A program made the translations under genes and the position numbers. This document shows positions 1 to 64,000 of a DNA stretch of 64,000 nucleotides, one piece after another. The notes under the pieces were generated by a model, which was given only the letters and a program-made list of their open reading frames with translations, had not been told where the DNA came from and made no database searches. Numbering within the stretch: position 1 is the stretch's first letter; every line of letters starts with the position of its first letter. The DNA comes from Candidatus Multivorans sp. (lineage in GTDB: Bacteria; Acidobacteriota; Thermoanaerobaculia; Multivoradales; Multivoraceae), in assembly GCA_965247095.1 (NCBI GenBank), contig OZ251997.1:2400001-2464000 (forward strand), given 5' to 3'.

Positions 1-638
1 AAGGTTCTGCCCTCGTCCGCGTCGGCGGCGGAGTCCTTCAGGATGTTCACGAGCTGCAGCGCTTCGCCGAAGGTCGCCGCGCGGCGCCGGAGCGCTTCCG
101 CGACCGGCGCCAGGGATGCGCCGAGCAGGAACAACTCGGTCAGCATCTCGCCGACGATGCCGGCGACGACGTAGCAATAGTCCCGTAGATCGGAGATCCC
201 GGCAAGTCGGAGCTCGCCGTCCCGGTCAGCACGCATCACGATGTGCGCCATGCCGACGGTCGTGCGGCGCACGTGACGACCGACCACCGACCGAGCCGCC
301 GGGTCGAGGGTTTCGTAGGCCGAAAGAACCTCACCCGTCGCCTCGAGCAGTTCCAGGTAACCCTCGTGATGCGAGGGAGGATCCTTGAGCCAGGACTCGA
401 CCGCGGCCTCCACCACGCCGTCCACCGTCTCGCCCGAGTCCGTCAGCAGATCGGCGAAGCGGAACAGGGCCTCAACCCGTTGCTCCCGGCGCCAGACCGC
501 CGCGTCCTCCAGTGTGTCGGCGATCCGAAGCAACAAATAGCCCAGCGTCACCTGCTGCCGGGTCCCACCCTCGAGTTGGGGAATCGAGAGAGCGAACGTC
601 CTGCTCGTCTTGACCAGTAGATCTTCGAGATCAGCCAT
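1..638 (-). CDS. Squalene/phytoene synthase family protein (3' end runs off window)
   Basis: Not in ORF track. Manual translation from ATG 638: MADLEDLLVKTSRTFALSI...YLLLRIADTLED...LRDYCYVVAGIVGEMLTELF...FGEALQLVNILKD, the class I isoprenoid synthase motifs of squalene synthases. Confidence 0.88.
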   Translation of the reverse strand, partial: MADLEDLLVKTSRTFALSIPQLEGGTRQQVTLGYLLLRIADTLEDAAVWRREQRVEALFRFADLLTDSGETVDGVVEAAVESWLKDPPSHHEGYLELLEATGEVLSAYETLDPAARSVVGRHVRRTTVGMAHIVMRADRDGELRLAGISDLRDYCYVVAGIVGEMLTELFLLGASLAPVAEALRRRAATFGEALQLVNILKDSAADADEGRT

Positions 639-739
639 TGCCAGAACGCCCCAGTGTACCGATGCTCCAACGAGAGAGTCCCGAGACCCGCCAACCGCTT
701 CACTGCTATCGTGACGTTTCTTCGGAGCATCGACAGCAC

Positions 740-1319
740 CCGACTGCGCAAACGACCGCTACCAGGATCGCCTCCTTCCAGTTCCTCGCGGCCCTCACGC
801 TCGCCTCGTGCTCGCTCGGCGCGGACTTTTCCTACGAGATGGACTTCTGGGGCCGCGTCCGCAGCGACGCGCTCGCGGCCGGCGCGGAGTACCTCGCCTC
901 GGAGTCGGACTACCAGGCGGCCCGCATCGGGATCCTGGCTGAGACGATCAGGACCTACTTCGAGATCGCGGACACAGACCGTAGTGACAGCCGTCAACGA
1001 AGTCGAGGCGGCCTTGGCCGTACTGCAGAACGAGGGTCAGAGACACTCGCTGCTCGCCTCGCGGCTTCAAGAGGCTGAGGCGACGGTGGAACTCCGGTCG
1101 CAAAGATACGAAGCGGGAATCGGCGGCTACGCCGACTTTCTGGACGCCGTGCGGACGCGGCTGAACGTGGAAGTGGCTCTCGCGGGCGCGGGCCGCGACG
1201 TGGCTCTAGCCCGACTCGCCGTTCACCGCGCCCTGGGCGGCGCTTGGACAGCTTCGGGACCGATTGACACGCCGCAGATCGCATCGGCATCCGCCGAGCC
1301 AGACGAACCAACCGAATAG
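740..1319 (+). pseudogene. TolC/NodT-type outer membrane efflux factor relic (internally deleted, frameshifted)
   Basis: Lipobox-like LASC then SYEMDFWGRVR...AETIRTYFEI in one frame; VNEVEAAL...RYEAGIGGY...LAVHRALGGAW in another frame; far shorter than a full OMF; 5' limit approximate. Confidence 0.75.
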
Positions 1320-1330
1320 AGAGCAAGCAC

Positions 1331-1867
1331 ATGAGTCGACGAACTGGCTGGCTCATTGCCGCCGTCATCCTGATCGGGTCGATTGCCCTGGCCGCTCTGA
1401 TGGTCTCCAGTAGGCCCGAGCCGGAGCGCCGGCCGCCACCCTCGCAGGTTCCTTTCGCAATCACGGCGCCAGTCGCGGCCGGCGAGGGCGCAATTCCTGT
1501 CTGCGGAGCCGGAACCGTGCGGCCCCGCGCCGAAATCGACATCCCCGCGGAGGTCAGCGGCAGGGTGCGTTGGGTAGCGCCGGTGTTCCAGAGCGGTGGA
1601 CGGGTGCGCGAAGGACAGCCGCTCTTCCGCGTTGAAGGCGCGGACCACCGAAACAAGGTAGAACAAGCGCGCGCCGGCATAGCGGTACAGCAACTCGAGC
1701 TCCTGAAGGTGCAGGAAGAAGCCAACGTTGCCCGCGCCCAGTACGGGCAGTTCAAGCAGCGGCAGGCGGACCAAGGATCCGCTTCGGACGCCAGCCCCCT
1801 GGCTCTGTGGCAGCCCCAGATAGCGGCCGCGGAGGCCAAGCTGGCCAGAGCCGGCGTTGCGCGATGA
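1331..1867 (+). pseudogene. RND efflux periplasmic adaptor subunit, C-terminally truncated
   Basis: TM anchor, GTVRPRAEIDIPAEVSGRV...GGRVREGQPLFR lipoyl half and helical hairpin; ends at 178 aa where it meets the P450 relic. Confidence 0.75.
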
Positions 1868-2566
1868 GTTGCGGGCCCGGCGGATCGCCTCAAAGATGAT
1901 CTTGTCCAGGGCCTTGCAGGCTCTCTCGGCGCGAGTGTTTCCGGGCACAGGGAGTTTCCGCAGCAGCGACGTGAACGGAAGAAAGCCCAGGGCAATGTCC
2001 CACTTGAGCCCGCGCACGGCCTGGTCACCCACGTCCTGGTCGCCTTGCCTGTCCCGACCGAAGAACGCGCCGAATGCGACACGTCTGGCGACGCGGTACG
2101 CTTCTTCGTTGGCATCGATGATCTGGCCGGCACTCCATCTTTCCTGCAACATCAGCGCGTTCTCAACCATTATCTCGGCATAGACGTCAAGATACTCTTG
2201 CGAGAACGCCGGCGCGACCAGCTTGCGACGCCGCCGATGGTCGTCTCCCTCGCTCGTGAAGACGCCCGGCTGAGTGATGAACTTGTTGTTGATCTCGAAG
2301 ACCTCGCTCTTTGGAAAGAACGACCGCTTGTCCACGAGCATCTCGCGGATGAGGTCCGCATCGAATACGGCGCAACAGGTCATGGACGGAAGCTGGTACG
2401 AGACAACATCGCCGTGCTCACGGTTGAGCCGCTCCAGGAACCCGGGAAAGTCGCGGAGCCGCTCTCGCATGTTGCTGAGCCGCCGGCCCTTCGGACCGGG
2501 TGGGAGCCGTTCGGTCGATCGCTGCGCCGACGCTTCCTGACCGATGCTGGAGTGTGGTGCCGCCAT
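1850..2566 (-). pseudogene. Cytochrome P450, N-terminal half only
   Basis: LPPGPKG, HGDVV, GVFTSEGDDHRRRRKLVAPAF; similarity stops near 1850, before the I-helix, ExxR and heme-Cys motifs. Confidence 0.8.
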
Positions 2567-2823
2567 GTGGAAGACCTCCCAGCCGCGCTACCAGAGCGCG
2601 TCACCCCAACAGAGCCGGCCGGCCTTCTGTATCCGCCCCCGGAGAAGTTCACGCCATTCGATGGACAAGTTCAGCAACATGCTTAACGTCTCGAACCTGG
2701 GTAAGTTCGAACTCTCTTTCGCGTTGCCGACTTCGGTCTACGACGAAGACTCGCACGAGTGGTAGTTGAAACGTAAGTCGGGGAGCGCCACGCCATGGCC
2801 TCCTTGCTCTATCCGCGGCGCGT

Positions 2824-3438
2824 CTACCCCGCCTCCGCCGCCAGCGCCTTCCGGTATGCCGGTCTCTCCAGGCAACGGTCCGCGTAGGCCTCCAGCACCG
2901 GCGACTCGGGGAGCATGCCGAACATGCGCAGGAAGACCGCGCTGCTGCCCAGCATGACGTCCGCGGCCGAAAAGGTGTCACCGAGAATCCAGGGATGCTC
3001 GCCGAGGCCTTCTTCCCAGGTCTTGATCGTCTGCGCGAAGCTGCCCCAGCCGAGCCGGCCGGGGTTGAAGGCCTCCGCCTGGTGTTCCTCGGGCACCACG
3101 GTCCGAAGCCCGAACTCGAACATCCCCGGTTCGATCATGCCCGGCGTGTAGATCAACCACTGCACGAAGCGGGCGCGGAGCGGGTCGTCGAGGCCCGGCG
3201 CCAGCCGGCCGGAGGAGTAGCGGTCGGCGACGTACAGACAGATCGACGCCGAATCCCACATCTTCACGTTGCCGTCCTCAAGCGCGGGCACCTTGCCCAT
3301 CGGGCTTGCGGCGAGGTGCTCCGGGCTGCGTTCCGGCTTCGTGATGTCGACGCTCACGAGTTCGTAGTCGACGCCAGCTTCCTCGAGCATCCAGACCGCG
3401 CGGCTGGAACGGGTCTGCGGAAACCAGTAGAGCTTCAT
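2824..3438 (-). CDS. Glutathione S-transferase family protein
   Basis: MKLYWFPQTRSSRAVWMLEE, SPMGKVPALED, DSASICLY, FSAADVMLG. Confidence 0.92.
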   Translation of the reverse strand: MKLYWFPQTRSSRAVWMLEEAGVDYELVSVDITKPERSPEHLAASPMGKVPALEDGNVKMWDSASICLYVADRYSSGRLAPGLDDPLRARFVQWLIYTPGMIEPGMFEFGLRTVVPEEHQAEAFNPGRLGWGSFAQTIKTWEEGLGEHPWILGDTFSAADVMLGSSAVFLRMFGMLPESPVLEAYADRCLERPAYRKALAAEAG

Positions 3439-4061
3439 TCGTAGGCCTCCGAGTCCTGATGTTCCGTGCCCGCCGGAGCGCGGCCGATCTCCTTCATGCC
3501 GGTGTAGAAACCGCGCACGTCGAGTTCGATGGTCACCGGCGAGCCGCTGTCGTTGCGCCAGAACCAGCCGTGGTTGCCGGAGTAGCCCGCGGTCAGGCCG
3601 CCCCGGCCGCCCGCGATGTCGAACTCCTCCGCGTAGCGAACCGGCTCGTCGTCGAGATCGTTGAAGGGGTCGGCGTGGAAGTCCGAATACAGCGCGCCGC
3701 CGTCGGTCTGCCAGGAGTAGACGATGGTCATCCCCTCGATCATCTGCAGCTTGTACTCCATCTGCTCGTTGGCGCCGATCTCGATCGTGACCGTCTCGGC
3801 GCGAAGTTCCCGGTTGCCGGCCATCTGCGCGGAGAGGCCGGCTTCGGCTTCGGCCATCGGCTCGGTGCCTTCGGCGTCGTAAAGCCCATCGAGACCGAGC
3901 AGGCCGCCGATCCGGGTCGGATCGATGCCGTACTCGGCCGGCAGGATGACGACCACGAACACCACCGCGGCGGCGGCGAGCGTGATCGCCAGCGTCTTCA
4001 GCAGCCTGCGAAGCGGCGGCGTTCCGAGATCGCCGCCTGGAGCGGAAGAGGAATCCGTCAT
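3435..4061 (-). CDS. Membrane-anchored hypothetical protein of the type usually paired with HupE/UreJ genes
   Basis: TM then LPAEYGIDPTRIG; YSDFHADP and GNHGWFWRN motifs; ATGA overlaps with both neighbours. Confidence 0.75.
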   Translation of the reverse strand: MTDSSSAPGGDLGTPPLRRLLKTLAITLAAAAVVFVVVILPAEYGIDPTRIGGLLGLDGLYDAEGTEPMAEAEAGLSAQMAGNRELRAETVTIEIGANEQMEYKLQMIEGMTIVYSWQTDGGALYSDFHADPFNDLDDEPVRYAEEFDIAGGRGGLTAGYSGNHGWFWRNDSGSPVTIELDVRGFYTGMKEIGRAPAGTEHQDSEAYE

Positions 4062-4750
4062 GACAAGAAGTACCCCGTCAACTGGTAGGCCACGAGCAGG
4101 AAGCCGACCGTCATCAGCACCGAATTGGCCGCGTAACCGTGAGATTGGAAGCGGCCGCTGGCCCGCCACAGGTTGAAGCTAAGCAGGATGATGGCGAGGG
4201 CGGCGAACTGCCCCAGTTCGACGCCGACGTTGAACGAAACTATGTTGCCGACCAGGCCGCTGCTCGAGATCGCGACCGGCTGCAGCTTGGTTGCCAGCCC
4301 GAAGCCGTGGAACAGCCCGAACACGAGCACGGCCGCCCGGGTGTCGATCCGCACCCCGAGCGCCCGCAACCCTCCCAGGTTCTCGAACGCCTTGTACGCC
4401 ACCGACAGGCCGACCACGGCGTCGATGAGAAACGGGTTCGCGTGGATGCCGCCCAGCACACCGACCAGCAGGGTCACGCTGTGGCCGATCGCGAACAGGG
4501 TGACGTAGAGGGCCACGTCGCGGAACCGGTAGAGGAAGAAGATGACCCCCGCCAGAAACGCCAGGTGGTCGTACCCGGTGACCATGTGCTTGGCGCCCAG
4601 GTACATGTACGGGCCGACGGCGAGACCCTCGTTGTTGGTCAGGAAGATCTCGTCCTGATCGGCAACGCCGTGCGCCCACAGACCGGAGGCGAGGAACAGA
4701 GCCGCAGCGGCCAGTAGAGTGGCCCGGGTCATGGTCCTGCGAGGGGTCAT
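4058..4750 (-). CDS. HupE/UreJ family membrane protein (putative Ni/Co transporter)
   Basis: GAKHMVTGYDHLAFL, FAIGHSVTL, FGLFHGFG, FNVGVELGQ motifs. Confidence 0.88.
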   Translation of the reverse strand: MTPRRTMTRATLLAAAALFLASGLWAHGVADQDEIFLTNNEGLAVGPYMYLGAKHMVTGYDHLAFLAGVIFFLYRFRDVALYVTLFAIGHSVTLLVGVLGGIHANPFLIDAVVGLSVAYKAFENLGGLRALGVRIDTRAAVLVFGLFHGFGLATKLQPVAISSSGLVGNIVSFNVGVELGQFAALAIILLSFNLWRASGRFQSHGYAANSVLMTVGFLLVAYQLTGYFLS

Positions 4751-4805
4751 GCGAGGCGCGGATGGTACCAGTCCAGGGGTCGCCCTGGGACGAGGATTCG
4801 ACAGT

Positions 4806-7139
4806 TCAGAGTCGCAGCCGCAACGAAGCCCGGAACGCCCGCGGCTCGGCCGGGCTCAGAAAGCGCGGATTCTTGAAGGCATCGCCAAGCACTTCGTCCG
4901 GCTCGCCGAGCGCCCCGAAGGTCTCGTACTCTCGGTCCGTGACGTTCGACACCTCGAAATCCAGGTCCAATGAAGGCGTAAGCTCGATCCGGCTCCACAG
5001 ATCACCCCGCCACGCCGACCCGACCGGTTCGAGCAGATTCGCCTCGTCGCCGCGCAGGTAGCGGCCGGAGTCGCCGAGCACGCGGGCGCCGAGCACCACC
5101 CGATCCGCGATCCGCACGTCCGCGCCGGCCCGGAACTGGCGCCGCGGCACGCCCGGAATGAAGTCGCCCGCCTCGACTTCGATCTCGCCGTCCGTCGCCA
5201 TCGGATGCGCCGGGCTCGACAGGGTCAATCGATCCTGGAAGGTCGCATCCAGCAGGGTGTATGACGCATCCCAGTTCAGCGAGCCGGTTCGACCGCGAAT
5301 CCACAACTCCAGGCCCTGCCGGCGGGTCGCGTCGACGTTGGTGAAGTACCCGGCGCTGGTCCCGGCGCCGCTGGAGACGAAGATGATGTCTTCGGCGCTG
5401 TCGCTGTGGAACAACGCGGCGCTCCAGCACACGGCGCCGCTCCTGCCGCGCAGGCCGATCTCGGCGCTGGTCGTCACCACCTGGTCGAGCGGCGGATCGG
5501 CGACGAAAGCGTTGGGCAACCGGCAGGGATCGTCCGGGTCCGCACAGGTCAGCTCCACCGGCGTCGGCACACGCGCCGACTGCGAGACGTTGGCGAACAG
5601 CAGGACGGCCGACCGCTCCCGGGCACTCGCCTCCCAGACGAAACCGGCCGAAGGCAGGAGACGGGAGTAGTCGTGATCGCCGTCAAGCGCCGTCCCCAGA
5701 CGGTCGTTCAGTTCGACCGAGCTGTCGTTGTAGCGGGCCTGCAGAGTCCAGGTCAGCCGGTCGGCGGCGGTGGTCCAGTGCCGCATCGCCCAGACGCCGT
5801 AGTGCCCGGTCTCCGCGCGCAGACCGACTTCGGAACCCGTGAGCAGCATGCCGCTGCCGACGGTGGTCCTGGTCGGAGTCAGTTCGGCGAGTTCGGTGTC
5901 GAAGGCGAAGTCCGCCCGCCCGCCGTCCCACGACGCACCGGCGAGCCAGCGGCCGGAGTCCGTCAGCCCCGCGAGCTGGATCGAGCCGCCCCAGCCCTCC
6001 TGCTCGGTGCGGCTCCTGTTGTTCACGGCATCGAATTCGTCGAAATCGCGGCCGTCCAAGCGGTCGTCCGCGTCCTCGTTGTAACCGTCGATCTCGTCGT
6101 CATCGTCGGCCTCGAAGGCGTCCGCGTTGTACGTGTCGACATCGTTTGCCCGCAAATAGACCGACGCATCGAGCTCCAGGTTCGGGCCGTACTGCCGCCC
6201 GATCCGAAGCCGCGGGAAGAACAGGTCGTTCCGGGTGCGGTCGGGATGCGTGAACACCTCGGTGCGATCGAGTTCGAGCAACTCGACCGGCGTTACACCA
6301 TTGCCGATCAGTTCGTTGTCCGCAACGCCCAGCGTGAACTCCATGTGCCCACCTTCGCCGCGCTGCGAGAACTTCAGGAGCGCCTGCCCCAGCGAACTGG
6401 GCGAGAAGTCGCGCCAGCCATCCTCCTCGTAGGACCTCGCGGCCACGAACCAACCGAGACCGTCCTCCGAGCCGAAGACGCCGCCGGCACTCAACTCGCC
6501 CGACCGGCGCCCGAACGATCCGCCCTCCAGGGTCAGGCCTAGCCGCTCCGAGTCGAAGCCGCTACGCGTGTTCAGGGCGATCGCTCCGCCAAGCGTGTTC
6601 AGGCCGAACATCGGGTTCGCGCCGGGAAGCAGCTCGATCCGCTCCGCCGCGAACATCGGCACGAGATCCCAGGCCACGATGTCGCCGAAGACCTCGTTGA
6701 CGCGAACGCCGTCCTCGTACAGCGACAGCCCCTGGTTGGCGCCCAGGAGGGGCGACGCGCCAAAGCCGCGGTAGAGCACATCGGCCTGGAGGGAACTGCC
6801 CTGAGCCGCCGACACGTGAACGCCCGGCAGTTCGGCTTCGAGCAGAACGCCGACGCCACCGGCAACTCCTCGCTCCAGGGCTTCTGAAGAAACGCGATGG
6901 ACCGTCCAGGGCACGCGATCCGACACCTCGCCCAGACGATCCAGCGGAGCAAGGCCCACGACCTCGATCTCCTCCGAGAAGGCACCTTCCGCGTGCAAGT
7001 TCTCCTCCTCGTCGCGGGCATGGTCGTGTTCACCGTCGCGCGGGTGCTCCTGCGCGGACAAATGAGCGCTCCCCGCCCAACACAGGAAGCTGGCCAAACC
7101 CAACGGCAGAAGCCGGCGCCGTGACCAGGATTCACTCAT
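4806..7139 (-). CDS. TonB-dependent receptor
   Basis: Signal peptide, plug motif RIELLPGANPMFGLNTLGGAIAL, beta-barrel, C-terminal ...RASLRLRL; His-rich N-terminus; start may be GTG 7181. Confidence 0.9.
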   Translation of the reverse strand: MSESWSRRRLLPLGLASFLCWAGSAHLSAQEHPRDGEHDHARDEEENLHAEGAFSEEIEVVGLAPLDRLGEVSDRVPWTVHRVSSEALERGVAGGVGVLLEAELPGVHVSAAQGSSLQADVLYRGFGASPLLGANQGLSLYEDGVRVNEVFGDIVAWDLVPMFAAERIELLPGANPMFGLNTLGGAIALNTRSGFDSERLGLTLEGGSFGRRSGELSAGGVFGSEDGLGWFVAARSYEEDGWRDFSPSSLGQALLKFSQRGEGGHMEFTLGVADNELIGNGVTPVELLELDRTEVFTHPDRTRNDLFFPRLRIGRQYGPNLELDASVYLRANDVDTYNADAFEADDDDEIDGYNEDADDRLDGRDFDEFDAVNNRSRTEQEGWGGSIQLAGLTDSGRWLAGASWDGGRADFAFDTELAELTPTRTTVGSGMLLTGSEVGLRAETGHYGVWAMRHWTTAADRLTWTLQARYNDSSVELNDRLGTALDGDHDYSRLLPSAGFVWEASARERSAVLLFANVSQSARVPTPVELTCADPDDPCRLPNAFVADPPLDQVVTTSAEIGLRGRSGAVCWSAALFHSDSAEDIIFVSSGAGTSAGYFTNVDATRRQGLELWIRGRTGSLNWDASYTLLDATFQDRLTLSSPAHPMATDGEIEVEAGDFIPGVPRRQFRAGADVRIADRVVLGARVLGDSGRYLRGDEANLLEPVGSAWRGDLWSRIELTPSLDLDFEVSNVTDREYETFGALGEPDEVLGDAFKNPRFLSPAEPRAFRASLRLRL

Positions 7140-7237
7140 CTTGCCGGCAAGGCTCCACTTCTGATGTTTCGCCGTGTCCACAGACGGTCAACGCTAGCGC
7201 GGGAGCGCCGCGCATACTCGTCGCTACACTTCAAGCC

Positions 7238-8575
7238 ATGATTCACCGCCACATTCGACCGTCGACCCGCGTACTGGCGATGAGCGCTCTCGCCCTCGTA
7301 TCGCTGTCGCACGCGAGCGCCCAACCACCTCGCATCAACACCGACGACCTGCCGCGACTCGAAGCCTTCTCGCACGCCACCCGGGTCGGCGATCTGATCT
7401 TCGTCGCCGGCACGCTCGGTACGGTGGGTCAGAGCTTCGACCTCGCACCGGGCGGAATCGGCCCGCAGACCACGCAGGCGCTTGAGAACATCGGGACGAT
7501 CCTCGAGGCGGCGGGGTCGGACCTGGCGCATGTCGCCAAGTGCACCGTCTACATCACCGACATGGCCGCGTTCAACGACATGAACGCGGCCTACGTCGCG
7601 ACGTTCGGCGACAGTCCGCCGGCGCGAGCGACAATCGAGTCGCCGACGTTGGCCCTGGGCGCCTCGGTCGAAATCGAGTGCATCGCTCAGCGGCGGCGTC
7701 CGAATCAACGGCAGGCACGCGGGGAGCAGATGGAACGTTCCAGACGAAACCGCAGCCGCGACACAAACACCGCGCCGAGTCCCGTCGGCGGCACGATCGG
7801 GGTGCCCGCGGGCGGCGAGGACGCCACGGCCGAAGAGACGATCTACTACGAGGTCACGGGCGTTGGCGAACCCCTGGTCCTCAGTCACGGCGCCGGCGGC
7901 AATCACGCGATCTGGTTCGAGCAGGTGGCCTTCTTCTCGCGGCGCTACAAGGTCATCACCTGGGATCAGCGCTCGTTCGGCAACTCGACGGACCACGCGG
8001 GACGCCACAACGCGGAGGCCTTCGCGGCCGACCTGCTCGCGCTGCTCGACCACCTGGAGATCGACAAGGCGCACGTGGCGGGGCAGTCGATGGGCGGCTG
8101 GACCACCGTGCGCTTCGCCCTGGACCACCCGGATCGGGTGCGATCGGTGATCCTCGCCGACACCACCGGCGGCATCGTCACCGACGAGGTTCGGGCGGAC
8201 TACGAGCGGCTCATGACCGGGGAAGCGCGCGCCGAGGCCGAGCGGGCGCGCGCCGAAGGCCGTCTCGACGAGGCTCCGATGCGGGCCTTTCTCTACGGCC
8301 AGATCAGCAGCCTGAACGGAGAGCGCCCGACGGACATCGGGGCCATGCTGTTCGGCGTCGACTACGCACCCCGCGCCGCCGAGCTCACGATGCCGGTGCT
8401 CATGATCGTCGGCTCGGAAGATCCGCTGTTCCGGCCGCCGTCGATCCGCACGATCGCCAACCTGCTGCCGAACGTCCGCGTCGTCGAGATCCCCGGCGCC
8501 GGCCACTCGCCGTACTTCTACCAGCCCGAGCAGTGGAACCGGATCGTTCTGGAGTTCCTGCGCGAACAGGACTAG
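7238..8575 (+). CDS. RidA/YjgF domain fused to alpha/beta hydrolase
   Basis: FSHATRVGDLIFVAG...PPARATI...VEIECIA (Rid) then HGAGG, GQSMG, GSED, GHSP (hydrolase triad) in one frame; signal-peptide-like N-terminus. Confidence 0.8.
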   Translation: MIHRHIRPSTRVLAMSALALVSLSHASAQPPRINTDDLPRLEAFSHATRVGDLIFVAGTLGTVGQSFDLAPGGIGPQTTQALENIGTILEAAGSDLAHVAKCTVYITDMAAFNDMNAAYVATFGDSPPARATIESPTLALGASVEIECIAQRRRPNQRQARGEQMERSRRNRSRDTNTAPSPVGGTIGVPAGGEDATAEETIYYEVTGVGEPLVLSHGAGGNHAIWFEQVAFFSRRYKVITWDQRSFGNSTDHAGRHNAEAFAADLLALLDHLEIDKAHVAGQSMGGWTTVRFALDHPDRVRSVILADTTGGIVTDEVRADYERLMTGEARAEAERARAEGRLDEAPMRAFLYGQISSLNGERPTDIGAMLFGVDYAPRAAELTMPVLMIVGSEDPLFRPPSIRTIANLLPNVRVVEIPGAGHSPYFYQPEQWNRIVLEFLREQD

Positions 8576-8595
8576 AGCGGCAGAACTCCCAGAGG

Positions 8596-8639
8596 CCGGC
8601 GCTTCGCGCCGGATGCGGGCGAGACGCCCGCGAACCAGG
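8596..8639. repeat. REP-like palindrome (modules A+B)
   Basis: CCGGCGCTTCGCGCCGG-AT-GCGGGCGAGACGCCCGC between convergent genes. Confidence 0.8.
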
Positions 8640-8662
8640 GGCGGAGCGGTCGCCCGCAGCAC

Positions 8663-9529
8663 CTAACCGGCGTCGCGCCAGCGGCGGTGGCCCCAGAGAT
8701 ACTGGTCCGGGTCGCGGCGGATCGCCTCTTCAAGGTGCGTGTTCAGCGTGACGAGGATCGCCTCCACGTCGGCGTTCCGGTCGCCGCTCCGCATCTGCTC
8801 GATCAGCGGTGACAGGGTCAACTCGAAGGTCATCGGGGCCGTCCGCCGGCAGGTCGCGAAGCACAGCGGCGCCCGGGTCACGAGGTGGAGCATCGCGGCG
8901 GTCGTGTGCGTTTTCGCCGGGTGGCCGAAGAACGGGACGTCGACGCCCCGGCGCGCGTGCTGATCGACGAGCAGCGCGAGGATCTCGCCGTCCCCCAGGA
9001 GCCTGATGAACCGCCCCGGGTCCGGGTCGTACTTGGGGATCATCCGGAACTCGCGCCGCGGCCGACGACTGAGCGCGAGCTCCTGCACCCGGGGGTTGTT
9101 CATCGGCCGCGAGATGCCGGCGACCGGCTTGTACCGGGACAGCCACTGGCCTGCGAGCTCCCAATTGCCGAAGTGACCGGAGACGACGATCAGGCCGCGA
9201 TCGGGATCGTCCAGCACCGCCTGCACGTCGTCCGGTATCCGGACCCGCACCCGGTCCGGATCGTCGAGCACCAGCGCCGACTTCATCGACTCGACCAGCA
9301 CCGCCCCCATGTGGCGCGCGGCGGCGGCGCCGATTGCACGCGCCTCGCCCAGGTCGCCGGCGACGCCGGCCCGCAGGATGTTACTGATCGCCACCCGGCG
9401 TCGCGGCCGGTCGGCTGTCCACCACAACGCCCCCAGCCAGCCAGCCCAGCGGGACGCGGCAGCCGGCGGCAGCAGATCGACGCCGAACAGCGCCAGCCGC
9501 GCCGCCCAGTATTCAAGAAGGTGAAGCAC
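8663..9529 (-). CDS. Lysophospholipid/lipid A (LpxL-like) acyltransferase
   Basis: SGHFGNWEL (HxxxxE), LLVDQH, PFFG, PDQYLWGHRRW; GTG start inferred. Confidence 0.88.
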   Translation of the reverse strand: MLHLLEYWAARLALFGVDLLPPAAASRWAGWLGALWWTADRPRRRVAISNILRAGVAGDLGEARAIGAAAARHMGAVLVESMKSALVLDDPDRVRVRIPDDVQAVLDDPDRGLIVVSGHFGNWELAGQWLSRYKPVAGISRPMNNPRVQELALSRRPRREFRMIPKYDPDPGRFIRLLGDGEILALLVDQHARRGVDVPFFGHPAKTHTTAAMLHLVTRAPLCFATCRRTAPMTFELTLSPLIEQMRSGDRNADVEAILVTLNTHLEEAIRRDPDQYLWGHRRWRDAG

Positions 9530-9572
9530 CCGGGCCGCTGGAGAGACGGAGCGCCTTCGGCGGCGACCGCGG

Positions 9573-9827
9573 TCAGGCTCCGTTCTGTTGCAACAGGGCG
9601 ATGATCTCGCCGACCGAACGCGTCTTGACGACCTGCTTCGGCTCGAGCGCGATACCGAACTCCTCCTCCACGTCATACAGCACGTCGAGGATGGTCAAGG
9701 AGTCGAAACCCAGCGACTCGATCGTCGTCTCGGGCGCCACGGCGTCCCAGTCCCGCTCCTCGACCGCGCTGTCGCGCAGCACGTCCCGCAGCCGGCCCAG
9801 AATCTCCGTCGTGGCGTCGCCGTCCAT
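9573..9827 (-). CDS. Acyl carrier protein
   Basis: 84 aa, acidic, LGFDSLTILDVLYDVEEEFGI phosphopantetheine motif. Confidence 0.9.
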   Translation of the reverse strand: MDGDATTEILGRLRDVLRDSAVEERDWDAVAPETTIESLGFDSLTILDVLYDVEEEFGIALEPKQVVKTRSVGEIIALLQQNGA

Positions 9828-9879
9828 TGGGCGGGAAGGTTATCGCCGATCCGTCAGACACGGGCGCGATGCCCGCGCT

Positions 9880-11121
9880 CTACTCCCCCGGACCCAGCAC
9901 CAGCACGCCGTTGCTGCCGCCGAAGCCGAAGCTGTTCTTCATCACCAAGGGCCGTTCGAGAGGCTCCGGTTCTCTGCCCACGAGACGAACCCGGCATTCG
10001 GGATCGGGCCGCTCGAGGTTCAGGTTCGGCGGCAACAGGCCGCGTTCGATGCCGAGCAGCGCCGCAATCGCCTCGATCGCGCCGGACGCGCCGAGAGTGT
10101 GTCCGAAGTAGGACTTGTTCGCCGAAACCGGGACCCGGTCGGCTGCATCGCCGAGCACGGCGCGGAGCGATTCGCTCTCGCAGAGGTCGTTGGCGCGGGT
10201 CGCGGTGCCGTGTGCGTTCACGGCGCCGAGGTCGGACGGCGCGACGCCAGCCGACTCAAGCGCCGCATGCATCGCCACCGCCTGACCCTCGGCGCTCGGA
10301 CTGGTCAGGTGGCTGGCGTCGGACGACTCGCCATAGCCGACGATCTCACCGCGGATTCGCGCCCCCCGGCTGCGGGCGTGGTCCCACGACTCGACGACCA
10401 GCATGCCGGCGCCCTCGCCGAACACGGTGCCGTCGCGGTCGGCGTCGAAGGGACGGCAGGCGCGGGCGGGGTCCGGGTTCTCCGACATCACGCCCAGGTT
10501 GTTCCAGACTCCGAAGTAGAACGGGTCGAAGAAGCCGTCCGCACCGCCGCTGAGCACGGTGTCCGCGTAGCCGTCGCGCACCATGCGGTAGGCCATGCCG
10601 ATCGCGTTCGTCGCCGACGTGCAGGCCGAGACGACGACGTAGTTGATGCCGGTCAGCTTGAAGTGGATCGAGACGCCGGCCGAGATCGAGTTGTACATGC
10701 ACCGCGGCACGGTCGACGGCCGAAGGCCCCGCACGCCGCGCTCGTGGAAGCGCTGCTGGCCGGTGGTGTGGCTCTCGGCCGAGCCGGCGCCGGTGCCCAG
10801 GATGACCGCCACAGGCTGCGGCTCGAAGGGCGGCGCCCCGTCGATCAGACCCGCTTCCTCGAGCGCGTCGGCAGCGGCGACGAGCCCGAGGTCGACGGCG
10901 CGGTCGGTAGGTCGGCGGCGCAGGCGCTTCAGACCGTCGCGCACGGCATCCGCGTCGACCTCCGCGCCGATGCCGACCTTCAGCGCCGACACGTCGAGCG
11001 ACTGGAGCTTGCCCACGCCGCCGCGACCGGCGACCAGGTTGTCCCAGAAGGACTCGACATCCGTGCCGACGGCGCAGGCGACGCCGAGTCCGGTGACAGC
11101 GACTCGGCGTGGGTCAGGCAT
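9880..11121 (-). CDS. fabF: Beta-ketoacyl-ACP synthase II
   Basis: RRVAVTGLG, SACTS, NAHGTAT, KSYFGHTLGASG, NSFGFGG. Confidence 0.92.
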   Translation of the reverse strand: MPDPRRVAVTGLGVACAVGTDVESFWDNLVAGRGGVGKLQSLDVSALKVGIGAEVDADAVRDGLKRLRRRPTDRAVDLGLVAAADALEEAGLIDGAPPFEPQPVAVILGTGAGSAESHTTGQQRFHERGVRGLRPSTVPRCMYNSISAGVSIHFKLTGINYVVVSACTSATNAIGMAYRMVRDGYADTVLSGGADGFFDPFYFGVWNNLGVMSENPDPARACRPFDADRDGTVFGEGAGMLVVESWDHARSRGARIRGEIVGYGESSDASHLTSPSAEGQAVAMHAALESAGVAPSDLGAVNAHGTATRANDLCESESLRAVLGDAADRVPVSANKSYFGHTLGASGAIEAIAALLGIERGLLPPNLNLERPDPECRVRLVGREPEPLERPLVMKNSFGFGGSNGVLVLGPGE

Positions 11122-11148
11122 GGTGGCGCCGTTTCGGTTCGATCATCG

Positions 11149-11213
11149 CCGGATGCGGGCGAGACGCCCGCGTTCCCAGGCGCGGATGCGGGCGAGACGT
11201 CCGCGTGCCCAGG
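11149..11213. repeat. Two tandem REP-like palindromes (module B + GTTCCCAGG tail)
   Basis: GGATGCGGGCGAGACGCCCGCGTTCCCAGG and GGATGCGGGCGAGACGTCCGCGTGCCCAGG. Confidence 0.8.
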
Positions 11214-11216
11214 AAC

Positions 11217-11960
11217 CTAGCCATACATCGACAACCCGCCGTTGACGTGGAGCACCTGACCGGTGACGTACGAAGACTCCGAGGACAGCAGGAAGGTGAC
11301 GACGGCGGCGACCTCGGCCGGCGTTCCCATCCGGCCGAGCGGCACGCGCAGTCTCTGCCGCTGGTCTTCGGTGAGCTCGACCGTCATGTCGGTCTCGATG
11401 AAGCCCGGCGACACCGCGTTGCAACGGACCCCGAAACGGGCCGCCTCGAGGGCGAGACTGCGGGTGAGGCTGACCAGACCCGCCTTGGAGGCGGCGTAGT
11501 CGGCGCCCATCCAACCTCCCGGGCCGTGTGCCGCGAGAGACGCCATGTTCACGATGCTGCCGCTCCTCGCCTTGCGCATGACACGGTAGGCAGCGCGCGC
11601 GGCGGCGAACGAGGCTTCGAGGTTCACGCGCTGGGTCGCCCGCCAGGATTCGAGGTCGAGACCCCGAAACGCAACGGCGCGGCCGCCGCCGGCGTTGTTC
11701 ACCAGACCGTCGATGCGGCCGCAACGATCGACGACCTGCTCCACGAGCGCCGCCGCGTTCTCCGGCTCGTCGAGATCGGCGGCCAGCGGGAAGGCGGCGT
11801 CACTACCGAGTTCGCGGCACACCGCCTCCACCTTCGCCAGCTCACGTCCGTGTACGGCCACCGTCGCACCGAGTTCGACCGCAGCCTCGGCCGTCGCCCG
11901 GCCGATGCCGCGCGTCGAACCGGTGACCAGGACCACTTGGCCGGAGAGTGAGGCAGTCAT
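11217..11960 (-). CDS. fabG: 3-oxoacyl-ACP reductase (SDR)
   Basis: TGSTRGIG, NNAG, YAASK, PGFIETDMT, PLGRMG; adjacent to fabF and ACP. Confidence 0.85.
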   Translation of the reverse strand: MTASLSGQVVLVTGSTRGIGRATAEAAVELGATVAVHGRELAKVEAVCRELGSDAAFPLAADLDEPENAAALVEQVVDRCGRIDGLVNNAGGGRAVAFRGLDLESWRATQRVNLEASFAAARAAYRVMRKARSGSIVNMASLAAHGPGGWMGADYAASKAGLVSLTRSLALEAARFGVRCNAVSPGFIETDMTVELTEDQRQRLRVPLGRMGTPAEVAAVVTFLLSSESSYVTGQVLHVNGGLSMYG

Positions 11961-12023
11961 CGTGCGAACCGGGCGCAATGGTAGCGCCGCGGCGATCGCG
12001 CGGTGCGCGTACGATTCCCCACC

Positions 12024-14846
12024 GTGACGCGCCTACAGGTAGACGGACAGTCGATCGAGGCTCAGCCGGGCGACAGCCTGCTGGCCGCCATGTTGCGGGC
12101 CGGTCTGCATCCGACCGGCGGCGGCTGCCTGTGCCTGGGCGGCGACTGCCCGCATTGCCTGGCCACGGTCGACGGCGCCGCCTACACCCGGAGCTGCCAG
12201 GTGCGGGCGGAGGCCGGCATGGTCGTGCGCCGGGATCATCTCGGGAACGAGGCGCCGCCGCTGCTGCCGGAGGAGGCGCGAGCCGACATCGAGCCGGCGC
12301 CCGCACACCACATCCACTGCGACACGGTGATCATCGGCCAGGGCGACTCGGGCCGCCGCGCCGGCGCGGACGCCCGTGCCGCGGGGCAGGACGTGATCAC
12401 CCTCGACGCCCGGGAGGGGCAGCACGTCACCGGCGTCTACCCTGGCCCTCTCGTTGTCGCACTCGACGACGCCGGGCGGGTGCTCCACGTTCATCCGAAG
12501 CGGGAGATCGTGGTTGCCGCCGGTGCCGCGGAAGTCCAACCGGTCGTTCCCGGCAGCGACCTCGAAGGCCTCATGACCGCCCGCGCTGCCGCCGACCTTG
12601 CCGCGGCCGGCATCGACTTCGGCCGCATCGTGTCGCTGGGCGACTGGCTGCCCGACCTGCCGGCGGACGTCTTTAGCCGCCACCTCCCGCTCGGTGAGGA
12701 CGGTTGGGACCTCATCCGTTTCGAGGGCCGGCGCCGCATCGAGGCGGTCGTCGTCCATCCCCATGACGACCAGAACGCGCCAGAGCGACGGGTCGAGTGC
12801 GACACCGCGATCCTCGACCTCGGCCGCCAGCCCCGCAGCGCCCTGGCCCGGATGGCCTCCGACCTGCCGGTCCGAGTTGTCGGCCGTGCCGCGGAGGAGT
12901 CCGAACTGCCGCCCTGTCCGCGTGAAGGGACCGTCTGCCCGTGCAACGGCGTCACCGTCGCCGATCTCGACAGCGTGTGGGACCGCGGCTTCCAGGAGAT
13001 GGAGCTGCTGAAGCGCGCCACCCTCGCCGGCACCGGCGCCTGCCAGGGCGGCGTCTGCCTGCCCTACCTGCGGAGCTTCCTGCTGGAGCGGGGCGGCCGG
13101 CGCCAACCCGCGTTTACCGCCCGGCCGCTCAACCGGCAATTGACCGTACGCGAACTCGCCGCCGGCGCGCACAGCGCGGTTTCGGCCCGCTCGCAACTCC
13201 ACGACGAGCACCTGCGCCTGGGCGCGCGGATGGAGCGGGCCGGCGGCTGGTGGCGGCCCTGGACCTACGGCGAGCGGGACCAGGAGTACGCCGCCGTGCG
13301 CGAACGCGTCTCGCTCGGGGACGTGAGCTCACTCGGCAAGATGGCCATCGCCGGGCCGGACGCCGAGGCCTTCCTGGAACGGATAGTTCCGACCCGGGTC
13401 GGGACGATCCGGCCAGGCCGCTGCCGTTACGTGGTCATGCTGGATGAGCGCGGCTACCTGCTCGACGACGGGATGCTCTGCCGCGAAGCGGCGCAAGGTG
13501 ACGGCGACCGCTTCTTCTTGACCTCGACCTCCGGCGGCGCCGACTTCCTCGAACTCTGGCTGCGCGACTGGGCCGAGGCCTTCGGGTTCGATGTCCGTAT
13601 CCTGAACCAGACCGGCTCGCTGGCCGCGATCAACGTCACCGGACCGCAAGCCGCCCGGCTGCTGACGCGAGCCGGCGCCGCCGACCTACCCGAGTTCGGC
13701 CGCCACCAGCGCCTTCGTGTCGCCGGCATCGATTGCCGGGTCGTGCGGTTGAGCTTCACCGGCGAACTCTCCTACGAACTCCACCACGCGGCCGCCGACG
13801 CCGTCGACCTGTGGCAGCGGCTGCTCTCGGTCGGCGGCGAGTTGAGCGTCCGTCCTCACGGCTTGGAGACGCTGCTCCAACTGCGGCTTGAGAAGGGCCA
13901 CATCGTGATCGGCCAGGACACCGACTACGACTCGACTCCGCGCCGGCTCGGCTACGAATGGGCGGTCAACCTGAACAAGGGCGACTTCATCGGCCGCCAG
14001 GCGATTCTCAGAACCAGCAAGCAACCGCCCGATCGCAAACTGGTCGCACTCTGGATGGATGAGCCGCCGCTCCAGGAGCAACGCTCCTGCTCGACCGAAG
14101 GGTCGGCCATCTACGACGGTAAGCGCTATGCGGGCTACGTGACGTCGGGCGCCCCGGCGCCTGCCGGAAAACGCCGTCAAGCAGGCGGGGGCAGTCCCCT
14201 CCTGGGCTGGCTCTACCTCGACGAGAACGGCAACCTGCCCAGAGAGGTCACGATCGACGGCCAGCCGGCCCGCCGGCTCGACGGTCCGGCCTACGACCCG
14301 GAGGGAACACGGGCACGCGTTCCCGTCGACGGGCCGAGCGAGGCGCCCCAGAGGATCCCCGAGTTCCAGCCGACGCAATCCCGAGCGACCGACCTCAAGA
14401 GCGGGGTGACGCCCGGCCCGCCGCGCCTGCGACCGCTCGAAGCGACCCGGATCGCCGCGGCGCCCAGCGCCCTCGACGACCTGATCGAACGCCCGCCCTG
14501 GCCCGCCGCCGCCCTCGCTCTCCGCCTCGCCCCCGACGAACTCCTGGTTACGGCACGACCGGACTTCGAGGCTGCCGGCGACCCCCACGTAATCGTCGAG
14601 CGCGAGACCGGCTTCTCCTACGTCTGGCTCGATGTCGCCGACGCCGAGGCGCTGCTCGACCGCGAGTGCGACTGGGAACGGCCGAGCGCGCGGCCGGCCT
14701 TGGCCCAAGGCGAGGTCGCCGGCATCCCGGTCAAGCTCCGGTTCGAAGCCGAGAGGACGTTGGTTCTCGCGCCGACGCCCCTCTCCGCCGCGTTCCAGCG
14801 CCGCCTGAGCCGGGCGCTCGGCCACGCCGCCGGAGGCGCGGCATGA
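12024..14846 (+). CDS. Sarcosine oxidase alpha-like subunit (2Fe-2S, GcvT folate-binding domains) with gamma-like C-terminal extension
   Basis: CLCLGGDCPHC, CPCNGVT...ELLKRATLAGTGACQGGVC, DVSSLGK, SFTGELSYEL, LRLEKGH; followed by soxB and soxD; start 12024 or 12003. Confidence 0.85.
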   Translation: MTRLQVDGQSIEAQPGDSLLAAMLRAGLHPTGGGCLCLGGDCPHCLATVDGAAYTRSCQVRAEAGMVVRRDHLGNEAPPLLPEEARADIEPAPAHHIHCDTVIIGQGDSGRRAGADARAAGQDVITLDAREGQHVTGVYPGPLVVALDDAGRVLHVHPKREIVVAAGAAEVQPVVPGSDLEGLMTARAAADLAAAGIDFGRIVSLGDWLPDLPADVFSRHLPLGEDGWDLIRFEGRRRIEAVVVHPHDDQNAPERRVECDTAILDLGRQPRSALARMASDLPVRVVGRAAEESELPPCPREGTVCPCNGVTVADLDSVWDRGFQEMELLKRATLAGTGACQGGVCLPYLRSFLLERGGRRQPAFTARPLNRQLTVRELAAGAHSAVSARSQLHDEHLRLGARMERAGGWWRPWTYGERDQEYAAVRERVSLGDVSSLGKMAIAGPDAEAFLERIVPTRVGTIRPGRCRYVVMLDERGYLLDDGMLCREAAQGDGDRFFLTSTSGGADFLELWLRDWAEAFGFDVRILNQTGSLAAINVTGPQAARLLTRAGAADLPEFGRHQRLRVAGIDCRVVRLSFTGELSYELHHAAADAVDLWQRLLSVGGELSVRPHGLETLLQLRLEKGHIVIGQDTDYDSTPRRLGYEWAVNLNKGDFIGRQAILRTSKQPPDRKLVALWMDEPPLQEQRSCSTEGSAIYDGKRYAGYVTSGAPAPAGKRRQAGGGSPLLGWLYLDENGNLPREVTIDGQPARRLDGPAYDPEGTRARVPVDGPSEAPQRIPEFQPTQSRATDLKSGVTPGPPRLRPLEATRIAAAPSALDDLIERPPWPAAALALRLAPDELLVTARPDFEAAGDPHVIVERETGFSYVWLDVADAEALLDRECDWERPSARPALAQGEVAGIPVKLRFEAERTLVLAPTPLSAAFQRRLSRALGHAAGGAA

Positions 14847-16051
14847 ACGAGTTCGTCGAGCGTCAGATGAAGCTGACCTGGCGCGAACCCAGGCCAAGCT
14901 ACGACGTCGTGATCGTCGGCGCCGGCGGCCACGGCCTCGCCACCGCGTACTACCTGGCGACTCGACATGGAATCACGAACGTCGGGGTCTTCGAGAGCGG
15001 CTACATCGGTCGCGGCAACTCGGGCCGCAACACGACGATCATCCGCGCCAACTACGGCATCCCGGCCGCGGTCCGCTTCTACCAGCGCAGCGTCGACCTG
15101 TACCGCGGCCTGGAAGAGGAGACGGGGCGCGGGCTGATGCACCAGCAGAAGGGCCTGCTATGGATGGCGCACACCGAAGCGGCCGCGCGGGCCGAACGGA
15201 TGCGTGCGAAGCTGAACACCGAGTTCGGCGCCGAGACCGAGTTCGTGGAGCCGCGTCGGATCCTGGAGATCTGCCCGCAGCTCGACCTCACGGGCGGCGG
15301 CCGCTGGCCTGTGCTCGGCGCCTCCTACCATCCGGCGGGCGCCACCGCCCGCCACGACCGTGTGGTCTGGGCGCTCGCGGAGGGTGCGATGGAGCGGGGC
15401 GTCCACGTCCACCAGAACACACCCGTCGAGGGCCTGCTCCTCGATGGCGAACGGGTCGTCGGCGTGCGGACCGCGGCCGGCAATGTCGCGGCCGGCGTCG
15501 TCGTCTCCGCGGTCGGCGGCCACGTCAGCCGGATCGCCGCGATGGCCGGCGTACGGCTGCCGATCCGCACCCACCGCCTGCAGGCCTTCGTCACCAACCA
15601 CTACCAACGACAGTTCCAGCCCATCGTCGCCTCCTCGGAGCTCTTCTTCTACGCCTCGCAAACCGCCCGCGGCGAGATGATCCTGGGCGCCGAGATCGAT
15701 CCGCAGCCGAGCTTCTCCTACCGCTCGAGCCACGACTTCGTGCAGCAGGTGTCGCAGCGGGCGCTGTGCCTGCTCCCCTTCATGGCCGACCTGCGCGTGC
15801 TCCGCCAGTGGACCGGCGTCTGCGACATGAGCCCCGACTACTCGCCGATCCTGGGCCCGACGGGCGTCGACGGCTTCCTCATCACGACCGGCTGGGGCAC
15901 CTGGGGGTTCAAGGCGATTCCGGTCGGCGGCGAGCAGATGGCGCAACTCATCGCGACGGGCAAGATGCCCGAACTCATCGCCCCGTTCGGGCTCGACCGC
16001 TTCGCCCGCGACCGCACGATGGCCGATCGCGGCTCGGCGGGGACGCACTGA
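14843..16051 (+). CDS. soxB: Sarcosine oxidase beta subunit family (FAD)
   Basis: VIVGAGGHGLATAYYLA, GNSGRNTTIIRANY, GWGTWGFKA; ATGA overlap. Confidence 0.9.
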   Translation: MNEFVERQMKLTWREPRPSYDVVIVGAGGHGLATAYYLATRHGITNVGVFESGYIGRGNSGRNTTIIRANYGIPAAVRFYQRSVDLYRGLEEETGRGLMHQQKGLLWMAHTEAAARAERMRAKLNTEFGAETEFVEPRRILEICPQLDLTGGGRWPVLGASYHPAGATARHDRVVWALAEGAMERGVHVHQNTPVEGLLLDGERVVGVRTAAGNVAAGVVVSAVGGHVSRIAAMAGVRLPIRTHRLQAFVTNHYQRQFQPIVASSELFFYASQTARGEMILGAEIDPQPSFSYRSSHDFVQQVSQRALCLLPFMADLRVLRQWTGVCDMSPDYSPILGPTGVDGFLITTGWGTWGFKAIPVGGEQMAQLIATGKMPELIAPFGLDRFARDRTMADRGSAGTH

Positions 16052-16053
16052 CG

Positions 16054-16302
16054 ATGAGCCTTCGCATCCCCTGCCCCAACTGCGGCGCCCGCTCGGTGCA
16101 TGAGTTCGTCCACGGCGAGATCCGGCGAGCGCCCGAGCACCTCACCGATCCCGACGAGCGCGACCTCGATCTCGCTTTCATGCACGACAACCCGGAGGGC
16201 GTCGTCACCGAACGCTGGTTCCACGCCGCCGGCTGCCGGCGCTGGTTCGAGATCCGACGCGACACGACGACCGACCGGATCGTCGAACCGGACGTATCCT
16301 GA
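16054..16302 (+). CDS. soxD: Sarcosine oxidase delta subunit
   Basis: IPCPNCGAR...EF, NPEG..ERWFHAAGCRRWF..RDT. Confidence 0.9.
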   Translation: MSLRIPCPNCGARSVHEFVHGEIRRAPEHLTDPDERDLDLAFMHDNPEGVVTERWFHAAGCRRWFEIRRDTTTDRIVEPDVS

Positions 16303-16335
16303 CCGGCGGGCCAGTTCGCGGCTACAATCCAGGCC

Positions 16336-16404
16336 CTCCTCGAGGAAGAAGCCCTCGAAGGCGACGCCGCTTCCACCGGCGGCGGCGGCGGCGGCTCCGA
16401 GTAG
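16336..16404 (+). pseudogene. Orphan C-terminal tail of an EYACHEGNY-family gene
   Basis: Reads LLEEEALEGDAASTGGGGGGSE*, resembling the tails LLEEEARAVAAETTGGGGGG* (19000) and LLEQEAIEQDASGASTGSGSGD* (26005). Confidence 0.55.
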
Positions 16405-16786
16405 CCGACTCCTGGGTTGCACCCGCCCGGCTTCCCGGGTCGGCCGTAAGGCTTGGATCCCTGCCGCTAGCATCGAGAGGCAGACACTCCCATGAGGGCT
16501 CAAGCCGTAGCCTCCCAGTGACCGCCTTCTTCATCTTCAGCTTTCTCGTTTCGGTGGGGTTTCTGCTGGCGATCACAATCGATTTGGCGCGTGACATCCC
16601 ACCACCGAAGAACCGCCGGTCTTTGTGGTCGTGGCGAAGTCCACGAAAGAAGCCACGGAAGCTCCGCCGTTAGGGGCAGCTTGACTGGACACGCCGGATA
16701 GCTGTCGGTGTGGCCCCCCGGTGCGCCGGGGACAGTTGCCGCATGCCCTGGCTCGTCTGAGAGGTGCGATGGTCCTACGCCGTCCA

Positions 16787-17047
16787 GCCCGTGCAGGGGT
16801 CTGAGGCGTCAAACTCCAGGTGGCTCGGAACGAGCGACGGCCGGCGCCCTGACAAGAACCGACGACCCACCGGAGCGAGTGGAGTGAAGCGAGCGCCAAC
16901 TCCCCCATATCCGATCAAGCGCGAACCCGGGTGGCGCGATCCGCGCCACCCGCGAACCAGTCCGTGCGCCCGTCATCGGGCGCACGGATGGCGCGGCACC
17001 TGGAGGTTGACCCCTCAGGCCCCGGAACGGGCGGGTGCAACCTCCAG
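16787..17047. repeat. 36-bp imperfect inverted repeat pair enclosing REP-like modules D+C (MITE/BIME-like)
   Basis: 16787-16822 vs 16997-17032 match 31/36 as inverted repeat; 16923-16991 is the reverse complement of the C-D modules at ~18905-18973. Confidence 0.65.
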
Positions 17048-17111
17048 CCGCGGCCACAGCCCACTCCACCGGCTGCTATGGTCGGCCGCTCAACTCTCTG
17101 GAGAACAATCG

Positions 17112-17600
17112 ATGCGCCGCACTCTCTTCGTTCTGTTGATCGCTATTCTTCTGTCCGTGACTGCCGTCGTCGCCGACGACCACGGACCGAAGGTCGCCGA
17201 CCTGGCCTGGATGACCGGGACCTGGAGCGGCGCGATGGGCGGGGCCGGTTCCCTGGAAGAGAACTGGGCGACTCCCACGAACGGTTCGATGGCGGCGCTG
17301 GTGCGCGGCTTCTCGCCTGACGGCACCACGAACATGATCGAGCTGATCTCGATCGAGGAAGAGGACGACTCCCTGGTGCTGCGCCTCAAGCAGTGGAACC
17401 CGGGCATGACGCCGCGCGCCGAGGGCTTCCAAGTCATGAAGCTCGTCGAGTCGAAAGACCGGATGGTCAAGTTCGAGAACACGGGCGAAGGCGGTCTGGC
17501 CAAGCTCGGCTACAGCCGGCCTGCCGACGACAAGTTCGTGATCTCGATCGAGCTGCCCAACGGCCAGGCGATCGACATCCCGCTCGACGCGGCCAAGTAA
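17112..17600 (+). CDS. Secreted DUF6265-like protein
   Basis: Signal peptide, LAWMTGTWSG, EENW, FEN motifs; RBS GGAGA. Confidence 0.75.
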   Translation: MRRTLFVLLIAILLSVTAVVADDHGPKVADLAWMTGTWSGAMGGAGSLEENWATPTNGSMAALVRGFSPDGTTNMIELISIEEEDDSLVLRLKQWNPGMTPRAEGFQVMKLVESKDRMVKFENTGEGGLAKLGYSRPADDKFVISIELPNGQAIDIPLDAAK

Positions 17601-17610
17601 CGTCGGCCCG

Positions 17611-18291
17611 GTGGCGATAAGCCGGCTGGTACCGCTGGCGTCCGCGGCGCTTCTCGTCGCGGGGGTCGACCTGCTCGCGGGCGCCGGCATCGCCGCCGCC
17701 CAGCGGAAGCCGGCCAGCCCGGCGGGCTCGGCCGCGGCCCAGATCGGCGGCCTTTTCGATCCCCGCTCCGGCTACGTCAACGGCGGCTGGATCGAGGTCG
17801 AGTTCGGCCGGCCGCTGCGGCGCGGCCGGGACATCTTCGGACCGCCGGACTTCATCGCGTTCCTGAACGACGGCGCCCCGGTGTGGCGTGCCGGAGCGAA
17901 CTACACGACACGGCTGATCACGGAGCTGCCGCTCGTCATCGCCGATGTGCGCCTCGAGCCCGGCGAGTACACGATGTTCATCCAGGTCGGCCCGGAACGG
18001 TGGATTCTGATCATCTCGAAGTGGCCGGCACAGGAGACCTACGACTACCAGGAACGGGAGGCGCTGTTCGGCGCCTACGGCTACACCCCGGACCGAGACG
18101 TGCTCCGCACCGACATGACGCTCCAGCCCCTGCCCATCTCCTTCGAGCAGTTGTCGTGGCAGTTCCTGGACGTGACCCCGGAAGGCGGCCGGTTGGCACT
18201 CCTCTGGGACCGGCAGATGGCCTCCGTGCCGTTCCAGGTCGCGGGCCCGGCAGACGAAGGCGCAGCCCCGCCTGAGGAGGGCAATCCATGA
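17611..18291 (+). CDS. DUF2911 domain protein
   Basis: ASP, IEVEFGRP..RGRDIFG, VWRAGAN..T, PGEYTMF, LLWD. Confidence 0.8.
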   Translation: MAISRLVPLASAALLVAGVDLLAGAGIAAAQRKPASPAGSAAAQIGGLFDPRSGYVNGGWIEVEFGRPLRRGRDIFGPPDFIAFLNDGAPVWRAGANYTTRLITELPLVIADVRLEPGEYTMFIQVGPERWILIISKWPAQETYDYQEREALFGAYGYTPDRDVLRTDMTLQPLPISFEQLSWQFLDVTPEGGRLALLWDRQMASVPFQVAGPADEGAAPPEEGNP

Positions 18292-18731
18292 GTAAGTCGG
18301 CGGCTACGGTTCAGAGAATGCACGGCCAGTGCCTGTGCGGCGCCGTGCAGTTCGAGGTCGACGTGCCGGAGCGGACCTACAGCGTCTGTCACTGCGGCAT
18401 GTGCCGGCGCTGGTCCGGCGGACCGCTCATGTCCGTTCACTGCACCGAACCCAATACCGAGTGGCTGAACGACGAGGGGCTGACCTGGTACCAGGGGACG
18501 CCCTGGGCCCAGCGAGGCTTCTGCTCCCGCTGCGGTTCGAGCCTGTTCTGGCGGCTGGCCGAACAGCCGGAGGGCATGCTGATCGTCAGCGTGGACTGTT
18601 TGGAGAACGCGGACGGGTTCCAGCTCGACCGCCACATCTACAGCGACGCCAAGCCCGACCGCTACGAGTTCGCCGACGACCGCCCGCGGGTGACGGAGGC
18701 GGAGGTGCTGAAGGAAGTGGGGCTGGGTTAG
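18288..18731 (+). CDS. GFA (CENP-V/glutathione-dependent formaldehyde-activating) family protein
   Basis: GQCLCGAV, CHCGMCRRWSG, RGFCSRCGSSLF. Confidence 0.92.
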   Translation: MSKSAATVQRMHGQCLCGAVQFEVDVPERTYSVCHCGMCRRWSGGPLMSVHCTEPNTEWLNDEGLTWYQGTPWAQRGFCSRCGSSLFWRLAEQPEGMLIVSVDCLENADGFQLDRHIYSDAKPDRYEFADDRPRVTEAEVLKEVGLG

Positions 18732-18743
18732 CTCGCGGCACTC

Positions 18744-18807
18744 AAAGAAAAAGCAGCCGGGTGAGCTAGTGCTCAGCGGACCGCCGAGGCAGCCCTCCCA
18801 ACCGCTT
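18744..18807 (-). ncRNA. Candidate small structured RNA (three-way junction ending in U-tract)
   Basis: GCGGUUGGG/CCCGGCUGC closing stem, hairpins GGGCUGC-CUCG-GCGGUCC and UGAGC-ACUA-GCUCA, then UUUUUCUUU; promoter directly upstream. Confidence 0.5.
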
Positions 18808-18812
18808 CGGAG

Positions 18813-18842
18813 ATCCTGACCGACGTGGACCACGGTTGTCAA
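18813..18842 (-). promoter_or_regulatory. Sigma70-type promoter for the candidate sRNA
   Basis: TTGACA (18842-18837), 18-bp spacer, CAGGAT (18818-18813). Confidence 0.5.
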
Positions 18843-18871
18843 CGGCCCACGGGCACGGAGACCAATGCAGG

Positions 18872-18978
18872 CGCCGCGCCGGATGCGGGCGAGACGCCCG
18901 CGTGCCATCCGTGCGCCCGATGACGGGCGCACGGAGTGGTTCGCGTGTGGCGCGGGTCGCGCCACACGGGTTCCCAGG
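18872..18978. repeat. Composite REP-like element (modules B-C-D + GTTCCCAGG)
   Basis: GCGGGCGAGACGCCCGC, CCGTGCGCCCGATGACGGGCGCACGG, GTGTGGCGCGGGTCGCGCCACAC. Confidence 0.8.
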
Positions 18979-18999
18979 GGTCGCCGTCCTCCGGTTCTG

Positions 19000-20142
19000 C
19001 TAGCCGCCCCCTCCGCCGCCGGTCGTCTCGGCGGCGACGGCCCGCGCCTCCTCCTCCAGCAGCCGGGCGCCGCGCATGATGTTGCCCATCGCGTAGTTGC
19101 CCTCGTGGCAGGCGTACTCGTAGACCTTGTTCGTGGTCTGCGGCCAGGTGTAGTCGCCTTTCCAGGGCTGGGTCCAGGTCGACGGATCCTCGACGGTGAA
19201 CTCGTAGTGCAGCGTATCCGCATCAAGGCGGGTGAAGCGCTCGGTGACCTGCAGGTCGCGCGACGCGGAGCCGAGTCCTGGCCGGTCGCCGAAGTTCCGG
19301 GTGCTGACGACCAGCGTGTCGCCTTCCCACCAGCCGATCGAGTCGCCGAGCCACTTGCGTACGCCCGAATCGTCGTGCTCCGAGTTCAGGCGGATGATCC
19401 GGGCGTCGTGGTTCATCTCGACCAGGATCATCACGTGGTTCTGCGTCTGCACGATCCGCTTGTGGTTGTTGTAGAGCGCCGGCAGCATCGGCGGTCCCTG
19501 AGTGGAGCCGAAGCCCATGATGCAGCGCTCGGCGTGCGGCCGCTGCTCGATGTCGTCGTACGGTCCCGGCGCGTCGGCGCCGCCTTCTGCGATCCACCAT
19601 GCCGTGCCCTTGTTGGCCCGGAACGGGGTCAGCGCCCGTCGCGAGGCCCGGCGGGCCTTGGCCGCGTCGGTCGTCGGCGGCATCCGGCCGTTCGCGGGTT
19701 CGGTGATGATCGAGGTGCGGTAGGCGCCGTCGATCGCGACCGTGCTCGTGCCGCGATCGATCCAGAAGGCGTTGTAGCCGCCGACGTTGCCGGCGCCCAG
19801 GTTCTCTCGCTGAGAGTCGTCGAAGCCGACCGGCGCCGCGCCCTCATCGGACGGAGCATCCCGGTTCGGGTCGCTCTGCTCGTTGGCCTTGGCCAGGAAA
19901 GCCTGCTCCTCCTCTTCGATCGCCTTTGCCTGGTCCGCGGTCAGGAACAGGTTGTCGCCGTACTTCGCCGGCCGCGACAGCGGCGTCAGGGTGGCGATGT
20001 TGTACACGCCTGACAGATCGGGCTTGCCGTCCGCGGTGCGAGGAATGTCGTCCTGGGCGGCGAATGCCGGGACGGCGATCAGCGCCGCCAAGACCTGGGC
20101 GAGAGCGGAGCGGAGCAACGTTGTCGAGATCGTGTTCTCCAT
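19000..20142 (-). CDS. Secreted hypothetical protein, EYACHEGNY family (paralogue 1)
   Basis: Signal peptide; PRTADGKPDLSG, ERC, PPMLPALYNN, WLGDSIGWWEGDTLVV, YEYACHEGNY. Confidence 0.85.
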   Translation of the reverse strand: MENTISTTLLRSALAQVLAALIAVPAFAAQDDIPRTADGKPDLSGVYNIATLTPLSRPAKYGDNLFLTADQAKAIEEEEQAFLAKANEQSDPNRDAPSDEGAAPVGFDDSQRENLGAGNVGGYNAFWIDRGTSTVAIDGAYRTSIITEPANGRMPPTTDAAKARRASRRALTPFRANKGTAWWIAEGGADAPGPYDDIEQRPHAERCIMGFGSTQGPPMLPALYNNHKRIVQTQNHVMILVEMNHDARIIRLNSEHDDSGVRKWLGDSIGWWEGDTLVVSTRNFGDRPGLGSASRDLQVTERFTRLDADTLHYEFTVEDPSTWTQPWKGDYTWPQTTNKVYEYACHEGNYAMGNIMRGARLLEEEARAVAAETTGGGGGG

Positions 20143-20311
20143 CGGTGTTTCTCCAACTGTTTCGTACTGCGAATACGCTCGCAATCGTAACAGCGGAGAC
20201 GGGCAGCCGATCCTTCGCCGGCGGGCCTCTGTCCCGGAGAGCATCCCGCTATGCTCCGCTCAAACCACGGATCAGGCAGGTGCCCGTCTGCCATCGAGCG
20301 GGGAGCGTGAC

Positions 20312-22561
20312 ATGAACTCCAACCATGTACTGGGCGACGTGCAACTTGCGATCGGGGTGGCGACCGCAGCGCTTCTGGGGCTCCTGGTTTCGGGCGGCGC
20401 GCTGAGCCAGTCCGGCCCCCTGATCGAACCGGTCACCGACGCCGAGCTCGCCGCCACGCCCAACGGCGACTGGCTGAGCTTCCGAGGCAACCTGTCGGCC
20501 TGGGCCTACAGCGCGCTCGACGCGGTGAACACGGAGACGGTCGGACAGCTCGACTACGCCTGGGCGGCCCCGATGGAGGACGGACCCAACGAGGCGACGC
20601 CCCTGGTGCGTGGAGGAATCGTCTACCTGCCTCAGCCCAACGACGTGATCCACGCGCTTGACGCCAGGAGCGGCGACCTGATCTGGGAGTACCGCCGCGA
20701 GCAGAACTACCTCGATCCCGAGGGCGGGGATCCGGAGCGGCGTTTCGCCCAGGGCCTGGGCCGGATCACCCGCAACATCGCCATATGGCAGGACGGCCTG
20801 TTCGTCGCCACGATGGACGCCTTCATTATCCGCCTCGACGCGAACACCGGCGAGCTGGTGTGGGAGACCCGGGTCGGCGACAGCCGCATGGCCCACTCGT
20901 CCGGCCCGATCATCGCGGACGGCAAGGTGATCAGCGGCCGCTCCTGCAGCATGTCCGTTGACGGCGGCTGCTTCCTCGCCGCCCACGACGCGGTGGATGG
21001 CCGCGAGCTGTGGCGCTTCTACACGATTCCCCGACCCGGCGAGCCGGGCGACGAGACCTGGGGCGGCCTGCCGCTCGAACGCCGGTACCACATCGGCGCC
21101 TGGCACGTCGGCTCCTACGATCCCGAACTCGAACTCATCTATTGGGGCACCTCCGTGCCCGCTCCCTCGCCCGAGGTCCTGCGCGGCAGCGGCGCCGGTT
21201 CCCTGCTCTACTCGAACAGCACCCTGGCGCTCCGCCCCGACACGGGCGAACTGGCCTGGTACTTCCAGCATCTGCCCCGGGACAACTGGGATCTGGACCA
21301 TCCCTTCGAGCGCATCCTGGTCGATCTCGAGATGGAACCGGACGAGGAAGCGGCCTGGTCCATCAACCCGGCGCTCAAGCGCGGTGAGCGGCGCCGGGTG
21401 ATGACCGGTTTCCCCGGCAAGACCGCCATCCTCTGGACCCTGGACCGCGAGACCGGCGAGTTCCTGTGGGCGCGCGAGACCGTCTTCCAGAACGTGATCA
21501 CGCACATCGACCCGGACACCGGCGCGGTCACGGTCAACGAGGAGGTCATCCCGAAAGCCCGCGACGAGGAGTACGGCGTCGTCTGTCCGGCGGCGGCCGG
21601 CGGCAAGGACTGGCCGACCGCGGCCTACAGCCCGCTGACCGAGGCGGTCTACGCCCCTTTGCAGGACGTCTGCATGTCGCCGATCATCACCGGCACCGGC
21701 GAGGGGCCGCCCCAAGGCTATGGCATCAACTTCCGCATGCAGTTGGCGCCGGGCAAGACGACGGTCGGACGCCTGGACGCCGTTTCCGCGCGCACGGCCA
21801 AGTCCCTGTGGCGCTTCGAGGAGCCGGCCGGGATGATGTCGGTCATGACCACCGGCGGCGGTCTCGTGTTCGCCGGCAACACGAACCGGCGCTTCCGCGC
21901 CTGGGATGCCCGCACCGGCGAAGTCCTCTGGGAGACGGTGCTCGGCGGGCCCGTCACCGGCTTCCCGGTGAGCTTCGCCGTGGACGGCGAGCAGTACGTG
22001 GCGGTTCCGGCGGGCGGCGGCGATCTGTTGAGCGGTCTCTTCAACCGCTTCGCCAACCTGACCGTCCGCTCCGGCTCGAACATGCTCTACGCCTTCAAGT
22101 TGTCCGACACGGCCGGGCGCGGGCCGATCGAACAGCCGGTAGTGGCCGACGCGGACGTCGACCCGGCCGCGGCCGAACCGCCGCCCATGATCATGATCGA
22201 CGCGCCGCTGCTCGAGACGTCAGAACCGTGCGCGACTTTCGCCGCGGAGCAGGCCGAGCGCGGCGCAGCCCTCTACCAGGAACACTGCACCGAGTGCCAC
22301 GGGCCGACGCTTCGCGGCGGCACCCAGGGCGCGGCGCTCGCCGGCCGCAGCTTCACGAGCTACTGGGCGAACCGCGCCGCCAGCGGCATCTACCGGACGA
22401 TCCGCGAGACGATGCCCCAGGGCAAGGAAGGGACTATCGGCCCGCAGGCCAGCGCCGACCTCGTCGCCTTCATCCTGCGAGAGAACGGCGCCGAGGCCAC
22501 CGGCGAGTTCGGCGCGGACGTCGAAACGCTAGACGGCCAGCGCACCTGCTTCCGGCAGTAG
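20312..22561 (+). CDS. PQQ-dependent dehydrogenase with C-terminal cytochrome c
   Basis: DWLSFRG..AYS, EATPLV, Trp-docking beta-propeller repeats, DNWDLD, GEQYVAV; CTECH heme motif near C-terminus. Confidence 0.9.
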   Translation: MNSNHVLGDVQLAIGVATAALLGLLVSGGALSQSGPLIEPVTDAELAATPNGDWLSFRGNLSAWAYSALDAVNTETVGQLDYAWAAPMEDGPNEATPLVRGGIVYLPQPNDVIHALDARSGDLIWEYRREQNYLDPEGGDPERRFAQGLGRITRNIAIWQDGLFVATMDAFIIRLDANTGELVWETRVGDSRMAHSSGPIIADGKVISGRSCSMSVDGGCFLAAHDAVDGRELWRFYTIPRPGEPGDETWGGLPLERRYHIGAWHVGSYDPELELIYWGTSVPAPSPEVLRGSGAGSLLYSNSTLALRPDTGELAWYFQHLPRDNWDLDHPFERILVDLEMEPDEEAAWSINPALKRGERRRVMTGFPGKTAILWTLDRETGEFLWARETVFQNVITHIDPDTGAVTVNEEVIPKARDEEYGVVCPAAAGGKDWPTAAYSPLTEAVYAPLQDVCMSPIITGTGEGPPQGYGINFRMQLAPGKTTVGRLDAVSARTAKSLWRFEEPAGMMSVMTTGGGLVFAGNTNRRFRAWDARTGEVLWETVLGGPVTGFPVSFAVDGEQYVAVPAGGGDLLSGLFNRFANLTVRSGSNMLYAFKLSDTAGRGPIEQPVVADADVDPAAAEPPPMIMIDAPLLETSEPCATFAAEQAERGAALYQEHCTECHGPTLRGGTQGAALAGRSFTSYWANRAASGIYRTIRETMPQGKEGTIGPQASADLVAFILRENGAEATGEFGADVETLDGQRTCFRQ

Positions 22562-23641
22562 CGCCGGCTGCAGCCCGAGTCTCTCGGGAGCCCCGACGGT
22601 CGATGCATGGTCGTCGTGACCAGCCTCGTCGTCGCCGTCGTGACCATCCTCGTCATGGTCCTCGTGACCGGCCTCGTCATGGTCGTCGTGACCAGCCTCG
22701 TCATGATCGTCGTGACCAGCCTCGACATGGTCATCATGCTCCTGTTGCTCATGCTGCACACCGTGATCGTGACCATCATGCGCGTCGCCGGTGTGCGGAT
22801 GCTGATGCCAGAGGCCGAGCACCGCCATCGTGCCGATGCCGATCAGCACGAGCGCGAACTTGAGCCACCGGTCCGTGTCCCGCTCGGGCATCGGAACGTC
22901 GTCGTCACCGATCAACGCGCTCCGCACGTAGTGCGCGATCCGGTCCCGCTCCCGGGAGAGTTCGGCATCGAGCACGTCCATCACCGCCACGTAGATGAAG
23001 GTGCCGGCCGCAATCGCGTTGAAGCTGCCCTCGAACAGGATCGCTGCTCTCCCCTCGAGCACTTCTCCTGCCACGGTGCCGAGCAGGATCCCAAGCGGCG
23101 TCATGACCGAGAAGAACGCCAGCGTCTGCCATAGCGCCCGGTTGCCCGCGGCGTGGGCGGTCACGATCAGGGCGAACGCCGCAGAGCCCTTGTGGAACAG
23201 GATGCCGAACATCACGACCAGTACGGCCGCGGCTTCGGGCTGAAGACCCAGAGCCATCCCCGCGATGACCGAGTGAACCGACAGCACGATGAGCAGGACG
23301 AAGGCGTAGAAGGGCGGCCTCGTCGGCTCTCCGTCCTCCCCGAGCCTCGAGTTCCGGCCTTCCAGAACCACCCGGTCGATCAGGAGCAGCAGGCCGACCC
23401 CCAGGGCCGCGAGCAGCGGGGCCAGGGGATAGTCGACCACGCCCCGAAGCGCTTCATCGGCTTCGGGCAGCAGGTGAACGAACCCGACGCCGAGGAAGAT
23501 GCCCCCCGCGAGCGCATTCCCCAGGGAAAGGTACCGGCGGCTCGCCCGCTGCTTCGCGACCAGGATGGGAATCGCGCCGCCCACGTAGGCGATCGCCAGG
23601 ATCGCCAGGCCGGCGATGATCTTGATGGCAAGCGGGGACAT
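22529..23641 (-). CDS. ZIP family metal transporter with His/Asp-rich C-terminal tail
   Basis: GGIFLGVGFVHLLPEA, LSVHSVIAGMALG, HKGSAAF, AGTFIYV. Confidence 0.88.
   Translation of the reverse strand: MSPLAIKIIAGLAILAIAYVGGAIPILVAKQRASRRYLSLGNALAGGIFLGVGFVHLLPEADEALRGVVDYPLAPLLAALGVGLLLLIDRVVLEGRNSRLGEDGEPTRPPFYAFVLLIVLSVHSVIAGMALGLQPEAAAVLVVMFGILFHKGSAAFALIVTAHAAGNRALWQTLAFFSVMTPLGILLGTVAGEVLEGRAAILFEGSFNAIAAGTFIYVAVMDVLDAELSRERDRIAHYVRSALIGDDDVPMPERDTDRWLKFALVLIGIGTMAVLGLWHQHPHTGDAHDGHDHGVQHEQQEHDDHVEAGHDDHDEAGHDDHDEAGHEDHDEDGHDGDDEAGHDDHASTVGAPERLGLQPALLPEAGALAV
22606..22738 (-). repeat. 24-bp coding tandem repeat (HDDHDEAG x ~5.5)
   Basis: HDDHVEAG HDDHDEAG HDDHDEAG HEDHDEDG HDGDDEAG HDDH. 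Confidence 0.85.
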
Positions 23642-23684
23642 CAGGGGGTTCCTCGTCTATCGTGTCGACTATCGTGTCGACCGT

Positions 23685-24401
23685 TCAGGGTGACCCGCCG
23701 GCCGCCGCGGACTCGCGGTCTGCCCGAGACGGCGGCAGCAACTCCGGTCTCGCGTAGAAGTTCGCTTGCGTGGCCCGCACGTAGGCCGGGCGAGCGTTGA
23801 GCCGCTCCCGGTAGGCGGCAAGCCGAGGGCCGATCGGCTCCTTGTAGGCGACCGCCCAATCGAGGCAACTGCCGAGCAGGATGTCGACACCGGTGAAGCG
23901 GTCCCCGAGCAGGAACTCCCTGCCGTCGGCGAACTCGAGTTCCGCCACCGCGGACTGCTTCGCGAAGCCCTCCGACGCCGTCTGGATCGCCGCCGGCGCC
24001 TCGCCGTACAGGTGAGCGAGGTCGCGGTGCTTGCGGATGATGTAGAGGGTGTGGGCGTCGAGCTCCATCATCACGAAGAACGCCCACTGGTCGTACCGCG
24101 CCCGGGCCTCGGTGCCCGCGGCCGGCATCAGGCCATCCGGCTCGCCGTACTCCTCCGCCAGGTAGCTCACGATCGCCGCGCTCTCCGCGAGGGTGAGATC
24201 GCCGTCCTGGAGCAGCGGGATCTTCTGCCGCGGATTGAGCCGCGTGAACTCGTCGGTCTGCGTCTCGCCGGTGCGGGGACCGATCGCCCGGTGCTCGTAG
24301 TCGAGCCCCAACTCCGCCAGCGCCCAGTGCGCGCGCAGCGTCCGCGCCGTGCTGCAGCCCCAGAGCACCCGCGCTGAGGCCTTAGTCTGCTCGTCTGTCA
24401 T
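23685..24401 (-). CDS. Glutathione S-transferase family protein
   Basis: RTLRAHWALAELGL, NPRQKIPLLQDG, ESAAI, FTGVDILL. Confidence 0.9.
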   Translation of the reverse strand: MTDEQTKASARVLWGCSTARTLRAHWALAELGLDYEHRAIGPRTGETQTDEFTRLNPRQKIPLLQDGDLTLAESAAIVSYLAEEYGEPDGLMPAAGTEARARYDQWAFFVMMELDAHTLYIIRKHRDLAHLYGEAPAAIQTASEGFAKQSAVAELEFADGREFLLGDRFTGVDILLGSCLDWAVAYKEPIGPRLAAYRERLNARPAYVRATQANFYARPELLPPSRADRESAAAGGSP

Positions 24402-24543
24402 GGGGCTGACCGAGAATGTCAGAAACGGCGGGGGATGGGAACGCTATTATCCCGATTGCTGCGATGACACTCACTCAGCTATCCACGAAGTCCAACCCGC
24501 TCCCGCTCGTCCGCCGCCAGCCCTACTGAACCGAGGCAGTCTG

Positions 24544-24951
24544 ATGGGGTATCTCGACCTGGCCACCGACCACGTCAAACGCGCCCAGAACCGACTACGG
24601 GCGCTCGATGCGCTCTACGAAGCGGAGAGCTGGGCCGATGTCGTCCGCGAATCGCAGGAGGTCGTCGAACTCACCCTGCATGGGCTGTTGCATGCCGTCG
24701 GAGTCCATCCGCCGCGAGTGCACGATGTGGCGGACCTGCTGGTAGCGGAACGGGACCGGCTGCCAGCCACGGTGGCACAGGACATCGACCGGCTCACCGC
24801 TGCATCCCGGAGTCTCCGCCGCGACCGGGAGTTGGCGTTCCTGGGCGCGCCTGATCTTGTGCCCTCCGAGTTTTTCAAGGCGGCCGACGCGGCGAAAGCC
24901 CGGGAGGCGGCGCGGTTCGTTGTTGCGAGGGTCGCGCCGAGCGTCGAATGA
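24544..24951 (+). CDS. HEPN domain protein (no MNT partner seen)
   Basis: WADVVRESQEVVEL, PPRVHDV, LRRDRELAF pattern of HEPN/MNT toxins. Confidence 0.78.
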   Translation: MGYLDLATDHVKRAQNRLRALDALYEAESWADVVRESQEVVELTLHGLLHAVGVHPPRVHDVADLLVAERDRLPATVAQDIDRLTAASRSLRRDRELAFLGAPDLVPSEFFKAADAAKAREAARFVVARVAPSVE

Positions 24952-24978
24952 TCCGAGCCTTCTACGCCGCTTGCCACC

Positions 24979-25236
24979 ATGAGTCTCAACATCAAGAACA
25001 AAGAGACCTGCCGCCTCGCTGCCGAACTTGCTCGCCTCACCGGCGAAACGAAGACCGGCGCGATCACCGTTGCGGTGCGTGAGCGGCTGGATCGGGAGCA
25101 GCGCCAGAGACGGGCCGATGCCTTGGCCCAGGAACTTCACGAGATTGGACAGCGCTGCGCCAGGCTTCTGAAACCCGGCCCCTCCGCCGTTGAGCATGGC
25201 GAGTTTCTCTACGACGAGCGGAGACTGCCGAAGTGA
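24979..25236 (+). CDS. vapB: VapB-type antitoxin (Rv0623-like)
   Basis: MSLNIKNKETCRLAAELARLTGETKTGAITVAVRERL...LYDERRLPK; GTGA overlap with vapC. Confidence 0.88.
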   Translation: MSLNIKNKETCRLAAELARLTGETKTGAITVAVRERLDREQRQRRADALAQELHEIGQRCARLLKPGPSAVEHGEFLYDERRLPK

Positions 25237-25342
25237 TCATCGACACGTCCGCTCTCCTGGCGATCCTGCTCGGCGAAGCGGACGCTGAGCGGTACGAGCA
25301 CGCTGTGGCCGGTTCGTGGCCTCGACGCATGTCGACCGTAGC
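25233..25342 (+). pseudogene. vapC: VapC PIN toxin, N-terminal ~36 codons only
   Basis: MIIDTSALLAILLGEADAE...RMS, then similarity lost. Confidence 0.8.
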
Positions 25343-25409
25343 CCTTCGCCGCTCGCTCTCGAACCCAGGAGGCGACATCGTCGGGCAAGGTGACGGTGAT
25401 CTTCTCCAC
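25341..25409 (-). pseudogene. CopG/RHH antitoxin N-terminal relic
   Basis: (V)EKITVTLPDDVASWVRERAAK, abutting the vapC relic tail-to-tail. Confidence 0.55.
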
Positions 25410-25564
25410 GGCGCGAGCGTGGCCAATGAACCCCGGCTTCGGCAGTTTGCGGAGGAGTCGGCACATCGACGCACCGACGTTCGGCGAATGCGGGCGAGAC
25501 GACCGCGTTGCCAAGGGCAGATACCGGCCAGAAGGCCAGCCTACCGACACTCGCCGAGTCGGCG

Positions 25565-25774
25565 CTACTGCGACCGGGGCAGCGACACCGCCAGCACCAC
25601 GCCAAGGCAGACCAGCACCACGACGTAGAAGGCGGTCGTAACGACATCGGCCAGCACCGGGAAGTCGACCGGCCCGGCCAGGGATCTCCGGCAGGTAGCC
25701 AGCGGCAGGCCCCCGCCGATGAGCGCGAAGACGATCCACTGCGTCCAACTGAGTCGCGAGGTCTTTTCCGTCAT
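25565..25774 (-). CDS. Small two-TM membrane protein (possibly relic)
   Basis: 69 aa, two hydrophobic segments, RBS AGGA. Confidence 0.4.
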   Translation of the reverse strand: MTEKTSRLSWTQWIVFALIGGGLPLATCRRSLAGPVDFPVLADVVTTAFYVVVLVCLGVVLAVSLPRSQ

Positions 25775-25887
25775 GTTCCTGGTCCGGTTGTCGTGCGGTC
25801 AGGCCTGTGGCTTGCTTGCCGTGCGGTGGTGGAGGATGTCACAGATCGAAGGGCTTCGCAGCCCTCAGCGGCGGCACGGAACAGCCT

Positions 25888-25937
25888 CGCCGCTTCGCGG
25901 CTCGGGCGGATGCGGGCGGGACGCCCGCGTTCCCAAC
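25888..25937. repeat. REP-like palindrome (modules A'+B)
   Basis: CGCCGCTTCGCGGC...GGATGCGGGCGGGACGCCCGCGTTCCCA. Confidence 0.75.
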
Positions 25938-26004
25938 GGGCTGAAGCGCCCGGAGGCGATAGGCTCACTGGAACACAACACAAGCACACAGCCGGGAGGT
26001 CGAG

Positions 26005-27162
26005 ATGCGGATCAGGCAACAGCGGAGGTCTTCGTTCTGGAGGGTCTGGGGCACCGCGGTCATCTCGGTGGGGGCCCTGGTCGTGATCGCCGCGGCGGCG
26101 GCTCTGATGCTGTTTGCGGCGTCGCCGGCGGCGGCCGAGGAGAACCCGCGGCGGCATGACGGACGTCCCGATCTCTCGGGCACCTACGACATCGCCACGT
26201 TGACGCCGGCTCAGCGGCCGGAGCAGTACGGCGAGCGGCTGGCGTTGACGCCGGAGGAGGCGGCGGCGATCGCGAATCACTGGGAGACGAACTTCAACAA
26301 GGATCACGCGCCGAGCGACCCGAACCGCGAGGCGCCGCCCAAGGGCGGCACCGGCATCTACGCGCCGGAGTTCACGGGCGCTGCAGGCAAGGTCGGCGGG
26401 TACAACGCCTTCTTCGTCGACATCGGCACGGACGCCTTCCAGCTCGACGGCAAGTACCGGACGTCGATCATCACGAACCCGACCAGTGGCCGCTACCCCG
26501 CGCTCAGCGCGGTCGGGCAGCAGCGGAGCGAACGGCTGGCGCCGTTCCGGCATGAGAACACCGGCACCGCCTGGTGGATGCACCTGCCGGTCGGCCCCTA
26601 CGACGATCCCGAGCTTCGGCCCCTGGCCGAGCGCTGCATCCTGACCCGTGGCGCCTCGGGACCGCCGTCGATGCCGGGCATGTACAACAACCTGAAGACG
26701 ATCGTGCAGACGGACGACCACGTGATGATCCTGATCGAGTGGATGCACGACGCCCGGATCATCCGGCTCGACTCGGAGCACCTGCCGGACAGCGTGCGCA
26801 AGTGGAGCGGCGACTCGATCGGCTGGTGGGAAGGCGACACCCTGGTTGTCGACACGACGAACTTCCGCGAGATCTCGGGTTCGGTGGCCCGGGCGTCGCA
26901 CGATCTGCACGTCGTGGAGCGAATCAGCCGGATCGACGCGGACACCCTGCGCTACGAGTTCACGGTGGAGGATCCGGTCTACGAGACCGCCTGGAGCGGC
27001 GAGTACCCGTGGCCGGCGACCGGCAACAGGCTCTACGAGTATGGCTGCCACGAGGGGAACTACGCGCTCGGCGGCATCCTGCGCGGCGCGCGGCTGCTGG
27101 AGCAGGAGGCGATCGAGCAGGACGCCTCGGGCGCCTCGACCGGGTCCGGTTCGGGCGACTGA
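26005..27162 (+). CDS. Secreted hypothetical protein, EYACHEGNY family (paralogue 2)
   Basis: PRRHDGRPDLSG, AERC, MYNN, WSGDSIGWWEGDTLVV, YEYGCHEGNY; RBS GGGAGG. Confidence 0.85.
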   Translation: MRIRQQRRSSFWRVWGTAVISVGALVVIAAAAALMLFAASPAAAEENPRRHDGRPDLSGTYDIATLTPAQRPEQYGERLALTPEEAAAIANHWETNFNKDHAPSDPNREAPPKGGTGIYAPEFTGAAGKVGGYNAFFVDIGTDAFQLDGKYRTSIITNPTSGRYPALSAVGQQRSERLAPFRHENTGTAWWMHLPVGPYDDPELRPLAERCILTRGASGPPSMPGMYNNLKTIVQTDDHVMILIEWMHDARIIRLDSEHLPDSVRKWSGDSIGWWEGDTLVVDTTNFREISGSVARASHDLHVVERISRIDADTLRYEFTVEDPVYETAWSGEYPWPATGNRLYEYGCHEGNYALGGILRGARLLEQEAIEQDASGASTGSGSGD

Positions 27163-27183
27163 GGGGCGCTGGCGGCTGAACGC

Positions 27184-27400
27184 ATGGCCGACCTCAACCT
27201 CATTCCCCACCCGCTGACCGGTACTCCCTTCGGCGCCGCACTTGATGTGTGCGTGATCCTGGCCGCGCTGACCTGGCTGGCCTCGGTGATCACTCGCGAG
27301 TACCGTGGGTGGACCGCCTCTGGCAAGTCTGTCCGCCGATCTACAGCCTGATGGTGGCTGCCGCCTCGGACTTCCAGTCGGCGCGGGTTCCCATGGTGCG
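27184..27400 (+). pseudogene. DUF1295 (steroid-reductase-like) membrane protein relic
   Basis: MADLNLIPHP...WLASVITREY / frameshift / WVDRLWQVCPPIY, then truncated. Confidence 0.6.
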
Positions 27401-27453
27401 TCGGTGGTACGCTCGCCGACGCTCAAATCCAAGTTCCGAAGGAGGAACCACGC

Positions 27454-28749
27454 GTGATCCGATTGCGTCCTCGGGGACAGTTCGCCCCGCTTGCCTTTGC
27501 CGCCTGCCTGCTGCTTACGGCCTTCGTTCTTGCGCCGGTATTTGCCGGCGAGCGTGACCTCCAAAAGGCCAAGCCGGCCGATGTCGGCATGGACCCGGCC
27601 GGCCTCGAAAAGCTATCCGAGGCGATGCACGGCATGGTCGACGACGGCAAACTCGCCGGCGTCGTCACGATGGTCTCGCGCAAGGGCAAGGTCGTCCTCT
27701 TCGACGCCTACGGCAAGCAGGACATCGAGAACGGGGTCCCGGTCGCGAAGGACTCGATCTTCCGCATCTATTCGATGACGAAGCCGATCATCGGCACAGC
27801 ATTGATGACCTACTACGACGAAGGCCGCTTCACACTCGACGATCCGGTGTCGAAGTTCATTCCCGAGTTCGCGGACCTCAAGGTGGCGAAGGAGGACGGG
27901 CCGGACGGCATGCCCGTGGTCGAGGCCGCCGATCATGCGATGACGATGCGCGAGCTGATGAGCCATACGGCGGGTCTGACCTACGGGCTGTTCTCCCAGT
28001 CCCAGGTGGACACGCTCTACCAGAAGGCCGGGATCATCCTGGACTCCACCCTGACCGTGAAGGAGATGGTCGGCAGGCTGGCCAAGATCCCGCTGCGCCA
28101 GCAGCCGGGGTCGATGTGGCACTACAGCGTCGCGGTCGACGTGCAGGGCTACGTGCTGGAGGTGCTGGCCGGCAAGCCGCTCGACGAGGTGCTGAACGAG
28201 CGCGTCTTCGGGCCACTGGGCATGGACGACACCGCTTTCTGGGTCGAGCCGGACAAGGCGGACCGGTTCTCGCACATGTACGTGTCGAGCCAGGGCAAGC
28301 TGAGCAGAGCCGAGCTCGGGCAGTACCTCGAGAAGCCGAACTTCCTCTCCGGCGGCGGCGGCCTGGTGTCGACGGCGATGGACTACATGCGCTTCGCCCA
28401 GATGCTCGCGAACGGCGGCGAACTGAACGGCGTCCGGATCCTGAAGCCGGCGACCGTGAAGCTGATGCACACCGATCATCTGCCCGAGAGCGTCACCGAC
28501 ATGGGGCCGCTCTACCGGGGCAATCGCTTCGGCCTCGACTTCTCGATCGTCACCGATCCGAACCCGGCCACCGACCACGAGCGCGCCAAGGGCGAGTACT
28601 GGTGGTACGGCATCGGCGGCACCTGGTTCGGCATCAACCCGGACCAGGATCTGGTCATCGTCGGCATGATCCAGAGCCGCGATTTCCCTGCCTCGGCGGC
28701 CGCGCGCTTCACCAGCAAGCGGCTCGCGTACGAAGCGATCGTCGACTAG
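27454..28749 (+). CDS. Serine hydrolase, beta-lactamase class C-like family
   Basis: FRIYSMTKPI (SxxK), LMSHTAG, PGSMWHYS, GGGLVSTAMDY; signal peptide; RBS AAGGAGG. Confidence 0.92.
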   Translation: MIRLRPRGQFAPLAFAACLLLTAFVLAPVFAGERDLQKAKPADVGMDPAGLEKLSEAMHGMVDDGKLAGVVTMVSRKGKVVLFDAYGKQDIENGVPVAKDSIFRIYSMTKPIIGTALMTYYDEGRFTLDDPVSKFIPEFADLKVAKEDGPDGMPVVEAADHAMTMRELMSHTAGLTYGLFSQSQVDTLYQKAGIILDSTLTVKEMVGRLAKIPLRQQPGSMWHYSVAVDVQGYVLEVLAGKPLDEVLNERVFGPLGMDDTAFWVEPDKADRFSHMYVSSQGKLSRAELGQYLEKPNFLSGGGGLVSTAMDYMRFAQMLANGGELNGVRILKPATVKLMHTDHLPESVTDMGPLYRGNRFGLDFSIVTDPNPATDHERAKGEYWWYGIGGTWFGINPDQDLVIVGMIQSRDFPASAAARFTSKRLAYEAIVD

Positions 28750-28764
28750 GGCGTGGGCCAAGAC

Positions 28765-28863
28765 GATGCGGGCGCCCGATGACGGTCGCAGGAATTGGTT
28801 CACGGGTGGCGCGGATCGCGCCACCCGCGTTCCCAGGGCGGGCGAGACGCCCGCGTTCCCAGG
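28765..28863. repeat. Composite REP-like element (degenerate C, D, B)
   Basis: GGGTGGCGCGGATCGCGCCACCC-GCGTTCCCAGG-GCGGGCGAGACGCCCGCGTTCCCAGG. Confidence 0.78.
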
Positions 28864-28891
28864 AACCTGAGGAGTTGAAGAGGAGAGTTGT

Positions 28892-30484
28892 ATGAGTCTG
28901 TTCGCCTGGTCGTGGTTGTTTCTCATCCTCTACATCACCGGCATGCTCGCCTTCGGCTGGGTCGCGAGCCGGCGAATCAAGAATGCGGACGATTTCGCCA
29001 CCGCGCGCAGCAGCTACGGCCCCTACTTTCTGGCGCTGGCCTTTGCCGCAACGACCGCCAGCGGCGCCACCTTCCTCGGCAGTCCCGGCCTGGGCTACCA
29101 GTTCGGCATGGCCAGCGTCTGGGGCAAGTTCCTTTACCCGATGGGGGTCTACTTCGGGGTTCTCATCACGATCAGGATGGTCGCCAACTCGGGGCACAAG
29201 TTCGGCAACCGGTCGATCCCCGAGTACCTCGGCGACCGCTACCGGAGCGACGGCGTGCGTCTGCTCGTCTCCGTCTTCTCCCTGGTGCTGTTCTTCTACG
29301 TCGCCGGACAGCTCGTGTCGGGGCTGGTCATGTTCGAGACCATGCTCGGCCTCAAGCCGATGACGGCGCTGATCATCACGTCGGGCGTGCTGCTCGTCTA
29401 CGTCGTCCTCGGCGGCGCCCACGCGGACATCCTCACCGACGGCATCCAGGGCATGATGATGCTCGCGGTCGCGGTGGTCGTCATCGTGATGTTCCTGTTC
29501 GCTTCGGGGATGGACGGCGGCCTCGGGGGTTTGGTCGACAACCTCCGCGCCCAGGACGAGCACATGGTCGGACCGCTCAACCGGTCCAACTCCCTCTACG
29601 ACTCGTGGTGGGCGATCGCAGTCGTTCTCTTCGCCCACATCCCGCTCGGCATGCTGCCCCACATCGGCAACAAGGTGTGGGCGCTCAAGAACGACGGCGA
29701 CCGGATGCGTTTCGTCAAGCTCGCCTTCGCGGTCGGCCTGACGATGGGCATGATGGGCCTCGGCGGCATTCTCGCCCGCGGCGTTCTCGGGGGCGAGCTT
29801 CTGGCTGCCGGGCGCAACCCGAACGAGGCGCTACCGGCGCTGTTCATCGAACTGTTCCCGACTTGGCTGGCGGCCCTGATCGGGGTCGGGATCCTGGCCG
29901 CGATCATGTCGACGGCGGACGGGCTCGTCGTGTCGTCGTCCCAGATCGTCGCCAACGACATCTACCGCCGGTCGATCGTTCCGAAGTACAGGTCCCATCT
30001 GAGCGACGAAGAGGTCGATCGCAAGGTGCTGGGGATCAGCCGCTGGAGCACGGTGATCGTCCTGATCCTCTGCACCGGGATGGCCTGGGCGATGCAGGAC
30101 ATGAACATCGCACTGCTGGTATGGATCGGCACCGGCGGCATGATGGCCGCCTTCGCAGGCCCGCTGGTGGTCGGCGGGTTGTGGCGCGGCGTCACCCTCG
30201 CCGGCGCCTACACCGGCCTGGTGAGCGGCATGGCCACGTTCATCCTGCTGCGCAGCGGCGTGCCCTGGATGATCGTCGATCCGAGTTCGCTCGGGCCGCT
30301 GTCCGGGATTGCGGAGTGGCTGCACCACTACCGGGCTAACCCGTTTTCCTGCGCGGTGGTCGGCGAGGCGGTCTCGATCGCCAGCACGTGGGCAGTGTCC
30401 AAGCTGACCCAGCCACTGCCTGAAGACCACGTCGAAGGGTTATTCGCGGCGCCGTCGAAGATCGCCGAAACGGCGGGGGGATAG
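28892..30484 (+). CDS. Sodium:solute symporter family (PanF/PutP-like)
   Basis: ATTASGATFLG, SIPEYLGDRY, YVVLGGAHADILTDGIQG, LAAIMSTADG; ~13 TM. Confidence 0.92.
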   Translation: MSLFAWSWLFLILYITGMLAFGWVASRRIKNADDFATARSSYGPYFLALAFAATTASGATFLGSPGLGYQFGMASVWGKFLYPMGVYFGVLITIRMVANSGHKFGNRSIPEYLGDRYRSDGVRLLVSVFSLVLFFYVAGQLVSGLVMFETMLGLKPMTALIITSGVLLVYVVLGGAHADILTDGIQGMMMLAVAVVVIVMFLFASGMDGGLGGLVDNLRAQDEHMVGPLNRSNSLYDSWWAIAVVLFAHIPLGMLPHIGNKVWALKNDGDRMRFVKLAFAVGLTMGMMGLGGILARGVLGGELLAAGRNPNEALPALFIELFPTWLAALIGVGILAAIMSTADGLVVSSSQIVANDIYRRSIVPKYRSHLSDEEVDRKVLGISRWSTVIVLILCTGMAWAMQDMNIALLVWIGTGGMMAAFAGPLVVGGLWRGVTLAGAYTGLVSGMATFILLRSGVPWMIVDPSSLGPLSGIAEWLHHYRANPFSCAVVGEAVSIASTWAVSKLTQPLPEDHVEGLFAAPSKIAETAGG

Positions 30485-30497
30485 GGGCCCCAGCGGA

Positions 30498-30535
30498 CCG
30501 GCGCTTCGCGCCGGATGCGGGCGAGACGCCCGCGC
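30498..30535. repeat. REP-like palindrome (modules A+B)
   Basis: CCGGCGCTTCGCGCCGGATGCGGGCGAGACGCCCGCG, same core as the 8596 copy. Confidence 0.8.
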
Positions 30536-30576
30536 TAGACTCTCGCGAGAAGCTCGACACAAGCAGGAGGCAGGTC

Positions 30577-30870
30577 ATGCGTCGCCACCGAACGAATCGT
30601 CTCCGTAGCCGGTCGCTCCCGGCCCTGGCGCCGGCTGCCCTGGTGTTGCTTGCCTTCGCTCCTGCCGTCCTGATCGCTCAGGAAGCAGGTGGAGCGGACG
30701 TTCCCCGAGACCCAAACGGGCAGCCCGACACCGCGCGCCTGTTGATGAAGAAGAGCGGCGTCCCGATGTTCGAGTACGCCTGCCACGAAGGCAACTACGG
30801 CCTGTACAACATGCTCTCGGGCGCCCGCGCGAAAGAAGCCGAGACGGCCGCCGCGACCGGCGGCGAGTAG
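30577..30870 (+). pseudogene. EYACHEGNY-family gene with large in-frame internal deletion
   Basis: RBS, signal peptide and DVPRDPNGQPD joined almost directly to PMFEYACHEGNYGLYNMLSGARA; 97 aa versus ~360-385 aa in paralogues. Confidence 0.75.
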
Positions 30871-30902
30871 TTCGTTCCGGCCGGCGGGGACGACCCGGGG
30901 AC

Positions 30903-31109
30903 TCAGTCCCAGTCGGGAAGCGGCTGTGGGCCGGGCACCATCCCGGCGATGTCGGGATCCTCGCCCGACAGGTCGACGGGCGCCTCCTCGGCGGCCTCTT
31001 CCTTGTCCACCTTGCGCTGAGCGCGGCGCTCCAGCTTCTCCTGGCGCTTCTGGCGCTTGCGGATTTCCCGTTGACGCTTGGCAAATGTAGTTGGTCCGGG
31101 CCTAGCCAT
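30903..31109 (-). CDS. Small basic/acidic hypothetical protein
   Basis: MARPGPTTFAKRQREIRKRQKRQEKLERR...EDPDIAGMVPGPQP; RBS GAGGGGAG. Confidence 0.7.
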   Translation of the reverse strand: MARPGPTTFAKRQREIRKRQKRQEKLERRAQRKVDKEEAAEEAPVDLSGEDPDIAGMVPGPQPLPDWD

Positions 31110-31191
31110 GACGATCTCCCCTCCTCTGCCCAGACGCTCTCTCAGGGCCGGTCAACGAGTCTAGCAGGGACTCTTGACACGCCGTCCGCGG

Positions 31192-32820
31192 TCACGGCGA
31201 GTAGTAGGTCGGCGACCCGGGACCGACCGGCAGGCCCAGCGCGAACACCCAGATGTAGAAGAGCGACACCCAACCGATCAGGTAGGTGATCGAGTACGGG
31301 ATCATCGTCGCGATCAGGGTGCCGATCCCCAGCTTCCGGTCGTAGCGCATCGCCACCGCGAGGATCAGGCCGAAGTAGCTCATCATCGGCGTGATGATGT
31401 TCGTGCTCGAGTCGCCGATCCGGTACGCGGCCTGAATCACTTCCGGGCTGTAGCCGACGGTCATCAGCATCGGCACGAAGATCGGCGCCGTCACCGCCCA
31501 CTGCGCCGACGCGCTGCCGAGCATCAGGTTCACGACACAGCACATCAGGATGAACGGCAGGAACACGATCGGCCCGGTGAGGTCGAACCGGGTCAGCAGA
31601 TCGGCGCCGACGACCGCCGTGATCGTGCCCAGGTTGGTCCAGTTGAAGAACGAGACGAACTGAGCGGCGAAGAAGACGAGCACCAGGTACGGCCCGAGCG
31701 AACTCATGGACCGGCCCATGCCGTCGATCACGTCGCGATCGTTGCGCAGCGACCCGGTGACCCGGCCGTAGACGATCGACGGCACGATGAAGAAGACGAA
31801 GATCAGCGACACGACGCTGCGCAGCATCGGCCGCAGATCGTCGATCAACAGCGGATTTTGCGCCGGATCGCGGAACCACCCGTTCTCCGGCAGGGCGAGC
31901 AGCGCCAGTCCGCCGAGCATCGCGAGCAGGGTGACGCCGGCCAGCTTCAGCCCGCGCTTCTCTTCCTTCGACAGCGTCTTCAGACCCTCTTCCGGGTCCT
32001 CCAGGTCGTCCGCCGCCCGGCTCGGATCGAAGGCGCCGAGTTTCGGCTCCACGATCCGGGTCGTCACCAGGGTGCCGATCGCCGTGATCATGAAGGTGCT
32101 CACGAACATGAACAGGTAGTTCGCGGTCGCCTGGACCTCGTTCGCGCCCCCCGGCGCGTACGAAGGATCGATCAGACGCGCGGCTTCCGTCGTGATCCCG
32201 GCCAGCAGCGGGTCCACGGTGCCGATCAGAATGTTCGCTGAGTACCCCCCCGAAACACCGGCAAACGCGGCCGCCAGTCCGACCAGCGGATTGCGGCCGA
32301 CGGCACGGAACACCACCGCCGCCAGCGGTATCAGCACCACGTAGCCCATCTCGGAGGCGGTGTTCGAGACCACCGAGGCGAACACGACGACCGCGGTCAG
32401 CAGGTTGCGGGGCGCCCCGAGAACCAGCGCCCGAAGCACGGCGCCCAGCAACCCGGACCGCTCCGCGACGCCGACACCCAGGAGAGCGACCAGAACCGTC
32501 CCCAGGGGCGCGAAGCCGGTGAAGTTCGTCACCAGGTTCATCGCGATGCGCCGCATCCCCTCCGGGTTCAGCAGGCTGATGGCGCGGATGAGGCCGTCCT
32601 CGGCGCGGCCGGACGCGCCGGCGGGCCGCGGGTCGACGACCTGCACGTCGAACAGCGACGCCATCCCCGACACCAGGAGCACGATCACGGACAGCGCCGC
32701 GAACAGGGTCACCGGATGCGGCAGCAGGTTGCCGAGGAACTCGACAACGTTCAGGAAACGGTTGAACGGACCCTGCCGCTTCCCCCGGCGCCGCTTCTGC
32801 CGTTCGCTGGCCTCAGCCAC
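31192..32820 (-). CDS. abgT: AbgT family transporter
   Basis: GNLLPHPVTLF, NFTGFAPLG, AGVSGGYSAN, YRIGDSSTNIITPMMSYF; start approximate. Confidence 0.92.
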   Translation of the reverse strand: MAEASERQKRRRGKRQGPFNRFLNVVEFLGNLLPHPVTLFAALSVIVLLVSGMASLFDVQVVDPRPAGASGRAEDGLIRAISLLNPEGMRRIAMNLVTNFTGFAPLGTVLVALLGVGVAERSGLLGAVLRALVLGAPRNLLTAVVVFASVVSNTASEMGYVVLIPLAAVVFRAVGRNPLVGLAAAFAGVSGGYSANILIGTVDPLLAGITTEAARLIDPSYAPGGANEVQATANYLFMFVSTFMITAIGTLVTTRIVEPKLGAFDPSRAADDLEDPEEGLKTLSKEEKRGLKLAGVTLLAMLGGLALLALPENGWFRDPAQNPLLIDDLRPMLRSVVSLIFVFFIVPSIVYGRVTGSLRNDRDVIDGMGRSMSSLGPYLVLVFFAAQFVSFFNWTNLGTITAVVGADLLTRFDLTGPIVFLPFILMCCVVNLMLGSASAQWAVTAPIFVPMLMTVGYSPEVIQAAYRIGDSSTNIITPMMSYFGLILAVAMRYDRKLGIGTLIATMIPYSITYLIGWVSLFYIWVFALGLPVGPGSPTYYSP

Positions 32821-32860
32821 CGCGGAACAGTAACCCACGGCAAAGGCCGCTGCGGGATCC

Positions 32861-34525
32861 CTAGCCCCGGCGGATCACCGACGTGTGGTACGGCTCGAGC
32901 TCGTCGATCGCCGACTCGGGCTCGCCCGTCTTCCAGGCGAAGAGTCGCACCGTGATCTCGGACGGCGACACGTCGAAGAGCGCGAAGCCGTTCTTCTCGA
33001 ACGTCTCGCCGCGAACATCGTGAACGAGCCCGGTGGCAGCCAGGGGCGGCGTGCCGCGCGCCGCCGAGGGCCAGCCGCCCTGGGTGCCTACCGGACCGGT
33101 GAGCACGGCGTGGACCGGATTCCCGGACAGGTCGAGGTCGCCGCTCCGCACGAGTGCCGAATGGCCGATCGCGTGCAGGTCGCCCGAGAGCACGACGCCC
33201 GGCCGCTTCGACTGCGACGTCAACGACTCGAGCAGCCGCTGATGCTGGCGCCACCAGCCGCCCTGCCAGAAGTACTTCTCGCGCTCCGTGGTCAGCCGGA
33301 AGTTGCTGCCGGCGAAGTCGCCGATCCGTGACACGGTGGCGCCGCCGTCGTCGAGGTCGGCCACGTCCGGGTACCACTCGCGCCACTTTCCCGCCGACCA
33401 GCCGAACGGGTGCGACGGGACGTGCAACAACTGCGCCACGCCCTGGTCGCGGGTGCGCTGGTGCAGCCAGTGCTCGGCCTCCGGCGGCACAAGGCCAGCG
33501 TGGACGCCCTTGAGCGAGAGGTAGCGCGCGCAGTCATAGATCAGGACTTCGGCGAGTTGCCCGTAGCGGAACGTGCCGAAGGCCTCCGAGATGCCGGGCG
33601 CCCGGTCGCCGGCGCCGGCGCCGGACATGACCGTGGGCCGCTCACTGTCGGGCAGGAACTCCGGCAGGTAGGCGTTGCGGGTGAAGCGCGCGAACTCCAA
33701 CTGGTAGCGGTCCGGCGGCAGGGTGATCATCTGCGGGTCGGCGTCGTCGTTCTCGTAGTAGTCGTGGTCGTCACTGACGAAGTAGGACGGCACAGACCGC
33801 AGCATGACGCCGTAGAGATCCGCGATCTGCGGCCCGGCGGCCGCCTTCAGCGACATCTCGTTCGGGGTGCCGAGGGCCGGCTGGCTCAGGTCCAGCCAAC
33901 CGATCCGCTCGTAGAACTCACGGGCCTGACGGCCCCGCTCCTCGCCGCGGTTGTCGAGCAGCGTACGCTGATCCCAGTAGATGTGGTCGCCGATCGCGAT
34001 CAACGCCCGCGGCCGGAACGAGAGCGCCCGGCGCAGCAGCCGGCGGCGGACCGCCAGGGGCAGAAAGTGGGGCCGGTCGCCGCCCGCTTCCGGGTGGCCG
34101 CCGGCGCAGGTGTAGGCCAGAAACCGGACCGACTCGGGGTTCGCCGAGGGCAGCGGAAAGGTGCGCAGGGGCCACGGGTCGCACAGCGCCTCGCCGCCGC
34201 CTAGAAGCTGCAGGCTGTACTCGACATCCGGCTCCAGACCCGTGGTGTCGAAGGAGAAGAAGCGGCGCTCGGAGTCCGTACTGCGGCCCGCAACCAGGCG
34301 GCGGCCGATCCGCAGCACCGGAACGTAGTCGAGCGGCGCCGCGAACGAGCACTTGAGCGCCACGCGATCGTGGCTCGCGGCCGGGATCAGGTGCTGGAGC
34401 GATCCGGCGCGCCAGCCGTCCTGAGCGTCAGCGGGCGAGCGGCCGAGCCCGGTGCCTGCGGCCGCCGCGGCGGCCGTGGCGATGAAGCGTCTGCGGGTCC
34501 AAGCGTTTCCAACAGTAGACGTCAT
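32861..34525 (-). CDS. Tat-exported PhoD-like metallophosphoesterase
   Basis: TRRRFI Tat motif; IGDHIYWD, DDHDYYEND, LSGDLH. Confidence 0.75.
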   Translation of the reverse strand: MTSTVGNAWTRRRFIATAAAAAAGTGLGRSPADAQDGWRAGSLQHLIPAASHDRVALKCSFAAPLDYVPVLRIGRRLVAGRSTDSERRFFSFDTTGLEPDVEYSLQLLGGGEALCDPWPLRTFPLPSANPESVRFLAYTCAGGHPEAGGDRPHFLPLAVRRRLLRRALSFRPRALIAIGDHIYWDQRTLLDNRGEERGRQAREFYERIGWLDLSQPALGTPNEMSLKAAAGPQIADLYGVMLRSVPSYFVSDDHDYYENDDADPQMITLPPDRYQLEFARFTRNAYLPEFLPDSERPTVMSGAGAGDRAPGISEAFGTFRYGQLAEVLIYDCARYLSLKGVHAGLVPPEAEHWLHQRTRDQGVAQLLHVPSHPFGWSAGKWREWYPDVADLDDGGATVSRIGDFAGSNFRLTTEREKYFWQGGWWRQHQRLLESLTSQSKRPGVVLSGDLHAIGHSALVRSGDLDLSGNPVHAVLTGPVGTQGGWPSAARGTPPLAATGLVHDVRGETFEKNGFALFDVSPSEITVRLFAWKTGEPESAIDELEPYHTSVIRRG

Positions 34526-35208
34526 GGTCGAGTCCCCTCCAGGAAGGTGCGAAGCCGCTCGCGGTCAAGGTCGGTGAGCGGCAGGAATCGCGGCTGGTTA
34601 CGGCTGCGCGCTGACGAAGTGTCGCACGGCTGACACATCAGAACGCCCGGCTCACGAATGTGCTTCAAGCCGAGAACATGCCCAAGCTCGTGAGCGATCA
34701 CGTTCCGGGTCACGTCTTCGCGTTCGTCACCTGACGGCACGGCGACGAAGTAACGCCGGTCATCCCCATACGGCCAGGCGAAGGGCATGAGATTCTGCGC
34801 CGACAGCAGCACGACGACATCCGCATCGAGGCCGACGAGCGCGGGCGGCGGCGCCGGGCCGGGATCCGACGAGTGCAGGCGGCCGGCGAGTTGCGAGAGT
34901 TGGTGCGCGTAGTTCTCGAAGGGCCGCAGGCCTTCCAGGGGAGACACCAGCAGCGGATCGGCAAACGCGGAAACGAATCCCACATCCGAGGCGGCGCGGT
35001 TCCAGAACGCCGCCGCGTCGCCCACCATGGAGATGCGATCGTCTTTCGGGTCGGCGACCAGAACGGCGATGCGACCGGGTTTGCCGGCAGCCGAGTCCGA
35101 AGCGGCGGCAACTGGCACAATGGCCGGCGCCATGACGAGGACCGCGGCACATCCCGCCGCCGCAGCGGGGAATGAACCCAGCCGCAACCCGAAGGAGAAG
35201 ATCCTCAT
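34522..35208 (-). CDS. Matrixin/zincin metallopeptidase
   Basis: AHELGHVLGLKH (HExxHxxGxxH) and Met-turn LM; start uncertain, may be ~35133. Confidence 0.78.
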   Translation of the reverse strand: MRIFSFGLRLGSFPAAAAGCAAVLVMAPAIVPVAAASDSAAGKPGRIAVLVADPKDDRISMVGDAAAFWNRAASDVGFVSAFADPLLVSPLEGLRPFENYAHQLSQLAGRLHSSDPGPAPPPALVGLDADVVVLLSAQNLMPFAWPYGDDRRYFVAVPSGDEREDVTRNVIAHELGHVLGLKHIREPGVLMCQPCDTSSARSRNQPRFLPLTDLDRERLRTFLEGTRP

Positions 35209-37120
35209 GAGCCAGGTTCGATCGGTCATCCGTCTACTCGCCGTTTCCCTCTCCCTCGGCCTGATCGGGTCGTCTCTCACCGCCCAGATCCACCGCACAC
35301 CGGACACGGTGCGCCGGGCCGACCTCGACCGCAAGGCGGAGATCGACCGGATGGTCATGGTACCGATGCGCGACGGCGTACGCCTCGCCACCGAAATCTA
35401 CCGGCCTCGCGACGCCCAGGGGCCGGTGCCCGCGGTCTTCTGGCGCACGCCCTACAACTTCAGCCCCCTGCCGGGCCCGAACCTGGAACGTCCTAGCGCG
35501 CTGCTCAAATTCGGTCTCGACGCGATCGAGCGCGGCTATGCCTTCGTGGTCCAGAACGAGCGCGGCAAGTTCTTCTCCGAGGGCGACTGGGAGATCCTCG
35601 GCCGGCCGCGGGCCGACGGCTACGACGCGCTGACCTGGATCACCGACCAGTCGTGGTCGAACGGCAAGGTCGCGACGCTCGGCTGCTCGTCGACCGCGGA
35701 GTGGCAGATGGGGCTGGCGGCGATGCGGCATCCCGGCCACGCGGCCGCGGTACCCATGGGCCAGGGCGCGGGCATCGGCCGCATGGGGCCGTTCTACGAG
35801 CAGGGGAACTTCTACCGGGGCGGCGCCCTCCAGCTTCCGATGGCGGTCTGGCTCTACGGCGAGCAGAACACCCTCCGGCCGACCTTCCCGCCCGGCACCA
35901 GCCGGGAGGACCTGGCCCGGCTCGCGACCTACTTCGACCTGGCCGCAAAGATGCCGGCCGTCGACTGGCAGCAGGCGCTCCGGCACTTACCCGTCCAGGC
36001 CCTGATGGAGTCCGTCGGTGGGCCGAAGGGGATCTTCGGCGAGTTCGCCGCCCGCATGCCGGATGACCCGGCCTGGTACGAGGGCGGTCTCTACCACGAC
36101 GACGAGCCCTTCGGCGTGCCGGCCCTGTGGGCGAACTCCTGGTACGACCTCTCCGTGTCGCCGAACCTGGCCCTCTACGGCCACGTGCGCCGGAACGCCG
36201 ACCCGGAGGTCCGCGATCATCAGTACATGGTCGTGGCGCCCAGCCTGCACTGCAACATGTACCGCCTCACGGATCCCCTGATCGTCGGCGAGCGGAACTT
36301 CGGCGACACGGACTTTCAGCTAGACGAGATGCTGTGGGCCTTCCTCGACCGCTTCACCAAGCCCGAGGCGAACGGCTTCGAGAACCGGTACGCCAAGGTC
36401 CGCTACTTCCTGATGGGCGAGGACCGCTGGCAGAACGCCGCCGACTGGCCGCCTGCCGGAGTCGAGCCGATGACCCTGTATCTCACAAGCGACGGCGGGG
36501 CGAACAGCGCCGCCGGCAACGGCACGTTGACCGCCGACGCCGGAGCGAGCGGCGCCGGCGCCGACCGTTTCGTCTACGACCCGGGCTCGCCGGTGCCAAC
36601 CCACGGCGGCGCCTTCTGCTGCATGGGCGATTACGAACCCGGCGCCTTCGATCAGCGCGGCGTCGAGGCCCGCTCCGACGTGCTCGTCTACACCACCGAG
36701 CCGTTCGACGAGCCGCTGGCCGTGGTCGGACCGGTCGAGGTGATCCTGCACGTGTCCTCCGACGCGCCCGACACCGACTTCACCGTCAAGCTCGCCCATG
36801 TCCACCCCGATGGCCGCGCCGTCAACCTGGACGACACGATCCTGCGCATGCGGTACCGGGACGGCTTCGACCGGCACGTCGGCATGGAATCGGGCACGGT
36901 CTACGAGGTGACACTCGGCCCACTCGCGACCGCGAACGTGTTCGGCGCCGGCCACCGGCTGCGGATCGAGATCTCGAGCAGCAACTTCCCCCGCTACGAC
37001 CGCAACCTGAACACCGGCGGCGACAACTACGACGAGACCGAGTGGCGGGTGGCGAACAACGCGGTCCACCACTCGGCGGAGCATCCGTCACGGATCGTCC
37101 TGCCGGTGCTGGAACAGTGA
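35207..37120 (+). CDS. CocE/NonD family hydrolase
   Basis: MVPMRDGVRLATEIYRP, RTPY, ERGKFFSEG, GCSSTA, ISSSNFPRYDRNLNTG; signal peptide; RBS AAGGAG. Confidence 0.92.
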   Translation: MSQVRSVIRLLAVSLSLGLIGSSLTAQIHRTPDTVRRADLDRKAEIDRMVMVPMRDGVRLATEIYRPRDAQGPVPAVFWRTPYNFSPLPGPNLERPSALLKFGLDAIERGYAFVVQNERGKFFSEGDWEILGRPRADGYDALTWITDQSWSNGKVATLGCSSTAEWQMGLAAMRHPGHAAAVPMGQGAGIGRMGPFYEQGNFYRGGALQLPMAVWLYGEQNTLRPTFPPGTSREDLARLATYFDLAAKMPAVDWQQALRHLPVQALMESVGGPKGIFGEFAARMPDDPAWYEGGLYHDDEPFGVPALWANSWYDLSVSPNLALYGHVRRNADPEVRDHQYMVVAPSLHCNMYRLTDPLIVGERNFGDTDFQLDEMLWAFLDRFTKPEANGFENRYAKVRYFLMGEDRWQNAADWPPAGVEPMTLYLTSDGGANSAAGNGTLTADAGASGAGADRFVYDPGSPVPTHGGAFCCMGDYEPGAFDQRGVEARSDVLVYTTEPFDEPLAVVGPVEVILHVSSDAPDTDFTVKLAHVHPDGRAVNLDDTILRMRYRDGFDRHVGMESGTVYEVTLGPLATANVFGAGHRLRIEISSSNFPRYDRNLNTGGDNYDETEWRVANNAVHHSAEHPSRIVLPVLEQ

Positions 37121-37151
37121 GTCGGCCGGATCCGGATGCCCGAGCCGATGA

Positions 37152-38240
37152 CTACTCCCCGCCGGTAGCGGCGGCGGTCGCGTCGGCCTCCAGCAGCCGG
37201 GCGCCGCGCATCACGTTGCCCAGCGCGTAGTTGCCCTCGTGGCACGCGTACTCGAAGACCTTGTTCGAGGTCCCCTTCCACACGTACTCGCCGCTCCAGG
37301 CCGTCTCCCACACGATCGGGTCCTCGACGGTGAAACCGTAGAGCAGGTCGCCGTTCGGCAGGCGCTGGAAGCGCTCTACGACATGCAGGTCCTTCGTCGC
37401 CGCGCCCAGGGCGGGGTCGTCGCCGAAGTTCGCCGTGTCGACGACCAGGGTGTCGCCTTCCCACCAGCCGATCGAATCGCCCAGCCATCGGCGCTCATCG
37501 GCCGGCGCGTGCTCGCCGCCGATGCGTACGACGCGGGCGTCGTGGACCATTTCGATCAGGATCATCACGTGGTTCTCGGTCTGCACGATCCGCTTGTGGT
37601 TGTTGTAGAGCGCCGGCAGCATCGGCGGCCCGCCCGTGGAGCTGAAGCCCACCAGGCAGCGCTCGGCCAGGGGCCGCTGTTCCATGTTGTCGTAGGGGCC
37701 CGCACCGTCCGCATGCTCCTCGAGCCACCAGGCGGTGCCGGTGTTCTTGTGACCAAACGCCGCAAACTGCGCGGCGCGCCGCTTCATGCCCGCATCCGTC
37801 ATCTCCGGATACTGGCCGTTCGGCGGATCGGTCACAATCGAGGTACGCCACTTGCCGTCGATCCGGATCACGTTGTCGCCCGGGTCCATGTAGAAGGCGT
37901 TGTAGCCGCCGCTGCCGCCGGAGGCGCCCTCGAGACCCGGATCGAAGATCGGCGCACCTCCCACCGGCGGCGCTTCACGGTTGGGATCGCTGGCCTTGAA
38001 GTCCGCCTCGTAGATCTCCGCCTTGCGGCGGGCAATCGCGGCCGCTTCGTCGTCGGTCAGCGTCAGGCGATCACCGAATTCACGCGGCCTCGTGAGGGGA
38101 GTCAGCGTGGCCACGTTGTACGCGCCGGCAAGATCCGGCTTGCCGTCGGCCCGCCGCGGAACCTCGTCCTGCGCCGCGACAACGGCCGGAGCCATCAAGA
38201 GGGCCGCCAGGCCCAGGAGAATGAACCGTTCGAACTTCAC
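37152..38240 (-). CDS. Secreted hypothetical protein, EYACHEGNY family (paralogue 3)
   Basis: GTG start with RBS GAGGAGG; PRRADGKPDLAG, AERC, PALYNN, WLGDSIGWWEGDTLVV, FEYACHEGNY. Confidence 0.85.
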   Translation of the reverse strand: MKFERFILLGLAALLMAPAVVAAQDEVPRRADGKPDLAGAYNVATLTPLTRPREFGDRLTLTDDEAAAIARRKAEIYEADFKASDPNREAPPVGGAPIFDPGLEGASGGSGGYNAFYMDPGDNVIRIDGKWRTSIVTDPPNGQYPEMTDAGMKRRAAQFAAFGHKNTGTAWWLEEHADGAGPYDNMEQRPLAERCLVGFSSTGGPPMLPALYNNHKRIVQTENHVMILIEMVHDARVVRIGGEHAPADERRWLGDSIGWWEGDTLVVDTANFGDDPALGAATKDLHVVERFQRLPNGDLLYGFTVEDPIVWETAWSGEYVWKGTSNKVFEYACHEGNYALGNVMRGARLLEADATAAATGGE

Positions 38241-38311
38241 TCCGCCACCTCCTCGATCATCGATCTCTGGGTACAGGGCCAACGCTACCACTGCGTCCCA
38301 GAGCAACGGTC

Positions 38312-38767
38312 TCATTCGAGGTCGGAGTTCAAGTCTCGAACCACGTCCTGGCCGGCGAGACCGACGTGCGGCGCCGCCGCCAGGAGGCGCCGATCACTAC
38401 TGAAGATCTCCTGGAATCCATGCTCCCGCGCGGAGATCAGATGCACTGCATCTCCGGTTCGCAGGAACACGTCCGAAGGAAGGCGCCTGAACAGATCGAC
38501 CACAGCCGTCATGACCGCCAGGGAGAGAGGAATCCAATGCCAGAGTCCTGTCGCCTCGTCGAGGCCCAATTGTCTCTGGACGGCCTCGAGCTGCTCGAGG
38601 GTGAGCTCGCCCTCGCGGAGTTTTCGATGGAGCGCGGCGTGGAGTTCAAGACGTCCATACACCGAACAGGAAATGCGTCCCCGCTCCGCAGCCAACGCCC
38701 GCACTCTCTGCCACCCCTCCTCCTTCACGTAGCACTTGAGCAAGTACGCCGTGTCGAAGTAGGCCAC
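38312..38767 (-). CDS. vapC: VapC PIN-domain toxin
   Basis: YFDTAYLLKCY..E, LRTGDAVHL, SSDRRL. Confidence 0.88.
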   Translation of the reverse strand: MAYFDTAYLLKCYVKEEGWQRVRALAAERGRISCSVYGRLELHAALHRKLREGELTLEQLEAVQRQLGLDEATGLWHWIPLSLAVMTAVVDLFRRLPSDVFLRTGDAVHLISAREHGFQEIFSSDRRLLAAAPHVGLAGQDVVRDLNSDLE

Positions 38768-38770
38768 CAG

Positions 38771-39010
38771 CTAGCGGTCCCGGTCGTCGGACACCGCGAC
38801 CGTGGAGTCACCTTCGATCTCGGGGAGTGCTTCGAACTCGGGAAGCAATTGACGCTCGCTAAACAGCGTCTCGACCGCTCCGTCGCGGAAGGGAATGAGC
38901 GAGGCGACTGGCCGGCCGCGCTCGGTCACCACGATGCCCCTGCCCTGCGCTGCCCGCCGCACCCATTCGCCTGTCTTCAGGTGCAACTCACGTATGCCGA
39001 TGTGCTCCAT
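38771..39010 (-). CDS. Phd/YefM family antitoxin
   Basis: MEHIGIRELHLKTGEWVRRA..G..IVVTERGRPVASLIP. Confidence 0.88.
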   Translation of the reverse strand: MEHIGIRELHLKTGEWVRRAAQGRGIVVTERGRPVASLIPFRDGAVETLFSERQLLPEFEALPEIEGDSTVAVSDDRDR

Positions 39011-39030
39011 GTGCACAAATGTGACACATG
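39008..39030. promoter_or_regulatory. Probable TA autoregulatory operator
   Basis: Imperfect palindrome CATGTGCACAAATGTGACACATG overlapping the antitoxin start. Confidence 0.5.
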
Positions 39031-39128
39031 CCGGCGCCAACCGTCAACCTGCCACTCAGCGGCGCCGGTTTCGTCGCATCAAAACTCGGCCGCGGGGAAC
39101 CATGTGCGGCCACGGGCTGGGGCCGCGC

Positions 39129-39330
39129 TCAGGCGAGTTTGAAGTTCACCGTCACGTGGTAGTGGACGGGAACGGGCTCACCATCGACCATCGTAGGCTC
39201 GTATTTCCACTGCCTCACCGCCAGGTCGCCCGCCCACACCTCGGGACCAGCGGCCTCAGCAGGAAGCTGAGAGCGCACAAGAAAACCGAGGCCGAAGGCC
39301 GCAGTCAGGGCCGCCGCCGCACCCGCGATG
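39129..39330 (-). pseudogene. Energy transducer TonB relic
   Basis: Manual translation IAGAAAALTAAFGLGFLV...AVRQWKYEPTMVDGEPVPVHYHVTVNFKLA*: TM segment joined to the last ~30 aa of a TonB C-terminal domain; no start. Confidence 0.7.
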
Positions 39331-39332
39331 CT

Positions 39333-39794
39333 CTAGGGCTGCCCGGAGGACTCGCGATTGTCGTACGGCGCGCCGGTGCCGGACGAGCCCGCGAACAGCC
39401 GCCGCCCGTCGGGCAGCGTGACATCGCGGCCGTTCGCCCGCGGCGCGCCGTCAATCGCCTGGTAGCCCTCGACGAGCACCTCAGTCCCCGGCGCCACCGA
39501 GTGCTTCTTCCAGCCCCGCCGCACCAGGGCGCCCGGCGGGCCGCACTCGACCATCCATGCCGTCACCGTACCGTCCTCGTCGGTGACGTCGATGTGAATC
39601 CAGGCGTGCGGATTCACCCACTCGACCTTCGTTACCTGGCCGCGCAGGCGCACCGGCTTCGTGGCGTCGAACTCGGCCGAGAAGGCGTGGTGCGCTGACG
39701 CCGGCTGCGGCGGAACGAGCAGGACCAGGGCCAAGGCCGCAGCAAGGCCAAGGACCGGGAGGGCTGCTTGGGAGAGGAGTCGCGTCGTCTTCAT
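39333..39794 (-). CDS. DUF6152-like secreted protein
   Basis: Signal peptide ending ASA|HHAFSAEFD, VTKVEWVNPHAWIHIDV, W.VECGPP..L.R.GW. Confidence 0.82.
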   Translation of the reverse strand: MKTTRLLSQAALPVLGLAAALALVLLVPPQPASAHHAFSAEFDATKPVRLRGQVTKVEWVNPHAWIHIDVTDEDGTVTAWMVECGPPGALVRRGWKKHSVAPGTEVLVEGYQAIDGAPRANGRDVTLPDGRRLFAGSSGTGAPYDNRESSGQP

Positions 39795-39901
39795 GGGCGT
39801 CGTCCTGCGTGGAACTGTGGCTTTGACTGAAGGACAACCCTACCACCTGCACGGCCCGAGTCCGGCCGTGCAGCAACCGCGAGGACTCTCTCTTCCCGCG
39901 G

Positions 39902-40882
39902 CTACGGCGACGCGTCCTCACCCGTCGGCGATGCCTCGACCCGGCGCAGGAAATCCTCCGCATCCCGACACTCGACAGCGGCTTTGACTACGACCGCGAT
40001 ATCGGTGGTCGCCGAGAGCCGCTCCAACCAGGCTTCCACAGCAGGCGTAGCCGCGACGCCTCGAGCTTGGAGCGCCTGCCGCACCAGGGAACGGGCCGTA
40101 TCGAGGCTTCCTTCCGCACGGCTCTCTGCACGCTCGGCAGCCAGGAACCGGTCGTCGTCGGGGCTGGTGCCTGTCGCCCTGCCCATCCTCCGGCCCACGC
40201 GGCGCAGCGCCGCCACGGTCTCCTCCGACTTCGTCTCCTCGTTCAGCGCCCGGTGGATCTCCGCCGCTCGCCAACCCGAAAAAGCCCGGCTGGCGGCCGA
40301 CTCGACGTAGCCGCCGCCCTCCAGCAGGTAGATCGTCAGTCGCGGCCGGCCCGAAGTCCGCGGCGCAAGCCACACTGGCTCCGGCACTTCCACCCACACC
40401 TCGGGAAACCCCAACGACGCGTAGACCCCCAGCTTTCGCCGCCGCACGTCGGTCGTGTGATCCACTTCCAGCACGACATCGGGTAGCGGACCGCGGTCCA
40501 CATCGATCGCCTTGCCCGTCGGCCAGGGCTGGTCCAGAAAGAAGACCGCGTCCGCCTGCATGAGGACCTCGACGCCCCCCTTCTCCCCGCGCTGCACCAG
40601 GTCCGCCGAACCGAGCGCCAGAATCTTCGCGCCGCGCGCTTGGGAGATCATCTCCACCAGACCCGCTACTCCAGCCGACGGAATCTCGTGATAGACCGTC
40701 GCCGGCTCGGCGAGGATCATCGCCGTCTCGGTGCGGGCCTCCCAGTACTCGATGCGGCCATCGTAGTCGTCCAACTCCCCGACCGGCAGGTGGACGGCGC
40801 GGCACCCCGGGAAGTCCCTCGGATCGAGAGGTCGCTGCGGCTCACGCGGCCGCCGTGCGATCTTGGGGAGGGGGTCGGCCAT
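39902..40882 (-). CDS. Uma2/DUF820 family endonuclease-like protein
   Basis: [40 protein letters not shown]. Confidence 0.85.
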
Positions 40883-41177
40883 GGTGGGAGAAGTGTAACG
40901 TCGGCCGCAGTCTTGGTTCCCCGATGGAACAACCGGCTGCATGGCTGGACGAGACTTCAAGCGCCTCTGGCCGGTTGTCTGTTCCTGACAACCTTCGCCT
41001 GCGAAGACGAAGCAGCGGCCATTTGCATCCGGCCGGCATCGTTGATCCGCGGTCGAAAGACGGCCCGATATGCTCCCTCGTCACGCCTTGCCGAGCGGCC
41101 TGCCTGACCGCTCTCGGGGGCGACACGCCCGCCCACCGCCCTCTCCGCCAAGGAGCCGCTAGAGAATGCGTAAAGAA

Positions 41178-41750
41178 ATGTCGCTTTGGTCCGAGTTCCT
41201 TGAGGCTTGGCCACCGGACCGGGTCCGCGGCATGTCTCTGGACCAGTACACCAATCTCAACCGGGACAACGCCTTCATCTACTGGCTCGAGGAACGAACC
41301 AAGGCCCTCGGAAGTATCTCGGGTGGCTCGGCCTTCAAGTTCGGCATCTACCGTCGCGACCAAAAGGACCCGAAGAAACGCGGCAGAGGAGGTCGCCTAC
41401 GAACTACGTCACGGGATCTTCCGCAGGATCTGCGACGCGGCAGAGAAGAACCCAACCTGCGAACCGTACGTCCTCATCATCGATGAGATCAACCGCGGCA
41501 ACATTCCGAAGATCTTCGGAGAACTGATCACGCTGATCGAACCATCAAAGCGATTCGGCAAGAACGACGAAGTGAGGGTCACTCTTCCCTACTCCGGCCA
41601 CGAGTTCGGCGTGCCGGACAACCTCTACATCATTGGCACGATGAATACGGCCGACCGCTCGATTCAGCAACTCGACACGGCGCTTAGACGGCGATTCACG
41701 TTCGTCGAGATGATGCCCGATCCCGATCACAGTCTCATTCCCGACGACGT
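41178..41750 (+). pseudogene. mcrB: McrB GTPase relic (N-terminal piece plus distal AAA+ piece, Walker A missing)
   Basis: [12 protein letters not shown]...[14 protein letters not shown] then, in another frame, [25 protein letters not shown]...[19 protein letters not shown]. Confidence 0.85.
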
Positions 41751-42319
41751 TGGTACACCTGTTTCTGTTCGGTCAAGGCCTCGCTACCTACCACGGGGAG
41801 CACGAGAACCAGTCGCTTCTCTTTCCGATGGAGGAGATCTACGAGGACTTCGTGACCCAGAGCTTCCGGCGCCACCAGAACGCCTACGGCGTGAGGGCGC
41901 AGGGACCGTGGACGGCGCTGACGCGTAGCCCCGAAGCGTTCACGATGAAGCCGGACATCACTCTTCAGAAGGGCGGCCATAACCGGTTCGTCCTCGACAC
42001 GAAACGGAAACGGCTCAAGTCGGCAACCGAAGATCGGACGAAGCGCGGCATTGTGCAAGCCGACATGTACCAGCTATACGCCTACGGCAAGCGCTCTGGC
42101 TGCAAGACGGTGGCCCTGGTCTATCCTCGGACGGACGACTTCAGTGAGCCGGTGCGGTTTGTCTTCCACGACGGTCTAACGCTGCTCGGTCTGCCGTTCG
42201 ATGTCTCGCGGCAGGAAGATAGCGTCCGTCGCTGCCTCCAGGCCCTGCACTATCCAGAGGGCCCAGCAGAGGCTTGGGAGGAACGCGAGTCAAGCGCTGT
42301 GGAAGCCGAAGCGTCCTGA
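41750..42319 (+). pseudogene. mcrC: McrC nuclease C-terminal relic
   Basis: [39 protein letters not shown]; N-terminal half missing. Confidence 0.82.
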
Positions 42320-42350
42320 CAGGACATCGCGCGGTCGAACTTGCCATCTT

Positions 42351-42465
42351 CGCCGCTTCGCGGCTCGCCGGATGCGGGCGGGACGCCCGGGTTCCATCCA
42401 TGCGCCTGATGACAGGCGCTCGGATGGTTCACGGGTGGCGCGGATCGCGCCACCCGGGTTCCCAG
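42351..42465. repeat. Composite REP-like element (A'-B-C-D)
   Basis: All four hairpin modules in order, ending GGGTTCCCAG. Confidence 0.8.
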
Positions 42466-42468
42466 CGT

Positions 42469-44232
42469 CTACTGCGCTCCCGAACCCGTCTCCGCCGCCG
42501 CGGCCGCGGCTTCCTCGCGGTCGCGGGCCCGGGCGCCGGAGAGGATGTTCGTCATGCCGTAGTTGCCTTCGTGGCAGGAGTACTCGACGAGCTCGTACTG
42601 CTCGTTGTCGAGTTCGAACTCGAAGCGGCCGGTCCAGGGCTGAGTCCAAATGCTCGGATCCTCGACGGTGAACTGGTACTCGAGGCGGTTCGGGCCCAAG
42701 CGGGTGTAGCGCTCGGTGAGCTTCATGCCCTCGCTAGAGCCGCGGTAGTTCGTGCGGCCGTTGAACTTCGTGACCTCGACGACCAGGGTGTCGCCGTCCC
42801 AGCGGCCCTGGGACTCGCCGAGCCACTGTTTGACCCCTGCTCCCAGCGGCGGGCGTGCCTCGGTGGGGATGACCCGGGTCTCGTGGATCATCTCCTTCTG
42901 GATCGCGACGAAACCAGGGCTCTGGCTGATCTGGAGGCCGTTGTTGTAGATCGAAGGCATCATCATGCCGGGAAGGCCGCGCGTGATGCAGCGCACGTAG
43001 GCGGTCAGGTCCTCCGGTCCCGCAGGCCGGCGGTTCACGTAGTCCCCAAACGCCTCAGAGGCCTGCCTCCTGCGCTCCTGTGCCTCCTCCGTCAACTCGG
43101 GCAGACGACCGTCCGGCGGGTCGATGACCATCGCGACCTGTCGAGACGGCGCCGACTTGACGTAGCCGAGCGTCGTGTCCCGCCACTCGCGCTCGTAGCC
43201 CCAGATGCTGCCCAGGGTGCCGCGTTCGCGGCGGGCCGCCGCTTCTTCGGGAGTCAGTTGCGCCCGGTCGGCAAGCTCCTCGGGACGTTCCAGGGGAATG
43301 CCGTGGGCCTTGTTGCCGCTCCACATCCCCTGCAGGTCGGGCGTGCTCCAGGGCGTCCGCGGGACCACGTAGGGCTCGGCCGAGGCGACGGCTTCATCCT
43401 CGAAGTCGGCCATCGCGTCGATACCCTGCCAGCCCGGTTCGAGGACCGCCACCCGCACGTTGTCGGGGGCGGAGACGAAGCCGCGCTTCGCTTCCGAGCG
43501 GCCACCCGCCGGCCGCTCAGGATCCCGGGTGAAGCGAACGCCCCGGTCGCGGAGTCCGACGGCCGCCGTGTCGAGATCGGCGATCTCGAAGGCGAGATGG
43601 TCGATCGCCCGTCCCGCGCTCGCCGCCGGTTGACCCTCGGCGTGCTGCGAGGCGAGCAGCCAGACGTCGCCGAAACGGACACCGTCGAGCATCCCGCGCA
43701 GGCTCGCCGGCGAGCCGCCGAACGTCTCGCGGTACCAATCGAGTGTCCGGCCCGGATCGGCCGAACTGAGGTGGACATGGTGGAAGCCCAACGTCTCCGT
43801 GTCCTCGACCACCTCGATCCGCGTGCCCCAGGGATCGAAGATGAAGCCGATCTTGAACAGGCCCGGGATGTCCCGCAGGGTCGAGCCGTCGTCGAAGCGC
43901 TGCAGCCGAACACCGGAGCCCCGCACGCCGACCTTCTCCAACTCGGCCATCTTCTCCGTGAGGTCCGGGAAGGAGAAGGAGATGTGGTCGAGGCCCGTGC
44001 CCTGGCTGGCGCCCATGATCGGCCCCTGGGTGAACTCGATCGTCGCGTTGCCGCAGTCGATCGCTTCGCCGCGGCCCTCGATCGGCTCGCAGTCCAGGTG
44101 CCGCTGGTACCACTTGACTGCCTCGCTGGCAGCCGAGGTCGTCAGTTGCACGGAAACCTCGCCCGCCGCCGCCGGAACGGCGGTGAGGGCGAGCAGCAGC
44201 CCGGCGGCAGCAGCCGCGACGCTACGGATCAC
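42469..44232 (-). CDS. Tandem VOC/glyoxalase domains fused to EYACHEGNY-family domain (paralogue 4)
   Basis: LDHISFSF..DPWGTRIEVV, FHHVHL, IDHLAF then PRTPWSTPDLQG, VRCITRG, IYNN, WLGESQGRWDGDTLVV, EYSCHEGNY; GTG start inferred. Confidence 0.82.
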   Translation of the reverse strand: MIRSVAAAAAGLLLALTAVPAAAGEVSVQLTTSAASEAVKWYQRHLDCEPIEGRGEAIDCGNATIEFTQGPIMGASQGTGLDHISFSFPDLTEKMAELEKVGVRGSGVRLQRFDDGSTLRDIPGLFKIGFIFDPWGTRIEVVEDTETLGFHHVHLSSADPGRTLDWYRETFGGSPASLRGMLDGVRFGDVWLLASQHAEGQPAASAGRAIDHLAFEIADLDTAAVGLRDRGVRFTRDPERPAGGRSEAKRGFVSAPDNVRVAVLEPGWQGIDAMADFEDEAVASAEPYVVPRTPWSTPDLQGMWSGNKAHGIPLERPEELADRAQLTPEEAAARRERGTLGSIWGYEREWRDTTLGYVKSAPSRQVAMVIDPPDGRLPELTEEAQERRRQASEAFGDYVNRRPAGPEDLTAYVRCITRGLPGMMMPSIYNNGLQISQSPGFVAIQKEMIHETRVIPTEARPPLGAGVKQWLGESQGRWDGDTLVVEVTKFNGRTNYRGSSEGMKLTERYTRLGPNRLEYQFTVEDPSIWTQPWTGRFEFELDNEQYELVEYSCHEGNYGMTNILSGARARDREEAAAAAAETGSGAQ

Positions 44233-45043
44233 TGTCTGTCGGTGTTTCTTCGCGTCGGCGTAGGTGGCCATAGAGAAGCTCCTCAGAAAACTCGACACAC
44301 TTGAACTCCAGCACCCGCGCGTGCTCCTCGAGACGGCGGTAAAGCGGCATGCGGATCGTCCACGGACCGGTGAAAACGTTCTCGTCTTCGAGCGTCGCCT
44401 CGTACATCAACGAGTTGGGTCCGGTCGGCGTGTACCGCTCGACCACGCGCAAGGTGTCGCTGGCGAAGTTGCCGGCGCGGTCGAACCAGGCTTGACCGTT
44501 GAAGCCGGCGGCCTCGACGACCAGCGTCTCGCCTTCCCAGCGACCGTGGGAGCGGCCCATCCAACTGTCGATCGGCGCCGGCGCCGGATCGTCCTTGTCC
44601 ATGTGGATCGTCCGGTTCGCCTCGGCGAAACCGTAGACGATCATGATCTGGCCGGTGCCCTGGAGAAGCTGGAACGGGAACGGCATGTAGGTCGCGCGCG
44701 GCACGCCCGGCAGGTAGCACTTGGCTTCGGGGTCCTCGCGCCAGCGGTTCTCGAAGTTCTTCTGCCGCTGCTCCCGCGCCCAGTCCTGGTAGGGGATCTC
44801 GCCCTCGACGACGACGCCCACACCGGGCGGCATGGCGGCCAGAGCGCCGAGTTCCGCCGGCCCGGCGGCCGCCGAGTGGTCCTCCAGGTTCCAGTGCGCG
44901 GTGTTGATCGCCTGCCAGACGCCATTGATGTCCGGGTTGCCGTCGTAGTGGCGCGGGATCGCGTGGCCGGCGTCCTGCGCCATCGCGGGCGTTGTCAGCA
45001 CCGAGGCCACCAACAGGGCCTTGAACAGACCCAGGCGCCGCAT
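44222..45043 (-). CDS. Secreted hypothetical protein, divergent member of the same family (EFKC type, paralogue 5)
   Basis: PRHYDGNPDINGVWQ, DPEAKCYLPGVPRA, WMGRSHGRWEGETLVV, LRVVERYT, LEFKCVE. Confidence 0.8.
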   Translation of the reverse strand: MRRLGLFKALLVASVLTTPAMAQDAGHAIPRHYDGNPDINGVWQAINTAHWNLEDHSAAAGPAELGALAAMPPGVGVVVEGEIPYQDWAREQRQKNFENRWREDPEAKCYLPGVPRATYMPFPFQLLQGTGQIMIVYGFAEANRTIHMDKDDPAPAPIDSWMGRSHGRWEGETLVVEAAGFNGQAWFDRAGNFASDTLRVVERYTPTGPNSLMYEATLEDENVFTGPWTIRMPLYRRLEEHARVLEFKCVEFSEELLYGHLRRREETPTDSDP

Positions 45044-45179
45044 CCAAGCTCGTCCGTCTTGCACTCGATTCCTCACCACGATGGAGGGAAGTCTCGTCCT
45101 TGGGTAAGGCGAGAGCATAGCCCACCGGTGAGGCGGAGTCGGACCGCCCTTGAACGCAGTTGATTGCCCGGTACGATTT

Positions 45180-45189
45180 AGACTAGTCT
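45180..45189. promoter_or_regulatory. Probable TA operator palindrome
   Basis: AGACTAGTCT, 27 bp upstream of the phd start. Confidence 0.4.
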
Positions 45190-45216
45190 GACCGACCGGA
45201 CTGAACTGGAGACCCT

Positions 45217-45462
45217 ATGCAGACGATCGGCGCCTACGAAGCGAAGACCCATCTTCCCCGACTACTGGAACGCGTTGCAAGCGGCGAGACCCTGACGATC
45301 ACTCGCCATGGTCGGCCCATCGCCCGACTCGTCCCGGTAGAGACGGACGATCGAGAGCGCGCCGCTCAGGCAGCCCGTCGCATCGAGGAGCGTCGCAACC
45401 GGCTCGGCCGGGCGAGCCTGACCGAGTTGCTCGACTCCATCCATGAAGGTCACCGGGTTTGA
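45217..45462 (+). CDS. Phd/YefM family antitoxin
   Basis: MQTIGAYEAKTHLPRLLERVASGETLTITRHGRPIARLVP. Confidence 0.92.
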   Translation: MQTIGAYEAKTHLPRLLERVASGETLTITRHGRPIARLVPVETDDRERAAQAARRIEERRNRLGRASLTELLDSIHEGHRV

Positions 45463-45875
45463 CCGCCATTGTCCTCGACAACTCGGTGGTGCTCTGCTGG
45501 TGTCTGGCCGATGAGGTGGATCCGCTGGCGCAGCGAGCTCTCCAACTGACCGTCGAGCAAGGCGCGGTCGCACCTCGGATCTGGTGGTACGAACTGTGGA
45601 ACGCGTTGCTGGTGAACGAGCGTCGCGGCCGCCTTGAAGAAGCCGACACGCGCACGACGCTCCTCGACCTCGGGCAAATGCGAATCGAACTGGACGCCGA
45701 CCACGACGACCGAAATGTCCTCAATCTGGCGCGACGGCACAATCTGACGGCATACGACGCTGCCTATCTGGAAGTCGCGGGCCGCCGCCGGCTGCCGCTC
45801 GCGACGTTGGACCGACGCCTTCAGACCGCCGCGGCCGCCGAGGGCGCCGCTCTGCTTGGGCAGGGCGCATCCTGA
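45459..45875 (+). CDS. vapC: VapC PIN-domain toxin
   Basis: VLDNSV, YELWNAL, LTAYDAAYL, LATLD; TTGA overlap. Confidence 0.9.
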   Translation: MTAIVLDNSVVLCWCLADEVDPLAQRALQLTVEQGAVAPRIWWYELWNALLVNERRGRLEEADTRTTLLDLGQMRIELDADHDDRNVLNLARRHNLTAYDAAYLEVAGRRRLPLATLDRRLQTAAAAEGAALLGQGAS

Positions 45876-45929
45876 CAAGCCCTCGCTACACTCGGCGCCC
45901 CAACCTCCCCAAGGAAGGATGATCCAGCG

Positions 45930-46718
45930 ATGATCGACCTGAACCTGACCGACCGCCGCGCCGTCGTTACCGGCGGCAGCCTCGGCATCGGCGCCGCCAC
46001 CGTCCGCCTGCTCGCCGACCACGGCGCCGCGGTCTCCTTCTGCGCCCGCAGCGAGGACGCCGTCGCGTCGCTCGACGGCTACAAGCCGCCCTCCGGCAGC
46101 GGCAGCGTGGCGGGACACGTCGCCGACATGGCCGACCGTTCATCGATCGACGCCTTCTTCGAAGCCGTCCTGGCCGGCGGCGCCGTCGACATCCTGGTCA
46201 ACAACGTCGGCGCCTCGCCCTCGCGCAACTTCCTCTACATGAGCGACGACGACTGGGAGGACCTGTTCCGTCTCAACCTGATCTCGGCCGTGCGCAGCAC
46301 CAGACTCTGCCTGCCGGGTATGCGCAAGCAGAAGTGGGGCCGCGTGGTGATGATCGCGAGCGGCGCGGCGAAGTACCCCGGCGCCGCGCTGATCGACTAC
46401 GGCGCCTCGAAGGCGGCGATGGTCGCCACCGGCAAGGCCCTGTCCGGCAAGTACGGACGCGACAACGTGCTGTTCAACTCCGTCCTGCCCGGCCTGATCC
46501 ACACCGCGATGTGGGAGCGGGCGGCCAAGGAGATCGCCAACGCCCGCGGCGGCGACTGGGAGGACATCATCAAGAACAACGGCAAGAGCGTCCCCGTCGG
46601 CCGCTACGGCACTTCCGAGGAGGTCGCCAACATGATCGTCTTCCTGTGCTCGGAAGCCGCGTCCTACGTCAACGGCGCCGTGATCGATGTCGACGGCGGC
46701 CAGGGCCCGCACATCTGA
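45930..46718 (+). CDS. SDR family oxidoreductase
   Basis: TGGSLGIG, NNVG, YGASK, PGLIHT. Confidence 0.92.
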   Translation: MIDLNLTDRRAVVTGGSLGIGAATVRLLADHGAAVSFCARSEDAVASLDGYKPPSGSGSVAGHVADMADRSSIDAFFEAVLAGGAVDILVNNVGASPSRNFLYMSDDDWEDLFRLNLISAVRSTRLCLPGMRKQKWGRVVMIASGAAKYPGAALIDYGASKAAMVATGKALSGKYGRDNVLFNSVLPGLIHTAMWERAAKEIANARGGDWEDIIKNNGKSVPVGRYGTSEEVANMIVFLCSEAASYVNGAVIDVDGGQGPHI

Positions 46719-46722
46719 CCCG

Positions 46723-47115
46723 CTAGTTGCGCAGCACGGAGATGTCGGACGCCTCCGCGAGGTGGCCATCGGCCGTGACCAGCGTCAGGCCCATCACCTT
46801 GGCTGTGGCAGCGAGGAAGCGGTCCGCGGGATCCTTGTGCGGGAGATCGACCGCGCGGCTTGCCAGTGCGATCTCGTGGGTAACGGGTGCCTCGCGGGTG
46901 GGCATCTTGTCCATCGCCTCTTCGATCCAGGCCTCTGCCGAGCCGTGCAGGGCGAGACGCCCCTTTTCGAACAGCAGAAGCACCTCCCACACACTGATCG
47001 GAGAGAGCCAGAGCTCGTTTTCCGGCGACTCGATGGCTGCGGCGACCTCCTCGGACACGCGCTCCGGCTCGACTTGACTCCAAACCCAGACGTGCGTGTC
47101 AAGCAGGAGCCTCAA
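46723..47115 (-). CDS. vapC: VapC PIN-domain toxin
   Basis: LLLDTHVWVW, SPISVWE, HKDPADRFLAATA, LVTAD; TTGA overlap. Confidence 0.9.
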   Translation of the reverse strand: MRLLLDTHVWVWSQVEPERVSEEVAAAIESPENELWLSPISVWEVLLLFEKGRLALHGSAEAWIEEAMDKMPTREAPVTHEIALASRAVDLPHKDPADRFLAATAKVMGLTLVTADGHLAEASDISVLRN

Positions 47116-47354
47116 GACCGCAGAACTTCCCATTCGTCTTCGTCCACCACCGGGGAGACGATGTCACCCACGATACTCGCCGTACCCCGCATCTGGCCGA
47201 GAACCCGGCGTGGCTGAACGGCCGGCGCGGGCGGAACGATCTCGGCGACGGGCTTGCCGAAACGCGTGACTAGCACCGACTCCCCAGTTCGGTTGACCCG
47301 CTGCAGCACGGCCAAGCACGTCGCCTTGAACTTCGAAACAGCGATCTCCTCCAT
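47112..47354 (-). CDS. Phd/YefM family antitoxin
   Basis: IAVSKFKATCLAVLQRV..TGESVLVTRFGKPVAEIVP. Confidence 0.9.
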   Translation of the reverse strand: MEEIAVSKFKATCLAVLQRVNRTGESVLVTRFGKPVAEIVPPAPAVQPRRVLGQMRGTASIVGDIVSPVVDEDEWEVLRS

Positions 47355-47393
47355 TCATCCTCTCCTTCGCGTCGGGCAGATGCGCACGTTTGT

Positions 47394-47416
47394 ACCATGG
47401 TCGATGACCATGGTCA
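47394..47416. promoter_or_regulatory. Probable TA operator (two ACCATGGT palindromes)
   Basis: ACCATGGTCGATGACCATGGTCA upstream of phd. Confidence 0.55.
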
Positions 47417-47502
47417 ATCCTCCTGCACCCCTCAACGATCCGCCAGGAACTCGGAAGCGCCCGCGTCCAGTTTCCCGGTAGACCGTTCGGGCGGGCCGCC
47501 CG

Positions 47503-48354
47503 CTACTGCTCCTCCGACCCCTCGATCTCGGCTACGCCTGACGCCGTCTCCTCGAGCAGCGCCTGGGCGCCGCGGCGGATCAGGCTGCCGACGCCGGGGG
47601 CCTGGAAGAAGCTGAACCCCTCGCGGTCGCGCCACGCGAGCGGGCCGCCCAGCTTGAGGTCGGCGCCAAGCACGGCGTCGCGGATGCGGTCGACCATCGC
47701 CTCGTACTCCGGTTCGCCCTGGCGTTTGCCGGAGAAGCTGTAGAGGTCGGTGGAGGCCGCGAACACGACATCGACGCCGGGCACGGCGGCGATCTCCTCC
47801 ACCGCGTCGACTCCGGCCGGCGACTCGATCATCGCCACGACCAGGATGTTGTCGTTCGCCGTGGCGCGGTAGTCGCGGCCCCACAAAGCGCCGTACTGGC
47901 CGCCGCCGAGGCTGCGCCGGCCCTCGGGCGGGTACTTGGCGAAGCGGACCGCTCGCTCCATCTTCTCGGCCGTGCGCACCATGGGCACGACGATGCCGAG
48001 GGCGCCGAGGTCGACCGCCTTCTGGATGGCGCCCTCCGTCGCGTCGGGCACGCGGATGAAGGGGATGGCGGACGCGCCGCGGCAAGCCCAGATCATCCGG
48101 GCCACGTCCTGGTAGGAGAGCGGGCTGTGCTGCATCTCGATCCAGGTGAAGTCGAAGCCGGCGTTGGCCGCGACGCAGTAGCTGTCCGGGTCGGGCGAGG
48201 AGACGGAGACGCCGACGATGCCCTCGCCGCTCATCAGCTTCTGCTTGGCCGTGTTGTACATCCGCGCGCCGTCGTCCTGCGCGGCGGCAATGGCCGCGAG
48301 ACTCAGGCTGACGGCAATCGCAATGGCAAGTCGAGGCGTTCTCATGCGTCTCAT
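47503..48354 (-). CDS. HpcH/HpaI aldolase family protein with signal-peptide-like N-terminus
   Basis: FDFTWIEMQHS, IRVP, DLGALGIVVPMV, YPPEGRRS, MIES, VPGVD. Confidence 0.88.
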   Translation of the reverse strand: MRRMRTPRLAIAIAVSLSLAAIAAAQDDGARMYNTAKQKLMSGEGIVGVSVSSPDPDSYCVAANAGFDFTWIEMQHSPLSYQDVARMIWACRGASAIPFIRVPDATEGAIQKAVDLGALGIVVPMVRTAEKMERAVRFAKYPPEGRRSLGGGQYGALWGRDYRATANDNILVVAMIESPAGVDAVEEIAAVPGVDVVFAASTDLYSFSGKRQGEPEYEAMVDRIRDAVLGADLKLGGPLAWRDREGFSFFQAPGVGSLIRRGAQALLEETASGVAEIEGSEEQ

Positions 48355-49214
48355 GCGTCCTCCCCTGCTTCCGGAGCGTCCGTTTCGCCTGCCGGCGTCT
48401 GTCCGGCGCGTCCGCCGCGCTGGCCCCGGAGAGCCAGGTCGACGCCCACCAGGCGCCGATTGCCGTCGACCCTGCTGGAGCTGCCGCGGATCTCGCGCAC
48501 CACCAGGTAGTCGGCGAAAGCGGCCTCGACGTTGGCGCTGTAGCCCATCGCGTCCTGGGCCTTGTTCACCGCGAGCTTGCCCAGCCGCAGCACCGCCGGG
48601 TCGTTCTCGGCGATCCGTTCGGCATAGGCCAGGGTCTCCCGCTCGAGTTCGTCCTCCGCGTAGACGCGGTTGACCAGGCCGAGTTCGCGCGCTTCCTCGG
48701 CGTCGATGAAGCGGCTCTCGAACAGCAGTTCCTTCGCCTTGCGGGGATGGACGTCCCAGGGCACGGTGAAGGTCTCGAACAGGCTGGCGAGGAACCGGGC
48801 GCTCGGCGCGGCGAAGATCAGGTCCATCGACGCCGCGATCATCCAGCCGCCGAAGATGCAGTAGCCGTGGACCATGGCGATCGTCGGCTTCGGCAGGTTG
48901 CGCCACTTGACCGTGTTGTCCAGGTTGTACCAACGGAACGCCTCGTACCATTCCATGCCGACCCACTGGGTGAGGCCCCGGGCCTCGATGTCCGCCTCCT
49001 GTTCCGGCGTGCCCAGGTCGTGGCCGGAGGAGAAGTGCTTGCCGGCGCCCTTCAGCACCACGACGCAAACGTCCTCGTCGGCCATCGCCCGGTCGAGCTG
49101 CCGGTCCAGGTCGTCGAGCAGCTTCCAGCTCTGGGCGTTGTGGTAGCGCGCCCGGTCCAGAGTGAGCACCGCTACCGGGCCGCGCCGTTCGTAGCGAACC
49201 TCTTCTGCTGCCAT
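48351..49214 (-). CDS. Enoyl-CoA hydratase/isomerase family protein
   Basis: FSSGHDL, PKPTIAMVHGYCIFGG, KELLF, AEEARELGLVNRV. Confidence 0.9.
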   Translation of the reverse strand: MAAEEVRYERRGPVAVLTLDRARYHNAQSWKLLDDLDRQLDRAMADEDVCVVVLKGAGKHFSSGHDLGTPEQEADIEARGLTQWVGMEWYEAFRWYNLDNTVKWRNLPKPTIAMVHGYCIFGGWMIAASMDLIFAAPSARFLASLFETFTVPWDVHPRKAKELLFESRFIDAEEARELGLVNRVYAEDELERETLAYAERIAENDPAVLRLGKLAVNKAQDAMGYSANVEAAFADYLVVREIRGSSSRVDGNRRLVGVDLALRGQRGGRAGQTPAGETDAPEAGEDA

Positions 49215-49247
49215 ACCTGTCCTCGGCCGTGATTTGGAGGGAATCCG

Positions 49248-49604
49248 ATGAAGCGTAGCGCACCGATCAGCGTGGCACTGCTCGCCGTCTGGACGCTCGC
49301 CTGCGGCGGCGGCCAGCGGAGCGGCGACACCGGCGGCGGCGCGCCGACGCCCAACATCGTCCTGGTGATGACCGACGACCAGGGCTACGGCGATTTCGGA
49401 TTCGCCGGCAACCCGGCGATCGAGACGCCCCACCTCGACGCCCTGGCCGCCCAGAGCGCCCAGGTCGACCGCTTCTACGTCAGCCCGGTCTGCACCGACA
49501 TCGCTACCGGCGACTTCGCGCTCAGCGCGTCCGCGGGCGAAGGCGCCGACCAGCGAGGCGCACACCATGTCGTGCTCAGCCGGCGCTCGGCATCCGCGCC
49601 GTAG
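49248..49604 (+). pseudogene. Sulfatase N-terminal relic
   Basis: Lipobox, PNIVLVMTDDQGYGD, TPHLDALA, FYVSPVC, broken inside the CxPxR motif. Confidence 0.82.
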
Positions 49605-49706
49605 CGCCGTCAAACGAGGCGGGAAGGAAAGTAGAATCGCGCCTCTGAGGGTCCCAAGGCCAGACTGGGCGACTGCTTGCACACCGACACGAGACGGCCA
49701 TTTCGC

Positions 49707-52148
49707 ATGCTCCGCACGATCGATTCGACGATCCGGTCGGCCTTGGCAGGATCCGATCCTGCAACCGTTCGCTCATCCGCAGCACCGCCACTCCGGGCCA
49801 CTCTCGCCGCCACTGTCCTCGGCACGCTGCTTCTGATCCAGCCGGCAGCCGCCCAGGACACCGGCTCAATAGCCGGCCAGTTGGACACTCACGGCGAGGG
49901 CGGGGTCACGCTCGCCACCGCGACACTCCCTGAGCTATCCCTCAGCGCCTCGGTGGCAACGCATGGCGCGTTCCGCTTCGATGCCGTACCGCCCGGCACC
50001 TACCTTCTGGTTGTCGAGATTCCCTCCGTCGGCCTGACCAGGCAGTCGGTCACCGTCTCGGCCGGCCAGGAGACGGCCGTGGAACTGGAGATCGATCACA
50101 TCGCCCACTCCGATGAGATCGTCGTCACCGCCACCGGCGATCTCCGCAGCGAGTCCGAGCTGTCGAACGCGGTCTCCGTCCTCAGCGGGGCCGACCTGCA
50201 ACTGCGAATGGGCGCGACACTCGGCGAAACCCTCGAAGGAGAACCAGGCGTGTCGTCGACGTCCTTCGTCCCCGGCGCCGGCCGGCCGATCATCCGCGGC
50301 CTGTCCGGGGCTCGGGTCCGCGTGATGGCCGGCGGCATCGGCACCGGGGATACCTCCGCGGTCAGCGCCGACCACGCGGTGACATCCGAGCCGGCGCAGG
50401 CGCAGCAGATCGAGGTACTGCGCGGCCCGGCCACGCTCCGTTACGGCTCCGGCGCCATCGGCGGCGCCGTGAACATCATCGACGGACGCATTCCAACCAC
50501 GCGCGCGGCCACGTCCCTGAGCGGCACGATCGACCTCGTCGGGGGCTCGGTTGCGGACGAACGGATGGGCGCCCTGGAGTTGGGCGGCGGCAGCGGTGAC
50601 TGGGCCTGGGCCATCGCCGCGGTCAACCGGGAAACGGACCCCTACGAGATCCCGGTGCACTCCCGCCTCGAGGACGACCATGAAGAGGACGACGACGATC
50701 ACCACGACGAAGACGACGAGGACGACGACCACGAAGACAGCGAGGAGCACCTCGAGAACCCGTTCGGTGTCGTCCCGAACACCGACCTGCACACCGAGAG
50801 CGGCCGCCTCGGCGTGACCCGGTTCTTCGGCGACCGCGGCTTTCTCGGCGTGTCGGTCAGCGGCTTCAACACGGAGTACGGCATTCCGCCCGGGGCTCAC
50901 CAACACCAAGGGCACGCTCACGAGGACGATCAGCACGACGACGACGAGGACGAGGGCGAAGACGACCACGGCGACGAGGAGCTGCCCGTTCGCGTCGACA
51001 TGAAGCAGCAGCGGGTCGACCTGCGCAGCGACATCTACCTGCCCGCTGGCGGCTTCGAGAAGCTCGAGGTGCGCATGGGCGGAACGGACTACGAACACAT
51101 CGAGTTCGAGGGTGACGAGGCCGGCACCCTGTTCACGAACGACTACTTCGAGACCCGGGTCGAGATGTTCCAGCGGGTCCGCGGCGGCAGCCGGGGCTCC
51201 GTCGGTCTCCAGTACTCGGACCGCGACATCGCCGCGGTGGGTGCAGAGGCCTACGTGCGGCCAACCGCATCGAACAGTTGGGCGGTGTTCACGTCCCAGG
51301 AGATCGAAAAGGGCGCCATCCGCTGGCAGTTCGGCGCCCGCTTCGAACAGTCCAATCACGATCCGGCCGGAGGCCCGACCTGGTCCGGCGACGGGGTATC
51401 CACTTCAGCGGGCCTGGTCTGGAAGGCGAACGACACGTGGTCCCTCGGCCTGTCCGCCTCCCGCTCCGTCCGCCTGCCGAGCCCCGAGGAACTGTTCGCG
51501 GACGGCGTCCATGTCGCCACACTGACCTATGAGATCGGCAATCCGAACCTGGACGCCGAAGTCGGCAACGGCCTGGACCTCTCCCTGCGCAAGAACGAGG
51601 GCCGCCTCCAGGGCGAACTGACCTTGTTCCAGCAGGACTTCCAGGACTTCATCTACCAGGGGTTCACGGGCGCCCAAATCGACGACATCGCGGTCATCCT
51701 CTACAGCCAAGGCAACGCGACAATGACCGGCGCCGAATTCCGAGCCCGGATCGAGGTCGTGGAATGGGAAGACAATCACCTCCACCTGGAGCTGCTCGGC
51801 GACACGGTCGACGCCGAGCTGGACCAGGGCGGCAACCTGCCGCGGATCCCGCCGATGAGCCTCGGCGCCGGCCTGCACTACCACGGCCACGACTGGCGGG
51901 CCGCGGTGGAGTGGCGCTTCGTCGACGACCAGCACGACGTCGCCGAGCTGGAGGGGCCGACCGACGGCTACACGATGCTCAACGCCCATGTCGGGCGCCG
52001 GTTCATCCTCAAGAACCAGATCCTCGAGCTGCTGCTTCGGGGCCGGAACCTGACCGACGAAGAGGCGCGCGTGCATACGTCCTTCCTCAAGACACTCGCG
52101 CCGCTCCCCGGGCGTGACATCACGCTGTCGGCCCGGTTCTGGTTCTGA
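49707..52148 (+). CDS. TonB-dependent receptor with His/Asp-rich loops (ZnuD-like)
   Basis: GRPIIRGLSG.RV, IEVLRGPATLRYGSGAIGGAVNII, DYEH.E, HTSFLK, terminal F; two His/Asp tracts. Confidence 0.92.
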   Translation: MLRTIDSTIRSALAGSDPATVRSSAAPPLRATLAATVLGTLLLIQPAAAQDTGSIAGQLDTHGEGGVTLATATLPELSLSASVATHGAFRFDAVPPGTYLLVVEIPSVGLTRQSVTVSAGQETAVELEIDHIAHSDEIVVTATGDLRSESELSNAVSVLSGADLQLRMGATLGETLEGEPGVSSTSFVPGAGRPIIRGLSGARVRVMAGGIGTGDTSAVSADHAVTSEPAQAQQIEVLRGPATLRYGSGAIGGAVNIIDGRIPTTRAATSLSGTIDLVGGSVADERMGALELGGGSGDWAWAIAAVNRETDPYEIPVHSRLEDDHEEDDDDHHDEDDEDDDHEDSEEHLENPFGVVPNTDLHTESGRLGVTRFFGDRGFLGVSVSGFNTEYGIPPGAHQHQGHAHEDDQHDDDEDEGEDDHGDEELPVRVDMKQQRVDLRSDIYLPAGGFEKLEVRMGGTDYEHIEFEGDEAGTLFTNDYFETRVEMFQRVRGGSRGSVGLQYSDRDIAAVGAEAYVRPTASNSWAVFTSQEIEKGAIRWQFGARFEQSNHDPAGGPTWSGDGVSTSAGLVWKANDTWSLGLSASRSVRLPSPEELFADGVHVATLTYEIGNPNLDAEVGNGLDLSLRKNEGRLQGELTLFQQDFQDFIYQGFTGAQIDDIAVILYSQGNATMTGAEFRARIEVVEWEDNHLHLELLGDTVDAELDQGGNLPRIPPMSLGAGLHYHGHDWRAAVEWRFVDDQHDVAELEGPTDGYTMLNAHVGRRFILKNQILELLLRGRNLTDEEARVHTSFLKTLAPLPGRDITLSARFWF

Positions 52149-52159
52149 GTCGGGACCGC

Positions 52160-54184
52160 GTGGTGCGGAAGGTGATCGCGAACTCAGATGTTCGGCCTCG
52201 CGCCAGGGGCCGAACCTTGGTCGCGTGGGCCGGTGTGCTGGTGCTGGGGTCGACCTTGGCGGCGCAGGAAGGCGAGTGGCCGTACTTCGGCGGCGACCGC
52301 ACCTTCAAGCGCTACTCGCCGCTCGACCAGATTGACGCCTCGAACGTCGGCGATCTACGCATCGTCTGGCGACGGCCGGGTCTGGAACCGGAGCTCAAGG
52401 AGGAGTTCCCCGGGCTGCGTCCGGGCAACAACCTGCGATCGACGCCCATCATGGTCGAAGGTCGCCTTTTCCTGACCAACCTCGTTGGCCTGCTGCGCGC
52501 CGTCGACCCGGCGAGCGGCAAGACCTTGTGGTCTCAGGCGCCGGTCGAGCCGACGATCGAAGAGGCACGCGGCTTGAGCCCACGAGGCGTCGACCTCTGG
52601 ACCGGCGGCGAGCAGCAACGAGTGTTCCTCGCACGCGGCAACTACCTGTACTCGGTCGACGCCTCAAGTGGCGAGTTCGACGGCGACTTCGGCGACCAGG
52701 GACGCGTCAGCCTCCGCCTCTCGGGACCGCTTGCCGGCGATTTCACCTGGACTGCCGGGCCGCTCGTCGTGGGCGACGTCGTCGTGGTGGCCGGATTCAC
52801 CGGAGGCGCCGGCGACGGCGGCAGCAAGAAGGAGGCGACGCCGGAGGATGTGCGCGGCTACGACGTCCGCACGGGCCGCCGGCTGTGGACGTTCCACGTC
52901 GTACCGCGGCCGGGCGAGTCGGGCAATGAGACCTGGGGCGACGGCTCGTGGGAGTACTCGGGTGACCTCGGGTCGTGGTGCTGCCTATCGGCCGACGAGG
53001 AGCTCGGCTACGTCTACGTCCAGCTCTCGGCCCCAACCGCGGCGTACTACGGTGGCCACCGGCCCGGCGACAACCTGTACTCCAACTCACTCGTGGCACT
53101 GAACGCCAAGACGGGCGAGCGGATCTGGCACTTTCAGATGGTGCACCACGACGTCTGGGAGTGGGACACGGCCGGTCCGGCGACCCTCGGTGAGATCACG
53201 GTCGATGGGAGGCGTATCGACGCCGTCATGCAGCCCTCGAAGACCGGCTTCCTCTACGTCTTCGATCGCCGTACCGGGGAGCCGGTGTGGCCGATCGAGG
53301 AGAGGGCCGTGCCTGGCTCACGGGTCCCCGGGGAGCGACTGTCGCCGACCCAGCCATTCCCGACGAAGCCGCCGCCCTTCGACCGACTGGGATTCGTGGA
53401 GGACGACCTGATCGACTTCACACCGGAGCTCCGGGCACGGGCCCTGGAGCTCGTCAAGCCCTTCCGTCTCGGGCCGATCTTCACGCCGCCCGGCCTGATG
53501 GACGACGAGCAAGGGAAGAGTGGCACTCTGACGAATCCGGGAGCGTGGGGAACAGGGAACTGGCACACCGGCGCCTTCGATCCCGAGACCGGCGTCTACT
53601 ACGCCGTGTCCCACACCTGGCCGGGCGTGTACTCCTTGAAACAGCCGGAAGACAGCGACGCGACGCTCGGCTACGTGATCGCCTACGATGGTCCCGATGT
53701 ACCGACCCTCGACGGACTCCCGATTGTGAAGCCACCCTATGGTCGGATCACTGCAATCGATCTGCATCGCGGCGAGCACGTGTGGATGGCGGCCAACGGC
53801 GATGGGCCTCGAGACCATCCCCTGCTCGATGGCCTCGACGTGCCACCCCTGGGGGTCGCTGGGCGACCGGCACCGCTAGTGACGAAGACGCTGCTGTTCA
53901 TCGGTGAAGGCAGCGATGCCATCCCCGGCATCCAGGGGGAAGAAGGCCGCTACTGGGGCAAGAAGTTCCGCGCTTACGACAAGGCCACGGGCGAGGTGGT
54001 GTGGGAGACGGAGCTGCCATCCGGTACCACCGGTGCGCCGATGACCTACTTACACAATGGTCGCCAGTTCATCGTCGTCGCGATCGGCGGCAAGGAGTCC
54101 CCGGCAGAGTTCGTAGCGTTTGGCCTGTCGCTGGACCGAGCCCGTCCACTCGGGCGATCACCTAACCCAGGAGTCCACCCATGA
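52160..54184 (+). CDS. PQQ-dependent dehydrogenase (glucose/quinate dehydrogenase-like, soluble)
   Basis: EWPYFGG..RYSPLDQI, GHRPGDNLYSNS, HHDVWEWD, KPPYG, GAPMTY. Confidence 0.9.
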   Translation: MVRKVIANSDVRPRARGRTLVAWAGVLVLGSTLAAQEGEWPYFGGDRTFKRYSPLDQIDASNVGDLRIVWRRPGLEPELKEEFPGLRPGNNLRSTPIMVEGRLFLTNLVGLLRAVDPASGKTLWSQAPVEPTIEEARGLSPRGVDLWTGGEQQRVFLARGNYLYSVDASSGEFDGDFGDQGRVSLRLSGPLAGDFTWTAGPLVVGDVVVVAGFTGGAGDGGSKKEATPEDVRGYDVRTGRRLWTFHVVPRPGESGNETWGDGSWEYSGDLGSWCCLSADEELGYVYVQLSAPTAAYYGGHRPGDNLYSNSLVALNAKTGERIWHFQMVHHDVWEWDTAGPATLGEITVDGRRIDAVMQPSKTGFLYVFDRRTGEPVWPIEERAVPGSRVPGERLSPTQPFPTKPPPFDRLGFVEDDLIDFTPELRARALELVKPFRLGPIFTPPGLMDDEQGKSGTLTNPGAWGTGNWHTGAFDPETGVYYAVSHTWPGVYSLKQPEDSDATLGYVIAYDGPDVPTLDGLPIVKPPYGRITAIDLHRGEHVWMAANGDGPRDHPLLDGLDVPPLGVAGRPAPLVTKTLLFIGEGSDAIPGIQGEEGRYWGKKFRAYDKATGEVVWETELPSGTTGAPMTYLHNGRQFIVVAIGGKESPAEFVAFGLSLDRARPLGRSPNPGVHP

Positions 54185-54618
54185 AGAGAAGAGTCTTGAT
54201 CATCCTCTGTGCAACAGTCCTTGGGAGTTCCATGATGGCTGCAAGTGATGAAACCGTTCGGCCGGCGAAGATCAGCAAGCCAGATCTCGGCGGCAAGATC
54301 TTCGAGCGCCCGGACGTGGTCGAGAACACCCACGCCGACGGGCACGTGACGCAGACGGCCACGTCGCTGGTCTCGAGCGACAAGAGCTTCTCTTCCGGCA
54401 TGTACAAGTCTGGGAAGACACGGATCGAGATCACCCAGCCGTACGGTGTCGACGAGTTCATGTACTTCCTCGAGGGCGGCGTCACTCTGACGTCATCTGA
54501 CGGAACGGAGCTCGTGATCAACGCCGGGGAGGCAGTGACGGTCCCGAAAGAGTGGACCGGAGTCTTCGAAACGGACGGCTACACGAAGATCTGGGTCATC
54601 TACTCCCCGCGTAAGTAG
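54181..54618 (+). CDS. Secreted cupin (EutQ/cupin_3-like)
   Basis: SSGMY, DEFMYFLEGGVTL, AGEAVTVPKEWTG; ATGA overlap. Confidence 0.85.
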   Translation: MKRRVLIILCATVLGSSMMAASDETVRPAKISKPDLGGKIFERPDVVENTHADGHVTQTATSLVSSDKSFSSGMYKSGKTRIEITQPYGVDEFMYFLEGGVTLTSSDGTELVINAGEAVTVPKEWTGVFETDGYTKIWVIYSPRK

Positions 54619-54682
54619 ACAAGGCGCGCGTCCCTTTCAGTTCGGCCGCAACGACGGAGCGTATGACAGGATCCCCGGCATC

Positions 54683-55570
54683 ATGACCATACAAGCCGCT
54701 TCCGAAACGCGCCCAGATTGGACGCCCACCGCAGCCCCCATCGAGATCCGACCTCTGACCCCCCATATCGGCGCGGAGATCGAGGGAGTCGACCTGTCCC
54801 AGCCGCTCTCGCAGTCGCAGAAGGACGACATCAGGCGGGTCTGGCTGGAGTGGCAGGTGCTGGTTTTTCGTGACCAGGAGCTCACCCGCGAGCAGCACAA
54901 GGACTTCGGCCGTTCCTTCGGCCCGCTGCACGTCCACCCGCTGCACAAGAGCTCCGAGTACAAGGGCGGGCACGACCCGGAAATCCTTGTCGTCAAGACC
55001 ACGCAGAAGTCCAGGTACACGGCGGGCGACGGTTGGCATACGGACGTGTCGTGCGACGAGGAACCGCCGATGGCGTCGATGCTCTACATCAAGGAGATTC
55101 CCGAGTGCGGCTCGGGAGGCGACACACTATTCGCCGACATGTACCGCGCTTATGAGACGCTATCGGAGCGGATGCAGCAGTTTCTCGAAGGTCTGGTAGC
55201 GGTGCATGACGGTGCGCTGCCCTACATCGGCAAGTACGGCTACGCAGCTCCCGATGGAAAGGCGTACCCGAAGACCGAGCACCCGGTGGTGATCCGCCAT
55301 CCCGAGACCGGCCGCAAGGCCCTGTTCGTCAACAGCGGCTTCACGTCGCACATCCGCGGTCTGCGTCGATGGGAGAGCCGGGGTCTACTCGACATGCTCT
55401 TCAGGCACATCGCTACAACAGTCTCGCTGACCTGTCGCGTGCGCTGGGAGCCCAACACGCTCACCCTCTGGGACAACCGCTGCACGCAGCATCATGCCGT
55501 GTGGGACTACTACCCGCAGTCGCGCTTCGGCGAGCGGGTCTCGATCGTGGGTGATCGGCCGGTCGCTTAA
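54683..55570 (+). CDS. TauD/TfdA family dioxygenase (copy 1)
   Basis: IGAEIEGVDL, WHTDVS (HxD), GGDTLF, HPVV..HPETG, WDNRCTQH. Confidence 0.93.
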   Translation: MTIQAASETRPDWTPTAAPIEIRPLTPHIGAEIEGVDLSQPLSQSQKDDIRRVWLEWQVLVFRDQELTREQHKDFGRSFGPLHVHPLHKSSEYKGGHDPEILVVKTTQKSRYTAGDGWHTDVSCDEEPPMASMLYIKEIPECGSGGDTLFADMYRAYETLSERMQQFLEGLVAVHDGALPYIGKYGYAAPDGKAYPKTEHPVVIRHPETGRKALFVNSGFTSHIRGLRRWESRGLLDMLFRHIATTVSLTCRVRWEPNTLTLWDNRCTQHHAVWDYYPQSRFGERVSIVGDRPVA

Positions 55571-55826
55571 CAGGGCCGCCGCCTGCCTGCTCGATCTCGG
55601 CGCCTACCCGGACCTCCGCCACGGCTTCGGCGGCGAAGGGCACGGCGTCCAAGCCGTCGCCATGCATCTGGCGGCTCAGCACAGTGCGCTCAGGTGCCTC
55701 GACCTGCTGCTCGACCGAGGCGCCGACCCGTCGATCGTCGACGCCGCTTACGACGCCACACCCCTGGAGTGGGCGGTGGAGTGCGGCGCACCGGATTCGG
55801 CAGAGTTGCTGCGACGGAGGGCTTAG
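55569..55826 (+). pseudogene. Ankyrin-repeat protein C-terminal relic
   Basis: AMHLAAQH..LDLLLDRGADP..D...ATPLEWA; no start, begins at the TauD stop. Confidence 0.65.
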
Positions 55827-55839
55827 GACTCGTCGCGGC

Positions 55840-56130
55840 TCAACCAAGCTCGCCCGTGGCGTACTTGTGAAGGATGCTGGAAATGAGAGTCTGGTACGGC
55901 ACTCCTTCGCGGGCCGCCAACCGCTTGATTTCCACCAGGTCGTGACTCGGCAGGCGGATGTTGATTCGCTTGTCCTTTCGAAGCGTCTCGCGGGCCGCGG
56001 ACTCCAGCCTGGCGACGTCCCGAGAAGAGCCCGAGGCTCTTCGGAGACGTCCTTGCTCGTAGGCCCTCAGGATCTCGCGCTCCTCAGGGTCGAGTGCTGC
56101 TGAATCGGGCTTCGTCGTGCGTTCGGTCAT
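55840..56130 (-). CDS. BrnA/CopG-like antitoxin
   Basis: LDPEEREIL, KDKRINIRL..DL..IK..A..EG.PYQTLISSILHKY. Confidence 0.88.
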   Translation of the reverse strand: MTERTTKPDSAALDPEEREILRAYEQGRLRRASGSSRDVARLESAARETLRKDKRINIRLPSHDLVEIKRLAAREGVPYQTLISSILHKYATGELG

Positions 56131-56136
56131 GGCTCG

Positions 56137-56412
56137 TCACCTCGCCCTCAGGTACTTCTTCGTCGCCTTCCGGCTCGGGATGATCGTCTTGAGGAAGAAG
56201 TCGCCTGCTTCCGTCTCCACGTAAGGAACCAGGTAGGCGTACTCCCCGATCTCGATCACGGCAATCCGCTGGTGTGGCCGTTTCGGATCCGGATGGTCGT
56301 AGATGTCGACCAGCGCACCCGATTCGATCAGTGTCGCCACCTCCTCGAAACTGACGCCCCGCTCCGCGATCAAGCGTCTGTTCTTCGCAGGATCCCAGAG
56401 ACAACGGCTCAT
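56137..56412 (-). CDS. brnT: BrnT family toxin
   Basis: WDPAKN..L..ERGVSFEEV, HP..RPHQR, YAYLVPYVE, FLKTIIPSRKATKKY. Confidence 0.88.
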   Translation of the reverse strand: MSRCLWDPAKNRRLIAERGVSFEEVATLIESGALVDIYDHPDPKRPHQRIAVIEIGEYAYLVPYVETEAGDFFLKTIIPSRKATKKYLRAR

Positions 56413-56588
56413 ACTTGATCGGAGCTGATTGTCGCCGATTGTATGCCGATCGTCAACAGCGGCCGCAACCAAACAGGAAACGGCCCAGACCGATGTCCGG
56501 GTCAGACTCCTGCAACACGGCTTCGGCCGCTGCCGGTATACTCCGCCGCTCGACAGCGGTCGGCACCGAAGCCGCGGCCCGAATCCGC

Positions 56589-56665
56589 GTCCCCATCGTC
56601 TAGCCAGGTCAGGACTCCAGCCTTTCAAGCTGGCAACACGGGTTCGAATCCCGTTGGGGACACCA
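56589..56665 (+). tRNA. tRNA-Glu (TTC)
   Basis: GTCCCCA/TGGGGAC acceptor stem, CCAGC-CTTTCAA-GCTGG anticodon arm, GGTTCGAATCC T-loop, encoded CCA; TATACT -10 upstream. Confidence 0.96.
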
Positions 56666-56970
56666 TCGCGCCTGCCGGCACGATGCTGGCCCCAGCGGGA
56701 TTCGGTCGCCGCGCCTCGCCTACGGCTCGGAGCGCTGGGTCGTATCCCCGTTTGGGGACACTGCGCTGCCGCCGGGCGCGATGCTGGCCCCAGCGGGATT
56801 CGGTCGCCGCGCCTCGCCTGCGGCTCGGAGCGCTGGGTCGTATCCCCGTTGGGGACACTGCGCTGCCGCCGGGCGCGATGCTGGCCCCAGCGGGATTCGG
56901 TCGCCGCGCCTCGCCTACGGCTCGGAGCGCTGGGTCGTATCCCGTTGGGGACGCCATCGCGCCCGCCGGC
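56666..56970 (+). repeat. Three ~97-98-bp tandem repeats, each ending in a copy of the tRNA 3' end
   Basis: GATGCTGGCCCCAGCGGGATTCGGTCGCC recurs at 56682, 56780 and 56877; each unit ends GGGTCGTATCCC(C)GTT(T)GGGGACRC. Confidence 0.9.
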
Positions 56971-57007
56971 TGAGTCTCTCGGCGTCAGGCCGGTACAGAA
57001 CCCGCAC

Positions 57008-58018
57008 CTACTTCGGAGGCGTTGGGGGATTGGCCGTCCTGTCCATCAGGTCCACCAGTTGCAAACGGTACTCGTCCTCGACGGCAGCGGCAAAGTGAAT
57101 GGCAGAATCGCTCGACTCAATTCTCGCGAGTACGGCCTCGTAGGCGCGACGGCTCGGGAACCTCAGGATGCGATAGTCGTCCCAATCTCGCCCGTCGCCG
57201 ACCAGAACACCGGCGACTTCCGCTTTGAGCATCGGCTCCACGCCGGCCTCGTGAAGACTTCCCTCCAGAGATTTCCAAAACACGTCCATCGCTTCGCGTC
57301 CACTCCGTTGGGGTTCGCTGCTGCCTTCGGGGTACTCGGCGACGGCGCGATACTTCACCAGATGAAAGAGAGTAAAGGACGGGTCGTCGGCGGACGCCGG
57401 ATGGGGAACGTCGGCCGCGGTGACCGGAGGCTTATCCGAATACGTCCAATCTTCTTCGGGTATCGTGACGATGATCTGGGACGCGGCGAGGCTTGGGCCT
57501 TTGTGAACGACGGTCTCTTGGAAACCCGCGCTCGCCCTCATTTGCGCGATCTTCGCCCGACTCGGATACATGACGATTCCGACCCGATCCCACGTCGGAT
57601 CTTTGCCTACGAGCTGCGCTTCGACGCTGCCGGCGTAAACTAGCCCGCCGCCCACTTTCTCAACTTCCGGTAACGGGTTGTACAGCCTGTCGGCTTCTTC
57701 GCCCGTCAGGTTCGTCTCGCGCCCGTCGGGATATTCGGCCTTGTCCCGGTACTTCATGAGGTTGAGCATGTACAACATTCCGTCCTGAGCCGGCGGAACG
57801 ATCATGAAACTTGCCGCGTTCGGGTTCAGGGTCCCGAAGCTGGGATCGGGAGTTTGGGCCTTGCTGATCGCGCCGTCGCTGTCGGCGTCGCTAGCTTCGA
57901 AGACCTGCTGAGACGACTGCGCAAACACGGGCGGAGAGAACACCGCGGTCCCGATCGCCACGATGAACATCCCAAAGATCGAAAGAAAGTTGATAACGCT
58001 GGAGCGGTCGTCAGTCAT
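57008..58018 (-). CDS. Secreted protein with EF-hand-like loop and two DUF1330-like domains
   Basis: DADSDGAIS; MLNLMKYRDKAEYPDG...WDRVGIVMYPSR repeated as LFHLVKYRAVAEYPEG...WDDYRILRFPSR; RBS AGAGGAG. Confidence 0.78.
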   Translation of the reverse strand: MTDDRSSVINFLSIFGMFIVAIGTAVFSPPVFAQSSQQVFEASDADSDGAISKAQTPDPSFGTLNPNAASFMIVPPAQDGMLYMLNLMKYRDKAEYPDGRETNLTGEEADRLYNPLPEVEKVGGGLVYAGSVEAQLVGKDPTWDRVGIVMYPSRAKIAQMRASAGFQETVVHKGPSLAASQIIVTIPEEDWTYSDKPPVTAADVPHPASADDPSFTLFHLVKYRAVAEYPEGSSEPQRSGREAMDVFWKSLEGSLHEAGVEPMLKAEVAGVLVGDGRDWDDYRILRFPSRRAYEAVLARIESSDSAIHFAAAVEDEYRLQLVDLMDRTANPPTPPK

Positions 58019-58119
58019 GATGATTCTCCTCTTGGTGATGGATCGTGAGCTGGCACCCGCCGCCGACCGGTGACCGCGTGGTGGGGGGGTGTAGCGACGA
58101 GATCGCGCAGGGCCGCAGC

Positions 58120-60042
58120 TCACGTCGCGCTGATCCTGCGCCCTGCGGCACTGGCGAATTCGTTGATCCCGATCTCGTGTCGAAGGTCCGCCGAGCGAAG
58201 ATCGAGCTCTTCGCCGAGGGGGATCCCGATTCCGTCGGCGATGCGAACCATGCGCTGAAAGTTCGCGATGACGGCGGCGACGTCGACGACCGCTGCATCT
58301 CCCAACGACTTCTGGACGGCGTCGCGGGCCTGTGTCACCTCCGGTGACCGGGCAACTACCGCATCCGCGTAGGCGATCAACTCTGCGCCATACGCCACCC
58401 CGGTCACTTGATCGCTGGCACCCCTAGTGATCGCCTCGAAGTCCACATCGCTGCCCTGACTGCTCGCCCGGAGCATCTGTGCGTGTGCGGTCGTTCAGTA
58501 GAAGCACTCGTTGAGGGCGGATAACCGGCCGGCGACCAACTCCGTCTGCCTGCGGTCCAGGCTGCCAGACTTTGGGTTGTGACCCGCCAGGTAGAAGGGA
58601 AACAGAAGGTCGAGCAGATTACGCAGGGCATCGGGCACGAGGGACATGGCCCGAATCACGTTCGGCACGAAGCGACGGGAAGCGGGAAGCCGATCGTAGA
58701 CGTCGGCTTCGTTCTCACCCTCGCCATCGTTGGGGATCATGGGAACCCAGGCGCCATCGTCGACGGCCTCCGCGGGTCGGTAGCGGGTAGGTTCACCGGC
58801 CCGCACCTCCGGGAGCGGAAGCAGCGGGAACTCCAGAGCGTCGCAGAAGGCGTCGATCCCCATCACCGTGCCCCAGTTGAGCATGGACCACATGGACTTC
58901 CGCTCCATCATCTTCTTGAAGTGGGCAGCACCGTTCATTTCCGGTACTCGTCCCACCCCTGGGCCCATGTCCGGGAGGACCGGGAAACCGGCTTCGACCC
59001 GGAAGTCGAAGCTCTGCGACCGAGGTAGACCGCACTCCACGTCGTCGCACGCTTGCCAACGGACCCTGCCGCTGATGTCGACATAGCGCTTGCCGTCGGC
59101 CTTCTGCATGGCTCTGCCGTTTTGTGCGATCGGTAGCCGCAGCACCACGTCGCCCTCGTAGACTTCGAGGGTGTCGCCGGACCCGGCGAGGGTCAACCTC
59201 GAAGTAGGCGGTGCAACCAGAGCGCGGCTGATGATGCCGGGAGCGTCGTCGACTTCGATCGTGGCAGCCACCAGGCCGTCCGGTACCGGCTCGCCGTAGA
59301 GATGCTGCCCTTCCGGTACCCGAAAGGTCGCGACGATCTCGTGAAAGACGCCCGAGAGCAGCCGGTCGGCGTCGAGGATCACGTCGACACTCACCTGCTC
59401 CGCCGGGCTTGCCGCGGGCTCCACCTCGAACCTCCGGCCGAGAGCAGCGTTGAGGAGCTGCTCGGGTCCGAATCTCGCACCAAAGTTGCGGTCGAAGAAC
59501 TTGGCGACGATGATGCCGTCGGCATCGATCGCGTAGGCCCCGGGAAAGGGGATCCCGTACCAGGGGTGCTCGTCCGGCGGGATGAGCGTGTTGAGGATCC
59601 CGAACGCTCGAATCACCTCGCTGTTCGGGTCCGACAGCATGGTGAAAGTGACCCCCATGGCATTGGAGTAGTCGGCGAGCGCATCGACCTCGTCATAGGT
59701 CAGGGTGTAGAGCTTGACCCCGGCGGCATCGAAAGCGGCCATTCCTCGCTCCAGCTCGACCAGCTGGGTTCGACAGGGGGGTCACCACACCGCTGATCGG
59801 GAGAAGACCAGGACCGCCGGTTGGCCGCGGCGGTCCGCATGCAGGTCGATCGAGCGACCGTGTTGGTCGATCGCGACCACCTCGGGTAGTCGCGTGCCGA
59901 CCTCGGGACCGTTCGGAAAGTCACCGAGGGGAATGCGACGGGATCTCGTGTTGGGAGCCAACGGCATGAGGAAGCCGTCGGCGTCGGCGAAGTAGCCGGG
60001 GGGGCCGGCCTCACGGCCTCGCGTATCTACTCTGATGTCCAT
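58120..60042 (-). CDS. Putative two-selenocysteine protein: peroxiredoxin-like (UxxC) + DsbD-N-like + AhpD-related (CxxU)
   Basis: Three same-frame ORFs separated only by TGA at 59782-84 (SAVW-U-PPCRTQL) and 58495-97 (NECFY-U-TTAH); hairpins follow both; middle domain has HLY and QACDDVEC. Confidence 0.75.
58461..58475 (-). promoter_or_regulatory. SECIS-like hairpin for second Sec
   Basis: UGCUC-CGGGC-GAGCA starting after a 19-nt spacer 3' of UGA. Confidence 0.6.
59751..59767 (-). promoter_or_regulatory. SECIS-like hairpin for first Sec
   Basis: CCAGCU-GGUCG-AGCUGG starting after a 14-nt spacer 3' of UGA; G first in apical loop. Confidence 0.65.
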
Positions 60043-60145
60043 TCGCGCACTCTACAGCGCGACGAGAAGCAGCATCCCGGCGAGCTGCTCCACCCCTGGC
60101 GCCGCCGCCGCGCCCGGTAGCGCGGACGCTCTAGATGGACGCTAC

Positions 60146-60907
60146 TCAGTTCCACCAGGCCTTGTCGGAGTAGGCACGCACGTCCAACTCGAAGGTCCAG
60201 GTGGACCGATGCTGTCGGACGAGATGGAGGTAGGTCTCCGCCACCTGCTTGGGCAGGATGAGGCCGTCGGCCGCTCCCTTCGTGTTCCGGAGAGCCTCGA
60301 ACCGCTCCGGCCCAAGCATCTTGCCTAGCGTGTCCGGTGCATCGACCGATCCATCCACGAGCACATGAGCCACATGAATTCCCCTTGCGGCGAACTCGGC
60401 GTTCAGCGTCTGGCAGAGCATGCGGCGTCCCCCCATCGCGGCCGCGTGGGAGTGCTGTCCTGCATTGCCGCGCGCCGCGGCTGTGGCCGAGGTGACGATC
60501 AGCGTTCCATGGCCACGCTCAGCCATGCGGGGGCAGACCGCGGAGGCTGTCCGGAAGAGGCCGAACGTGGCCATGCGCCAGCCGAGCTCGAAGGCCTTGT
60601 AGCTGGTATCGGCGAGCGCCCGATCGCCGATCTGGGCGCCGAGGTTGTAGATCATCACTTCGATCGGCCCGATCTCCTCCTCCACCTGGGCAATCTGATC
60701 CTCGATGGCGTTCTCCTTGACGGCGTTCAGGAGAAAGCCGGACGCATCCCCTCCCTCCTCGTGAATGCCGGCGACCAGAGCGTTCAGCCCGTCTTCGTCG
60801 CTCCGGCGACAGAGAACCGCGTGGTACTCCTCGCGAGCAAACCTTCGGCCTGCGGTACCACCGATCCCGGCGCCGGCGCCCATGACAAAGCAAACTGGTT
60901 TCATCAT
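60146..60907 (-). CDS. SDR family oxidoreductase (atypical, HxxxM)
   Basis: GAGAGIG, YNLGAQIG, TSATAA, HAAAMGG, HVAHVLVDG, WTFELDVR; RBS GGAGG. Confidence 0.9.
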   Translation of the reverse strand: MMKPVCFVMGAGAGIGGTAGRRFAREEYHAVLCRRSDEDGLNALVAGIHEEGGDASGFLLNAVKENAIEDQIAQVEEEIGPIEVMIYNLGAQIGDRALADTSYKAFELGWRMATFGLFRTASAVCPRMAERGHGTLIVTSATAAARGNAGQHSHAAAMGGRRMLCQTLNAEFAARGIHVAHVLVDGSVDAPDTLGKMLGPERFEALRNTKGAADGLILPKQVAETYLHLVRQHRSTWTFELDVRAYSDKAWWN

Positions 60908-60944
60908 CCTTCCTCCATGAGTGGACAGCGGAGCGTATGACAGG

Positions 60945-61844
60945 ATGACCGGCACCACGACCGTACAAGCCGCTTCCGAAACGCGCCCTGACTGGACGCC
61001 CGCCGCAGCCCCCATCGAAATCCGACCTCTGACGCCCCATATCGGCGCGGAGATCGAGGGAGTCGACCTGTCCCAGCCGCTCTCCCAGTCCCAGAAGGAC
61101 GACATCAGGCAAGCCTGGCTGGACTGGCAGGTGCTGGTCTTCCGTGACCAGGAACTCACCCGCGAGCAGCACAAGGACTTCGGCCGGTCCTTCGGCCCGC
61201 TGCAGGTCCACCCCCTGCACAAGAGCTCCGAGTACAAGGGCGGGCACGACCCGGAGATCCTCGTCGTCAAGACCACCCAGAAGTCGAAGTACACGGCGGG
61301 CGACGGCTGGCACACCGACGTGTCGTGCGACGAGAAGCCGCCGATGGCGTCGATGCTCTACATCAAGGAGATTCCCGAGTGCGGCTCGGGAGGCGACACG
61401 CTCTTCGCCGACATGTATCGCGCCTACGAGACCCTCTCGGAGCGGATGCAGCAGTTTCTCGAGGGTCTGATCGCGGTACATGACGGTGCGCTGCCCTACA
61501 TCGGCAAGTACGGCTACGCGGCTCCCGATGGAAAGGCGTACCCGAAGACCGAGCACCCGGTGGTGATCCGCCATCCCGAGACCGGCCGCAAGGCCCTGTT
61601 CGTCAACAGCGGTTTCACCTCGCATATCCGCGGTCTGCGACGATGGGAGAGCCGCGGTCTGCTCGACATGCTCTTCGAGCACATTGCCACCACAGTCTCT
61701 CTGACCTGTCGCGTGCGCTGGGAGCCCAATACGCTTACTCTCTGGGACAACCGCTGCACCCAGCATCATGCCGTGTGGGACTACTACCCGCAGTCGCGCT
61801 TCGGCGAGCGGGTCTCGATTGTGGGTGACCGGCCGGTCGCCTAG
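60945..61844 (+). CDS. TauD/TfdA family dioxygenase (copy 2)
   Basis: Same motifs as copy 1; about 10 amino-acid differences counted by eye. Confidence 0.93.
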   Translation: MTGTTTVQAASETRPDWTPAAAPIEIRPLTPHIGAEIEGVDLSQPLSQSQKDDIRQAWLDWQVLVFRDQELTREQHKDFGRSFGPLQVHPLHKSSEYKGGHDPEILVVKTTQKSKYTAGDGWHTDVSCDEKPPMASMLYIKEIPECGSGGDTLFADMYRAYETLSERMQQFLEGLIAVHDGALPYIGKYGYAAPDGKAYPKTEHPVVIRHPETGRKALFVNSGFTSHIRGLRRWESRGLLDMLFEHIATTVSLTCRVRWEPNTLTLWDNRCTQHHAVWDYYPQSRFGERVSIVGDRPVA

Positions 61845-61888
61845 CTACCTCGTTAGACACCGAGGAGCGGACGCGCCTCTTCCGTGGG

Positions 61889-63616
61889 TTACTTCCTGGA
61901 AGCGGTGTTTTTCAGCCGCAGGTCCTTGAACTCGACGCGCATCCCCGCATCGTGGATCTGCAGACCGATTGCGCCTTTGTCCGAACGTCCTTCTTTCGCG
62001 TTGTCGGTGAACTCAGAGGCGAGCTTTCCGTTGATAAAGAACTGGTAGTGTAGTCCAGCTTGAGCGAATTCGCTCCGCTCGCGGTGCTGAGCGCGGCCAG
62101 GAGGACGTTGTCTGAACGACCACTCCCGTAGAAGGAACGGAGCAGCGACTTCGCGGCGTCGTGCCCAAGTCCGCCAGACTCGATCGCCGCAGTCAGAGCC
62201 GGCACGCCTCCTTCGCGGCCGAGGAATGCGACAAGTGCCCGGGTGGCCGTGGCGTTGTCCAACCCGGGCTCCCCGAACAGTCTGACCGCAAACTTCGCAG
62301 CCGCTTTCGAGTCGAGGACAACGAGTGCTTCAATCGCTGAGGCGCGCAGTGTCGGTGTATGCGGCGCATCGGCATGGGCCGCGAGCAGTTCTGTTGCGCC
62401 TTCGGCCGCGAGGCTTGCCATGGCGCCGAAAGCGGCGGTCCGCACGAACTCGGGAAGCGACTCGTCCTTGGCCATCGCGAGGAGACTCTCCTGCGTGTCC
62501 CTGGCCCTCCAGACCCCGGCCAAGATGGCGGCATTGGCACGGAGTTGGAGATTCGGGTGCTCCAACATCCCCGCCAGAGCCCACGGATGATCATACGGCT
62601 CGAGACTTCCAGAACGCGTCGCCCTGGCGGCGGCGGCCAGGATCCGTGCATGTGCATCGGCGTCGTACTTTCCGCCGCTCAAATAGCGATCCGGAGTCAA
62701 GACGAACTCTTCGATTTCCTCTCTTCCCCCTTAGCCCAAGGAGGTTCTCGATCGCGCTCAGACGCGTGTCTTCGCCGGGTGAGCTCGCGCTTCGCCTGAT
62801 AGCGCGTCCACCGCTCGGGCGCTTCGAGGGCGGCAACAACCTCCTCCAGCGGCGCATCCAGGAGCCTCGGCGCCTTCACAAGAGGTGTCGAGGAAGAGGC
62901 AATCCACGTTGTCGTGACGGTCACGTAGGCGCGGCCGGCCGTGTCCCAGCGAATCGCAAGCGGGTTGGTGAGGCCGTCAGCCTCCGACGCGAAGAGATTG
63001 ACCTGCATGCCGTGCGGCACGCTGAACGAAGCAAGCTCCGTCTCGATGTCGGCGGCCGGATGGCCAAAGAGCACTTCCGGCTCGGGGCGCTGATGCCCCG
63101 GGTCCTGGCCGCCGTTGGCTACAGCCCAGACGCGCTCTTCCGCCTTTTCGATCAAGCCGACAAGCTGCTGCCACTCCTCGCGAAAGGAGAGATAGCCGTG
63201 GCTCGACCTGGTAAAGCGCCGCGTCGAGTCGTCACGAGCCCTTCGCTTCCTGTCATCGATTCCGGCTTGCCGTACTGCGCAATGACAACCGTCGTGCCGA
63301 CCCGTTCGAGCTGAGCGTCCCAATCGCCGAAGCCGTCCTCGCGCCAGCGTTCCAGCGAAGAGCCTTGCCGGAAGACGGTGTCCGCTTCCCAGGAGAGATC
63401 ACGGAAGGTGGGCCGAACCTCGGCGAACGCGTCCGTCAGAACGGTCTCGAGATAGCCCGCCCGCTGCAGGTACGCCATATCGGTGCCGCCGGCGAGCACA
63501 ACCACTTCCTCTTCCCCTAAGGCCAACGGAGGCGGTGCCTGCGTGCAGCTCGCCAGGAGCATCCCCGACAGGATCAAGGTCAACGAGAACAGGAGGCGGG
63601 AGGGTTTTCTGATCAT
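61889..63616 (-). pseudogene. Multiply deleted relic of a large PVC-type membrane-bound dehydrogenase/heme protein, with DUF1080-like tail
   Basis: Successive out-of-frame pieces: lipoprotein signal + SGNH-like (FRDLSWEADTV); FSVPHGMQVNLFASE..LTNPLAIRWD..GR; LEAPERWTRYQAKREL; HEAT-like repeats; FINGK..SEFTD..KGAIGLQIH..VEFKDLRLK*. Confidence 0.7.
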
Positions 63617-63621
63617 GGCGC

Positions 63622-64000
63622 CTAACCTCGCCCCATGTACGGCATCTGGTTTGCCATCACCGTTATGAAAGGTACGTTTGCGTCGAGCGGGAGTGCGGCC
63701 ATGTAGCGCACCGCATCGACCACGGCGCGCACGTCCATGGTGGGCTCCGCCTTCGTGCTGCCGTCGGGTTGGGGCACACCCTCTGACATACGCGCGGTCA
63801 TTCTCGTGTAGGCGTTGCCGATGTCGATTTGTCCGCATGCGATGTTGAACTTGCGCCCGTCCAGCGACGTCGACCGTGTAAGCCCGGTGACCGCGTGTTT
63901 TGTCGCAGTGTAAGGGGCGGAATTTGGGCGCGGCACGTGTGCGGAGACCGAGCCGTTGTTGATGATGCGTCCGCCCTGGGGATCCTGCTCCTTCATCAGC
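63622..64000 (-). CDS. SDR family oxidoreductase (5' end off window)
   Basis: [36 protein letters not shown]. Confidence 0.9.

Follow-up and report, generated by a model that had tools for sequence, protein, structure and literature searches.

The window, a 64,000-nt stretch of DNA from Candidatus Multivorans sp., carries on its minus strand three open reading frames that lie in the same frame and are parted only by TGA codons. This raises the question of whether the locus holds several small genes with ordinary stops or a single gene in which UGA is read as selenocysteine (Sec), and, in the latter case, how such a gene arose and what it makes. Under translation table 11, minus-strand ORFs were called at 59782-60042 (86 aa), 58495-59742 (415 aa), and 58120-58476 (118 aa), which reproduced exactly the boundaries reported in the first-pass annotation, as well as the three-gene split that it had expected from standard annotation. 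When 60042-58120 was translated with TGA as U, it formed one frame, in which the only non-standard steps were U87, U516, and the terminal TGA at codon 641. Both read-through motifs described earlier, W-U-P-P-C at codon 87 and N-E-C-F-Y-U-T-T-A-H at codon 516, were found in this translation. The features of the frame are as follows:

58120..60042 (window 60042-58120), minus strand: whole fused frame, with 640 sense codons that include two TGA codons read as Sec, and a terminal TGA
59503..59901, minus strand: Prx-like (AhpC/TSA, thioredoxin-fold) domain, residues 48-180 (PF00578, PF08534)
59782..59784, minus strand: TGA codon 87, read as Sec in the W-U-P-P-C motif (Cys alignment in homologues, TGA conservation)
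59751..59767, minus strand: SECIS-like hairpin 1, with a 6-bp stem, a GGUCG loop, and a UGA-to-loop spacing of 20 nt
59005..59343, minus strand: DsbD_N-like domain, residues 234-346 (PF11412)
59032-59049, minus strand: Cys pair C332/C337 of the DsbD_N-like domain, in QACDDVEC at residues 330-337
58870..58896, minus strand: fusion junction, a 27-nt filler encoding residues 383-391 (SMWSMLNWG), located by DNA comparison with split loci
58150..58869, minus strand: AhpD-related part, residues 392-631 (NF041238 profile positions 111-357)
58186-58761, minus strand: AhpD core, approximately residues 428-619, mapped through the model of an intact orthologue
58495..58497, minus strand: TGA codon 516, read as Sec in the C-F-Y-U-T-T-A-H motif at 58483-58506
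58458..58477, minus strand: SECIS-like hairpin 2, with a 5-bp core at 58461-58475, a CGGGC loop, and a UGA-to-loop distance of 24 nt
58120..58122, minus strand: terminal TGA, the true stop, without a bSECIS-fitting hairpin downstream

The full frame with both TGAs was confirmed as real and beyond chance, because curated domain models cross both codons and the same TGAs recur at site 1 in all 20 of the orthologous and paralogous loci fetched and at site 2 in all 20 of the family loci fetched.

Selenocysteine codons and their hairpins

Comparison with homologues showed that both TGAs are Sec codons of known selenoprotein families, and the earlier proposal of two in-frame UGA codons in redox motifs of recognized selenoprotein types was thereby upheld. 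At site 1 (U87), Cys was aligned in 39 of the 45 homologues that read through, and at site 2 (U516) in 16 of 17 homologues. PF00578 matched residues 48-180 with 85.6 bits (cut-off 26) and spans TGA codon 87, and NF041238 matched residues 392-631 with 267.4 bits (cut-off 175) and spans TGA codon 516. The genome harbors selA (439.5 bits, cut-off 268), selB (339 bits, cut-off 242), selD (260 bits, cut-off 125), and a tRNA-Sec (selC; 74 bits, above its cut-off) that ARAGORN reported as tRNA-SeC with anticodon TCA. The 108 codons downstream of UGA-516 had a dN/dS of 0.14-0.51, and the part of the frame upstream of the junction (gene 1 part), including the stretch past UGA-87, had a dN/dS of 0.09-0.24 in diverged orthologues (dS of at least 0.12).

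If the TGAs were stops, as standard annotation has it, the locus would consist of two or three small genes or fragments. This reading draws on the three ORFs of table 11 and on the many homologues in public protein databases that are cut at the TGA positions; among the homologues retrieved, 56 begin just past site 1, like truncated gene calls. It is very improbable and is already contradicted by the domain models that extend over both codons, by Cys at both sites in homologues, by the complete Sec machinery, and by purifying selection after UGA-516 and across the gene 1 part with its post-UGA-87 stretch. The first-pass annotation had named three observations that would speak against Sec (a genome without the machinery, homologues ending at these TGAs, and no Cys aligned to them), and none of the three was made.

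The constraints applied here to bacterial SECIS (bSECIS) hairpins were taken from PMC13188914 and comprise a loop of 3-9 nt, a stem of 4-16 bp, G in loop position 1-2, and a spacing of 16-37 nt, with an energy threshold of MFE <= -7.5 kcal/mol. Hairpin 1 fitted all four published constraints at -8.8 kcal/mol; its closing pair was mostly C-G among orthologues, and the ~39% paralogues and locus L073 had G-C. Hairpin 2 fitted the model in loop, stem, G, and spacing, but its isolated energy was -4.9 kcal/mol against the threshold of -7.5, or -5.1 kcal/mol when extended by two pairs beyond a bulge. The short hairpins that had been described 14-19 nt after the TGAs were thus correctly placed, with a stem that starts 14 nt after the TGA at site 1 and 19 nt after it at site 2, although the second hairpin is weak.

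At site 2, a 6-8-bp hairpin occurred at the same place in paralogues and distant members with different arm sequences, and across subfamilies hairpins were retained at both sites despite altered arms. As sets, the hairpins exceeded all 500 synonymous-codon resamplings in stability, a result that is not a probability because the sequences are related. The window's own hairpin 2 was not stabler than its synonymous resamplings (fraction 0.61), and the split orthologues G012 and G010 have a similarly weak site-2 hairpin (fractions 0.57-0.60). When the 60 nt that follow each TGA were folded as single sequences, the z values were -0.58 and -0.32, which are uninformative in this GC-rich DNA. The 60 nt past the terminal TGA folded worse than 200 of 200 shuffles (z +2.66), and no hairpin within the bSECIS constraints was found downstream of this codon. 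An Rfam scan of 56000-60400 returned only a tRNA above threshold, with no match at the hairpins. Because each UGA has retained its own downstream hairpin, SelB and tRNA-Sec could decode both, and the third UGA would terminate translation.

Deletion origin and distribution of the fused frame

In four genomes at 90-93% identity, gene 1 and gene 2, the latter intact, lay side by side as separate genes in different frames. The breakpoints were mapped by DNA comparison of the fused with the split loci, and the filler starts right after the final sense codon of former gene 1 and leads into codon 123 of former gene 2. This comparison showed that the fused frame originated by deletion. Its ancestor was a pair of adjacent genes that is still kept in the sister genomes. 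Gene 1 (383 aa) encoded a cytoplasmic-looking Prx-like thiol:disulfide oxidoreductase with Sec-x-x-Cys, followed by a DsbD_N-like domain with a Cys-x4-Cys pair, and gene 2 (372 aa) encoded an NF041238 AhpD-related selenoprotein whose Cys-x-x-Sec...His motif lies in the C-terminal one of the two lobes of a sestrin-like fold. A single deletion of ~390 bp took out the stop of gene 1, the spacer of 16 nt, and codons 1-122 of gene 2, and 27 nt of filler patched the break and left the remainder in frame. No second copy of the filler was found in the genome at <=5 substitutions, and none in eight related loci at <=6.

Among 18 distinct loci, both genes were present at seven, gene 1 alone at five, and gene 2 alone at six. 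Their adjacency is therefore not widely conserved, which weakens the argument that they are obligate partners. One review states that Prx-like and AhpD-like selenoprotein genes cluster; the word "operon" does not occur in the main text of the GOS survey (PMC2398784).

The full-length two-TGA frame was detected in 3 of 61 related genomes (G000, G036, and G026), which belong to uncultured Acidobacteriota and are 96-99% identical over the compared flanks. Other such fusions were found neither in the 150 highest-ranking of 1.84 billion representative proteins, nor by a pattern scan of ~186,000 species genomes, nor in 401 genomes of the phylum. No paper on "Candidatus Multivorans" was found in the literature. 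A candidate junction-crossing match in a Myxococcota MAG (L069, query residues 27-101) was rejected, as it turned out to be a complete orthologue of gene 2 that stands alone, without a Prx gene upstream. The three-module architecture that the first-pass annotation did not recognize indeed matches no established family. It is, however, judging from these searches, not an established or evolved three-domain family at all, but a young deletion chimera confined to three near-identical genomes, with an AhpD part that is missing 122 residues.

The fused allele was shown to be real DNA, as the junction was crossed by single contigs of four runs from four studies with 0-1 differences; one of these is possibly the window's own source. 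The public runs listed as carrying the allele include no RNA run. A mis-join in one assembly might be considered, given that the genomes are metagenome-assembled according to the record titles of near-identical loci. The identical junction in three separate genomes and the contigs from four studies that bridge it leave this explanation with a vanishingly small probability.

The joined modules and the lost N-terminal lobe

The first domain of the gene 1 part was also matched by PF08534 (50.1 bits), and its earlier assignment to a Prx-like thioredoxin fold held through PF00578. The accompanying label "peroxidase-like" did not. Because the motif A-V-W-U-P-P-C at codon 87 is WUxxC (CxxC-type) and not the peroxidatic TxxU, which PMC13188914 gives as the Prx selenoprotein motif, this domain is better called a Prx-like thiol:disulfide oxidoreductase than a peroxidase. 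The DsbD N-terminal-like domain with its QACDDVEC pair, which had been placed between the two TGAs, was recovered by PF11412 (33 bits, cut-off 25), and C332 and C337 did not vary in any of the 31 family members aligned; a Pfam scan of the fused protein found no DsbD domain besides this match. The Prx-like UxxC selenoprotein listed in PMC13188914 and in the GOS survey PMC2398784 (where it is named "Prx-like 1") shares the AhpC/TSA fold with the window protein, which has WUxxC where homologues have WCxxC and a hairpin that fits the published bSECIS model. In contrast to that selenoprotein, the window protein and its homologue family add a C-terminal DsbD_N-like domain, and in the window protein an AhpD core is additionally attached.

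The AhpD-related part shares the C-F-Y-U-T...H motif, the TGA position, and the hairpin distance with NF041238 (AhpD_rel_CFYUT), a family of AhpD-related (seleno)proteins, and the C-x-x-U/C...His signature of this family was present as CFYUTTAH at residues 513-520. On the other hand, only positions 111-357 of the 357-position profile were matched, short of the full length expected of a member; the window part has no 122-residue N-terminal lobe and is joined behind another selenoprotein. The lost region corresponds to profile positions 1-110 and is conserved throughout the family. The lost lobe holds the near-invariant W25, Y114, and E116, and it has CxxC in 17 of the 22 aligned family members from outside the window.

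In a structural model of an intact gene 2 orthologue (pLDDT 91.4, pTM 0.92), the N-lobe and the core were modeled as one unit. The AhpD-core structures 6k40, 2oyo, and 2prr (Z 13.8-14.0) aligned to residues 159-351 of this model, and Sestrin2 (PDB 5dj4) aligned to residues 1-340 (Z 17.4, rmsd 3.3, 238 aligned, 7% identity). The likeness to the two-lobed AhpD-like fold of Sestrin2 is one of fold only, and the window protein lacks the lobe that makes the fold two-lobed. As far as the model indicates, the deletion spared the AhpD catalytic core and removed the N-terminal lobe of a sestrin-like two-lobed fold. Because this lobe is conserved and was modeled as one unit with the core, its loss may destabilize the AhpD part. 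An intact full-length NF041238 paralogue that is 43% identical lies elsewhere in the genome (G000:C1:5995-6687).

Product, persistence, and possible function

The locus is probably a young chimeric selenoprotein gene that arose by deletion between adjacent genes, and its most likely product would be a 640-residue protein that contains two Sec and has U87/C90, C332/C337, and C513/U516 as its three redox pairs. Both TGAs, the six redox residues, and the frame were intact in all three fused genomes. On the fused branch, the AhpD part had 11 synonymous and 6 conservative non-synonymous changes and the gene 1 part had 7 synonymous and 3 non-synonymous changes, counts that include pre-fusion time. 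Within the fused clade, the AhpD part differed by 0 synonymous and 1-2 non-synonymous changes, and the gene 1 part by 0-5 and 1-6, respectively. The clade is shallow, and post-fusion selection is therefore not measurable.

The AhpD part may instead be a non-functional tail on a working Prx-like/DsbD_N protein, a neutral or decaying chimera that persists through its recency. This alternative is tentative, as is its premise that the deletion crippled gene 2 by removing the N-lobe and its own translation start. It would be consistent with the very shallow clade, with the weak site-2 hairpin, and with the family-wide conservation of the lost region and its packing against the core in the model. 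Since the NF041238 paralogue is retained intact, the loss of gene 2 could be tolerated, and gene 2 is dispensable in those relatives in which gene 1 stands alone (5 of 18 distinct loci). However, none of the three fused genomes contained a frameshift, a TAA/TAG stop, or a lost redox residue, and the changes on the fused branch were mainly synonymous or conservative. Furthermore, the complete AhpD core of ~190 residues, which is a stand-alone protein in solved structures, is kept, and the allele was found in runs of several studies. It is unlikely that the AhpD core is also, or instead, translated alone from one of several in-frame ATG codons that arose with the filler, as a one-Sec protein of ~256 residues. 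Pattern matching placed GGAG, a 9-nt spacer, and the first of these ATG codons at 58891-58906, and stand-alone AhpD-core proteins of ~185-190 residues are common among solved structures; the evidence for initiation, though, is the sequence pattern itself, and the native start of gene 2 in the split loci has no obvious Shine-Dalgarno motif. With the stop of gene 1 gone, ribosomes that initiate upstream have to continue to codon 516 or 641 regardless.

For the two-Sec chimera, known relays offer a working analogy. AhpD reduces AhpC, its CxxC acting on a Prx-fold partner, and thioredoxin-fold proteins of the AhpC/TSA-Redoxin type receive electrons from the Cys pair of DsbD-alpha. Those relays consist of separate proteins or of a membrane-anchored periplasmic system that uses Cys, whereas the modules in the window lie on one soluble-looking chain with Sec in two of the three pairs, and electron transfer among them is hypothetical. 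The chances are about evenly balanced that the protein is produced at full length and that its tethered AhpD core is still in electron exchange with the modules of the DsbD_N and Prx-like types. More doubtful is the further suggestion that the deletion has given rise to a functional and self-contained selenium redox relay, seen here at its very origin, in which electrons would pass from C513/U516 to C332/C337 and on to U87/C90. Such transfer might run inside one chain or a dimer, and tethering might conceivably replace the role of the lost CxxC-bearing N-lobe.

Catalogued double and triple selenoprotein families likewise join redox modules with more than one Sec in one bacterial polypeptide, and those fusions include the AhpD CxxU module as well as a DsbD-like pair with x4 spacing. 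Their partner domains differ from those described here, and they are curated families, whereas the window fusion is limited to three near-identical genomes. None of NF041212, NF047649, NF045648, NF041536, NF041537, and NF045694 was among the 15 NCBIfam families matched (E <= 0.1). By the count of a 2026 review, there are 119 selenoprotein families or subfamilies, and 2-3 Sec occur in "a small subset" of them. It is rare for a bacterial protein to contain more than one Sec, and this locus illustrates one route to their origin, with the before and after states both present in sister genomes. It also offers a natural setting in which to ask whether a single bacterial message can support two SECIS-dependent UGA decodings in succession. 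Should the product prove active, two abundant selenoprotein families would be linked. If the relay exists, the locus would be a natural, datable example of the birth of a multi-Sec bacterial protein and would connect, in the manner of a Rosetta stone, the Prx-like UxxC family with the AhpD-related CxxU family. Many database homologues are visibly cut at the TGA positions.

A Read-Through Frame With Two Selenocysteine Codons

The first-pass annotation had proposed a hidden 640-aa double-selenocysteine redox relay composed of three minus-strand ORFs (59782–60042, 58495–59742, and 58120–58476), and these agreed exactly with the ORF listing. When positions 60042–58120 were read with TGA as selenocysteine (U), they formed a single frame of 640 codons, in which a third TGA served as the terminator. 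The frame contained the following features:

Codon 87, minus strand: U87 (site 1), in W-U-P-P-C
Codon 516, minus strand: U516 (site 2), in N-E-C-F-Y-U-T-T-A-H
Residues 48–180: AhpC/TSA (Pfam, 85.6 bits, cut-off 26)
Residues 234–346: DsbD_N (Pfam, 33 bits, cut-off 25)
Residues 492–527: CMD (Pfam, 26.7 bits, cut-off 23)
Residues 392–631: NF041238 "alkylhydroperoxidase-related (seleno)protein" (AhpD_rel_CFYUT; NCBIfam, 267.4 bits, cut-off 175)

The NF041238 match covered only profile positions 111–357 of 357. Because both domain matches cross a TGA, the continuity of the frame is no chance alignment of ORFs. The placement of the TGAs inside the redox motifs W-U-P-P-C and C-F-Y-U-T-T-A-H, and of a DsbD N-terminal-like domain between them, was likewise borne out.

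The genome to which the window belongs (4.62 Mb, one contig) contained the Sec machinery, with selB (339.3 bits, cut-off 242.25), selA (439.5 bits, cut-off 267.9), selD (260 bits, cut-off 125), and tRNA-Sec (Rfam 74.1 bits, cut-off 47; ARAGORN anticodon TCA) all above cut-off. When 1.84 billion representative proteins were searched exhaustively with HMMER, 4308 matches were obtained at E ≤ 0.001, and the best 150 of these, together with the database proteins P0002 and P0003, formed a BLASTP set of 152 proteins. Among these 152, the U87 position was Cys in 39 of the 45 homologues reading through (W in two, S in two, V in one, and D in one), and the U516 position was Cys in 16 of 17, the remaining one having G. 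Furthermore, 56 of the 152 began within a few residues past site 1, three stopped at site 2, and three began just past it, a pattern that resembles gene calling in which a Sec-TGA was taken for a stop. In related genomes searched in six frames, an aligned TGA was present in 20/20 site-1 loci and 20/20 site-2 family loci. The dN/dS of the 108 codons past UGA-516 was 0.14–0.51 (nine pairs, dS up to ~1.1), compared with 0.14–0.39 for the codons upstream, so ribosomes read past UGA-516 in this group of orthologues even though its hairpin is modest.

According to a 2026 review (PMC13188914), the bacterial SECIS model comprises a loop of 3–9 nt, a stem of 4–16 bp, a G within the first two loop positions, a UGA-to-loop distance of 16–37 nt, and an MFE ≤ −7.5 kcal/mol. 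A hairpin had been proposed after each TGA. The one after codon 87 (6-bp stem, GGUCG loop, spacing 20 nt, −8.8 kcal/mol) lay within all four constraints, whereas the one after codon 516 (5-bp stem, CGGGC loop, spacing 24 nt) fitted in geometry but fell short in energy, at −4.9 kcal/mol, or −5.1 kcal/mol with two extra pairs beyond a bulge. No hairpin compliant with the model was found downstream of the terminal TGA (codon 641). The closing pair at site 1 was C-G in most orthologues, and G-C in the ~39% paralogues and in the locus L073. The arms at site 2 were CUGCUC/GAGCAG in paralogues and GACCUC/GAGGUC in members from other families of the order, and the hairpin kept the same place although the encoded residues vary. 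With folding energies summed over 14 sequences for site 1 and over 30 for site 2, 0/500 synonymous-codon resamplings reached the observed sum in either set, a result that comes from related sequences and is therefore not a probability, and the window's own resampling fractions were unremarkable (0.148 for site 1, 0.612 for site 2).

Deletion Origin and Distribution of the Fused Gene

In a six-frame search of 61 related genomes, a full match to residues 1–640 with two TGAs was identified only in the window's own genome (G000), G036, and G026 (98% identity). G034, G012, G010, and G021 (90–93% identity) harbored two separate matches in differing frames, to query residues 1–383 and 391–640. In G034, gene 1 (the Prx-like and DsbD_N-like selenoprotein) contained 383 residues from the start aligned with that of the window, or 385 in the ORF listing, which starts two codons further upstream. 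It ends with TAG and is followed by a 16-nt spacer and gene 2 (the AhpD-related NF041238 selenoprotein; 372 residues), which starts with MTRAIF and has a CxxC near residue 53. Comparison with the DNA of split loci indicated that the fused allele passes from the last sense codon of gene 1, through a 27-nt filler, to codon 123 of gene 2. The filler (58870–58896, minus strand, residues 383–391) had no counterpart in the split loci, and a search for a second copy in the window's genome found none. Family-wide, the 122 residues that are missing show conservation (CxxC in 17 of 22 non-window rows; W25, Y114, and E116 near-invariant), and they correspond to the unmatched first 110 positions of NF041238; the split state is therefore ancestral, and the fused state arose by deletion. 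The flanks of the three fused genomes were also 96–99% identical, and thus the fusion was a single recent event.

Half or more of the sampled words of the junction stretch were present in 16 run rows, and the 20 rows with matching words together represented 9 studies. Single contigs crossed the junction with 0–1 differences in four runs from four studies, one of which is possibly the window's own source. None of the 152 compared proteins (best 150 of 4308 HMMER matches plus P0002 and P0003) spanned the junction, and a word-indexed search of 5.8 billion proteins yielded two relatives (352–1122 residues), both Prx and DsbD_N without the AhpD part, i.e., the remainder of gene 2 behind the junction. 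When one genome per species (185,579 species) was pattern-scanned with a junction-straddling query, 16 loci were obtained, of which only two were contiguous over the junction. These two were Candidatus Multivorans sp. records and, by their positions, appear to be the same as G026 and G036; other loci carried the titles Thermoanaerobaculia or Acidobacteriota. Among 401 genomes sampled evenly across the phylum, residues 230–640 matched contiguously in G000 only. Apart from G000, G036, and G026, no such fusion appeared in these searches.

The 26 loci compared for gene arrangement represented 18 distinct places: three were fused (G000, G036, and G026), four had gene 1 followed by intact gene 2 (G034, G012, G010, and G021), five had gene 1 but no gene 2 within the 1.5–3 kb of flank retrieved (one of them with a frameshift near residue 345), and six had gene 2 but no upstream gene 1 (~2.6 kb of sequence covered on that side in most), including MAGs titled Myxococcota (76%) and Dehalococcoidia (68%). 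The two genes are therefore paired only locally, in one sub-clade within the genus, and gene 2 itself looks horizontally mobile. The loci L069 (2701–3870), L071, and L068 are intact stand-alone gene 2 orthologues, all with the TGA, at 76 and 68% identity in the MAGs titled Myxococcota and Dehalococcoidia and 88% in a further Thermoanaerobaculia record, which suggests horizontal spread of this selenoprotein gene across phyla.

Retained AhpD Core and Putative Function

For the intact gene 2 product of G034, AlphaFold2 modeling (23-sequence alignment; pLDDT 91.4, pTM 0.92) placed the deletion breakpoint inside helix 111–134. In VIA-align, Sestrin2 (5dj4_B) aligned to residues 1–340 (Z 17.4, rmsd 3.3, 238 aligned, 7% identity), and AhpD-core proteins of ~186 residues aligned to residues 159–351 (6k40_A, Z 14.0; 2oyo_A, 13.9; 2prr_A, 13.8), scores barely above the ~13 that can be generic for helical proteins. 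Foldseek was concordant on the AhpD-core matches, which were also backed by sequence families. On these alignments, the deletion takes out the N-terminal lobe of a two-lobed fold and leaves the AhpD core complete, including C513, U516, and H520.

On the branch to the fused clade, the AhpD part acquired 11 synonymous and 6 non-synonymous substitutions (I>F, L>V, V>L, V>A, V>L, and E>D) and the gene 1 part 7 and 3; within the clade, the counts were 0 and 1–2 for the AhpD part, and 0–5 and 1–6 for the gene 1 part. The AhpD part has a one-codon gap relative to split orthologues. In 3/3 fused genomes the frame was unbroken, and neither TGA nor any of the six redox residues had been lost. No decay of the fused gene is visible; the substitution counts cannot reveal post-fusion selection, since the fused branch includes pre-fusion time.

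The fused gene, in a genome capable of Sec decoding, contained two UGA codons with a separate hairpin behind each, and its single frame carried three redox pairs. SelB would direct Sec insertion at both UGAs and so yield a 640-residue protein. The Prx-like WUxxC module, previously described as peroxidase-like, would instead be a thiol:disulfide oxidoreductase, since it is without the TxxU motif that the review gives for Prx (PMC13188914). The DsbD_N-like Cys-x4-Cys pair, invariant in 31/31, may shuttle electrons to or from this module, and the tethered AhpD core (CxxU...H) could be an additional donor or acceptor. AhpD–AhpC, and DsbD-alpha with thioredoxin-fold clients, are the working analogies for such a relay. 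The AhpD part has about an even chance of still working, because the conserved lobe with the CxxC is gone, an intact paralogue is kept elsewhere in the genome, and the loss of gene 2's own start makes expression hang on passing UGA-87, unless the filler ATG, with GGAG 9 nt upstream (58891–58906), acts as a start and frees the AhpD part from it.

Both halves are catalogued selenoprotein types. The review (PMC13188914) lists a "Prx-like thiol:disulfide oxidoreductase" (PF00578, UxxC), reports 2–3 Sec in only a small subset of 119 families or subfamilies, such as an arsenite methyltransferase/AhpD-domain protein and a rhodanese/DsbD fusion-like protein with UxxxxU, and states, citing the GOS study, that genes for Prx-like and AhpD-like selenoproteins are clustered in operons; the word "operon" had 0 occurrences in the main text of the GOS paper (PMC2398784). 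No description of a Prx-like/DsbD_N/AhpD double selenoprotein was found in the literature searched, including the available part of the review, and no catalogued double-selenoprotein model matched in an NCBIfam scan of the fused protein. The fused gene is a two-Sec chimera that arose by deletion between members of two known families; it is restricted to one clade, and its function is putative.

Related Loci and Genomic Neighborhood

Outside the window, G000 harbored a full-length NF041238 paralogue with a TGA (C1:5995–6687, 43% identical) and an additional Prx-like paralogue with a TGA (C1:776238–776741). Several such TGA-containing paralogues were present in nearly every sampled genome of the genus, which appears rich in selenoproteins. 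In G002 (L031/L074), the gene 1 orthologue matched partly in one frame and partly in another, changing over near residue 345–347, a frameshift or assembly error just past the DsbD_N Cys pair. P0003 (617 aa) and P0013 (616 aa) contained the Prx-like and DsbD_N unit duplicated in tandem. P0003 begins directly past the UxxC position of its first unit, probably a gene call truncated at a Sec-TGA, and in its second unit D and S replace both redox residues.

The fused gene was surrounded by the following features:

60146–60910, same strand, upstream: short-chain dehydrogenase (SDR)
60921–61844, divergent from the SDR: TauD-family dioxygenase
57008–58018, minus strand, immediately downstream: 336-residue ORF
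56589–56665, plus strand, downstream: tRNA-Glu (anticodon TTC)
56137–56400, minus strand, downstream: BrnT-like small ORF (Pfam BrnT_toxin, 42.8 bits, cut-off 34.5)

No neighbor points to a specific pathway. The 336-residue ORF had no Pfam match at E ≤ 0.001, and its N-terminal segment is hydrophobic; in G034, a tRNA-like sequence lies close behind gene 2, and a long ORF between them was absent from the ORF listing. The BrnT_toxin family comprises ribonuclease toxins of type II toxin-antitoxin pairs. Three tandem 97-nt repeats (56649–56940, 86–100% alike) directly follow the tRNA-Glu, the first overlapping its 3′ end, and may be a trace of repeated integration or excision at the tRNA site. In addition, a direct repeat of at least 300 nt (54655–54954 and 60929–61228, 93% identity), whose second copy lies in the TauD-family gene and whose length BLAST against related loci suggests to be ~570 nt, flanks a ~6.3-kb segment containing the BrnT-like ORF, tRNA-Glu, the 97-nt repeats, the 336-aa ORF, the fused gene, and the SDR gene.
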